In this document: positions 1-36,717 of the stretch, in pieces
How positions within the stretch are numbered: the first letter of the stretch is position 1
How the letters are laid out: every line of letters begins with the position of its first letter
DNA from: Escherichia phage Mu
Sequence record: NC_000929.1
Direction: 5' to 3' (one strand)
Length of the DNA stretch: 36,717 nt
The notes under the pieces: generated by a model
The model's input: the letters and a program-made list of their open reading frames with translations, nothing else
What the model was told of the DNA's origin: nothing
Database searches by the model: none
Translations under genes and position numbers: made by a program

Positions 1-5
1 TGTAT

Positions 6-172
6 TGATTCACTTGAAGTACGAAAAAAACCGGGAGGACATTGGATTATTCGGGATCTGATGGGATTAGATTTGGTGGGGCTTGCAAGCCTGTAGTGCA
101 AATTTTAGTCGTTAATCAATGAAACGCGAAAGATAGTAAAAAATTGCTTTTGTTTCATTGAAAATACGAAAA
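6..172 (+). repeat. Left-end transposase binding sites L1 (6-27), L2 (111-132), L3 (151-172)
   Basis: Three direct copies of a ~22-bp motif ending in CGAAA(A/G): tgattcacttgaagtacgaaaa, gttaatcaatgaaacgcgaaag, tgtttcattgaaaatacgaaaa. Matches the known MuA end-site layout. Confidence 0.85.
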
Positions 173-338
173 ACAAAAACACTGCAAATCATTTCAATAA
201 CAGCTTCAAAAAACGTTCAAAACCGATAACAACCAAGCTGTCACCAAATGACTCATATCACAAATCAGCTTATGCCGTTTAGGTATGTTACATGTGTGAT
301 TATGTGAGGTGAAGTATGTTTTAGCTGGTTCATGGTTG

Positions 339-929
339 TTATACGGCTTTTTTTACCTCCTGTGGTTCCTGTGAAGGTACTACAACACTTTCCTGTTCAT
401 GAATCCCATACTTTGACAAAATCTCTTTGCGTTTTTCTTCAGGTAATGCATCTAGCATCATCAACGTCTGAATACTTTGCTGTGAAAATCCTATAAAGCT
501 GTAAAGTTTCTGTTCATTAAATACAAGAGGCATTAACGCCAACAACCCCCCTTTACTTAAAAGTTTCAGTGCCTTGCGTGCTTCATCTGGTTCCAGCTCT
601 TCAATCATATTGATTAAGGTTGTGGTTAATTTGTTTATCAGTTCCGAAGAATCCTGTTTCTCATTGGCTTGAGCACCAGTATCCGGTGTGGATAACCCCA
701 AGTGCGCAATAACTTGCTCTCGTTCTTTGGTGGGCATCGACATCACATCGTATTCAACAGCTTTCCCCCCCTTGACACCTTCCTTTTTTTGCTTCGTCCA
801 GCCTTGAACATTTGCTCGATAGTGAACACCAGCAACAGATCCAGGCATACCATCAGCAGCCATAATTTCTTGCGGCGAACACCAAATTGACTTTTCAGTA
901 TTATTCTTTTCTATAAAGTTACTTTTCAA
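339..929 (-). CDS. c: Repressor c (lysogeny repressor, 196 aa)
   Basis: 196-aa ORF beginning MKSNFIEKNNTEKSIW, divergent from ner across the operator region; I recognise it as the Mu repressor. The start codon as read here is TTG. Confidence 0.9.
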   Translation of the reverse strand: MKSNFIEKNNTEKSIWCSPQEIMAADGMPGSVAGVHYRANVQGWTKQKKEGVKGGKAVEYDVMSMPTKEREQVIAHLGLSTPDTGAQANEKQDSSELINKLTTTLINMIEELEPDEARKALKLLSKGGLLALMPLVFNEQKLYSFIGFSQQSIQTLMMLDALPEEKRKEILSKYGIHEQESVVVPSQEPQEVKKAV

Positions 930-1098
930 AATTTAAACTCCTTATTTATCAACGCGTTAATCAGTAATCAAAGGAATTTACCAAAAAGCAGCTTTACAAA
1001 AAGCTTTTCAGTAATTATCTTTTTAGTAAGCTAGCTAAGTTTTTACACTTAGTTAAATTGCTAACTTTATAGATTACAAAACTTAGGAGGGTTTTTAA
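930..1098. promoter_or_regulatory. Early operator/promoter region (Pe rightward, Pc leftward, operators O1-O3, IHF site, transposition enhancer)
   Basis: 169-bp AT-rich divergent intergenic region between c and ner, ending in the AGGAGG ribosome-binding site of ner. The functional assignment is from established Mu biology; individual operator boundaries were not resolved by eye. Confidence 0.7.
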
Positions 1099-1326
1099 AT
1101 GTGTTCCAACGAAAAGGCCCGTGATTGGCATCGTGCGGATGTGATTGCGGGACTTAAGAAAAGAAAGCTCTCTTTATCAGCTCTTTCCCGGCAGTTTGGT
1201 TATGCGCCAACTACATTAGCTAATGCGCTAGAACGACACTGGCCAAAGGGTGAGCAGATTATTGCTAACGCCTTAGAAACTAAACCGGAAGTAATCTGGC
1301 CTAGCCGATATCAAGCAGGTGAATAA
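1099..1326 (+). CDS. ner: Ner, small DNA-binding negative regulator of early transcription (75 aa)
   Basis: 75-aa ORF ([25 protein letters not shown]...) immediately downstream of the operator region with an AGGAGG RBS; recognised as Mu Ner. Confidence 0.92.
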
Positions 1327-1327
1327 C

Positions 1328-3319
1328 ATGGAACTTTGGGTATCACCGAAAGAGTGTGCGAATCTTCCTGGTTTGCCGAAAACATCGGCTGGTGTGATTT
1401 ATGTTGCTAAAAAGCAAGGATGGCAAAACCGCACTAGAGCAGGTGTCAAAGGTGGTAAAGCAATTGAATACAATGCGAACTCTTTACCTGTTGAAGCGAA
1501 AGCGGCGTTATTGCTGAGACAAGGAGAGATTGAAACAAGCCTGGGGTATTTTGAAATCGCCCGCCCCACGCTGGAAGCCCATGATTATGATCGTGAGGCA
1601 CTGTGGAGCAAATGGGATAACGCCAGCGATTCCCAGCGCAGACTTGCTGAAAAATGGTTGCCTGCGGTTCAGGCTGCAGACGAAATGCTGAACCAGGGGA
1701 TTTCAACGAAAACGGCTTTTGCGACCGTTGCAGGGCATTACCAGGTCAGCGCATCCACTTTGCGGGACAAGTATTACCAGGTACAGAAGTTTGCGAAGCC
1801 TGACTGGGCGGCTGCACTTGTTGATGGACGTGGAGCATCCCGTCGCAATGTTCACAAAAGTGAATTTGACGAGGATGCCTGGCAGTTTCTGATTGCAGAT
1901 TATCTGCGACCGGAAAAACCCGCTTTCCGCAAATGTTATGAGCGTCTGGAACTGGCAGCCCGCGAGCATGGCTGGAGTATTCCCTCCCGTGCCACGGCCT
2001 TTCGCCGGATTCAGCAACTGGACGAGGCAATGGTTGTTGCCTGTCGTGAAGGTGAACATGCACTGATGCATCTGATACCGGCACAGCAGCGAACTGTGGA
2101 ACACCTGGACGCCATGCAGTGGATCAACGGCGACGGTTATCTGCATAACGTCTTTGTACGCTGGTTTAACGGTGATGTGATCCGTCCGAAAACATGGTTC
2201 TGGCAGGATGTGAAAACCCGAAAAATTCTGGGCTGGCGCTGCGATGTGAGCGAGAACATTGATTCAATTCGCCTCTCGTTCATGGATGTTGTGACTCGCT
2301 ACGGTATCCCGGAGGATTTTCACATCACCATTGATAACACCCGTGGTGCTGCGAATAAATGGCTGACGGGAGGCGCGCCCAATCGCTACCGCTTTAAGGT
2401 AAAAGAGGACGATCCAAAAGGACTGTTTTTACTGATGGGGGCGAAAATGCACTGGACAAGCGTTGTTGCCGGTAAAGGCTGGGGCCAGGCAAAACCTGTT
2501 GAACGTGCTTTCGGTGTTGGTGGGCTTGAGGAATACGTTGATAAGCATCCGGCACTGGCTGGCGCATATACGGGGCCAAATCCGCAGGCAAAACCTGATA
2601 ACTATGGCGACCGCGCTGTTGATGCAGAGCTGTTTCTGAAAACCCTTGCCGAAGGTGTGGCGATGTTCAATGCCAGAACAGGCCGTGAAACAGAAATGTG
2701 CGGGGGCAAACTCTCGTTTGATGATGTTTTCGAGCGTGAATACGCCAGAACGATTGTGCGTAAGCCAACCGAAGAACAAAAACGGATGCTGTTACTGCCT
2801 GCCGAGGCGGTGAACGTTTCACGCAAAGGCGAGTTTACGCTTAAAGTTGGCGGCTCCCTTAAAGGCGCGAAAAACGTTTATTACAACATGGCATTAATGA
2901 ATGCCGGCGTGAAAAAAGTTGTGGTCAGGTTTGATCCGCAGCAGCTACACAGCACGGTTTATTGCTACACCCTGGACGGTCGGTTTATCTGTGAAGCGGA
3001 ATGTCTGGCACCTGTTGCATTTAATGATGCTGCGGCAGGCCGTGAATATCGCCGCCGCCAGAAACAACTGAAATCTGCGACGAAAGCAGCCATTAAGGCG
3101 CAGAAACAAATGGACGCGCTGGAAGTTGCTGAACTGCTGCCGCAGATAGCCGAACCAGCAGCACCAGAATCACGAATTGTTGGTATTTTCCGGCCTTCCG
3201 GTAATACGGAACGGGTGAAGAATCAGGAGCGTGATGATGAATACGAAACTGAGCGTGATGAATATCTGAATCATTCGCTGGATATTCTGGAACAGAACAG
3301 ACGTAAAAAAGCCATTTAA
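1328..3319 (+). CDS. A: Transposase MuA (DDE transposase, 663 aa)
   Basis: ATG at 1328 gives 663 aa beginning [18 protein letters not shown]; the ORF-track start at 1319 is a GTG just upstream. Size and sequence match MuA. Confidence 0.95.
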
Positions 3320-3357
3320 TTAACGTTTAAACAAAATTTAATTACGAGGTTATTCAG

Positions 3358-4296
3358 ATGAATATTTCCGATATTCGCGCAGGACTGCGCACGCTTGTAG
3401 AAAATGAAGAAACCACCTTTAAACAAATTGCTCTTGAGAGCGGGCTTTCTACCGGAACTATCAGTAGTTTTATCAATGATAAGTACAACGGGGATAACGA
3501 GCGTGTTTCACAAATGCTGCAACGCTGGCTGGAAAAATATCATGCAGTGGCAGAACTACCTGAACCGCCCCGCTTTGTGGAAACGCAGACGGTAAAACAA
3601 ATCTGGACAAGTATGCGTTTTGCCAGCCTGACTGAAAGTATTGCTGTTGTATGTGGCAATCCTGGTGTGGGCAAAACCGAAGCGGCCCGTGAATATCGCC
3701 GCACCAATAACAATGTCTGGATGATCACCATTACGCCATCCTGTGCCAGCGTTCTGGAATGTCTTACTGAACTGGCGTTTGAGCTGGGAATGAATGACGC
3801 ACCACGCCGTAAAGGGCCGCTCTCCCGCGCCCTGCGACGTCGCCTTGAAGGTACACAGGGGCTGGTTATCATCGACGAAGCTGATCATCTTGGTGCCGAA
3901 GTTCTGGAAGAACTCCGCCTGTTACAGGAATCAACCCGTATTGGCCTTGTGCTGATGGGAAATCACCGGGTTTATTCAAATATGACGGGGGGTAACAGAA
4001 CGGTTGAATTTGCCCGTCTGTTTTCCCGTATTGCAAAGCGCACTGCAATTAATAAAACCAAAAAAGCCGATGTAAAAGCTATTGCGGATGCCTGGCAGAT
4101 TAACGGCGAAAAAGAACTGGAGTTATTACAGCAGATTGCGCAGAAACCAGGTGCGCTTCGCATTCTGAATCATTCACTTCGCCTTGCAGCCATGACGGCT
4201 CACGGTAAAGGTGAGCGTGTTAACGAAGATTATCTGCGTCAGGCTTTCCGTGAATTAGACCTGGACGTTGATATTTCAACGCTGCTGCGTAATTAA
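3358..4296 (+). CDS. B: MuB, ATP-dependent target DNA activator (312 aa)
   Basis: 312-aa ORF with a Walker A motif (GNPGVGKTEA) and Walker B-like IIDEADHL; follows A as in Mu. Confidence 0.95.
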   Translation: MNISDIRAGLRTLVENEETTFKQIALESGLSTGTISSFINDKYNGDNERVSQMLQRWLEKYHAVAELPEPPRFVETQTVKQIWTSMRFASLTESIAVVCGNPGVGKTEAAREYRRTNNNVWMITITPSCASVLECLTELAFELGMNDAPRRKGPLSRALRRRLEGTQGLVIIDEADHLGAEVLEELRLLQESTRIGLVLMGNHRVYSNMTGGNRTVEFARLFSRIAKRTAINKTKKADVKAIADAWQINGEKELELLQQIAQKPGALRILNHSLRLAAMTAHGKGERVNEDYLRQAFRELDLDVDISTLLRN

Positions 4297-4311
4297 GAAG
4301 GAGAAGAAATT

Positions 4312-4539
4312 ATGATGGCCCGAAATATAAAAATGGCAACGGATGCGCAGAACTGGTTACAGGCGCGCGGGAGTCATGTAAATGAATCATATCTCGGCGT
4401 GGCGCGTCCGATTCTTGAAATCACTTACCCACCGGTGGAACTGGTAAAAAACGCGGTCAGAATTATGGAGCATAAGTCCGGGGTGGCCCGTTCTGTATGG
4501 ACGGCCCGTCTTAATGGTTGCCAGATTATCTGGAGATAA
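4312..4539 (+). CDS. kil: Small early protein, probably Kil (host-killing/cell-division inhibitor)
   Basis: 75-aa ORF directly after B with an AAGGAG RBS; position and size fit Mu kil (~74 aa). Naming rests on position and size only. Confidence 0.6.
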
Positions 4540-4541
4540 CG

Positions 4542-4772
4542 ATGTGTATTAAAGCTGAAAAATATATTGAATGGGTTAAACACTGTCAGTGCCACGGGGT
4601 GCCGCTGACGACATATAAATGCCCCGGATGTGGTGAACAGATTATGACGCAATGCTCACCCGAAAAGGAAATTCGGGATTCCCTGACATGTTGTCCGTGG
4701 TGCAGCGCAGTTTTCTTTAAACAGGTAAAAGGCGCGAAGGTAAAAGCCAGCGCGGTTATTCAGAATCAATAA
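4542..4772 (+). CDS. Early small Cys-rich protein (putative zinc-ribbon), function unknown
   Basis: ATG at 4542 follows the kil stop (TAA 4537-4539) with a GGAGA RBS; the product contains C-x-C ... CPGC ... CC-x2-C. The ORF-track start at 4518 overlaps kil and is less likely. Confidence 0.65.
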   Translation: MCIKAEKYIEWVKHCQCHGVPLTTYKCPGCGEQIMTQCSPEKEIRDSLTCCPWCSAVFFKQVKGAKVKASAVIQNQ

Positions 4773-4783
4773 GGTGAAACAAA

Positions 4784-5047
4784 ATGGCAAAAGTAATTAT
4801 TGAAATTAAAAATACAGTATCTGGAATTAAAGGACGGAATTTGCGCACCAGCATTGCGGTGGACGGTAGTGCGGAACTGGACGGTGATGAGGGTACACTT
4901 GCTGGCATGGTGGCGTTACTGGTGCTTAATAAAAGCCAGAAAATAATTAATGAGTCAGCCCATGAAGCTATTGAGATTTTGAAAAACGATGGTGTCATCA
5001 CCAGTGGTCGTGTCACTGAAATGGCTGTTGAAAAAACATGTCACTGA
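4784..5047 (+). CDS. Early hypothetical protein (87 aa)
   Basis: ORF with an AAGGTGA RBS, tightly packed in the early operon; no recognisable domain. Confidence 0.6.
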   Translation: MAKVIIEIKNTVSGIKGRNLRTSIAVDGSAELDGDEGTLAGMVALLVLNKSQKIINESAHEAIEILKNDGVITSGRVTEMAVEKTCH

Positions 5048-5061
5048 AAGGAACGCTGACA

Positions 5062-5481
5062 ATGAATGTCAAAATCCGAAATGAAATTCAGGCATTAATC
5101 CGAATTCAGGAACGCAATAACAACGGTGGTGAATTACGCGAGTTTATTTGTGCGCGTGAAGTTGATGGCTATGGTGAAAAAACTTACCTGATTACTTTCG
5201 ACCATTACAGCATCTGTGCGCGTTATTGCGGCGAAAGCATATCCCGCGCCATTGCGTCTGGCGATGCGTTTAACGTGGATTTATGGGAGTACGTCATGGA
5301 CCGGGAATACATCTGCGCATCAGACCCTGAAGCCCGTGAAATGTGGCAGCGTATCTGGCGCGATTACCGGTTAATGGCAAAAGGCTGGGCGCGCTGCTGT
5401 TATTCCTCGCTTGCCCTGAAAGCGGTTCAGTTATCGCTGCGGCATATTCCGGCATCACTGCGCGAGCCTCTGCTGTACTGA
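5062..5481 (+). CDS. Early hypothetical protein (139 aa; alternative start 5038)
   Basis: In-frame ATG at 5062 preceded by AAGGAAC; the ORF-track start at 5038 overlaps the previous gene. Confidence 0.6.
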   Translation: MNVKIRNEIQALIRIQERNNNGGELREFICAREVDGYGEKTYLITFDHYSICARYCGESISRAIASGDAFNVDLWEYVMDREYICASDPEAREMWQRIWRDYRLMAKGWARCCYSSLALKAVQLSLRHIPASLREPLLY

Positions 5482-5493
5482 ATGGTGACTGAC

Positions 5494-5781
5494 ATGAAGT
5501 GTAATCGTAAGCGCTGGTCACGCGAAGACCGGGAATTTATCGAAGCCAACGTCGGGAAAATGACCGTTGAAGAAATGGCGGAAAAACTGAAAGTCGCCAC
5601 AACCGCCCTCCGGGCACATGCCAGAAGGCACGGAATATCATTGTGTGTATACCGAATCAGTGAACACGACAAATATTTATGTCGTGAACTTTATAAAGAA
5701 GGACTGGATATTCATGTTATTGCCCGAAAGATGGAATTAAGCAATCGAGCTGTATCCAGCATTGTATACAGCGGATATTAA
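5494..5781 (+). CDS. Early hypothetical protein with a helix-turn-helix-like segment (95 aa; alternative start 5482)
   Basis: ATG at 5494 preceded by GGTGA; the product contains MTVEEMAEKLKVATTALRAHARRHG, which looks HTH-like. Confidence 0.55.
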   Translation: MKCNRKRWSREDREFIEANVGKMTVEEMAEKLKVATTALRAHARRHGISLCVYRISEHDKYLCRELYKEGLDIHVIARKMELSNRAVSSIVYSGY

Positions 5782-5800
5782 TTAACAGGAGCTTTAATTT

Positions 5801-6325
5801 ATGGCTAAACCAGCAAAACGTATCAAGAGTGCCGCAGCGGCTTATGTGCCACAAAACCGCGATGCGGTGATTACCGATATTAAACGCATCGGGGATTTAC
5901 AGCGCGAAGCATCACGTCTGGAAACGGAAATGAATGATGCCATCGCGGAAATTACGGAGAAATTTGCGGCCCGGATTGCACCGATTAAAACCGATATTGA
6001 AACCCTTTCAAAAGGCGTTCAGGGATGGTGTGAAGCGAACCGCGACGAACTGACGAACGGCGGCAAAGTGAAGACGGCGAATCTTGTCACCGGTGATGTA
6101 TCGTGGCGGGTCCGTCCACCATCAGTAAGTATTCGTGGTATGGATGCAGTGATGGAAACGCTGGAGCGTCTTGGCCTGCAACGCTTTATTCGCACGAAGC
6201 AGGAAATCAACAAGGAAGCGATTTTACTGGAACCGAAAGCGGTCGCAGGCGTTGCCGGAATTACAGTTAAATCAGGCATTGAGGATTTTTCTATTATTCC
6301 ATTTGAACAGGAAGCCGGTATTTAA
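5801..6325 (+). CDS. gam: Gam, Ku-like DNA-end binding protein protecting linear DNA from host nuclease (174 aa)
   Basis: 174-aa ORF (MAKPAKRIKSAAAAYVPQNRDAVITDIKRIGD...) with an AGGAG RBS; recognised as Mu Gam. Confidence 0.9.
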   Translation: MAKPAKRIKSAAAAYVPQNRDAVITDIKRIGDLQREASRLETEMNDAIAEITEKFAARIAPIKTDIETLSKGVQGWCEANRDELTNGGKVKTANLVTGDVSWRVRPPSVSIRGMDAVMETLERLGLQRFIRTKQEINKEAILLEPKAVAGVAGITVKSGIEDFSIIPFEQEAGI

Positions 6326-6423
6326 TACCACCATTAATATTTAATTAATTCACATTCTTTTAATTATGGCGCGATACGTCAGGAGATTGCTCGCGCCTGA
6401 AACAGATTACTGAGGAATAAAAC

Positions 6424-6954
6424 ATGGTTGATGCAAAAATTCTGAATGGTGTCAGCACATTATTACGGGCTTACGGACGCCTGACCTGCGGAGTTCTGGC
6501 TGAAAAAATGAATATGCTGCCCTCGTCAATGGTGTATTTCCTGCGTGATGCGGTTGATGCCGGAGTGCTCACCGAATGCAACGGATTTTATGACGTTCCG
6601 CGCCCGCGTCCGACGCCGCCTGTAAGACGAAACGCAACTGAGCAGCCTGCTGTTGATGATGCGGTGTGGTGCAACTGGCGTCGCTCATTACCCTGGGTGG
6701 AAGGTAATACCATCCCCGCGCTGGCAAAAGAGTTTGCGACGGGCGTGCTGACCTGTGAGTCAGTCCACATTGTTGCTGAGGTGGATAACAGAATGTGCGA
6801 ACAGGGAATGCCCCGTTTTGTGATGGCTTATATCGATATCCGGCTGGGGCGTTTTATTTGCAGTTCAAGCGTCTGGAATATCACCGACCATGTACTGCGT
6901 TATCTCATTCTTGATTGTTCTCCGGCTCCCGCAGCGGTGCAGGAGGTGGCGTGA
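6424..6954 (+). CDS. Early hypothetical protein (176 aa), possible winged-helix N-terminus
   Basis: ORF with a GAGGA RBS; the N-terminus resembles a small DNA-binding fold; function unknown. Confidence 0.6.
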   Translation: MVDAKILNGVSTLLRAYGRLTCGVLAEKMNMLPSSMVYFLRDAVDAGVLTECNGFYDVPRPRPTPPVRRNATEQPAVDDAVWCNWRRSLPWVEGNTIPALAKEFATGVLTCESVHIVAEVDNRMCEQGMPRFVMAYIDIRLGRFICSSSVWNITDHVLRYLILDCSPAPAAVQEVA

Positions 6955-7484
6955 TGTTTTTTAAAACGTCAAATCCCGCAGCACTGCTGGCGTGGGACCA
7001 GTTTATGGCGGACTGTCTGAAACTACGCGAAGAAGCCCGCCATCTTGATAAGGTTCTGGGTTGTGGTTGCCGGTCAGTATTCAGCACAAGTATTGGTGGG
7101 CGTTATTTTCATGGTGTGAACTTTCCGGGGAATGAGCGCCCTTTCTCGCGGGAGCTGTGGACCGTACAACGGCCCGCATCAGGTAACAGTTGCAGGCCCA
7201 GAACTTCGCGGATACCTGCTCATCTCAGGGAGCAGGCAAGAGAGCTGGCGAAAATATGGCAGGAGAATATTCCGGTCACTTACGCCCGCACAGACGCTCT
7301 TTTACCCGCACTGGGACTGGATTTCAGCGCAACAATATTCGGGCCGCTCCAGTGGTTCCGTGTTGGTGATGTGATTTACGTCATGACGGGGATGACACCC
7401 GCGCAAGGCCGCATGACTGAAATCCTTTCTGACGAATTTATCCGGGCGCAAAAACAGGCGGAGGTAAACAATGGAAAACAATAA
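6954..7484 (+). CDS. Early hypothetical protein (176 aa)
   Basis: ATG at 6954 overlaps the previous stop (TGATG) and is preceded by AGGAGGTGG; the ORF-track start at 6915 is upstream in the same frame. Confidence 0.65.
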   Translation: MFFKTSNPAALLAWDQFMADCLKLREEARHLDKVLGCGCRSVFSTSIGGRYFHGVNFPGNERPFSRELWTVQRPASGNSCRPRTSRIPAHLREQARELAKIWQENIPVTYARTDALLPALGLDFSATIFGPLQWFRVGDVIYVMTGMTPAQGRMTEILSDEFIRAQKQAEVNNGKQ

Positions 7485-7653
7485 AACATCGTATTCGTGG
7501 CTGGGGAAATTCACCACGGTGAAACAGGAATGCCCGACCTGCGGTAATGAATCCCCTGAATATCTGAAAGAGTGCCCTCATTGTGGCGGGCTGAAATGCA
7601 ACCACTGCGATATGGGCGATGACACAGCGTGCATGAATTGTGAAGGTGAATAA
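7471..7653 (+). CDS. Early small Cys-rich protein (60 aa, putative zinc ribbon)
   Basis: GGAGGT RBS; product has CPTCG ... CPHCG ... C-x2-C ... C-x2-C, i.e. four CxxC pairs. Confidence 0.65.
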   Translation: MENNKTSYSWLGKFTTVKQECPTCGNESPEYLKECPHCGGLKCNHCDMGDDTACMNCEGE

Positions 7654-7654
7654 T

Positions 7655-7957
7655 ATGAATAATGAAACTAAATTTACTCCCCTTAATATTGATAACGTCA
7701 TGGCTGAAAAAGGGATGCTGGAACGTGTTCGCGCTATCGTTGAATATGGTATTAAGCATAATCTCACCGCCAGAGAAGTCCGTGACATTATCAACCGCGA
7801 AATGAATCGTCTGGAAACAGTAGTGGCACTGCAAAATGAAACAGCCCGCGAGGAGTACATCCGCCGCAGGCTGGGGCTATCAGACCAGGATATTGTTACT
7901 GACGCTCATGTGTTTGAGGCTTTTGAGATCCGTCAGCATCTGGGTCTAACGAACTGA
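7655..7957 (+). CDS. Early hypothetical protein (100 aa)
   Basis: ATG at 7655 immediately after the previous stop (TAA 7651-7653) with a GAAGGTGAA RBS; the ORF-track start at 7640 is a GTG. Confidence 0.6.
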   Translation: MNNETKFTPLNIDNVMAEKGMLERVRAIVEYGIKHNLTAREVRDIINREMNRLETVVALQNETAREEYIRRRLGLSDQDIVTDAHVFEAFEIRQHLGLTN

Positions 7958-8162
7958 TAATGTCTTCCATGATCTTTGACAGTTGCAGTTTTTCGCGGCG
8001 GCTTGTTCTCATTGCAGGCGCATCTTTTAAAATCTCTGCTGAAGAGCTGAAAATGGCTTTGCCCTCTTCTGCGGTGATGATCGCCTTCTTCACCAGAAGG
8101 CGCACCAGTGCTGATGCAATCGCATAACCTGCAACATCATAAGGTTGTACATTATTTTCCAT
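7896..8162 (-). CDS. Candidate antisense small ORF (88 aa), status uncertain
   Basis: Minus-strand ATG at 8162 is preceded on that strand by AGAGG with ~5-nt spacing. About 68 codons lie in the otherwise ORF-free 275-bp gap between the last early ORF and gemA; the 3' end overlaps the plus-strand gene. I do not recall an annotated gene here. Confidence 0.25.
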   Translation of the reverse strand: MENNVQPYDVAGYAIASALVRLLVKKAIITAEEGKAIFSSSAEILKDAPAMRTSRREKLQLSKIMEDIISSLDPDADGSQKPQTHERQ

Positions 8163-8232
8163 AAAATCCTCTCTGATTGATGTGTAAATTCAGGCGGTGT
8201 TGCAGCACCGCCCCCTTTCCGGAGGTACGATC

Positions 8233-8784
8233 ATGAGTCGCACATCCCTGATTAAATTAATCCATGTCGCCCGTCGGGAGCTACAACTCGACGACGACAC
8301 TTACCGCGCTTTTCTGATGCAGAAAACGGGCAAAATCAGTTGCCGCGAGCTGACGGTCACGCAACTGGAACAGGTGCTCGGTGCCATGAAAGAACGCGGC
8401 TTTAAGAAGCAGAATAAATACCCCCGTCGCCGCTTTAAGGGGCATGTCACGCCCCGTGAGAAGGTGTATAAAATCTGGCAGCAGATGGCAGAAGACGGTT
8501 TTATTACCGATGGCGGTGATGTGGCGCTGGATAAATATGTTCAGCGCCTGACCGCGAAACGCAACGGCGGACAGGGCGTTTCCACACTGGCGTGGTGTCA
8601 TGGCGACACGCTGCTGACAGTCCTCGAAACACTCAAGCAGTGGCACATCCGCTGTATTCGTGAAGCCTTTTCCCGTCACGGGCTTCCATTGCCGGTCAGT
8701 CCGTCCGGTCGTGAACTGCGCGGCTATGATGCCATGACGGCGGCTTATGCCCATGCCAGAAAGACACGGAGGATGGCACAATGA
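8233..8784 (+). CDS. gemA: GemA, early host-modulating protein (183 aa)
   Basis: ATG at 8233 preceded by GGAGG; product MSRTSLIKLIHVARRELQLDDDTYRAFLMQKTG...; position just upstream of mor as in Mu. The ORF-track start at 8197 is a GTG inside a hairpin. Confidence 0.8.
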   Translation: MSRTSLIKLIHVARRELQLDDDTYRAFLMQKTGKISCRELTVTQLEQVLGAMKERGFKKQNKYPRRRFKGHVTPREKVYKIWQQMAEDGFITDGGDVALDKYVQRLTAKRNGGQGVSTLAWCHGDTLLTVLETLKQWHIRCIREAFSRHGLPLPVSPSGRELRGYDAMTAAYAHARKTRRMAQ

Positions 8785-9170
8785 CGGAAGATTTATTTGG
8801 TGATTTGCAGGATGACACCATCCTGGCACATCTTGACAATCCCGCCGAGGATACGTCACGCTTTCCGGCACTGCTGGCGGAGCTGAACGATTTACTGCGC
8901 GGGGAATTGTCCCGGCTGGGTGTTGATCCTGCCCATTCACTGGAGATTGTTGTGGCTATCTGTAAGCATCTGGGCGGCGGTCAGGTCTACATTCCACGCG
9001 GTCAGGCTCTGGACTCGCTGATTCGGGATTTGCGTATCTGGAATGATTTTAACGGTCGCAACGTCAGCGAACTGACCACCCGTTATGGTGTCACTTTCAA
9101 TACGGTGTACAAAGCCATTCGCCGGATGCGACGGCTGAAATACCGCCAGTACCAGCCCTCACTTCTGTAA
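8781..9170 (+). CDS. mor: Mor, activator of the middle promoter (129 aa)
   Basis: 129-aa ORF overlapping the gemA stop; clear paralog of C at 9963 (shared ...GG-Q-YIP-G ... FNGRN--EL ... Y ... IY-I). Confidence 0.9.
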   Translation: MTEDLFGDLQDDTILAHLDNPAEDTSRFPALLAELNDLLRGELSRLGVDPAHSLEIVVAICKHLGGGQVYIPRGQALDSLIRDLRIWNDFNGRNVSELTTRYGVTFNTVYKAIRRMRRLKYRQYQPSLL

Positions 9171-9176
9171 ACAGTA

Positions 9177-9200
9177 AAGCCGGTTAATCCGGCTTTTTTT
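9177..9200 (+). terminator. Rho-independent terminator ending the early operon
   Basis: Stem AAGCCGG / CCGGCTT with loop TTAAT, followed by a run of seven T, 7 nt after the mor stop codon. Confidence 0.8.
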
Positions 9201-9247
9201 ACGTCCTCAATATCCTGTGATGAATAACCGTACCGGGGAAAATCATC
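9201..9247 (+). promoter_or_regulatory. Probable middle promoter Pm region (Mor-dependent)
   Basis: Placed by inference: it lies between the early terminator and the first middle-operon ORF, and Mor is known to activate a middle promoter driving C. The Mor site may extend upstream into the terminator. Exact -10/-35 not resolved. Confidence 0.35.
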
Positions 9248-9466
9248 ATGGGTAAAGGCTGGAATGCATCCTTTCATCTTGGCAGACGTGAGCGGCTGCG
9301 TCAGGAGGTTTTGCACCGTGTCGCCGGTGGGCCACGTCCTGCGCCCCGCGACTATACCGGTCATGATGGCACCCACGGCAGTTATTACATGAAAGGCTGG
9401 CAGTCAGTTGATATGCCGGAAATTCTTCATCATTGCCTGCTTTACAGGGAGAAACATTATGTCTGA
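9248..9466 (+). CDS. Middle-operon hypothetical protein (72 aa)
   Basis: ORF with GGGGAAAA upstream of the ATG; first ORF after the early terminator. Confidence 0.55.
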   Translation: MGKGWNASFHLGRRERLRQEVLHRVAGGPRPAPRDYTGHDGTHGSYYMKGWQSVDMPEILHHCLLYREKHYV

Positions 9467-9821
9467 GCGTTCTGCTCGTCAGTGGCCTGATTTTTTATCG
9501 GTGGTGTTACTGGCGCTGTTATTGTGGATAAGTCTGTTTTGTGGCTGGCGCGCGCTGATGTTTTGCTGTGCCTCGGTTTTCAGTGTTGCTTTATGTGTTG
9601 CCGCTGATTGTCTGGATGCGCTGATAATGAGCTGCCGGGTGCCTGAACATTTTGCCCGGTTCGTCTGGCCTCTGACCTGGCTGGGGAGTCTGTCCGGGCT
9701 GGGATTAGCCGTGATGGCAACGTCTCAACTGAAAACGGGTCCTGAGCATGTCATCTGGGCGCTGGCCGGATTGCTGACGTTCTGGCTCTCATTTCGTTTT
9801 CGCGCTCGTCTGTTCGGGTAA
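9459..9821 (+). CDS. Middle-operon predicted membrane protein (120 aa)
   Basis: ATG at 9459 preceded by AGGGAGAAA; the product has several hydrophobic stretches (VVLLALLLWISLF, GLGLAVMA, WALAGLLTFWL). Confidence 0.6.
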   Translation: MSERSARQWPDFLSVVLLALLLWISLFCGWRALMFCCASVFSVALCVAADCLDALIMSCRVPEHFARFVWPLTWLGSLSGLGLAVMATSQLKTGPEHVIWALAGLLTFWLSFRFRARLFG

Positions 9822-9830
9822 AGGGGCACC

Positions 9831-9950
9831 ATGTACAGAAAATTCAGTGATGAATGTTTCGGGCCGTCCACGCTGATTAATGCGATAAAAGTGATTGCCC
9901 TTGTGGTTCTGATAACCATCAGTGCCGTGGTGTATCTTTCTGTCTGTTAA
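9831..9950 (+). CDS. Middle-operon small membrane peptide (39 aa)
   Basis: ATG at 9831 preceded by AAAGGGG; translates to MYRKFSDECFGPSTLINAIKVIALVVLITISAVVYLSVC with one hydrophobic helix. Below the 60-aa cutoff of the ORF track. Confidence 0.45.
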   Translation: MYRKFSDECFGPSTLINAIKVIALVVLITISAVVYLSVC

Positions 9951-9962
9951 CCGGGGGAAAAT

Positions 9963-10385
9963 ATGCAGCATGATTTATTTGAACACGATCCGGCAATTCG
10001 CCAGTTAATCGGACATATTGATAACATCCCGGCCCCGGAACTGGAATCACGCTGGCCCCGTTCGGTGGTTGATCTGATTGATGTTCTGGAAAACGAACTG
10101 AAACGCCAGAACGTCAGCAATCCCCGTGAACTTGCCCGTAAACAGGCCGTTGCCCTGTCCTGTTTTCTGGGTGGACGGCAGTTTTACATCCCCTGCGGCG
10201 ATACGATCCTGACCGCGTTACGCGACGATTTGCTTTACTGCCAGTTTAATGGTCGTAACATGGAAGAACTGCGTCGCCAGTACCGCCTGTCCCAGCCGCA
10301 GATCTACCAGATTATTGCCCGCCAGAGAAAGCTGCATACACGACGTCATCAGCCTGATCTGTTCTCACCTGAAACCCCAAAATAA
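9963..10385 (+). CDS. C: C, late transcription activator (140 aa)
   Basis: 140-aa ORF with GGGGGAAAA upstream; paralog of Mor; position before the lysis and morphogenesis genes. Confidence 0.9.
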   Translation: MQHDLFEHDPAIRQLIGHIDNIPAPELESRWPRSVVDLIDVLENELKRQNVSNPRELARKQAVALSCFLGGRQFYIPCGDTILTALRDDLLYCQFNGRNMEELRRQYRLSQPQIYQIIARQRKLHTRRHQPDLFSPETPK

Positions 10386-10406
10386 CCGGCATCCTGCCGG
10401 TTATTT
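10384..10406 (+). terminator. Probable terminator of the middle transcript
   Basis: Stem AACCGGC / GCCGGTT with loop ATCCT overlapping the C stop codon, followed by ATTT; the T-tail is weaker than at the early terminator. Confidence 0.55.
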
Positions 10407-10476
10407 CCTGTCACCATAATCCCGCACCTGCCACCTGATTTTTTAGACTGCCATCAGAGAATTTTTTCAGGGAAGC
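10407..10476 (+). promoter_or_regulatory. Probable C-dependent late promoter Plys
   Basis: Intergenic region upstream of lys containing ATAATCCCGCACCTG (10416-10430). The 9-mer CCCGCACCT recurs at a similar distance upstream of gene I. Confidence 0.45.
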
Positions 10477-10995
10477 ATGATGGCGGGGATACCAAAAAAA
10501 CTGAAAGCCGCACTGCTGGCTGTAACGATTGCCGGTGGCGGAGTGGGTGGTTATCAGGAAATGACCCGTCAGTCTCTGATCCACCTGGAAAATATCGCTT
10601 ATATGCCTTACCGCGATATTGCCGGTGTGCTTACGGTCTGTGTGGGACATACCGGGCCGGATATCGAAATGCGCCGTTACAGCCATGCGGAGTGTATGGC
10701 TCTCCTCGACAGTGATTTAAAACCGGTTTATGCGGCAATCGATCGTCTTGTCAGGGTGCCGCTGACGCCATATCAGAAAACGGCGCTGGCAACGTTTATT
10801 TTCAACACCGGTGTTACCGCATTCAGTAAATCAACGCTGCTGAAAAAACTCAATGCCGGTGATTACGCCGGAGCGCGTGACCAGATGGCCCGCTGGGTGT
10901 TTGCCGCAGGCCATAAATGGAAAGGACTGATGAACCGTCGCGAAGTGGAAATGGCAATCTGGAATATCAGGGGGGCGGATGACCTTCGCCAGTAA
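10477..10995 (+). CDS. lys: Endolysin with N-terminal signal-anchor-release (SAR) domain, lysozyme-like (172 aa)
   Basis: N-terminal weakly hydrophobic, Gly/Ala-rich segment (LKAALLAVTIAGGGVGGY) followed by a lysozyme-like body; recognised as Mu Lys. Confidence 0.88.
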   Translation: MMAGIPKKLKAALLAVTIAGGGVGGYQEMTRQSLIHLENIAYMPYRDIAGVLTVCVGHTGPDIEMRRYSHAECMALLDSDLKPVYAAIDRLVRVPLTPYQKTALATFIFNTGVTAFSKSTLLKKLNAGDYAGARDQMARWVFAAGHKWKGLMNRREVEMAIWNIRGADDLRQ

Positions 10996-11365
10996 AAGTT
11001 TACTACTGGCAGCCGTGTTTACCGCCGTTCTGTCCGGGGGGTTGTGGCACAGGCTGGACAGCACCCGCCACGATAACCAGACGCTGCGCCGTGAATTACA
11101 GACGGAGCAACAGGCCCGCCACACTGCTGAATGGTTGTTACACGGTCAGGAACAGACGATGCAGGTATTTTCCGCTATCCGTGCCGCAAATCGTGCCGCA
11201 CGGCTGGCAGATGAGACAGAACATCATGATGCAAAAGAAAAAATTACAACCGCCATTACTGGTGACAATTGCAGCACTCGTCCTGTGCCTGCCGTTGCTG
11301 CTGACAGGTTGCGGGAACTCGAAAAACGCACCCGTGCCATCGGTGGTGATCCTGCCCGAAATTGA
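10979..11365 (+). CDS. Inner-membrane spanin subunit (Rz-like, 128 aa)
   Basis: N-terminal transmembrane helix (LLLAAVFTAVLSGGLW) followed by a charged, probably coiled-coil periplasmic region; directly after lys. Confidence 0.75.
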   Translation: MTFASKSLLLAAVFTAVLSGGLWHRLDSTRHDNQTLRRELQTEQQARHTAEWLLHGQEQTMQVFSAIRAANRAARLADETEHHDAKEKITTAITGDNCSTRPVPAVAADRLRELEKRTRAIGGDPARN

Positions 11366-11567
11366 TACAGAACTGACGGAAGCAACGCCCGTTCCGCCCA
11401 TGCCACAGCCCCTGACGTGGGGAGCATCCCTTCTCTGGAATGCTGACCTGTTGATGGCGCTCGGGCAGTGCAACCGCGACAAGGCATCAGTCCGGGAACA
11501 GGAGATCCGAAGGAAAGAAATTTATGAACGAAGACCAGAACCGGGCGGTGGCGCTGCTGCTCGCTGA
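11226..11567 (+). CDS. Outer-membrane lipoprotein spanin subunit (Rz1-like), overlapping the inner-membrane spanin gene in another frame
   Basis: Start MMQKKK, signal peptide ending in the lipobox LLLTGC, Pro-rich mature region; begins inside the previous gene in the +1 frame and extends past it. The 3' extent is uncertain. Confidence 0.7.
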   Translation: MMQKKKLQPPLLVTIAALVLCLPLLLTGCGNSKNAPVPSVVILPEIDTELTEATPVPPMPQPLTWGASLLWNADLLMALGQCNRDKASVREQEIRRKEIYERRPEPGGGAAAR

Positions 11568-11718
11568 ACTCTGGCAGGGGGATACCCGTGATATTCCCCG
11601 CCCGGCGGCGTATGACCCGCCTGTATTGTGTGCCGGTTGCGGTCGTGAGCTGCGGCCTGATGTGCTGAGACAGCAGCCGATGGCGAACTACTGCCACTGG
11701 TGCCGTGGAGCAGAATAA
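11524..11718 (+). CDS. Small hypothetical protein with CxxC ... CxxC (64 aa)
   Basis: ORF with two CxxC pairs (CAGCG ... CHWC); function unknown. Confidence 0.55.
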   Translation: MNEDQNRAVALLLAELWQGDTRDIPRPAAYDPPVLCAGCGRELRPDVLRQQPMANYCHWCRGAE

Positions 11719-12017
11719 TGGATTTGATTTCAGTTTTAGCGTTATGGCCTTACCTGTTGCCTGTTGTGGCCGGTGGGGCCGTCTGGGCGATGCGTCGTAG
11801 TTTTGCCAGCACCGAGCGTGTGGAGCGTCTTGAAAACCGGATGACCGAAATGGAAACCCGCTACGCCAGCATCCCTGGCACAGAAGATGTACACGAAATG
11901 CGCCTGCGAATTGCAGAGCTGTCCGGCGATATCCGGGTGCTGTCCCAGCGGGTGCAGTCATTTTCCCATCAACTGGAGCTGCTGCTTGAAAACGCAGTAA
12001 ACCGGAGTAATTCATGA
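11718..12017 (+). CDS. Membrane-anchored coiled-coil protein (99 aa), candidate lysis accessory factor
   Basis: ATG at 11718 overlaps the previous stop (TAATG); N-terminal transmembrane helix (LISVLALWPYLLPVVAGGAVWA) then a coiled-coil region. Sits in the lysis cluster; I recall the equivalent Mu protein being implicated in endolysin release. Confidence 0.65.
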   Translation: MDLISVLALWPYLLPVVAGGAVWAMRRSFASTERVERLENRMTEMETRYASIPGTEDVHEMRLRIAELSGDIRVLSQRVQSFSHQLELLLENAVNRSNS

Positions 12018-12304
12018 TTAACGATATTCTGACCGAAGACCGTCGTCTGGTCATCCTGCGTTCCCTGATGGACTGCAATAACGAAGCAAACGAATCCATC
12101 CTTCAGGACTGTCTGGATGCATACGGACACAACGTTTCCCGCGATGTGGTTCGCGGCCAGATTGACTGGCTGGCAGAGCAGCAACTGGTCACCGTGGAAA
12201 ACCTGCGCGGCTTTTATGTCGTAACGCTGACCTCCCGAGGTCAGGATGTGGCAGAAGGTCGTGCCCGCGTTGCCGGTGTCAAGCGTCCTCGTCCCCGTGC
12301 ATGA
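12014..12304 (+). CDS. Hypothetical protein (96 aa)
   Basis: ATGA start/stop overlap with the previous gene; GGAG RBS. Confidence 0.65.
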   Translation: MINDILTEDRRLVILRSLMDCNNEANESILQDCLDAYGHNVSRDVVRGQIDWLAEQQLVTVENLRGFYVVTLTSRGQDVAEGRARVAGVKRPRPRA

Positions 12305-12891
12305 CAGGAGGCGTGATGGACAGGAAAACACGGGGCCGGGCTTCAAAAGTGGATTTACTGCCGGAAAACGTACGTAAAACGCTGCATGAAATGCTGCGTG
12401 ATAAAGCGATCCCACAGGCCCGCATTCTGGAAGAAATTAACGCACTGATTGAAGACGCAGGCCTGCCGGATGAGATGAAACTCTCCCGTTCCGGTCTGAA
12501 TCGTTACGCGACGAACGTCGAGCAGGTAGGCCATAACCTGCGACAGATGCGTGAAATGACGTCAGCACTGACCGCAGAACTTGGCGACAAGCCAATGGGA
12601 GAAACCACAAAGCTGATTCTGGAAATGGCCCGCAGCCAGCTTTTTAAGGCCATGATGCGGCAAATCGAAAACCCGGAATCTGACGTGGATATTGACCTGC
12701 TGAAAAATGCCATGCTGGCGGCACAGCGTCTGGAATCCACGGCAATGTCCAGCCACCGGCGCGAGAAAGAAATCCGCCAGGCATTCGCAGAAGAAGCGGC
12801 AAACGCCGTCAGTGAAGAACTGCGCGGGCAGGATGGCATCAGCGAAGAGCTGGAGCAGCGTATCCGTGATGTACTGCTGGGTAAGGCATGA
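12301..12891 (+). CDS. D: Probable terminase small subunit / DNA-packaging protein (alternative start 12316)
   Basis: Located immediately upstream of the terminase large subunit; ATGA overlap with the previous gene. The gene letter D is assigned from memory and is less certain. Confidence 0.65.
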   Translation: MTGGVMDRKTRGRASKVDLLPENVRKTLHEMLRDKAIPQARILEEINALIEDAGLPDEMKLSRSGLNRYATNVEQVGHNLRQMREMTSALTAELGDKPMGETTKLILEMARSQLFKAMMRQIENPESDVDIDLLKNAMLAAQRLESTAMSSHRREKEIRQAFAEEAANAVSEELRGQDGISEELEQRIRDVLLGKA

Positions 12892-12898
12892 GAGGGTT

Positions 12899-14554
12899 AT
12901 GAACACCAGAGAAAACAACCTTAAAGCCCTTCATGCGCCCCGCAAAATCAACCTGCGTGAGGAAGCCGGACTGCTCGGCGTGGATATCGTGACCGATATC
13001 GGGGAAGCACAGCCCCGCAATGAACCGGTTTTTCTGGGCTATCAGCGCCGCTGGTTTGAGGATGAAAGCCAGATTTGTATTGCTGAAAAATCCCGTCGTA
13101 CTGGCCTGACGTGGGCCGAAGCAGGCCGCAATGTCATGACGGCAGCGAAGCCGAAGCGTCGCGGTGGTCGCAATGTCTTTTATGTGGGTTCCCGTCAGGA
13201 AATGGCGCTGGAATACATCGCCGCCTGTGCCCTGTTTGCCCGCGCCTTTAACCAGCTGGCAAAGGCTGATGTCTGGGAGCAGACCTTCTGGGACAGCGAT
13301 AAAAAAGAAGAAATCCTCACTTATATGATCCGCTTTCCGAACAGCGGATTTAAGATACAGGCGCTGTCAAGCCGCCCGTCTAACCTGCGTGGTTTGCAGG
13401 GGGACGTGGTGATTGATGAGGCGGCATTCCATGAAGCCCTGGACGAACTCCTGAAAGCGGCCTTTGCACTAAACATGTGGGGTGCCAGCGTGCGCATCAT
13501 ATCGACACATAACGGCGTCGATAATTTGTTTAATCAGTACATTCAGGATGCGCGCGAGGGGCGCAAGGATTACAGCGTTCACCGCATCACGCTGGATGAT
13601 GCCATCGCTGACGGGTTATACCGACGTATCTGTTACGTCACGAATCAGCCGTGGTCGCCGGAAGCGGAAAAAGCCTGGCGTGATGGCCTGTACCGGAATG
13701 CGCCGAATAAAGAGAGTGCCGACGAGGAATACGGCTGCATTCCTAAAAAATCCGGGGGCGCTTATCTGTCACGCGTGCTGATTGAAGCCGCCATGACGCC
13801 AGCGCGGGATATCCCGGTTCTGCGTTTTGAAGCCCCGGACGATTTTGAATCGCTGACACCACAAATGCGCCACGGCATCGTTCAGGACTGGTGTGAACAG
13901 GAGCTGCTCCCGTTGCTCGATGCGCTGTCGCCGCTCAATAAACACGTACTGGGCGAAGACTTTGCACGCCGTGGCGACCTGACGGTGTTTGTGCCGCTTG
14001 CCATCACGCCTGACTTACGCAAACGCGAATGTTTCCGCGTGGAGCTGCGTAATGTGACCTATGACCAGCAGCGACAAATCCTTTTATTCATTCTGTCCCG
14101 TTTGCCCCGTTTTACCGGCGCTGCATTTGATGCCACCGGTAACGGCGGTTATCTGGCAGAGGCCGCCCGTCTGATTTATGGCCCGGAGATGATCGACTGC
14201 ATCAGTCTGACCCCCGCCTGGTATCAGGAGTGGATGCCAAAACTGAAAGGCGAGTTTGAAGCGCAGAACATCACGATTGCCAGGCATCAGACCACACTTG
14301 ATGACCTGCTTCATATCAAGGTGGATAAGGGGATCCCGCAGATTGACAAGGGGCGCACAAAAGATGAAGGCGGTAAAGGCCGACGACATGGCGACTTTGC
14401 CGTGGCGCTCTGTATGGCTGTCAGGGCGTCTTATATGAATGGTTTTGTTATCGACGAGGACAGCATACAGGCGCTGCCACCACGCCACCGTGGTGATGAT
14501 GTTGATAACGATGATTTTGATGATTATCACCAGTTTGAACGAGGGGGCTGGTAA
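12899..14554 (+). CDS. E: Terminase large subunit (551 aa)
   Basis: ATG at 12899 preceded by GAGAGGG and following the upstream stop (TGA 12889-12891). Position before the portal gene. The ORF-track start at 12707 is an in-frame upstream extension overlapping the previous gene. Gene letter E assigned from memory. Confidence 0.85.
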   Translation: MNTRENNLKALHAPRKINLREEAGLLGVDIVTDIGEAQPRNEPVFLGYQRRWFEDESQICIAEKSRRTGLTWAEAGRNVMTAAKPKRRGGRNVFYVGSRQEMALEYIAACALFARAFNQLAKADVWEQTFWDSDKKEEILTYMIRFPNSGFKIQALSSRPSNLRGLQGDVVIDEAAFHEALDELLKAAFALNMWGASVRIISTHNGVDNLFNQYIQDAREGRKDYSVHRITLDDAIADGLYRRICYVTNQPWSPEAEKAWRDGLYRNAPNKESADEEYGCIPKKSGGAYLSRVLIEAAMTPARDIPVLRFEAPDDFESLTPQMRHGIVQDWCEQELLPLLDALSPLNKHVLGEDFARRGDLTVFVPLAITPDLRKRECFRVELRNVTYDQQRQILLFILSRLPRFTGAAFDATGNGGYLAEAARLIYGPEMIDCISLTPAWYQEWMPKLKGEFEAQNITIARHQTTLDDLLHIKVDKGIPQIDKGRTKDEGGKGRRHGDFAVALCMAVRASYMNGFVIDEDSIQALPPRHRGDDVDNDDFDDYHQFERGGW

Positions 14555-16092
14555 TGGGCCGTATTCTGGATATTTCCGGGCAGCCGTTTGATTTTGACGA
14601 TGAAATGCAGAGCCGCAGCGATGAGCTGGCAATGGTCATGAAGCGCACGCAGGAGCATCCTTCCAGTGGTGTGACGCCGAACCGGGCCGCGCAGATGCTG
14701 CGTGATGCCGAACGCGGTGATCTGACAGCACAGGCTGACCTGGCCTTTGATATGGAAGAAAAGGACACCCACCTTTTTTCCGAACTGAGCAAACGCCGCC
14801 TTGCCATTCAGGCGCTGGAATGGCGCATCGCTCCGGCACGTGATGCCAGCGCACAGGAGAAAAAAGACGCCGACATGCTGAATGAATATCTGCATGATGC
14901 GGCGTGGTTTGAAGATGCCCTGTTTGATGCCGGTGATGCCATTCTCAAGGGCTATTCCATGCAGGAGATTGAATGGGGCTGGCTGGGGAAAATGCGCGTG
15001 CCGGTGGCGCTGCATCATCGCGATCCGGCGCTGTTCTGCGCGAACCCCGACAATCTGAACGAATTACGCCTGCGTGATGCGTCTTATCACGGGCTGGAGC
15101 TGCAACCGTTCGGCTGGTTTATGCACCGGGCCAAATCCCGCACCGGGTATGTCGGCACCAATGGCCTTGTGCGCACGCTTATCTGGCCTTTTATTTTTAA
15201 AAACTATTCCGTGCGTGATTTTGCAGAGTTTCTGGAAATTTACGGACTCCCCATGCGCGTCGGTAAATATCCGACCGGCTCAACGAACCGCGAGAAAGCC
15301 ACGCTGATGCAGGCCGTGATGGATATCGGGCGACGTGCCGGTGGCATTATTCCGATGGGGATGACGCTGGATTTTCAGAGCGCCGCAGATGGTCAGTCAG
15401 ACCCTTTTATGGCGATGATTGGCTGGGCAGAAAAAGCGATTTCAAAAGCCATTCTGGGCGGCACCCTGACCACAGAGGCTGGCGATAAAGGTGCGCGGTC
15501 GCTGGGTGAAGTGCATGATGAGGTTCGCCGGGAAATCCGTAACGCGGATGTGGGCCAGCTTGCCCGCAGTATTAACCGTGACCTGATTTATCCCCTGCTG
15601 GCACTGAACAGTGACAGCACCATTGATATTAACCGCCTGCCGGGCATTGTATTTGATACCAGTGAAGCGGGTGATATTACGGCACTGTCTGACGCCATTC
15701 CGAAACTGGCGGCGGGAATGCGTATTCCGGTCTCCTGGATACAGGAAAAACTTCATATTCCACAGCCGGTCGGTGATGAAGCCGTGTTTACTATACAACC
15801 GGTTGTCCCGGATAACGGTTCGCAGAAAGAGGCCGCATTATCCGCTGAAGATATCCCGCAGGAGGATGATATCGACCGGATGGGCGTCTCACCGGAAGAC
15901 TGGCAGCGTTCGGTTGACCCCCTGCTGAAACCCGTCATTTTTTCTGTGCTGAAAGATGGCCCGGAAGCCGCCATGAACAAAGCCGCTTCATTATATCCGC
16001 AGATGGATGATGCAGAACTTATCGACATGCTGACCCGTGCCATTTTTGTTGCCGATATATGGGGGCGTCTGGATGCCGCAGCAGACCATTGA
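14554..16092 (+). CDS. H: Portal protein (512 aa)
   Basis: TAATG overlap with the terminase stop; 512-aa ORF in the expected position between terminase and head morphogenesis genes. Confidence 0.88.
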   Translation: MGRILDISGQPFDFDDEMQSRSDELAMVMKRTQEHPSSGVTPNRAAQMLRDAERGDLTAQADLAFDMEEKDTHLFSELSKRRLAIQALEWRIAPARDASAQEKKDADMLNEYLHDAAWFEDALFDAGDAILKGYSMQEIEWGWLGKMRVPVALHHRDPALFCANPDNLNELRLRDASYHGLELQPFGWFMHRAKSRTGYVGTNGLVRTLIWPFIFKNYSVRDFAEFLEIYGLPMRVGKYPTGSTNREKATLMQAVMDIGRRAGGIIPMGMTLDFQSAADGQSDPFMAMIGWAEKAISKAILGGTLTTEAGDKGARSLGEVHDEVRREIRNADVGQLARSINRDLIYPLLALNSDSTIDINRLPGIVFDTSEAGDITALSDAIPKLAAGMRIPVSWIQEKLHIPQPVGDEAVFTIQPVVPDNGSQKEAALSAEDIPQEDDIDRMGVSPEDWQRSVDPLLKPVIFSVLKDGPEAAMNKAASLYPQMDDAELIDMLTRAIFVADIWGRLDAAADH

Positions 16093-17392
16093 TCTGGCGT
16101 ATGCCGCGCGCCTCCCGCCAAAGGAGGCTGTCGCGTATTTCCGCGCCAAAGGCTACAACATCACCTGGAACTGGTACGAACAACTGGCAGACGCGCACGC
16201 CCGCGCCTTTACCGTTGCCAAAGCCACCCGGATGGATGTCCTGACCACAATCCGTGAGGAAGTGGAGCGGGCTGTCAGTGAAGGCATCACCCGTGAGGAA
16301 TTTACCCGCACACTGGCCCCCCGGCTGCAAAAACTCGGATGGTGGGGAAAACAAATCATCGTGGATGCAGAGGGAAACGCGAAGGAAATCGAACTGGGCA
16401 GTCCGCGTCGTCTGGCAACCATTTATAACGTCAATACCCGTACGGCGTATGGGGCAGGACGTTATGCGCAGATGATGAATACCGCCGATTTGTACCCGTA
16501 CTGGCAGTACGTTGCCGTTATGGATGGCAGAACACGCCCGGAACATGCGCGGCTGCACAATATGGTTTTCCAGTATGACGACATTTTCTGGCAGACGCAT
16601 TACCCGCCCAATGGCTGGAACTGCCGCTGTCGCGTCCGGGCGCTGTCTGCGGCCCGCATGAAAGAACTGGGGCTACAGGTCAGTTATGGTGCGTCATTCA
16701 TGAATACCCGCGAAGTGGATGCCGGTACGGATGAAAGCACCGGAGAGATTTTCCGCACATCGTCAACCACGTTTGACAACGGTCGGGTAAAAATGACGCC
16801 AGATGTGGGCTGGTCATATAACCCCGGTTCGGCGGCATTTGGTACGGATCAGGCACTGATTCGAAAACTGGTGGAAGTTCGTGACGCGCAGCTGCGTGAG
16901 CAGGTTGTTCAGACGCTGAATAACAGCCGGGAGCGTCAGCTTGCTTTTTCCCTCTGGCTTAAACGCCTGGCAGGATCACGTCAGACCGGTCATGAAATCC
17001 GGGCGCTGGGGTTTATGACGGGATCCGTGGCTGAAGCCGTATATCAGCGCACCGGGAATATGCCAGCCCGTCTGCTTGTAATGAACGGGAAAAGTCTGGC
17101 GACCACTGCTGATGCCGCCCTGAAACCGGAGGATTTACAGCGTCTGCCGTCGCTGATGGCAAAACCACAGGCGGTATTGTGGGACAGGGAGAACCACCAG
17201 TTGCTGTATGTTGTGGCAACCCGTGACGGCACGGCCCGGATTGTGGTCAGAACATCACAGACAGTCGGCAGGCAGAATGACCGGGCGGATGTGCTGGTCA
17301 GTATCAGCCGCGTATCTGCACAGTCGCTTGAAGCCGCGATTGCTGACGGGATGATTGACGTACTGGAGGGGCATGTGGAGGTGAATAAGTGA
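16073..17392 (+). CDS. F: Head morphogenesis / virion protein F (439 aa)
   Basis: ATG at 16073 overlaps the portal 3' end by 20 nt; the ORF-track start at 16037 is a GTG. Confidence 0.82.
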   Translation: MPQQTIDLAYAARLPPKEAVAYFRAKGYNITWNWYEQLADAHARAFTVAKATRMDVLTTIREEVERAVSEGITREEFTRTLAPRLQKLGWWGKQIIVDAEGNAKEIELGSPRRLATIYNVNTRTAYGAGRYAQMMNTADLYPYWQYVAVMDGRTRPEHARLHNMVFQYDDIFWQTHYPPNGWNCRCRVRALSAARMKELGLQVSYGASFMNTREVDAGTDESTGEIFRTSSTTFDNGRVKMTPDVGWSYNPGSAAFGTDQALIRKLVEVRDAQLREQVVQTLNNSRERQLAFSLWLKRLAGSRQTGHEIRALGFMTGSVAEAVYQRTGNMPARLLVMNGKSLATTADAALKPEDLQRLPSLMAKPQAVLWDRENHQLLYVVATRDGTARIVVRTSQTVGRQNDRADVLVSISRVSAQSLEAAIADGMIDVLEGHVEVNK

Positions 17393-17859
17393 GTCTTGAT
17401 ATGAACGTTGCCGTGGATGTGCGACGTATTCAGCTTGCGCTGGATGAACTGGGAACCGTCACACGTGACCGCGCCATTCCCCGAGTGATGGCTGCGGCGC
17501 TGCTGTCATCCACGGAACAGGCATTTGAACGGCAGGCAGACCCGGATACAGGGAAAGGCTGGGAAGCGTGGAGCGATTCGTGGCTGGCATGGCGTCAGGA
17601 TCATGGTTTTGTTCCGGGCAGTATCCTTACCCTGCATGGCGATCTGGCACGCAGTATTACCACCGATTATGGACAGGATTATGCCCTGATTGGTTCGCCA
17701 AAAATTTATGCTGCCATTCATCAGTGGGGCGGTACACCCGATATGGCACCCCGCCCGGCAGGCGTTCCTGCGCGTCCTTATATGGGGCTGGATAAGACCG
17801 GGGAACAGGAAATTTTTGATGCCATCAGAAAACGCGTCAGCGCCGCTCTGAGGCAATAA
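17389..17859 (+). CDS. G: Virion morphogenesis protein G (156 aa)
   Basis: GTG start at 17389 overlapping the F stop, with GGAGG 7 nt upstream; an alternative ATG lies at 17401. Confidence 0.78.
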   Translation: MSLDMNVAVDVRRIQLALDELGTVTRDRAIPRVMAAALLSSTEQAFERQADPDTGKGWEAWSDSWLAWRQDHGFVPGSILTLHGDLARSITTDYGQDYALIGSPKIYAAIHQWGGTPDMAPRPAGVPARPYMGLDKTGEQEIFDAIRKRVSAALRQ

Positions 17860-18055
17860 ACAGAATCAGGCATAAAATCAGCCGCACAGATTTTTTAAAA
17901 CGCGCCACGGGATTTTTAAACCGGTATTTAACGGTGTATGAATCCCGTTTTATCTTCCTTTCACTTTCTTTCTCCAGTACTCAAATAGCATAACCCCAGA
18001 TTTTCCCGCACCTCCCGCAAACTGACTGCTCACAAACCATGATGAGCAGCAGGAC
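17860..18055 (+). promoter_or_regulatory. G-I intergenic region: probable late promoter P_I and the central strong gyrase site
   Basis: 196-bp non-coding gap at the middle of the genome. Contains ATAACCCC (17990-17997) and CCCGCACCT (18005-18013), the same 9-mer as upstream of lys. The gyrase-site assignment is from recalled Mu biology (central site near 18 kb), not from sequence. Confidence 0.5.
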
Positions 18056-19141
18056 ATGAAAAAACACGCGATTGGCATTGCCGCACTGAATGCGCTGTCC
18101 ATTGACGATGACGGCTGGTGCCAGCTATTGCCTGCCGGTCATTTCAGTGCCCGTGATGGTCGTCCGTTTGATGTGACAGGCGGTCAGGGGTGGTTCATCG
18201 ACGGTGAGATTGCCGGGCGTCTGGTTGAAGGCGTTCGCGCGCTCAACCAGGACGTGCTGATTGATTACGAGCATAACCAGCTACGTAAGGACAAAGGATT
18301 ACCCCCGGAACAACTCGTCGCGGCTGGCTGGTTTAACGCCGATGAAATGCAGTGGCGTGAAGGTGAAGGGTTATTTATCCACCCACGCTGGACGGCGGCG
18401 GCCCAGCAGCGCATCGATGACGGCGAATTTGGTTATCTCTCTGCGGTTTTTCCGTATGACACCGCCACCGGTGCGGTGCTGCAAATCCGCCTTGCTGCGC
18501 TGACCAATGACCCCGGTGCCACCGGCATGAAAAAGCTGACCGCACTGGCGGCAGACCTTCCCGACATCCTTCAACAGGAGAACAAACCCATGAATGAAAC
18601 GCTGCGCAAGCTGCTTGCGCGTCTTGGGGTGACGGTCCCCGAAAATGCAGACATCACCGATGAACAGGCAACAGCGGCACTGACCGCGCTGGACACGCTG
18701 GAAATTAATGCCGGGAAAGTGGCGGCGTTGTCTGCCGAACTGGAAAAGGCACAGAAAGCCGCCGTTGACCTGACGAAATACGTCCCGGTGGAAAGCTACA
18801 ACGCCCTGCGTGATGAACTGGCACAGGCGACTGCACAAAGCGCCACAGCCAGCCTGAGCGCCGTTCTGGACAAGGCGGAACAGGAAGGCCGCATTTTCAA
18901 AAGCGAACGCACTTACCTGGAACAGCTTGGCGGTCAGATTGGCGTGGCGGCACTGTCGGCACAGCTTGAGAAAAAACAGCCCATCGCTGCGTTATCTGCC
19001 ATGCAGACCACCACAGCGAAAATTCCGTCGCAGGAAAAAACGGCGGTGGCGGTGCTGTCTGCTGATGAACAGGCAGCAGTGAAGGCGCTCGGCATTACAG
19101 AGGCTGAGTATCTGAAAATGAAACAGGAACAAGAAAAATGA
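18056..19141 (+). CDS. I: Head protease / scaffold protein I (361 aa)
   Basis: 361-aa ORF whose C-terminal half is Ala/Gln/Leu/Glu-rich and helical, as expected for a scaffold; immediately upstream of the major capsid gene. Confidence 0.85.
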   Translation: MKKHAIGIAALNALSIDDDGWCQLLPAGHFSARDGRPFDVTGGQGWFIDGEIAGRLVEGVRALNQDVLIDYEHNQLRKDKGLPPEQLVAAGWFNADEMQWREGEGLFIHPRWTAAAQQRIDDGEFGYLSAVFPYDTATGAVLQIRLAALTNDPGATGMKKLTALAADLPDILQQENKPMNETLRKLLARLGVTVPENADITDEQATAALTALDTLEINAGKVAALSAELEKAQKAAVDLTKYVPVESYNALRDELAQATAQSATASLSAVLDKAEQEGRIFKSERTYLEQLGGQIGVAALSAQLEKKQPIAALSAMQTTTAKIPSQEKTAVAVLSADEQAAVKALGITEAEYLKMKQEQEK

Positions 19142-20055
19142 TTGTCACCCCGGCATCCATTAAAGCCCTGATGACCTCCTGGCGTAAGGATTTTCAGGGC
19201 GGTCTTGAAGACGCCCCGTCGCAGTACAACAAAATTGCAATGGTGGTGAACTCTTCCACCCGCAGTAATACGTATGGCTGGCTGGGTAAATTCCCGACCC
19301 TGAAAGAATGGGTGGGTAAGCGAACCATTCAGCAAATGGAAGCGCATGGCTACTCCATCGCCAATAAAACGTTTGAAGGCACCGTGGGTATTTCCCGTGA
19401 TGACTTCGAGGATGACAATCTGGGTATTTATGCGCCGATTTTTCAGGAGATGGGCCGTTCTGCGGCAGTTCAGCCGGATGAGCTGATTTTTAAACTTCTG
19501 AAAGATGGCTTTACCCAGCCCTGCTATGACGGTCAGAACTTCTTCGACAAGGAGCATCCGGTATATCCGAATGTGGATGGCACGGGCAGCGCGGTTAATA
19601 CCTCCAACATCGTTGAGCAGGACAGCTTCAGCGGTCTGCCATTCTATCTGCTGGACTGCTCCCGCGCAGTCAAACCGCTGATTTTCCAGGAGCGCCGCAA
19701 ACCGGAACTGGTCGCACGTACCCGTATCGATGACGACCACGTTTTTATGGATAACGAGTTCCTGTTTGGTGCCAGCACCCGCCGTGCTGCCGGTTACGGC
19801 TTCTGGCAGATGGCTGTCGCGGTAAAAGGCGATCTGACGCTGGATAACCTCTGGAAGGGCTGGCAACTGATGCGCTCTTTTGAAGGTGATGGCGGTAAGA
19901 AACTGGGCCTGAAGCCGACGCATATCGTTGTACCGGTCGGGCTGGAAAAAGCCGCAGAGCAACTGCTTAACCGTGAACTGTTCGCGGATGGCAATACCAC
20001 CGTCTCCAACGAGATGAAGGGCAAGCTGCAACTGGTTGTCGCTGACTACCTGTAA
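19138..20055 (+). CDS. T: Major capsid protein T (305 aa)
   Basis: ATGA overlap with I; 305-aa ORF followed by a strong terminator, as typical for a highly expressed capsid gene. Confidence 0.88.
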   Translation: MIVTPASIKALMTSWRKDFQGGLEDAPSQYNKIAMVVNSSTRSNTYGWLGKFPTLKEWVGKRTIQQMEAHGYSIANKTFEGTVGISRDDFEDDNLGIYAPIFQEMGRSAAVQPDELIFKLLKDGFTQPCYDGQNFFDKEHPVYPNVDGTGSAVNTSNIVEQDSFSGLPFYLLDCSRAVKPLIFQERRKPELVARTRIDDDHVFMDNEFLFGASTRRAAGYGFWQMAVAVKGDLTLDNLWKGWQLMRSFEGDGGKKLGLKPTHIVVPVGLEKAAEQLLNRELFADGNTTVSNEMKGKLQLVVADYL

Positions 20056-20063
20056 CCGTCATT

Positions 20064-20088
20064 AAAAGGCGGTTCAGACCGCCTTTTA
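20064..20088 (+). terminator. Rho-independent terminator/attenuator after the capsid gene
   Basis: Stem AAAGGCGGT / ACCGCCTTT with loop TCAG, followed by T residues. Confidence 0.75.
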
Positions 20089-20121
20089 ACCTGATTTAAA
20101 GGAAAAGGAGGAGCATGTGTT

Positions 20122-20532
20122 ATGTCAGGCACTTCGCTTAATTCACAACGGCTGGACACTTCTCGCATCACTTGCACGGCGATTATTAAATGCCTTCGTC
20201 CGGTCTACCGCCGCGCCGGAATCGCCTTTACGCGTGGCGAAAACACCGTGGAAGTCACCGAAGAACAACTGGCGATCATTCGTGCCGACAGCGTGCTGTC
20301 TGTGGTATCTGCATCGTCAGCAGAAACGCTCGCTGAGGCTGGGGGGCTGGACGTTCTGGGTGTGGGCGATCTGAATACCCGTATCCGTGCGACCGTTGCC
20401 GGTCTGGATAAGGCAAACCCGGAGCACTTTACCGCAGGGGGAGAACCCAAAGTGAAAGCCGTCAGTGCGGCGCTGGGGGAACCGGTGAGCAGTGCGCAAA
20501 TCAAAGCGGCGCTGGCTGAGGCGGATGCATGA
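20122..20532 (+). CDS. Hypothetical head-associated protein (136 aa)
   Basis: ATG at 20122 preceded by AGGAGGAG; sits between the capsid and head-completion genes. Confidence 0.7.
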   Translation: MSGTSLNSQRLDTSRITCTAIIKCLRPVYRRAGIAFTRGENTVEVTEEQLAIIRADSVLSVVSASSAETLAEAGGLDVLGVGDLNTRIRATVAGLDKANPEHFTAGGEPKVKAVSAALGEPVSSAQIKAALAEADA

Positions 20533-20954
20533 ATTACGCGACGGTAAATGACCTGTGCGCCCGCTATACACGTACGCGGCTGGATATTCTCACCCGCCCT
20601 AAAACAGCGGACGGGCAGCCGGATGATGCCGTGGCAGAACAGGCACTGGCAGATGCTTCGGCCTTTATTGATGGCTATCTCGCCGCGCGCTTTGTTCTGC
20701 CGCTTACCGTCGTCCCCTCACTGCTGAAACGGCAGTGTTGCGTGGTGGCCTGGTTTTATCTGAATGAATCACAACCCACCGAGCAGATCACCGCAACTTA
20801 CAGGGACACGGTGCGCTGGCTGGAACAGGTGCGCGATGGCAAAACAGATCCCGGCGTGGAAAGCAGAACGGCAGCGTCGCCGGAGGGAGAGGATCTTGTG
20901 CAGGTTCAGTCTGATCCGCCTGTTTTTTCACGAAAACAGAAGGGGTTTATCTGA
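20529..20954 (+). CDS. J: Head completion / head-tail joining protein J (141 aa)
   Basis: ATGA overlap with the previous gene; position fits the Mu gene order. Confidence 0.75.
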   Translation: MNYATVNDLCARYTRTRLDILTRPKTADGQPDDAVAEQALADASAFIDGYLAARFVLPLTVVPSLLKRQCCVVAWFYLNESQPTEQITATYRDTVRWLEQVRDGKTDPGVESRTAASPEGEDLVQVQSDPPVFSRKQKGFI

Positions 20955-21502
20955 TGCTGGAAGAAACCGAAGCCGCACTGCTGGCGCGCGTTCGTGAGTT
21001 GTTTGGGGCAACCCTGCGGCAGGTGGAACCCCTTACCGGCACATGGACTAATGAGGATGTGCACCGTCTCTTTCTGGCCCCGCCATCGGTATTTCTGGCA
21101 TGGATGGGCTGTGGTGAGGGGCGTACGCGTCGGGAAGTTGAAAGTCGCTGGGCATTTTTTGTCGTGGCGGAGTTGCTGAACGGGGAACCGGTAAACCGGC
21201 CCGGTATTTATCAGATTGTGGAGCGACTGATTGCCGGTGTTAACGGTCAGACGTTTGGCCCGACCACCGGGATGAGGCTGACGCAGGTCAGAAATCTTTG
21301 TGACGACAACCGTATCAATGCCGGTGTGGTGCTTTACGGCGTTCTGTTCAGTGGCACAACCCCGCTGCCGTCCGTAGTGGACCTGGATTCGCTGGATGAT
21401 TACGAGCGTCACTGGCAGACCTGGAAATTCCCGGACGAAACCCCGGAATTTGCCGCACATATCAATGTGAATCAGGAAAAGGATCATGATGCTGAAAATT
21501 AA
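20954..21502 (+). CDS. K: Tail-associated / neck protein K (182 aa)
   Basis: TGATG overlap with J; position fits the Mu gene order. Confidence 0.75.
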   Translation: MLEETEAALLARVRELFGATLRQVEPLTGTWTNEDVHRLFLAPPSVFLAWMGCGEGRTRREVESRWAFFVVAELLNGEPVNRPGIYQIVERLIAGVNGQTFGPTTGMRLTQVRNLCDDNRINAGVVLYGVLFSGTTPLPSVVDLDSLDDYERHWQTWKFPDETPEFAAHINVNQEKDHDAEN

Positions 21503-21692
21503 ACCCGCAGCGGGAAAAGCCATCCGTGACCCGCTCACGATGAAATTACTGGCGTCTGAGGGAGAAGAAAAGCCCCGTAACAGTTTCTGGATACGTCGCC
21601 TTGCAGCCGGTGATGTGGTTGAAGTCGGGAGCACCGAAAACACGGCGGATGATACCGACGCTGCGCCGAAAAAACGGAGTAAATCGAAATGA
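21486..21692 (+). CDS. Small hypothetical protein (68 aa)
   Basis: Short ORF overlapping K at its 5' end and L at its 3' end (ATGA). Confidence 0.6.
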
Positions 21693-23176
21693 GCGATATT
21701 TCATTTAACGCGATCCCGTCAGATGTTCGCGTTCCTCTGACGTATATCGAATTTGATAACAGCAATGCCGTCAGCGGAACACCGGCTCCCCGTCAGCGCG
21801 TGCTGATGTTCGGGCAAAGCGGAAGTAAAGCCAGTGCGGCACCAAACGTGCCTGTCCGTATCCGTTCCGGCTCACAGGCCAGTGCGGCGTTTGGTCAGGG
21901 TTCCATGCTGGCACTGATGGCAGATGCATTCCTGAACGCTAACCGCGTGGCGGAGCTGTGGTGTATTCCGCAGGGGAACGGCACCGGTAATGCTGCTGTC
22001 GGTGAAATTTCACTGTCAGGAACGGCAGGCGAAAACGGCTCGCTTGTGACTTACATTGCCGGTCAGCGACTGGCGGTATCTGTCGCAGCAGGTGCAACGG
22101 GAGCGGCGCTGGCTGACCTGCTGGTTGCCCGAATCAAAGGCCAGCCTGATTTACCGGTGACGGCAGAAGTTCGCGCAGACAGCGGGGATGATGACACCCA
22201 TGCAGATGTGGTTCTGAGTGCAAAATTTACGGGTGCATTATCTGCCGTGGACGTGCGCTGGAACTATTACGCGGGTGAAACGACCCCTTACGGGATTATC
22301 ACGGCATTCAAAGCCGCCTCCGGGAAAAATGGCAACCCGGATATCAGCGCAAGTATCGCGGGAATGGGCGATCTGCAATATAAATATATTGTGATGCCCT
22401 ATACCGATGAACCGAACCTGAATCTGTTACGCACTGAATTGCAGGAACGCTGGGGACCGGTCAATCAGGCTGATGGCTTTGCCGTGACAGTGCTGTCCGG
22501 CACGTATGGGGACATTTCCACGTTTGGTGTCAGCCGTAATGACCATCTGATTTCCTGTATGGGGATTGCCGGTGCACCGGAACCGTCATATCTGTACGCC
22601 GCCACACTGTGTGCCGTTGCCAGCCAGGCGCTTTCCATCGACCCGGCGCGTCCACTCCAGACGCTGACGTTGCCCGGAAGAATGCCGCCTGCGGTGGGGG
22701 ATCGTTTCACCTGGTCAGAACGTAATGCGCTGCTGTTTGACGGCATCTCCACGTTTAACGTGAATGATGGTGGTGAAATGCAGATTGAACGCATGATCAC
22801 GATGTACCGCACAAACAAGTACGGTGACAGTGATCCGTCTTATCTGAACGTGAATACCATCGCCACGCTGAGTTATCTGCGTTATTCGCTGCGAACCCGC
22901 ATCACGCAGAAATTCCCGAACTACAAGCTGGCAAGTGATGGCACCCGCTTTGCCACCGGTCAGGCCGTGGTGACGCCATCCGTGATCAAAACGGAGCTGC
23001 TGGCACTGTTTGAAGAATGGGAAAACGCCGGACTGGTCGAGGATTTCGACACGTTCAAAGAGGAGCTGTATGTGGCACGTAACAAGGACGACAAAGACCG
23101 TCTTGATGTGCTGTGCGGCCCGAATCTGATTAACCAGTTCCGCATTTTCGCGGCACAAGTTCAGTTCATTCTGTAA
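21689..23176 (+). CDS. L: Contractile tail sheath protein L (495 aa)
   Basis: 495-aa ORF immediately upstream of the tube gene; size and position typical of a myovirus sheath. Confidence 0.88.
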
Positions 23177-23185
23177 GGAGCATTT

Positions 23186-23542
23186 ATGGCTGGAAATCAG
23201 CGTCAGGGGGTGGCGTTCATCCGTGTCAATGGCATGGAGCTTGAATCAATGGAAGGTGCCTCCTTCACGCCTTCCGGCATCACCCGTGAAGAAGTGACCG
23301 GCTCGCGGGTTTATGGCTGGAAAGGTAAACCTCGTGCCGCAAAAGTGGAATGCAAAATTCCGGGCGGTGGTCCCATCGGGCTGGATGAAATTATCGACTG
23401 GGAAAACATCACCGTCGAATTCCAGGCTGATACCGGTGAAACCTGGATGCTGGCGAATGCCTGGCAGGCGGATGAACCGAAAAACGACGGCGGCGAAATT
23501 TCGCTGGTACTGATGGCAAAACAAAGCAAACGCATTGCATAA
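23186..23542 (+). CDS. M: Tail tube protein M (118 aa)
   Basis: 118-aa ORF following the sheath gene with an AAGGAG RBS. Confidence 0.85.
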   Translation: MAGNQRQGVAFIRVNGMELESMEGASFTPSGITREEVTGSRVYGWKGKPRAAKVECKIPGGGPIGLDEIIDWENITVEFQADTGETWMLANAWQADEPKNDGGEISLVLMAKQSKRIA

Positions 23543-23551
23543 GGGGAAACA

Positions 23552-23986
23552 ATGGACGAAATGAATTTAGGTCCTGAAGCACAGGAACTGCATGACAGCA
23601 TTGTGGCAGAAATTCAGTCCGGCGTGCTGAAACTGAAAGACGGCCTGCCGTTCGGCACCGGTGACGAGACTGAAATGCAGTATGACGTGACGCTGCGTGA
23701 ACTGACCGCAGGCGATATGATTGATGCACAGGCGGCTGCTGAAAAGCTGGTAATGAGCAAGGAAGGTCCGGTGCTGGTCAGTTCCCCGTCCCGGATGGGA
23801 CTGGAAATGCTGCGCCGACAGATTGCCAGCGTGGGCTGCATCAAAGGCCCGTTGTCGATGGCGCTGATTCGTAAACTGTCTGTCGATGACTTCCAGCGTC
23901 TGTCGCTGGCCACAGAAATGTACGACATGGCTGTGGCGGCATCGCTGACACAAGAACGGGGGCGAGTGGCTGCGGTGCCGGAATGA
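23552..23986 (+). CDS. Y: Tail assembly chaperone Y (144 aa)
   Basis: Sits between the tube and tape-measure genes, the conserved chaperone position; GGGGAAAC upstream of the ATG. Confidence 0.78.
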   Translation: MDEMNLGPEAQELHDSIVAEIQSGVLKLKDGLPFGTGDETEMQYDVTLRELTAGDMIDAQAAAEKLVMSKEGPVLVSSPSRMGLEMLRRQIASVGCIKGPLSMALIRKLSVDDFQRLSLATEMYDMAVAASLTQERGRVAAVPE

Positions 23987-24116
23987 TATTGAGAAAGCGG
24001 CGACAGCGATTGGCGTTATTCTGAAAAGTGGCCCGGAATGGGCCTTGTCTCTCCCGCTGTCCCGCTTTTTCCGGCACTGCCAGCAGGCTAAAACCCTCTC
24101 TCAATATCACCGTTAA
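23949..24116 (+). other. Candidate frameshift-extension frame of the tail chaperone
   Basis: A stop-free frame of 55 codons overlaps the last 12 codons of Y and fills the Y-N gap, ending 15 nt before the N start codon. A GGGGG run at 23958-23962 lies inside the overlap. Translated by hand. Confidence 0.4.
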
Positions 24117-24130
24117 ATCAGGAAATATCT

Positions 24131-26203
24131 ATGACCGGGAAACGCTTAAAGGCGTCTGTCATTATTGATCTTAATGGCAATCTTTCCCGGCGTTCCCGCC
24201 AGTATTCGAACCAGATAAACGCCCTGTCCCGTAGCGGGCAAAGTTCCCTTCGTGCCCTGCGTATGGAGGTTGTGCGCGTTTCTGGTGCCATTGACAGAAT
24301 GGGTTCACTGTCAACCCGTACATTCCGAATGCTGTCAGCCGGGGCGCTGGGTATCGCTGGCGTGGGTTACACCGCCAATAAACTGTTTATTGGTGCAGCC
24401 GCCCAGCGTGAGCAGCAGATCATCGCCATGAACTCGCTGTATCACGGCGATAAGGTCAGAGCGCAGGCCATGATGGCCTGGGCGAAGCAGAACGCGAAGG
24501 ACACCACGTGGGGGCTGAGTGGTGTTCTGGATGAGATCCGTTCGTCGAAAGGCTTCGGCATGACGGATGAACAGACGAAACAGTTCATCACCATGTTGCA
24601 GGATCAGGGGGCCATGCACGGCTGGGATTTACCCACTGCACAGGGTGCCTCACTGCAACTGAAACAGATGTTTGCCCGCCAGCAAATCACAGCGGCGGAT
24701 GCCAACCTGCTGACCGGTTACGGTATCAACGTTTATCAGGCGCTGGCGGATGCAACGGGAACGGACGTTAAAAAAATCCGTGATCTGGGTACAAAGGGCA
24801 AGCTGGGCATGAAATCCATTCTGACGGTATTCAGAACGCTGTCAGAACAGTCAAAAGGTGCACAGGCCAGTGCGATGAACTCCTGGGACGGGATGTTCGC
24901 CCAGATGGAAGCCAACCTGCTTGAATTTCGCATAAAGGTGGCAAACAGCGGCCCCTTTGAAGAAATCAAGAACGAGATGCGCCGGGTGCTTAACTGGCAC
25001 GACATGGCGGATAAATCCGGGGAACTTGACGCACTGGCAGAAAACATTGGTCAGAAATTTCTGACCACGTTCAGAACGGTAAAAATCTCGGCGCAGGAAT
25101 TATGGCGCTGGCTGAAACCGGGTAAAGATGCGCTGGCATGGGTTGACCAGAATATTGTCAGCCTGAAAAAACTGGCTGCTGTTCTGGTGTCTGTCTGGCT
25201 TGCCAATAAAGCCCTGAGAGCAGGCTGGGCCGTGGCAAAACCCTCATGGCAGGTTGCCAGTTATCCGTTTAAAACCGGGCGTCGTATGTGGCGCTGGATG
25301 CGAAACCGCAAACGTGGGCAGGCAGGTCTGCCGGTCCCGGATGCCATGACGTCTGAGACGCTGTTGCAGGGTATCGGCATTCAGCGTGTGTTTGTCATCA
25401 ACTGGCCCCGTGGATTTGGTGACTACGGGAGTGGCGGCGGTCGTCGTGTACGGAGCGGCGGAAGAATGGCCCCGCTGTTACCCCGCCAGCCGTTATTGCT
25501 GTCCGGGCCACAGCCGCTGGCATTACCTGCACCACGCCCTGTACTGGCATTACCCCCACCCGGCGTACCGGTAACGGCACGGCCTGCACCATTACCTTTA
25601 CCCGGTAAATCCGGTCTTCTGAGCAGGCTTGCAGGCAGTGCTGCCGGGCAACTGGTTACGGGAACGGTCGGAAAGCTGGCTGATGCCGGGCGTGCCGTTG
25701 GCGGGTGGTTTTCCGGTATCGGAAACAAACTTGCAGGCAGTGCGATCGGTCGGGTTGTGACAAAAGGTGCCGGGGCGCTGGGCTGGATGGGGAAAGGTGC
25801 CGGTCGTGCGTTGTCACGTCTGGGGGGCCCGGTAATGGGGGCACTCCAGCTTGCCCCCGTCCTGATGGATGAGCAGGCGTCAACCCATGAAAAAGCAGGC
25901 GCAATTGGCAGTACAGCCGGTGCATGGCTCGGCGGTGCCGTTGGCAGCCTTGCCGGACCGCTGGGTACGGTTGCTGGTGCCACGCTGGGCAGTGTCGCCG
26001 GGGAGTATCTGGGCGGTTTTGTAACCGACCTGTATCAGAAATGGACGGCCACGGATAAGGAACCGCAGGAACAAAAAGTCAATGCGGAAGCCTCGCTGCG
26101 CGTCGAACTCGGCGAGGGGTTACGTCTGACCAGTTCCCGCGTCACCGAGGATGGTATGGGGCTGAATATTTACGCGGGCGATAACTACATTACGGGCTGG
26201 TAA
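24131..26203 (+). CDS. N: Tail tape measure protein N (690 aa)
   Basis: Large ORF after the chaperone; Ala/Gly-rich with a Pro-rich tract and Gly-rich C-terminal segments. Confidence 0.88.
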
Positions 26204-26207
26204 GACC

Positions 26208-27695
26208 ATGTTTGAAGATGCTTTAAATGCCGTTAATGCTGTCCGGGATAAAACCGGTGGAGGCAGGAAAACAACCGGCAAAGGCACGTTCCGTAACGTG
26301 CCGTTTCTCGTCATCGAGGAGCAAAAACAGGCTGGCGGACGTCGCCTGGTTAAACGCGAGTACCCGTTACGTGATACCGGCGGCGTCAATGACCTGGGGA
26401 AAAAGCTTCGCTCCCGTACATTCAGCGCCTGCATTCTGAACAGCAACGCAGAAACAGCCAGAGATGAAGCGGGTGCGCTGATGGATGCTCTTGATGCTCC
26501 GGGTAGCGGTGAGCTGGTACATCCTGATTTCGGCACTGTGGACGTCATGGTGGATTCATGGGAATGCCGCACTAAAGCGGATGAACTGAATTATTACGCG
26601 TTCACCGTTACCGTTTATCCGTCGTTGCAGGATACTGCCCCGGACGCAGAGACAGACACCAGTGCAGCCGTACCGGCACAGGCCGTTGCTGTAACCGGTT
26701 CTCTGGGAGATACGCTGTCCTCTGTCTGGCAAACCGTAAAAGATGGCACTGCGGCGGCAACCGCCGTGATGGAAGCTGTAACCGGTGTCATCGATGATAT
26801 CAGTGATGCGGTGGACAATCTGGGGGTTACGCAGACTGTCAGCGGTCTGATGGGATCGCTTTCTGCGATGAAAGGCTCTGTGACCAGCCTGATTAACCAG
26901 CCTGCCATGCTGGCCTCCTCGCTGATGGGGGCGCTGTCCGGCGTTTCATCGTTATGCGATACCCGGACAGCATTTTCCACATGGAACCGTCTGGCGCAGC
27001 GATTCGAACGTCGCCATGCCGCCACCGCAGGCAGACAGGGGACAATCACAACCTCGTACAACAGTCCGGTTGCAGAAAAAAATATTGCCACACTGAACTA
27101 CGTCATGCTGGCAGCGGCGCAGACATACCGGGCAGAAGCTGCCAGCCAGGCACTGACTGCGGCACTGGATTTCAGTCGCCGGATGGATAATGCCGCCCGT
27201 GCACCTGTACTGGATGCCCCGTCCACCACAACCGGCACAGCCAGCGGGGCCAGCAGCACATCTGCTACCGTCACACAGGGACAGTTACAGTTAACTGCCA
27301 TAACCCCGGACGGCGGCTTTTCACAGGTATCCTTTTCAGACAGTGGTACAGCCACGCCCCCGGTATTTGAAAGTGTGTCCGATATCGAAAAAACCACTGC
27401 CATGCTGGGGGCGGCGCTGGATAGCGTCATTCTGACGGCATCTGAGCAGGGTTTTTCGACAGACAGTGTTCAGCTTACGCAACTGCGTCTGCTGGTTGTT
27501 GCCGACCTGGAAAAACGCGGGCTGCAACTGGCGGGTAGTGAATCACACCACCTGCCAGAAACGCTCCCGGCAATGGTTGCACTGTACCGGTTCACCGGAA
27601 ACAGCCGGAACTGGCAACGGCTGGCCCGCAGGAACGGTATCAGCAACCCGTTATTTGTTCCCGGTGGTGTCAGTATTGAGGTGATTAATGAGTAA
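26208..27695 (+). CDS. P: Tail/baseplate protein P (495 aa)
   Basis: ORF immediately after the tape measure gene; the Mu-order letter assignment is from memory. Confidence 0.8.
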
Positions 27696-28827
27696 TACCG
27701 TCACACTGCGAGCGGATGGCAGGCTGTTTACCGGCTGGACGTCAGTCTCTGTCACCCGCTCGATTGAATCCGTAGCCGGATATTTTGAGCTGGGGGTGAA
27801 CGTGCCACCGGGCACGGATTTATCCGGGCTGGCTCCGGGGAAGAAGTTCACGCTGGAAATCGGGGGGCAGATTGTCTGCACCGGTTATATCGATTCACGG
27901 CGACGCCAGATGACCGCTGACAGTATGAAAATCACTGTCGCCGGACGTGACAAAACGGCTGACCTGATTGACTGTGCTGCCGTTTACAGTGGCGGACAGT
28001 GGAAAAACCGCACACTGGAGCAGATTGCGCGTGACCTGTGCGCTCCTTATGGCGTTACCGTTCGCTGGGAGCTTTCCGATAAGGAAAGTTCGGCAGCTTT
28101 TCCCGGCTTCACGCTGGACCATTCAGAAACCGTTTATGAGGCGCTGGTGCGTGCCTCCCGCGCACGCGGTGTACTGATGACCAGCAATGCCGCCGGAGAG
28201 CTGGTATTCAGCCGGGCTGCCAGCACAGCCACTGATGAGCTGGTTCTCGGAGAAAATCTGCTGACACTGGATTTTGAGGAAGACTTCCGCGACCGGTTCA
28301 GCGAATACACCGTCAAGGGGTATGCCCGCGCAAATGGTGCTGAGGGTGATGATATTGATGCGAAAAGTATCGTATCCCGGAAAGGGACCGCCACTGACAG
28401 TGATGTGACCCGTTACAGACCGATGATCATCATTGCTGACAGCAAGATTACGGCGAAGGATGCACAGGCCCGCGCCCTGCGTGAGCAACGCCGCAGACTG
28501 GCAAAATCCATCACCTTTGAGGCAGAAATTGACGGATGGACTCGCAAGGACGGGCAACTCTGGATGCCGAACCTGCTGGTCACTATTGATGCCTCGAAAT
28601 ATGCCATCAAAACCACGGAATTACTGGTCAGCAAAGTCACCCTGATACTGAATGACCAGGACGGGCTGAAAACCCGCGTCAGCCTTGCACCACGCGAAGG
28701 CTTTCTGGTGCCGGTTGAAAGCGACCGTAAAAACAGGAAAGGCGGCGACAGTAACGGCGGTATTGATGCGCTGGTTGAAGATTATTATCGCAGACACCCG
28801 GAGAAAACGCCGCCGTGGAAAGAGTAA
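27688..28827 (+). CDS. Q: Baseplate hub protein Q (379 aa)
   Basis: Overlaps the end of P; position within the baseplate gene block. Confidence 0.78.
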
Positions 28828-29408
28828 ATGATTCCGCCTTGAACCGCCTGCTGACGCCGCTGATGCGTCGTGTGCGCCTGATGCTTGCGCGCGCTGTTGT
28901 TAACGTGATTAACGACGGGCGAAAGGTTCAGAACCTGCAGGTCGGTCTGCTGGATGATGAGGAATCCGATGAAGTGGAGCGCCTGCAAAATTACGGGCAT
29001 TTCAGCGTTCCCCTGCCGGGCGCAGAGGCGCTGATTGCCTGTGTAGGCGCACAACGTGATCAGGGGATTGCTGTTGTGGTGGAAGACCGCCGCTACCGCC
29101 CGACAAATCTTGAACCGGGTGATGCAGGCATTTACCACCACGAGGGGCATCGTATCAGGCTGACAAAGGACGGACGCTGCATCATTACCTGTAAAACGGT
29201 TGAGGTTTACGCTGATGAAAGTATGACCGTTGACACACCCAGAACCACGTTTACCGGCGACGTTGAGATCCAGAAAGGTCTGGGCGTTAAAGGTAAAAGC
29301 CAGTTCGACAGCAATATTACTGCCCCGGATGCCATCATCAATGGCAAATCGACGGATAAGCATATCCACCGTGGCGACAGCGGCGGAACCACAGGGCCGA
29401 TGCAATGA
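28815..29408 (+). CDS. V: Baseplate central spike protein V (197 aa; alternative ATG start at 28863)
   Basis: GTG start at 28815 overlapping the Q 3' end; the first in-frame ATG is at 28863. Confidence 0.75.
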   Translation: MERVNDSALNRLLTPLMRRVRLMLARAVVNVINDGRKVQNLQVGLLDDEESDEVERLQNYGHFSVPLPGAEALIACVGAQRDQGIAVVVEDRRYRPTNLEPGDAGIYHHEGHRIRLTKDGRCIITCKTVEVYADESMTVDTPRTTFTGDVEIQKGLGVKGKSQFDSNITAPDAIINGKSTDKHIHRGDSGGTTGPMQ

Positions 29409-29842
29409 CCGATTTAGCCATTATCTGGACGAACGGACGCGGCGATATTGCGCAGGATGGTATTGATATGCTGACCGACGACAGCCTGACAACCGATGTG
29501 ACAATCTCTCTGTTTACCGACCGGCGCGCGCTGGATTCTGACACGCTGCCGGATGGTTCAGATGATCGCCGTGGATGGTGGGGTGACAGTTACCGCGACC
29601 GCCCCATCGGTTCGCGGTTGTGGCTGTTATCACGTGAAAAAGCCACGCCGGATACGCTGGAACGCGCCAGAGGGTATGCCGAAGAGGCGCTGGAATGGCT
29701 GAAAACAGCGGGCCGGGTAAGTGCGATTAACGTCAGAGCGGAACAGTTACATCAGGGCTGGTTATACCTCTACATTGCACTGACATTACCGGATGGTTCC
29801 GTTATTCCTTATGAGTTTAAAGCAGCATTTAACGGGGTTTAA
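29405..29842 (+). CDS. W: Baseplate protein W (145 aa)
   Basis: ATGA overlap with V; small baseplate protein in the expected position. Confidence 0.78.
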   Translation: MTDLAIIWTNGRGDIAQDGIDMLTDDSLTTDVTISLFTDRRALDSDTLPDGSDDRRGWWGDSYRDRPIGSRLWLLSREKATPDTLERARGYAEEALEWLKTAGRVSAINVRAEQLHQGWLYLYIALTLPDGSVIPYEFKAAFNGV

Positions 29843-30925
29843 ATGGCTTATTCACCACCGACATTATCATCGCTGATTGCCCGTACAGAACAGAATATTG
29901 AACAGCGCCTGCCGGGTAGCTGGCCTCAGGCCCGTGAAAAAACGCTGAGTGCCATTGCTTATGCTCAGGCGGGCCTTGCTGCCGGTTGTCACGAGCATAT
30001 TTCATGGGTTGGACGGCAGATTATCCCGTCGACAGCAGATGAAGATGAGTTGCTGGAGCACTGCCGGTTCTGGGGCGTGCGCCGCAAACAGGCGACAGCC
30101 GCCAGCGGCCCGCTGACTGTCACCACATCGGCAGCGACCACCATTCCTGCCGGTACACGCTGGCAGCGTGCTGATGGTGTGGTTTACAGCCTGGCTGATA
30201 CCATTGTGATTGACCGTGCAGGAACGACGGAAATTACCGTTACCGCACTGGCTGCCGGTGAAGCAGGAAATACCGGTGAGAATACCCTTTTAACGTTGAT
30301 CACCCCGGTTGCCTGTGTTGTTTCCGATGCCATCACTGTAAAAGGGTTTTCCGGTGGAGCTGATATTGAGAGTGCAGCGGAGCTGCTGTCACGGCTGGAA
30401 TATCGTGTCCAGTATCCTCCGTTCGGCGGTAATCAGTTTGATTACGTTCGCTGGGCACGTGAAGTCAGCGGTGTTACCCGTGCCTGGTGTTTTCCGACAT
30501 GGAAAGGCGGTGGCACAGTCGGGGTGACGTTTGTTATGGATAACCGGAGCAATATTTTTCCGCAACCGGCAGACGTGGAACGCGTGGCGGATTATATCGC
30601 CGGTCATACTGACCCGATCACTGGTCTGATTGTCGGACAGCCTGACGGTGTAAATGTCACGGTATTTGCGCCAAAGGCAAAGCCGGTAAATCCACGGATT
30701 TATATATCACCGAAGACAGCCGAACTGAAACAGGCTATTACCAACGCCATTAATACCATGTTTTTTAATGAGGTGATGCCGGGCGGCGCACTTGCCCCCT
30801 CCCGTATTATCCGTGCGGTGGCAGGTGTTACCGGTCTGGATGATTTTGAAGTGCGTTTCCCGACAGAGATCCAGCGTTCGGAGAATACGGAACTCTTAAC
30901 AGCGGGGACAATTGAATGGCTGTAA
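29843..30925 (+). CDS. R: Baseplate wedge protein R (360 aa)
   Basis: ATG directly after the W stop codon; position in the baseplate block. Confidence 0.78.
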   Translation: MAYSPPTLSSLIARTEQNIEQRLPGSWPQAREKTLSAIAYAQAGLAAGCHEHISWVGRQIIPSTADEDELLEHCRFWGVRRKQATAASGPLTVTTSAATTIPAGTRWQRADGVVYSLADTIVIDRAGTTEITVTALAAGEAGNTGENTLLTLITPVACVVSDAITVKGFSGGADIESAAELLSRLEYRVQYPPFGGNQFDYVRWAREVSGVTRAWCFPTWKGGGTVGVTFVMDNRSNIFPQPADVERVADYIAGHTDPITGLIVGQPDGVNVTVFAPKAKPVNPRIYISPKTAELKQAITNAINTMFFNEVMPGGALAPSRIIRAVAGVTGLDDFEVRFPTEIQRSENTELLTAGTIEWL

Positions 30926-31458
30926 CACCCTGGCAGACGGCCTTTCTGCAATTACTGCCGTCAGGGCTTGCCTGGAATAAAAGCCCCGACAGCAAATTAT
31001 CTGCGCTGGCGCAGGCCATCAGCGACGTGATTGCCACTGCGGCGGATGATGCGCGGCAAATGCTGCGGGAGCGTTTCCCGTCCACATCCCGCTGGTATCT
31101 GGGGGAGTGGGAATCATTTCTGGGGTTGCCGGACTGTACCAGCGAAAACGGCACCCTGTCCGAACGCCAGCGGGCTGCCGCGAATAAAATGCGTATGACC
31201 GGCAATCTGAGTCGGCGCTTTTATGAATGGCTGGCTGCGCAGTACGGTTTTACCGTCAGGCTGACGGATTCCACAGAAGGCCAGTGGGTTACGCAGGTCA
31301 ATATTTACGGTATTAAAAATTATCGCAACGCAACGGTGCTGGATAATGTTCTGACGCCGTTACGTGTTTATGAATCGGGTGCGCTGGAATGTTTACTGGA
31401 GAAATATAAACCCGCGCATCAGATTTATAAATTTGTTTACCATGACGGAGATAACTAA
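30916..31458 (+). CDS. Baseplate wedge / tail-fibre attachment protein (180 aa)
   Basis: Overlaps R at its 5' end and S at its 3' end (TAATG). Confidence 0.75.
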   Translation: MAVTPWQTAFLQLLPSGLAWNKSPDSKLSALAQAISDVIATAADDARQMLRERFPSTSRWYLGEWESFLGLPDCTSENGTLSERQRAAANKMRMTGNLSRRFYEWLAAQYGFTVRLTDSTEGQWVTQVNIYGIKNYRNATVLDNVLTPLRVYESGALECLLEKYKPAHQIYKFVYHDGDN

Positions 31459-32972
31459 TGTTTTATATTGATAACGACAGCGGCGTAACCGTCATGCCGC
31501 CCGTATCCGCCCAGCGTAGTGCTATCGTTCGCTGGTTTTCAGAAGGTGACGGGAATAATGTTATCACATGGCCCGGCATGGACTGGTTTAATATTGTGCA
31601 GGCGGAGTTATTAAACACGCTGGAAGAAGCCGGTATTCAACCGGATAAAACAAAATTAAACCAGCTTGCACTGTCCATTAAAGCCATTATGAGCAATAAC
31701 GCGCTGCTGATAAAAAATAACCTCAGCGAAATTAAAACTGCCGGGGCATCAGCACAGCGTACAGCACGTGAAAATCTGGATATCTATGATGCCAGCCTGA
31801 ACAAAAAAGGACTCGTTCAGCTAACCAGTGCCACTGACAGCCCCAGTGAAACGCTGGCAGCCACCGCAAAAGCGGTGAAAATTGCAATGGATAATGCCAA
31901 TGCCCGTCTGGCAAAAGACCGGAACGGAGCAGATATTCCCAATAAGCCGCTGTTTATCCAAAACCTCGGTTTACAGGAAACGGTAAACAGGGCTAGGAAC
32001 GCCGTGCAAAAGAATGGCGATACCTTGTCCGGTGGGCTTACTTTTGAAAACGACTCAATCCTTGCCTGGATTCGAAATACTGACTGGGCAAAGATTGGAT
32101 TTAAAAATGATGCCGACAGCGACACTGATTCATACATGTGGTTTGAAACAGGCGACAACGGCAATGAATATTTCAAATGGAGAAGCAAACAAAGCACCAC
32201 AACAAAAGACCTGATGAATCTTAAATGGGATGCTTTGTCTGTTCTTGTCAATGCCATTGTAAATGGCGAAGTCATATCAAAATCAGCAAACGGCCTCCGT
32301 ATTGCTTATGGTAATTACGGATTCTTTATTCGTAATGATGGTTCAAATACATACTTCATGTTGACAAACTCCGGTGACAACATGGGGACTTATAACGGAT
32401 TAAGGCCATTATGGATTAATAACGCTACTGGCGCTGTTTCGATGGGGCGTGGTCTTAATGTTTCAGGGGATACACTTTCAGACCGTTTTGCTATTAACAG
32501 CAGTAATGGTATGTGGATTCAGATGCGCGATAACAACGCTATCTTTGGGAAAAATATAGTTAACACTGATAGCGCTCAGGCGTTGCTTCGCCAGAATCAC
32601 GCCGACCGCAAATTTATGATTGGCGGTCTGGGAAATAAGCAATTTGGCATCTACATGATTAATAACTCAAGGACAGCCAATGGCACCGATGGTCAGGCGT
32701 ACATGGATAATAACGGAAACTGGTTATGCGGTGCTCAGGTCATTCCGGGAAATTACGCCAACTTTGACTCCCGCTACGTGCGTGACGTTCGGCTGGGAAC
32801 TCAGTCACTGACTGGCGGCTTGTCTCGTGATTACAAGGCGCCATCCGGTCATGTTATTACAGGTTTTCATACCAATGGCGACTGGGAAATGCAGGGAGGG
32901 GATGACAAGGTTTATATCCGTCCGGTTCAGAAGAATATCAACGGTACCTGGTATAATGTAGCGAGCGCCTGA
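31458..32972 (+). CDS. S: Tail fibre protein S (504 aa): constant part (31458-31953) fused to the variable part inside the G segment
   Basis: The ORF crosses the left inverted repeat at 31954; the peptide [11 protein letters not shown] is encoded by the repeat and is shared with the minus-strand S' ORF. Confidence 0.9.
31954..31987 (+). repeat. Left 34-bp inverted repeat of the G segment (Gin recombination site)
   Basis: ttatccaaaacctcggtttacaggaaacggtaaa; its exact reverse complement is at 35004-35037. Confidence 0.9.
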
Positions 32973-32974
32973 TT

Positions 32975-33502
32975 ATGATGCATCTGAAAAACATTAAGTC
33001 AGAAAATCCAAAAACTAAAGAGCAATATCAGCTAACAAAGAATTTTGATGTTATCTGGTTATGGTCCGAAGACGGGAAAAACTGGTATGAAGAAGTAAAT
33101 AACTTTCAGGACGACACCATAAAGATTGTATACGACGAAAATAATATTATTGTTGCCATAACCAAAGATGCCTCAACGCTTAATCCCGAAGGCTTTAGCG
33201 TCGTTGAGATTCCAGATATAACAGCCAACCGCCGCGCTGATGATTCAGGAAAGTGGATGTTTAAGGATGGAGCTGTAGTTAAACGGATTTATACGGCAGA
33301 CGAACAGCAACAACAAGCCGAATCACAAAAGGCCGCATTGCTTTCCGAAGCTGAATCAGTCATCCAGCCGCTGGAACGCGCTGTCAGGCTGAATATGGCG
33401 ACGGATGAGGAACGCGCACGACTGGAGTCATGGGAACGCTACAGTGTTCTGGTCAGCCGTGTGGATACGGCAAATCCCGAATGGCCACAAAAGCCTGAAT
33501 AA
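32975..33502 (+). CDS. U: Tail fibre assembly protein U (175 aa)
   Basis: Starts [22 protein letters not shown]; clear paralog of the minus-strand U' ORF ([22 protein letters not shown]). Confidence 0.88.
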
Positions 33503-33507
33503 AAATT

Positions 33508-33527
33508 AAGGCCCGATAGCGGGCCTT
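33508..33527. terminator. Bidirectional hairpin terminator between convergent U and U'
   Basis: Stem AAGGCCCG / CGGGCCTT with loop ATAG, lying between the two convergent stop codons. Confidence 0.7.
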
Positions 33528-33530
33528 CTC

Positions 33531-34064
33531 TCATTCTGGTTGTTCTGGAAACGTTACTGGCAGGCTGGAGGTGTCTGTGGATTCGACCTTCTGCGCGTAG
33601 AGCATCCACTCTGTTAATTTTTGTTTATTCTCGTCGGAAATGATGCCCAGCCGTAGCTGTGAGTCCCATAGCTGTGTTTTATCCCTGACGAGCTGTAGCA
33701 GGCTTTGCTTTTCATTTTCCGCTTGTTGCCTCTGCTCTTCCTCGGTATAAGTTCGCTTTATCACTACACCATCTTTGAACATCCATTTACCCGAAATATC
33801 AGCCCGGCGATTTGCTGTAATATCAGGAACCTCAACGACGTTTGCGCCTTCTGGATTAATTGCTGAAACATCCTTTTCAATACAAATAATAACGCCGTTG
33901 TGGTCATAGACCATTTTCAACGTATCAGGCTGAAAGTTCTTTTGTTCCTCATACCAGTTTTTCCCATCCTCTGTATAAAGCCATTTGATGTTAAATTGTT
34001 TCGTTAGCTGGTATTGCTCTTTTGTTTTAGGGTTGCCAGCAGTAATATTTTTTAAGTGCATCAT
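33531..34064 (-). CDS. U': Alternative tail fibre assembly protein U' (177 aa)
   Basis: Paralog of U on the opposite strand inside the G segment. Confidence 0.88.
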   Translation of the reverse strand: MMHLKNITAGNPKTKEQYQLTKQFNIKWLYTEDGKNWYEEQKNFQPDTLKMVYDHNGVIICIEKDVSAINPEGANVVEVPDITANRRADISGKWMFKDGVVIKRTYTEEEQRQQAENEKQSLLQLVRDKTQLWDSQLRLGIISDENKQKLTEWMLYAQKVESTDTSSLPVTFPEQPE

Positions 34065-34066
34065 AA

Positions 34067-35037
34067 TTAAATACTCCCCGCGTTATACCACGTTCCATTA
34101 ATGCAATACTGAATTGGCCTTGCCTGAGTTGTATCAATTAATTCATCACGGTTTCCGTTAACTGAACCCGTAACGACATAACCTGACCTGTCAGACCAGC
34201 CGGGACCATTCCATGTCTGAACAGATGACAGACCGCCAAGACGAATACCTGTAATAAACCTTGAGTTACATTCTGCCTGCGTATATGCACCAACATCTCC
34301 CGCTGATGGCTTACGTGTTGTGGTGTAAATTTCTGACCAGTCAGCTTCGAATCCGTAACCATCACGCGCTGAACGATAAAAAATACCGCCGTTCCTGTAA
34401 TTCACACGGAACTGTACGGCAGGGCAACTCCCCGTATTCATATTGAAGTGGAGGATTAATGTCGATGCGCCACCAATATTTGCGTTATAGACCCCGCTAT
34501 TCCAGTTCCAGCCAACAGCTTTATCATTTCCGACAGTGCTTCCTGTTTGTCCTAAAGCAAATGCAGGCTGCTGGTTTTTCGTGTTGTAGTCTCGTCGCCA
34601 GCCAGGAGCATAAGCATCACCATGATTAATATAAGTGAATTGAGCGTTAGTGATTCCGCCGCCGCTGGACGTACTCGGCGTAGTAACGCGTATGGTCATT
34701 GCGCCGCGAGTGCCAATAACTTCCACCACAGCACCTGCAAGACAAATATTTCCGCAACCTGTATCTGTAATGACCTTATTGTTTGCATAAGCCCATGAGC
34801 CTTTGCACATCCAGTAAGGATGGTTAAATGCCCCCTGACTCTCCAGCCACGAAATAAATTGTGCGGTTGTCCAGACCTGACTATCGCCACCAATATTCAG
34901 CCATGCGCTATATGCGCGACAGGCCCCAATATTTTTGGTGAAGGTATCTTTTCCTGGAATATCTGCGCCGTTCTGGTTTTGCTGTAATGCGCCAGAAGCC
35001 TGATTTACCGTTTCCTGTAAACCGAGGTTTTGGATAA
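34067..35037 (-). CDS. S': Alternative tail-fibre variable part S' (promoterless here; fuses to the constant part of S after inversion)
   Basis: The minus-strand ORF shares the repeat-encoded [12 protein letters not shown] with S and then diverges. The ORF-track 5' extension beyond 35037 runs outside the G segment and is not expected to be translated. Confidence 0.8.
35004..35037 (+). repeat. Right 34-bp inverted repeat of the G segment (Gin recombination site)
   Basis: tttaccgtttcctgtaaaccgaggttttggataa, the reverse complement of 31954-31987. Confidence 0.9.
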
Positions 35038-35091
35038 TGGTCGATTTTGGCACGCATGGCATGATTGGCGCTTTTAAACAGGAGATCCAGA

Positions 35092-35673
35092 GTGCTGATT
35101 GGCTATGTAAGGGTATCAACAAATGACCAGAATACAGACCTGCAACGAAACGCTCTTGTTTGTGCAGGATGTGAACAAATATTTGAAGATAAATTAAGCG
35201 GAACAAGGACAGACCGACCGGGATTAAAACGCGCTTTAAAGCGCCTTCAAAAAGGTGACACACTGGTTGTCTGGAAACTGGATCGCCTCGGGCGAAGCAT
35301 GAAACATTTGATTTCTCTCGTAGGGGAATTACGAGAGCGAGGGATTAATTTTCGCAGTCTTACTGACAGTATTGATACGTCATCTCCAATGGGGCGTTTT
35401 TTCTTCCACGTTATGGGTGCCCTGGCTGAAATGGAACGAGAACTAATTATCGAGCGAACGATGGCTGGACTTGCTGCCGCCAGAAATAAAGGCCGTATTG
35501 GTGGGCGACCACCTAAACTAACCAAAGCGGAATGGGAGCAGGCCGGGCGTTTATTAGCACAAGGAATCCCCCGCAAGCAGGTTGCATTGATCTACGATGT
35601 GGCCCTGTCAACTCTGTATAAAAAACACCCCGCGAAACGAGCGCATATAGAAAACGACGATCGAATCAATTAA
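35092..35673 (+). CDS. gin: Gin, serine-recombinase DNA invertase (193 aa)
   Basis: GTG start at 35092 gives MLIGYVRVSTNDQNTDLQ with the catalytic-serine motif of resolvase/invertase enzymes and a C-terminal HTH; GGAG upstream. The ORF-track start at 35065 is a TTG. Confidence 0.92.
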   Translation: MLIGYVRVSTNDQNTDLQRNALVCAGCEQIFEDKLSGTRTDRPGLKRALKRLQKGDTLVVWKLDRLGRSMKHLISLVGELRERGINFRSLTDSIDTSSPMGRFFFHVMGALAEMERELIIERTMAGLAAARNKGRIGGRPPKLTKAEWEQAGRLLAQGIPRKQVALIYDVALSTLYKKHPAKRAHIENDDRIN

Positions 35674-35767
35674 ATCGATCGGTAATACAGATCGATTATG
35701 CCCCAATAACCACACTCAACCCATGATGTTTTTTAAGATAGTGGCGAATTGATGCAAAGGAGGTGAG
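35659..35767 (+). promoter_or_regulatory. mom operon control region: three GATC (Dam) sites and the C-dependent promoter Pmom
   Basis: GATC at 35659-35662, 35677-35680 and 35690-35693, followed by TTATGCCCCAATAACCACACTCAACCC and the com RBS AAAGGAGGTGAG. The regulatory roles are from established Mu biology. Confidence 0.7.
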
Positions 35768-35956
35768 ATGAAATCAATTCGCTGTAAAAACTGCAACAAA
35801 CTGTTATTTAAGGCGGATTCCTTTGATCACATTGAAATCAGGTGTCCGCGTTGCAAACGTCACATCATAATGCTGAATGCCTGCGAGCATCCCACGGAGA
35901 AACATTGTGGGAAAAGAGAAAAAATCACGCATTCTGACGAAACCGTGCGTTATTGA
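35768..35956 (+). CDS. com: Com, zinc-finger translational activator of mom (62 aa)
   Basis: [33 protein letters not shown] with two CxxC pairs; overlaps the 5' end of mom. Confidence 0.9.
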
Positions 35957-36602
35957 GTATGAAGGCCAGATTGTTGGCTATGGTTCAAAGGAGCTGCGCG
36001 TTGAAACCATATCCTGCTGGCTGGCCCGCACAATTATTCAGACAAAGCACTATTCCCGCCGTTTTGTGAATAACTCTTACCTTCACCTGGGGGTATTCAG
36101 CGGACGCGATCTGGTTGGCGTTCTCCAGTGGGGATATGCCCTTAACCCCAACTCAGGTCGTCGTGTCGTGCTTGAAACGGATAACCGGGGCTATATGGAG
36201 TTGAACCGCATGTGGCTACACGACGACATGCCCCGCAACTCTGAATCACGGGCCATCAGCTACGCGCTGAAAGTTATCAGATTACTGTATCCGTCAGTGG
36301 AGTGGGTTCAGTCCTTTGCAGATGAACGCTGCGGACGCGCAGGCGTTGTGTATCAGGCGTCGAATTTTGATTTTATTGGCAGTCATGAAAGTACGTTCTA
36401 CGAGCTGGATGGTGAGTGGTATCACGAGATAACGATGAACGCGATTAAGCGAGGTGGACAACGAGGCGTGTATTTACGGGCTAATAAAGAGCGTGCCGTG
36501 GTACACAAATTTAATCAGTATCGCTACATCAGATTCCTGAACAAACGAGCAAGGAAGCGGCTAAATACCAAACTATTCAAGGTTCAGCCATACCCTAAGT
36601 GA
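35877..36602 (+). CDS. mom: Mom, DNA adenine modification enzyme conferring anti-restriction (alternative GTG start at 35907)
   Basis: 241-aa ORF from the ATG at 35877, overlapping the 3' end of com by 80 nt; last gene before the right end. Which start is used is uncertain. Confidence 0.85.
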
Positions 36603-36640
36603 TCCCCATGTAATGAATAAAAAGCAGTAATTAATACATC

Positions 36641-36717
36641 TGTTTCATTTGAAGCGCGAAAGCTAAAGTTTTCGCATTTATCGTGAAACGCTTTCGCGTT
36701 TTTCGTGCGCCGCTTCA
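36641..36717 (+). repeat. Right-end transposase binding sites R3 (36641-36662), R2 (~36667-36690, inverted), R1 (36695-36717, inverted)
   Basis: tgtttcatttgaagcgcgaaag in direct orientation; the reverse complements cgtttcacgataaatgcgaaaac and tgaagcggcgcacgaaaaacgcg match the end-site motif seen at the left end; the window ends in ...CA. Confidence 0.85.

What the first reader, a model, noticed from the sequence alone, without database searches (positions are those of the whole stretch)
31954..35037. Invertible host-range switch: 34-bp inverted repeats, duplicated tail-fibre modules and an adjacent invertase
Perfect 34-bp inverted repeats at 31954-31987 and 35004-35037 flank two paralogous tail-fibre modules on opposite strands (S-variable/U and S'-variable/U'). 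Both S reading frames run through the repeat, which encodes the shared peptide [11 protein letters not shown], so inversion swaps the C-terminal receptor-binding part of the fibre. The serine invertase gin starts 55 nt outside the right repeat, and in Mu its recombinational enhancer lies in the 5' part of gin. This is the classic Mu G segment, caught here in the orientation that expresses S and U.
Basis: partly seen in the sequence, partly recalled or inferred. Interest (0 to 1): 0.45.

Follow-up and report, generated by a model that had tools for sequence, protein, structure and literature searches.

The report
Phage Mu G-segment host-range switch
This is the textbook invertible G segment of bacteriophage Mu, a 3-kb DNA flip made by the Gin enzyme that swaps the tip of the tail fibre and so changes which bacteria the phage can infect.

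Summary
Exact 34-bp inverted repeats lie at 31954-31987 and 35004-35037. They are the longest exact inverted repeat in the window, and about 2e-12 such pairs are expected by chance. They bracket Sv/U on the + strand and U'/Sv' on the - strand. The gin gene starts at GTG 35092, 55 nt beyond the right repeat.

The window is the complete 36,717-bp phage Mu genome with G in the (+) orientation. Inverting 31954-35037 in silico fuses the constant part of S to Sv' and gives an intact 488-aa fibre.

Both orientations occur in public data. Two independent assemblies of E. coli W carry a Mu prophage with 1 mismatch in 10,064 nt to the window. They differ only by exact inversion of this segment. Strain ST18 carries two Mu copies, one in each orientation.

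Gin, S+U and the S/S' fusion match solved PDB structures (3UJ3, 5YVQ, 8JU3). The Fis enhancer in the 5' part of gin rests on the literature. My sequence tests gave supportive but not decisive evidence for it.

The parts
31458..31953 (+). Sc, the constant N-terminal part of tail-fibre gene S (residues 1-165). It lies outside the invertible segment. Its ATG overlaps the stop codon of the upstream late gene (30916-31458).
   Evidence: ORF list; Pfam Phage_fiber_2 at residues 113-153; identical N-terminal 1-244 match to both PDB 5YVQ_A (S) and 8JU3_A (S/S' fusion)
31954..31987 (.). Left 34-bp inverted repeat (IR-L). The 26-bp gix site is 31954-31979, TTATCCAAAACC-TC-GGTTTACAGGAA. That is two 12-bp imperfect half-sites around the central crossover dinucleotide at 31966-31967.
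   Evidence: Exact reverse complement of 35004-35037. Half-site anatomy. The inversion breakpoints in the E. coli W assemblies fall inside the repeats. Assigning the 26-bp gix core and the 2-bp crossover follows established knowledge of the Hin/Gin family.
31988..32972 (+). Sv, the variable C-terminal part of S. It is expressed in the G(+) orientation shown here.
   Evidence: Continuous with Sc in a 504-aa ORF; Gp34_trimer domain; full-length identity to PDB 5YVQ_A 'Tail fiber protein S'
32975..33502 (+). U, the tail-fibre assembly protein (chaperone) for S. Expressed in G(+).
   Evidence: Caudo_TAP E 7e-37; PDB 5YVQ_B 'Tail fiber assembly protein U' 1-175/1-175
33508..33527 (.). GC-rich hairpin AAGGCCCGATAGCGGGCCTT between the convergent stops of U and U'. 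It has an A-run on one side and a T-run on the other. It is a likely bidirectional terminator at the centre of the segment.
   Evidence: Terminator scan; sequence; terminators are annotated on both strands at the same place in D108
33531..34064 (-). U', the alternative tail-fibre assembly protein. Expressed after inversion, in G(-).
   Evidence: Caudo_TAP E 3e-37; 56% identical to U
34067..35003 (-). Sv', the alternative variable C-terminal part of the fibre. It has no start codon of its own inside G and becomes fused to Sc after inversion.
   Evidence: The frame reads through IR-R. gp37_C domain. Residues 2-323 match 167-488 of PDB 8JU3_A. It is annotated as part of a 488-aa fibre in the G(-) E. 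coli W assembly.
35004..35037 (.). Right 34-bp inverted repeat (IR-R). The gix site is 35012-35037, TTCCTGTAAACC-GA-GGTTTTGGATAA, with the crossover dinucleotide at 35024-35025.
   Evidence: A crossover-type site sits at the same offset (-80 +/-1 from the invertase start) in 75 related IMG/VR loci.
35092..35673 (+). gin, a 193-aa serine DNA invertase with a GTG start and an AGGAG Shine-Dalgarno at 35080-35084. It lies outside the invertible segment, so it is expressed in both orientations.
   Evidence: Resolvase E 7e-50 and HTH_7 E 2e-17; PDB 3UJ3_X and 4M6F_A 'DNA-invertase' 1-193/1-193; Ser9, Met114, K46/R47/K50 and Q150/R153/L154 present
35116..35187 (.). Approximate position of the Fis-dependent recombinational enhancer (sis) inside the 5' part of gin. 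The boundaries are inferred and not resolved.
   Evidence: Literature: three Fis sites in the gin coding region, ~550 bp upstream of the mom start (PMC3378877). Hin's proximal Fis site is ~100 bp from hixL (PMC3798978). Here, gin codons 9-13 (35116-35130, ~98 bp from the gixR centre) show no synonymous change in 66 distinct homologues. That is the longest such run in the gene (81 of 20,000 permutations reach it). Degenerate Fis-consensus matches lie at 35125-35139 and 35162-35176.

Best explanation
This is the G segment of bacteriophage Mu, a 3,084-bp invertible cassette counted with both repeats, shown in the G(+) state.

The fibre gene is split. Its constant 5' part, Sc, lies outside the cassette under the late-operon transcript. 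The cassette holds two alternative, promoterless 3' modules facing each other, Sv-U and Sv'-U', separated by a central hairpin terminator.

Gin is a small serine recombinase encoded just outside the right repeat. Gin dimers bind the two 26-bp gix sites within the 34-bp repeats. With host Fis bound to an enhancer inside the 5' end of gin, they form a synaptic tetramer on supercoiled DNA. The tetramer makes staggered double-strand cuts at the central dinucleotide through Ser9-phosphoryl links. One half rotates by 180 degrees and the DNA is religated, which flips the segment.

The crossover lies inside the codons for [11 protein letters not shown], which are shared by both frames. Either orientation therefore yields an in-frame fibre: S, 504 aa, with chaperone U, or S', 488 aa, with chaperone U'. 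A lysogen population produces two virion types with different receptor specificity.

Shown here:
- the repeats, the frames and the in-frame fusion;
- the domain content of all five proteins;
- identity to Mu proteins with solved structures;
- natural occurrence of both orientations of an essentially identical prophage.

Taken from the literature:
- dependence on Gin and Fis, and the strand-exchange chemistry;
- host ranges. G(+) infects E. coli K-12. G(-) infects E. coli C, Citrobacter, Enterobacter, Serratia, Erwinia and Shigella sonnei.

Inferred: the exact enhancer coordinates.
For: - Exact 34-bp inverted repeat, the longest in the window.
- ORF layout and the shared peptide.
- Pfam: S has Phage_fiber_2 and Gp34_trimer, U and U' have Caudo_TAP, Sv' has gp37_C, Gin has Resolvase and HTH_7. 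com and mom follow downstream, as in Mu.
- Best database relatives are Mu, D108, SfMu and the P1/P7 C segment, with matching annotation.
- PDB matches: Gin 3UJ3/4M6F, S+U 5YVQ, S/S' fusion 8JU3.
- E. coli W assemblies NC_017664 (G+) and NC_017635 (G-) hold a prophage with 1 mismatch in 10,064 nt to the window. The two assemblies become identical (0 differences over 10,634 nt) once 31954-35037 is inverted in silico.
- Strain ST18 carries one 100%-identical junction of each orientation in a single chromosome.
- Across 5,426 complete E. coli genomes, 23 hold a full-length G(+)-type Sc-Sv junction and 12 hold a full-length G(-)-type Sc-Sv' junction.
- Literature on mechanism and host range: PMC3575834, PMC4406740, PMC3378877, PMC3798978.
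Against: Nothing contradicts this explanation. The limits are as follows.
- The two E. coli W assemblies show that inversion happened. They do not show that Gin did it.
- The enhancer could not be pinned down from sequence. The degenerate Fis consensus is not enriched in the window (62 matches against 78.9 expected), and synonymous-site constraint in the 5' part of gin is only moderate.
- The simple promoter scan found no gin promoter.
- The Mu reference genome record itself is absent from the phage collection. Identity to Mu therefore rests on the G-segment record, PDB chains, D108 and the E. coli W prophage.
Confidence: 0.97

Rival explanations
1. A frozen relic. The repeats, the fibre modules and the invertase gene are present, but the segment no longer inverts, so the phage is locked in G(+).
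For: Locking has been suggested for the close relative SfMu. One of its inverted repeats carries a 1-bp change next to the crossover, and its induced and infection lysates showed the same host range (PMC4406740).
Against: In the window the two repeats are identical over 34/34 bases, and gin is intact with Ser9. An essentially identical prophage occurs in both orientations in two assemblies of one strain, and within one ST18 chromosome.
Confidence: 0.01
2. Inversion occurs by host homologous (RecA) recombination between the 34-bp repeats, which are simply the conserved joint of duplicated fibre genes. The adjacent recombinase would be incidental.
For: The E. coli W comparison shows a reciprocal exchange somewhere within the repeats but cannot identify the enzyme. 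The repeat encodes a conserved fibre peptide.
Against: - A 34-bp repeat is a very poor RecA substrate.
- The repeats contain a 26-bp dyad site of the hix/gix/cix type.
- A site of that type sits at a fixed offset from the invertase start in 75 related loci, even where the fibre sequences are unrelated.
- Gin-dependent in vitro inversion and a covalent Ser9 intermediate are documented (PMC3575834; Mertens et al. 1984, cited).
Confidence: 0.01
3. The two orientations in public assemblies are assembly artefacts, with the repeat-flanked segment placed arbitrarily, and do not reflect real heterogeneity.
For: Assemblers can mis-orient segments flanked by long inverted repeats.
Against: The repeat is only 34 bp, shorter than any modern read, so single reads span each junction and fix the orientation. 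A minority orientation would be out-voted, not invented. The SfMu genome and IMG/VR contigs L006 and L014 also carry the G(-)-type arrangement. A G(-) product has been purified and its structure solved (8JU3).
Confidence: 0.01

Closest known systems
Bacteriophage Mu G segment with gin (Gin/gix/sis/Fis system)
   Same: It is this element. It has the same 34-bp repeats and the same order Sc | Sv-U-U'-Sv' | gin-com-mom. Its proteins are identical in length and alignment to PDB Mu S, U, S/S' and Gin chains. It aligns end to end with GenBank AF466696, 'Mu invertible G-segment'.
   Different: There is no functional difference. The older AF466696 record is 3,128 nt against 3,084 nt here, with 28 mismatches and 14 gap openings (97.1%). 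These most likely reflect sequencing-era differences.
Phage P1 / P7 C segment with Cin (cix sites)
   Same: Homologous S/U and S'/U' cassettes, about 91-93% nucleotide identity over 57-67% of the query. The logic is the same: a split fibre gene and a serine invertase. The Mu and P1 systems are known to be functionally interchangeable (established knowledge).
   Different: P1's constant fibre part and its flanking genome are unrelated to Mu's. The crossover sites of the non-Mu relatives in IMG/VR read TTCTCCCAAACCAACGTTTATGAAAA, not the Mu sequence. I infer these to be cix/pix-type.
Salmonella Hin / H segment (flagellar phase variation)
   Same: It has the same invertase subfamily, a 26-bp dyad crossover site and a Fis-bound enhancer inside the 5' end of the invertase gene, ~100 bp from the nearest site (PMC3798978). 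The invertase-specific Fis-contact residues are conserved in Gin.
   Different: In Hin, the invertase gene lies inside the ~1-kb invertible segment, and the switch moves a promoter for fljBA. In Mu, gin lies outside and the switch exchanges coding 3' ends.
e14 Pin P segment, and the p15B Min multiple-inversion system
   Same: Serine invertases of the same family that flip tail-fibre C-terminal cassettes in defective prophages and plasmids. The ~1.6-2.0-kb segments seen next to the 78-82%-identical invertases in IMG/VR fit this class.
   Different: The segments are shorter (~1.8 kb), or there are more than two crossover sites, which gives many fibre variants. Mu has exactly two sites and two states.
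Diversity-generating retroelement of Bordetella phage BPP-1
   Same: The biological outcome is the same: programmed variation of the receptor-binding end of a tail fibre to change host range.
   Different: The mechanism is entirely different. It uses reverse-transcriptase-mediated mutagenic retrohoming and has no site-specific inversion. The variant repertoire is huge, not two fixed alleles.

Membership tests
Fis/enhancer-dependent DNA invertases (Hin/Gin/Cin/Pin subfamily of small serine recombinases) | N-terminal serine-recombinase catalytic domain with the nucleophilic Ser at position ~9-10 | tested here: met
   Pfam Resolvase PF00239, E 6.7e-50, residues 3-135. Ser9 sits in YVRVSTNDQ. The protein matches Gin PDB chains 3UJ3 and 4M6F over their full length. 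Ser9 is stated to be the linking residue in PMC3575834.
Fis/enhancer-dependent DNA invertases (Hin/Gin/Cin/Pin subfamily of small serine recombinases) | C-terminal helix-turn-helix DNA-binding domain, with a total size of ~190 aa | tested here: met
   HTH_7 PF02796, E 2.4e-17, residues 138-181; the protein is 193 aa
Fis/enhancer-dependent DNA invertases (Hin/Gin/Cin/Pin subfamily of small serine recombinases) | Invertase-specific residues that contact the Fis/enhancer: Hin Gln151/Arg154/Leu155 in DBD helix 1, and basic residues 47, 48 and 51 near helix B (PMC3798978) | tested here: met
   Gin has Q150/R153/L154 in EQAGRLL and K46/R47/K50 in RPGLKRALKR. The offset of one residue relative to Hin numbering is from my own knowledge of the Hin N-terminus. 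No Hin sequence was aligned here.
Fis/enhancer-dependent DNA invertases (Hin/Gin/Cin/Pin subfamily of small serine recombinases) | Two 26-bp crossover sites in inverted orientation, each an imperfect dyad of 12-bp half-sites around a 2-bp core that is identical in both sites | tested here: met
   gixL 31954-31979 and gixR 35012-35037 are exact reverse complements. The half-sites are TTATCCAAAACC and TTCCTGTAAACC, and the core is TC/GA.
Fis/enhancer-dependent DNA invertases (Hin/Gin/Cin/Pin subfamily of small serine recombinases) | A cis-acting recombinational enhancer with Fis-binding sites, lying in the 5' part of the invertase gene in native systems | tested here: inconclusive
   The literature places three Fis sites in the gin coding region (PMC3378877). 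Here there are two degenerate-consensus matches, at 35125-35139 and 35162-35176, but the consensus is not enriched in the window. Synonymous sites are frozen at codons 9-13 (81 of 20,000 permutations reach this run length), and synonymous variation is lower over codons 1-60 than over the rest of the gene (Mann-Whitney p 0.002). Fis binding itself cannot be tested with these tools.
Fis/enhancer-dependent DNA invertases (Hin/Gin/Cin/Pin subfamily of small serine recombinases) | The segment between the sites is actually found in both orientations | tested here: met
   E. coli W assemblies NC_017664 and NC_017635 differ only by exact inversion of 31954-35037. ST18 holds both junction types at 100% identity.
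Phage Mu G segment specifically | Split fibre gene: Sc lies outside, the alternative Sv-U and Sv'-U' modules lie inside on opposite strands, and both are in frame across the repeat | tested here: met
   ORFs. In silico inversion gives an intact 488-aa S'. This matches PDB 8JU3 and the annotated fibre of the G(-) prophage.
Phage Mu G segment specifically | Mu genomic context: late tail/baseplate genes upstream, gin-com-mom and the Mu right end downstream | tested here: met
   Com and Mom Pfam hits. D108 shows the same order. In E. coli W the prophage-host junction falls exactly at window position 36717. The window length of 36,717 nt equals the published Mu genome length (my own knowledge).
Phage Mu G segment specifically | G(+) and G(-) virions have different host ranges | not testable with these tools
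   Literature only: G(+) infects E. coli K-12. [quoted passage not shown]

The most novel reading that the evidence does not exclude
A second, imperfect inverted repeat (22/25) lies at 31915-31939, in Sc 15 nt outside IR-L, and at 34956-34980, in Sv' 24 nt inside IR-R. It encodes NGADIP in both places.

Because of it, the G(-) fibre carries two tandem copies of a joint motif, [17 protein letters not shown] followed 15 residues later by NGADIPGKDTFTKNIGA. The G(+) fibre carries one copy.

The most novel reading not excluded is that this motif, and not the gix core alone, is the unit at which fibre modules are exchanged between phages. This could be by homologous recombination or by an ancestral, displaced crossover site. 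The extra copy in S' might also have a structural role, such as a hinge or a register change. The mosaic G segments of close relatives, with the same Sc and Gin but different Sv/U cargo and lengths of about 2.7-3.3 kb, fit frequent module exchange at this boundary.
Probability: 0.1. Interest if true: 0.25.

Novelty: already known. Interest (0 to 1): 0.07.

Why it matters
The finding matters only as a positive control for the scan. This is the system in which Fis was discovered, and it is a model for serine-recombinase subunit rotation.

One small practical point comes out of the work. Public 'finished' genomes of a single strain (E. coli W) disagree in this segment because the lysogen population is heterogeneous. 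Annotation pipelines then call the unexpressed module either a separate 'tail fiber protein' or a pseudogene, depending on orientation.

No new biology is claimed.

Tried and rejected
1. Fis-consensus scan (GNNYRNNWNNYRNNC). It gave 62 matches in the window against 78.9 expected. The consensus is too weak to locate the enhancer, so the two matches in the 5' part of gin are only candidates.

2. Synonymous-site conservation along gin in 66 distinct homologues from 79 IMG/VR loci. There is a significant frozen run at codons 9-13 and lower variation over codons 1-60. Other low windows exist further along the gene, at codons 69-76, 105-116 and 145-152. The profile does not delimit the enhancer on its own.

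3. Promoter scan of 31300-35800. It found no gin promoter, and it found no promoter inside G reading towards Sv'/U'. The absence of an internal promoter fits the known promoterless cassette, but a negative from a simple consensus scan is weak evidence.

4. Attempts to read the primary papers that map sis, gix and the Fis sites failed because they are not held in the library. These were Koch 1991, Deufel 1997, Hengen 1997 and the Johnson 2015 review. The exact published Fis-site coordinates could not be transferred.

5. The longer mechanical ORFs were considered and rejected. These are the TTG start of gin at 35065 and the minus-strand ORF running from Sv' up to 35263. The PDB chains and the RefSeq annotation support GTG 35092. 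The minus-strand extension is antisense to gin and lies outside the cassette.

6. The E. coli W genome paper (PMC3032704) was checked for any mention of the G orientation. None was found with the search terms used.
Full report
**Observation.** The repeat finder reports arms at 31954-31994 and 34997-35037, 41 nt at 93%. A direct comparison shows that 31954-31987 is exactly the reverse complement of 35004-35037 (34/34). The bases differ immediately outside and immediately inside both arms. It is the longest exact inverted repeat in the window. About 2e-12 such pairs are expected in random sequence of this length.

The ORF list gives S at 31458-32972 (+, 504 aa), U at 32975-33502 (+, 175 aa) and U' at 33531-34064 (-, 177 aa). 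A minus-strand frame ending at 34067 reads through the right repeat. Both fibre frames encode [11 protein letters not shown] across the repeat. gin begins at GTG 35092, at +55 from the repeat end, behind an AGGAG at 35080-35084. All the coordinates and statements of the finding are therefore correct.

**What the window is.** Its length of 36,717 nt equals the published phage Mu genome length (my own knowledge). The gene order is late tail/baseplate genes, S, U, U', S', gin, com, mom. This points to the complete phage Mu genome.

The Mu reference record itself is not in the phage collection. The best hits are:
- D108, at 94.9% over 96% of the query, annotated S, U, U', S', gin, com, mom;
- AF466696, 'Enterobacteria phage Mu invertible G-segment', whose annotated 34-bp terminal repeats coincide with the finding's coordinates;
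- SfMu;
- the C segments of P1, P7 and D6, at 90-93%.

Pfam gives Phage_fiber_2 and Gp34_trimer for S, Caudo_TAP for U and U', and gp37_C for Sv'. It gives Resolvase and HTH_7 for Gin, Zn_ribbon_Com for Com, and the Mom family for Mom.

Solved structures exist for every protein in the switch. Gin is 3UJ3 and 4M6F, aligned 1-193 to 1-193. S with U is 5YVQ. The Sc-Sv' fusion is 8JU3, 488 aa, named 'Tail fiber protein S, Tail fiber protein S''.

**Does inversion give a working alternative gene?** Joining 31458-31987 to the reverse complement of 34067-35003 gives an uninterrupted 488-aa protein. That is the length of 8JU3. The window's Sv' translation aligns to residues 167-488 of that chain. U' then follows the new fibre gene after a 2-nt gap, just as U follows S. 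A GC-rich hairpin at 33508-33527 lies between the two convergent stops, with A- and T-runs on either side. It can terminate transcription from either direction, and terminators are annotated on both strands at the same place in D108.

U and U' are 56% identical. Sv and Sv' are alike only over their last ~77 residues, at 38% identity. 'Duplicated modules' is therefore accurate for the chaperones and for the extreme C-terminus of the fibres. It is not accurate for the bulk of the receptor-binding parts.

I built the G(-) left junction in silico (Sc-IR-Sv', 634 nt) and searched 5,426 complete E. coli genomes. Twelve genomes hold it over its full length, three of them at 100% identity. The G(+) junction is held over its full length by 23 genomes, nine of them at 100%.

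E. coli W appears in both lists, at the same chromosomal coordinates, in two independent assemblies. I fetched both regions. Assembly NC_017664 differs from the window by 1 base in 10,064. Assembly NC_017635 differs from NC_017664 only between window positions 31988 and 35003. Inverting 31954-35037 in silico makes the two assemblies identical over all 10,634 bases.

Strain ST18 carries two Mu copies in one chromosome, one with each junction, both at 100% identity. The SfMu genome is deposited in the G(-)-type arrangement, as its authors note (PMC4406740). IMG/VR contigs with 97-99% identical Gin include both arrangements, for example L010 against L006 and L014. The switch is therefore seen in both states in nature. 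These data alone do not show which enzyme made the exchange.

**Mechanism.** The 34-bp repeats contain a 26-bp imperfect dyad, TTATCCAAAACC-TC-GGTTTACAGGAA, of the hix/gix/cix type. Gin carries Ser9, Met114 and the residues reported as specific to Fis-dependent invertases. These are K46/R47/K50 and Q150/R153/L154, which correspond to Hin 47/48/51 and 151/154/155 in PMC3798978.

The literature read here states the following.
- Gin inverts the 3-kb G segment, forms a covalent Ser9-DNA intermediate and needs Fis unless mutated at M114V (PMC3575834).
- Three Fis sites lie inside the gin coding region, ~550 bp upstream of the mom start (PMC3378877).
- In the Hin system, the proximal Fis site is ~100 bp from the nearest crossover site (PMC3798978).

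I tried to see the enhancer in the sequence. The degenerate Fis consensus is uninformative, with 62 matches against 79 expected. It does match at 35125-35139 and 35162-35176. In 66 distinct gin homologues (67-99.8% nucleotide identity) from IMG/VR, synonymous variation is lower over codons 1-60 than over the rest of the gene (0.27 against 0.36, Mann-Whitney p 0.002). Codons 9-13 (35116-35130) show none at all. That is the longest such run in the gene, reached in 81 of 20,000 permutations. Its centre is ~98 bp from the gixR crossover.

A crossover-type site also sits at the same offset from the invertase start codon (-80 +/-1) in the related loci with enough upstream sequence. This holds even where the fibre cargo is unrelated. 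It fits a constrained site-to-enhancer geometry. I treat the enhancer coordinates of roughly 35116-35187 as inferred.

**Comparison with known systems and novelty.** This is not merely like the Mu G segment. It is the Mu G segment in the G(+) orientation, together with gin. The closest other systems are P1/P7 Cin-C, which has homologous cargo, and Salmonella Hin-H, which has the same enzyme subfamily but moves a promoter and keeps the invertase inside the segment. e14 Pin and p15B Min are also close.

Every defining feature that could be tested was met. The exception is direct Fis binding, which is literature-based. Host range cannot be tested with these tools. The finding is a correct rediscovery of a textbook element. 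Novelty is 'already known' and interest is low.

**Things seen in passing.**
- An imperfect second inverted repeat encodes NGADIP, once outside and once inside the segment.
- PGAP annotates the silent module inconsistently: as a separate gene in one assembly and as a pseudogene in the other.
- The older Mu G-segment GenBank record differs from the window by 28 mismatches and 14 gap openings.
- Close relatives carry the same Sc and Gin but different Sv/U cargo.
- An unexplained exact 19-nt inverted repeat links 9768-9786 and 10105-10123, across the start of the 140-aa ORF at 9963-10385.

Noticed in passing
window 31915-31939 and 34956-34980: A second, imperfect inverted repeat (22/25) lies 15 nt outside IR-L, in Sc, and 24 nt inside IR-R, in Sv'. 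Both arms encode NGADIP. After inversion the S' fibre therefore carries two tandem copies of the joint motif, [17 protein letters not shown] and NGADIPGKDTFTKNIGA, while S carries one. It may be a footprint of fibre-module shuffling.
   Followed up: partly
window 9768-9786 and 10105-10123: An exact 19-nt inverted repeat, GGATTGCTGACGTTCTGGC / GCCAGAACGTCAGCAATCC, with arms ~320 nt apart. One arm lies near the end of ORF 9408-9821 (+). The other lies inside ORF 9963-10385 (+, 140 aa), which I take from memory, untested, to be Mu's late-gene activator C. About 0.0025 such pairs are expected by chance. It may be a long-range RNA pairing or a regulatory element. It is unexplained.
   Followed up: no
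window 25048-25067: A perfect 20-nt palindrome was detected by the exact inverted-repeat scan. About 0.035 are expected by chance. It was not examined.
   Followed up: no
window 35060-35062 (- strand ATG), with L004 and L005 (E. coli W): An ATG lies 8 codons outside IR-R on the minus strand, in frame with Sv'. PGAP therefore annotates the silent Sv' as a free-standing 331-aa 'tail fiber protein' in the G(+) assembly. In the G(-) assembly it annotates the silent Sv as a pseudogene 'missing N-terminus'. How the unexpressed module is annotated depends on orientation.
   Followed up: partly
L001 (AF466696.1) versus window 31954-35037: The older GenBank 'Mu invertible G-segment' record is 3,128 nt against 3,084 nt here and only 97.1% identical, with 28 mismatches and 14 gap openings. 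These are probably early-sequencing errors and not a strain difference.
   Followed up: partly
L008, L011, L013, L014, L006 (IMG/VR contigs with 97-99% identical Gin): These Mu-like prophages have near-identical Sc ends and Gin but different Sv/U cargo, and the site-to-site distances vary from about 2.7 to 3.2 kb. The cassette contents are mosaic, while the crossover sites and the invertase are conserved.
   Followed up: partly
L015-L085 (IMG/VR loci, Gin homologues 76-82% identical): Nearly all carry TTCTCCCAAACCAACGTTTATGAAAA or a close variant at the same offset (-80 +/-1) from the invertase start as gixR in Mu. An inverted partner usually lies ~1.6-2.0 kb upstream. The spacing from crossover site to invertase is conserved across the family.
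   Followed up: partly
window 35116-35130 (gin codons 9-13, TCAACAAATGACCAG): There is no synonymous variation at these codons in 66 distinct homologues whose overall synonymous pair difference is 0.33. It is the longest such run in the gene. It overlaps the catalytic-serine motif and lies ~98 bp from the gixR centre, so it is a candidate for the proximal Fis site of the enhancer.
   Followed up: partly
NZ_CP060709.1 (E. coli ST18), 388531-389164 and 498518-499151: One chromosome holds two Mu copies whose G segments are in opposite orientations, and both junctions are 100% identical to the window. The laboratory donor strain S17-1 also carries a 100%-identical Mu junction, in the G(+) form.
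   Followed up: no

Follow-up and report, generated by a model that had tools for sequence, protein, structure and literature searches.

The com–mom operon of bacteriophage Mu: its control layers located on the sequence and a likely GTG start for mom

The region described here is most probably the phage Mu com–mom operon, a late, tightly controlled module against restriction in which mom starts at GTG 35907 rather than at ATG 35877 (we put the probability of this reading at roughly 0.85). The region lies in a 36,717-nucleotide stretch of DNA, the whole of which was analysed and is called the window below. Its identity as the Mu operon follows from a 1118-bp segment that is 100% identical to the Mu copy of E. 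coli S17-1 and to an E. coli W prophage, S17-1 being a strain which we take to be a carrier of phage Mu itself. Identity was thus set through E. coli genomes carrying Mu, the reference Mu record not being among the best matches in the phage collection. The perfect match to the E. coli genomes stops exactly at 36717, the last base of the window, and host genes follow. The gene order gin-com-mom is the same in D108 and SfMu, which are 96-98% identical. As gin adjoins com–mom on the upstream side and the window ends at the Mu/host junction, the module occupies the right-end position next to gin and attR.

The operon has been a subject of study since the 1980s, reportedly in the laboratories of Kahmann, Hattman and Nagaraja, with Hattman 1999 said to be the review. 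It is a classic case both of a toxic gene held under several layers of control and of DNA hypermodification as a phage's means of escaping restriction, and for this reason its presence in a Mu genome adds nothing new. The identification met no counter-evidence, and the system is already known. Each of the published control layers can be assigned a position in the sequence, namely the Dam/OxyR region, the C dyad, the weak promoter, the Com target and the translation-inhibition stem. The original prediction of a com-mom module is borne out in that all of the elements it named are present and agree with the published system (PMC3378877, PMC4461284, PMC6483171). Its account of multi-layer control by Dam, C and Com was right as far as it went, but was incomplete and partly dated, leaving out OxyR, Fis, the divergent promoter momP2 and the current view of Mom chemistry. 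The features are as follows.

9963..10385, + strand: C, a member of the Mor/C family and the late activator that acts on Pmom in trans (140-aa ORF, Pfam Mor 9.4e-34)
35092..35673, + strand: gin, the G-segment invertase (Pfam Resolvase and HTH_7; start taken from the D108, SfMu and PGAP annotations)
35647..35693, no strand: Dam/OxyR control region, an ATAG followed by three GATC (assigned from conserved geometry and literature roles)
35696..35709, no strand: dyad TTATGCCCCAATAA (pattern TTAT-N6-ATAA), core of the site bound by the late activator C
35709..35746, + strand: Pmom, comprising -35, spacer, -10 and an inferred start
35768..35956, + strand: com, encoding a 62-aa zinc-ribbon RNA-binding translational activator (Pfam PF10122, Zn_ribbon_Com, 2.7e-9)
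35875..35899, + strand: Com target in the transcript; its sequence is exactly the published one, 5'-GAAUGCCUGCGAGCAUCCCACGGAG (PMC6483171)
35891..35911, + strand: translation-inhibition stem, CCCACGG (35891-35897) pairing with UUGUGGG (35905-35911)
35907..36602, + strand: mom, 231 codons from GTG, the open frame extending back to ATG 35877 (241 codons); Pfam Mom
36603..36717, no strand: right end of Mu (attR), carrying repeats for transposase binding, hairpins that resemble terminators, and the junction at 36717

The three GATC sites predicted to lie within 35 bp were found at 35659-35662, 35677-35680 and 35690-35693, that is, at -87, -69 and -56 relative to the inferred transcription start. 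The first GATC is preceded, at a distance of 8 nt, by an ATAG that is kept together with the GATC geometry. The sites had been placed immediately upstream of the promoter and com. They are upstream of com, but the first GATC falls inside the last gin codons and the third sits at the upstream edge of the C-protein site. OxyR is assigned to this region in the literature, which also describes the roles of OxyR and Dam (PMC3378877, PMC10742451). The methylation-sensitive repressor is the host OxyR protein, Fis represses as well, and momP2 competes (PMC3378877). OxyR is said to bind only unmethylated or hemimethylated DNA and to repress (PMC3378877, which cites Bölker & Kahmann 1989 and Hattman & Sun 1997). 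Host OxyR bound to the unmethylated or hemimethylated three-GATC region would thereby block transcription and full Dam methylation would keep it off, with host Fis and momP2 providing additional repression.

The cluster is the tightest group of three GATC sites in the window, the runner-up spanning 70 bp, and GATC is under-represented overall (72 sites versus 132 +/- 11 expected). With 72 randomly placed sites, some cluster of 35 bp or less arises with P = 0.11. Genome-wide the cluster is therefore only weakly unusual, and the clustering statistic is not our main argument. That P value, together with the location of the first GATC inside gin, is what would favor an incidental cluster with no regulatory role, produced by chance or as a side effect of the coding sequence at the 3' end of gin. 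Judged from sequence comparison, conservation of the geometry is the stronger evidence. GATC-N14-GATC-N9-GATC is retained in diverged relatives despite spacer bases only 35-61% identical to those of Mu, levels at which the chance of retaining 12 of the 12 GATC bases is 3e-6 to 3e-3, and the longer arrangement ATAG-N8-GATC-N14-GATC-N9-GATC is also conserved across diverged loci. The geometry is kept even in phage Chuche, in which the cluster is intergenic and a gene other than gin precedes it, whereas the com loci of Pseudomonas and Moraxella phages have no upstream GATC. Given also the published genetics and biochemistry behind Dam/OxyR control (PMC3378877, PMC10742451), an incidental origin is effectively refuted by the literature and its probability is negligible.

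The putative C-dependent promoter of the original prediction is likewise consistent with the sequence, which has a C-type dyad, a poor promoter and a C gene; C binding at Pmom is published, and the C-binding site overlaps the promoter (PMC4461284). The pattern TTAT-N6-ATAA occurs three times in the window versus 0.38 expected, and the half-sites of the Pmom dyad are invariant among relatives, with the central 6 bp varying. The C footprint at Pmom presumably runs from -57 to -28. Another dyad, TTATGGATTAATAA at 32409, sits within a tail-fibre ORF and is probably a chance occurrence.

Pmom has a poor -35 element, ACCACA (35709-35714), and a -10 element, TAAGAT (35734-35739), separated by an over-long 19-bp spacer that carries a T6 run (35729-35734). 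The T6 stretch is common to Pmom and Plys (for Plys, PMC4461284). A sigma-70 consensus scan of 35500-36717 gave zero promoter matches, as expected of an activator-dependent promoter, a result that is consistent with activator dependence and not positive evidence for it. The published promoter clone spans -136 to +79 (PMC3378877), and its ends fit a HincII cut at 35609/35610 and a BclI cut after 35824 exactly if +1 is 35746. This restriction-site triangulation would put the transcription start at about 35746. Transcription would begin there, at a deliberately poor promoter that would fire only when C, bound to the dyad at 35696-35709, untwists the DNA and brings in RNA polymerase.

The transcript encodes Com first, from a strong Shine-Dalgarno sequence (AAGGAGG at 35757-35763, duplex energy -12.9 kcal/mol). 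Com had been described as a 62-aa zinc-finger protein, and this is upheld by the 62-codon ORF, the Zn_ribbon_Com match and four cysteines (C6, C9, C26 and C29) that are invariant across seven homologues and are the zinc ligands (PMC3299994). The protein also matches the PHROG family 'gpCom control of modification' (4.6e-45). A search by sequence for a solved Com structure returned nothing at E <= 0.1, and NCBIfam has no model for either Com or Mom. Note that the RefSeq name for Com, 'DNA-binding transcriptional regulator', contradicts the published function of the protein, which is to bind RNA and activate translation. The com gene and the 5' end of mom overlap in different reading frames. The predicted overlap of 80 nt holds when counted from the ATG, but becomes 50 nt given a mom start at GTG 35907.

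Within the Com target a small hairpin is formed by AUGC (35877-35880), the loop CUGCGA and GCAU (35887-35890), such that ATG 35877 is its 5' arm. The core of the target, GCC-N3/4-GAGC, is invariant across 21 distinct enteric variants. The enteric lineages mostly have three of the four hairpin pairs, the conserved feature there being the GCC-N3/4-GAGC sequence and not a stable stem. A C-G-closed hairpin with covarying stems was found in 17 of 20 non-enteric com loci versus 5% of shuffles. The search pattern (a C-G closing pair and a loop ending in GA) was self-defined and is thus partly circular, although the shuffle control was run.

The translation-inhibition stem covers part of the mom Shine-Dalgarno sequence, GGAG (35896-35899), as well as the GUG start (35907-35909), which falls in its 3' arm, and the published model also locates the GUG within the stem (PMC6483171). 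The stem is present in both the minimum-free-energy and the centroid folds, and in the minimum-free-energy fold of five lineages. Its arms, CCCAC and GUGGG, are invariant across lineages, with a loop that varies from 7 to about 21 nt. Folding free energies are weak by themselves (z-scores of -1.0 to -2.9), and the minimum-free-energy fold of the Mu RNA gives a small hairpin slightly different from the published one. We therefore relied on conservation and covariation, since thermodynamic folding fails to single out the element. When 35500-36717 was scanned against Rfam at E <= 1, the sole match was to IS102, at chance level (21.5 bits versus a gathering score of 46, E = 0.45). Thus, the Com target and inhibitory stem appear to have no Rfam family; the element is conserved and could be modelled as one. 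In the proposed mechanism the stem at 35891-35911 would lock the mom ribosome-binding site and start codon, and Com bound to the adjacent 35875-35899 would open the stem such that mom is translated.

The mom start codon had been considered undecidable from sequence. This was too pessimistic, as the Shine-Dalgarno sequence, the role of the hairpin and the orthologues all favor GTG 35907. We infer that translation starts at this codon to give a 231-aa protein, and not at ATG 35877. The Shine-Dalgarno duplex energy is -6.6 kcal/mol for the GTG versus +1.2 kcal/mol for the ATG. In five Mom orthologues of 78-80% identity GCGC replaces AUGC and the sole in-frame start is the GUG of the stem, and one orthologue of 87% identity has the AUG in a different frame. 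Methyltransferase genes under Com control always start 3' of the first Com-type hairpin, at a distance of about 15-25 nt in enteric cassettes and of up to about 50 nt if a second element intervenes. PDB entry 8bv8 is Mom(delta10) S124A, the first residue of which is the one that the GTG encodes. The 231-aa Mom is fully active and its computed mass of 27,042 Da fits the reported 27,050 Da. The GUG is the codon named as the mom start in the published model (PMC6483171). The literature search found no N-terminal sequence or mass for Mom made from the native operon.

Were mom instead translated from ATG 35877 (241 aa), Com would act on a start codon within its own binding site. The ATG is the first start codon of the open frame, directly following an in-frame TGA, and it is the start annotated in D108, SfMu and RefSeq. 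Moreover, the 241-aa recombinant protein is active (PMC13219725), and all Mom loci of at least 85% identity retain an ATG, or a GTG in its place. However, this retention is equally explained by the pairing role of the triplet in the Com hairpin, where homologous cassettes have GCG, GAG, CAG, AGG or GCA as the 5' arm. The ATG has no Shine-Dalgarno complementarity, the 79%-identity orthologues have no start codon at that position, Mom residues 1-10 are dispensable and the published model uses the GUG. Furthermore, Com bound over the AUG should prevent initiation at that codon rather than activate it. We consider an ATG start improbable. Use of both codons, to give 241- and 231-aa isoforms differing in Com dependence, would agree with the activity of both recombinant forms and with the conservation of both codons in close relatives. 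The arguments against use of the ATG hold here as well, only one start is present in the 79%-identity orthologues, and no report of a Mom doublet was found in a partial literature survey; we regard two isoforms as very improbable.

The GTG start is thus the reading that we retain, and the comparative evidence supports correcting the mom annotation accordingly, although the databases still mostly give the ATG. The discrepancy in Mu com–mom is one of annotation only: 241 aa in GenBank, RefSeq and PMC13219725 versus 231 aa in the classical model, PMC7261163 and the Mu_3F6 record. The GenBank ATG annotations are those of D108 and SfMu, that of RefSeq comes from PGAP, and PMC13219725 numbers residues from the ATG. 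The inconsistent annotation has resulted in two residue numberings in the recent literature, R101/S114/D139 versus R111/S124/D149.

The mom frame ends with the stop codon at 36600-36602. Mom matches Pfam PF25680 over the full profile (2.4e-75; positions 1-202 of 202), differs from PDB 8bv8 solely by the engineered S124A substitution, and has all of the catalytic residues R111, S124, D149 and R151 (241-aa numbering). The predicted modification of adenine is supported by the Pfam match, the PDB identity and published chemistry, but was dated as to mechanism, which is glycine transfer: Mom moves glycine from Gly-tRNAGly onto adenine N6, and a rearrangement follows (PMC13219725). The enzyme is a GNAT-fold dimer and acts on adenines of double-stranded DNA. 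Its glycine adduct rearranges to N6-carbamoylmethyl-adenine, which blocks many restriction enzymes. Downstream of mom, terminator-like hairpins occupy 36656-36698, and homologous transposase sites are annotated in D108.

The modules of the Muvirus relatives D108, SfMu, PhiR68_1 and the Yersinia vB_YpM phages (96-98% identity) share gin-com-mom, the three GATC, the dyad with the T6 run, and both the hairpin and the inhibitory stem. They differ from Mu in that gin is four codons longer (C instead of T at 35671), and D108 and Mu_3F6 have an additional 447-nt ORF between mom and the right end. Com has precedent upstream of other enzymes. In Pseudomonas B3 (ORF47/48), FluMu (HI1522.1/HI1523), Hia5 and E. 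coli phage Chuche a Com zinc ribbon gene overlaps the 5' end of a DNA-modification gene (PMC3299994) and a Com-type hairpin lies upstream of the start of that gene. Unlike in Mu, the gene under Com control there encodes a methyltransferase (Pfam PF01555, PF02086 or PF00145) and not Mom. Chuche keeps both the CCCCAC/GUGGGG stem and the ATAG-N8-GATC-N14-GATC-N9-GATC region, whereas the Pseudomonas and Moraxella versions have neither the GATC cluster nor the CCCAC stem.

The GATC-N14-GATC-N9-GATC geometry and the Com/stem cassette recur before four unrelated families of DNA-modification enzymes: Mom, C5-cytosine methylases, N6/N4 methylases and D12 adenine methylases. At about even odds, the control cassette (Dam/OxyR gate, com, GCC-N3/4-GAGC target and CCCAC...GUGGG start-codon stem) is a portable unit of enterobacterial phages that has been recombined before at least four unrelated enzyme families. 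If so, OxyR/Dam gating plus unlocking by Com would serve as a safeguard for toxic DNA-modification genes in general and would not be peculiar to mom. The location of Com upstream of methyltransferases is already published; conservation of the GATC geometry and the stem across enzyme families is apparently undescribed within the limited literature searched.

Among tRNA-dependent GNAT-fold transferases, FemX and the TacT toxin have in common with Mom the GNAT fold and the use or recognition of the aminoacyl-tRNA CCA end (PMC13219725). Mom differs from both in its acceptor, adenine N6 in double-stranded DNA, and in a helix-turn-helix-like insertion (about residues 175-209) that is essential for activity. 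As to the control region, E. coli agn43 (flu) is repressed by OxyR at a site with three GATC, where Dam methylation prevents binding. The competition of OxyR and Dam over three GATC is shared with mom. In agn43 the competition gives a heritable on/off phase switch of a chromosomal gene, whereas in mom it guards a late gene of a phage as a safety gate, to which activation by C and translational control by Com are added as further layers.

The locus is the com–mom operon of phage Mu, a system already known in detail. The original prediction of a modification module preceded by Dam sites was confirmed as an observation and supported in its interpretation. What is added here is a sequence-based case for a GTG start of mom, precise positions for all published control elements, and the modularity of the cassette. 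The genes are:

35092-35673, plus strand: gin, resolvase-type invertase (Pfam Resolvase and HTH_7; start as annotated in relatives)
35768-35956, plus strand: com, 62-codon ORF (ORF list; PF10122; PHROG 'gpCom control of modification')
35877-36602, plus strand: mom, 241-codon ORF (ORF list), with an in-frame GTG at 35907

Over its final 1118 bp the 36,717-bp window shows 100% identity with chromosomal copies in E. coli S17-1, ST18 and W, and the match ends precisely at the terminal base with host genes beyond. S17-1 carries RP4-2-Tc::Mu. Identity is 96-98% in D108, SfMu and other Muvirus genomes, with gene order unchanged. Mom matched Pfam PF25680 (2.4e-75) and is the protein of PDB 8bv8 ('Methylcarbamoylase mom') apart from the engineered S124A. 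Com cysteines C6, C9, C26 and C29, which are zinc ligands (PMC3299994), are invariant in seven homologues. Note that at the equivalent of 35768-35956 in two RefSeq E. coli records (L134 and L135) PGAP gives Com the label 'Com family DNA-binding transcriptional regulator', unlike the RNA-binding translational activator of the literature, and that older annotations still list Mom as 'hypothetical protein'. An additional 447-nt ORF ('56, D108-specific protein') separates mom from the right end in D108 and Mu_3F6 (1960-2406 in each compared record). The window has no counterpart of this ORF, and its 115 bp attR directly follows mom. A pair of terminator-like hairpins with T runs after them (36656-36698) falls within the right-end transposase-binding repeats (sites as annotated in D108) and might also serve as the mom terminator.

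The prediction that Mom modifies adenines and shields the DNA from restriction was right, and the mechanism has now been worked out: Mom, a dimer with a GNAT fold and an essential helix-turn-helix-like insertion, moves glycine from Gly-tRNAGly onto adenine N6 of double-stranded DNA, the glycine adduct then rearranging on the base to the carbamoylmethyl adduct (PMC13219725). This mechanism supersedes the acetyl-CoA/iron proposal of PMC7261163. Ambiguity over the mom start has had a cost: residues numbered R101/S114/D139 in PMC7261163 are R111/S124/D149 in PMC13219725.

The start had been considered undecidable between ATG 35877 and GTG 35907 from sequence. This was not borne out, as six lines of evidence favor GTG 35907, to which we assign a probability of about 0.85. 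The region of both codons contains the published Com target 5'-GAAUGCCUGCGAGCAUCCCACGGAG (PMC6483171), found at 35875-35899, and two RNA elements:

35877-35890: small hairpin AUGC/CUGCGA/GCAU, within the Com target
35891-35897 pairing with 35905-35911: stem CCCACGG/UUGUGGG, immediately downstream of the hairpin and present in the minimum-free-energy and centroid folds alike

The stem (35891-35911) is predicted to bury half of the GGAG Shine-Dalgarno sequence plus GUG 35907. Folding energies were only modestly better than those of shuffled sequences (z-scores of -1.0 to -2.9). Among 21 distinct enteric variants the CCCAC/GUGGG arms and a GCC-N3/4-GAGC core are invariant, the loop of the hairpin is freely variable and that of the stem ranges from 7 to ~21 nt. 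Of 20 distinct non-enteric com loci, 17 had a hairpin of four perfect base pairs closed by C-G, its loop ending in GA, versus 5% of shuffles, a result that is supportive rather than independent evidence since we defined the search pattern ourselves. The non-enteric hairpin stems covary (AGGC/GCCU, GCAC/GUGC, CAGC/GCUG, GGGC/GCCC and others). Rfam holds no family for the Com target/stem element.

Pairing with the 16S rRNA tail upstream of the GTG was -6.6 kcal/mol, within the top 11% of windows in the genome, versus +1.2 kcal/mol, effectively none, upstream of ATG 35877. The ATG itself forms the 5' arm of this Com hairpin. It is replaced by GUG in close relatives, with pairing retained as G-U, and homologous cassettes have GCG, GAG, CAG, AGG, GCA or GGG at this position. 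Five distinct Mom orthologues (78-80% identity) have GCGC there; from the upstream stop to the conserved protein body, these offer no in-frame start other than the GUG of the stem 3' arm. Their similarity to Mu Mom begins exactly at that GUG (VGNRKQ versus VGKEKK in Mu). Com-regulated methyltransferases start downstream of the first Com-type hairpin, by 19-25 nt in enteric cassettes and by up to ~50 nt in non-enteric loci having a second hairpin nearer the start (such as B3 and UMP151); the Mu GUG lies 16 nt past the hairpin. Moreover, the 231-aa Mom is fully active and a 20-residue deletion lowers activity (PMC13219725), and purified Mom had a mass of 27,050 Da (PMC7261163), the calculated value for the 231-aa protein minus Met being 27,042 Da.

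A further line of evidence for the GTG region, given low weight, comes from an 87% orthologue (contig L072, equal to L043). There, ~40 nt past the Com hairpin, the A run that follows the stem has gained one nucleotide, which puts both AUG and GUG out of frame; the only start left is a UUG lying 2 nt before the GUG position. The low weight reflects an indel in an A run of a single contig that could be a homopolymer sequencing error. Against the GTG, most records annotate the ATG (D108, SfMu and RefSeq PGAP), with the GTG only in Mu_3F6. Nor did the literature yield a determination of the N-terminus of Mom expressed natively.

The published promoter clone spans -136 to +79, and BstUI and PvuI deletions drop the Fis sites at -123 and -98 (PMC3378877). 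In the window HincII cuts at 35609/35610, BclI after 35824, BstUI at 35631 and PvuI at 35658 and 35676. As these sites fit the clone and deletions only if +1 is 35746, we infer that position, with little latitude. Relative to it the elements are:

35659, 35677 and 35690: GATC sites (-87, -69, -56)
35696-35709: dyad TTATGCCCCAATAA (-50 to -37)
35709-35714: -35 hexamer ACCACA (-37 to -32)
35729-35734: T6 run (-17 to -12)
35734-35739: -10 hexamer TAAGAT (-12 to -7)
35768: com ATG (+23)

The hexamers are 19 bp apart and a consensus promoter scan of the region gave no match, which fits 'a weak, activator dependent promoter' having 'suboptimal spacing' and a 'T stretch' (PMC3378877). Among relatives the dyad half-sites are fixed and the six bases between them vary, as is characteristic of a site bound by a dimer. 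The pattern TTAT-N6-ATAA occurs three times in the window versus 0.38 expected. Another perfect copy, TTATGGATTAATAA at 32409-32422, is the same 14-mer as the mom promoter dyad of contig L043/L072; it sits within the 504-aa tail-fibre ORF (31458-32972) and is probably there by chance. The activator gene C is at 9963-10385 (Mor family, 9.4e-34); just downstream is Plys, which shares the T6 run with the mom promoter (PMC4461284). The predicted Dam, C and Com controls match those published; the prediction did not name host OxyR, the methylation-sensitive repressor, Fis, which represses from five sites, or momP2, a divergent promoter that competes for polymerase (all PMC3378877).

The three GATC sites within 35 bp upstream of com had been placed correctly to the base. 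GATC is depleted in the window (72 sites versus 132 +/- 11 expected), with two GATC-free gaps of ~4 kb each (3887-7926 and 30872-35083), the latter covering the lower-GC tail-fibre and invertible-segment region immediately left of gin. The triple is the tightest of the genome (runner-up 70 bp), but this statistic is weak by itself because random placement of 72 sites gave one as tight in 11% of trials. It is conservation rather than clustering that makes these sites convincing. The comparison drew on named phages and on viral contigs encoding Mom (44) or Com (80). GATC-N14-GATC-N9-GATC is kept in loci whose spacers are only 35-61% identical to Mu, where the probability of all 12 GATC bases surviving is 3e-6 to 3e-3, and most of these loci also have ATAG 8 nt upstream of the first GATC. 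Two or three GATC sites precede com in 47 of 50 distinct enteric-type loci, and none in Pseudomonas and Moraxella phage Com loci; P. aeruginosa is not known to have Dam. The gin stop in the window is TAA 35671-35673. In D108, SfMu and Mu_3F6 a C for T at 35671 lengthens gin by four codons, to TAA 35683-35685, and thus two of the three GATC sites fall within gin there.

Genes of four enzyme families have a com homologue upstream that overlaps them:

PF25680: Mom
PF00145: C5-cytosine methylase
PF01555: N6/N4 methylase
PF02086: D12 adenine methylase

In six contigs (L073, L095, L107, L108, L110 and L118; com at ~901) the enteric cassette, with GATC sites, GCC-N-GAGC core and CCCAC/GUGGGG stem with GUG start, precedes a C5-cytosine DNA methylase (PF00145, 2.4e-31) in place of Mom or an adenine methylase. 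PMC3299994 has already described Com ahead of methyltransferases, in B3 and FluMu among other related elements. Enteric versions share the GATC geometry and CCCAC/GUGGG stem whatever the enzyme; we found no account of this in the accessible literature and regard it as a small step beyond what is known. The GATC geometry of Mu recurs in E. coli phage Chuche, where the cluster is intergenic and away from gin and the regulated gene encodes a methyltransferase. Three Chuche-type contigs (L074, L114 and L115) retain an intact stem and have no GATC over the 140 nt preceding com, and may be natural variants without the Dam/OxyR gate. In Pseudomonas phages B3 and UMP151 two successive Com-type hairpins (AGGC-CGAGA-GCCU, then GCGC-CAUCGA/CGCUGA-GCGC), 19-60 nt after the com CPxC codons, precede the methyltransferase start, an arrangement that recalls the bipartite SELEX motif of PMC6483171.
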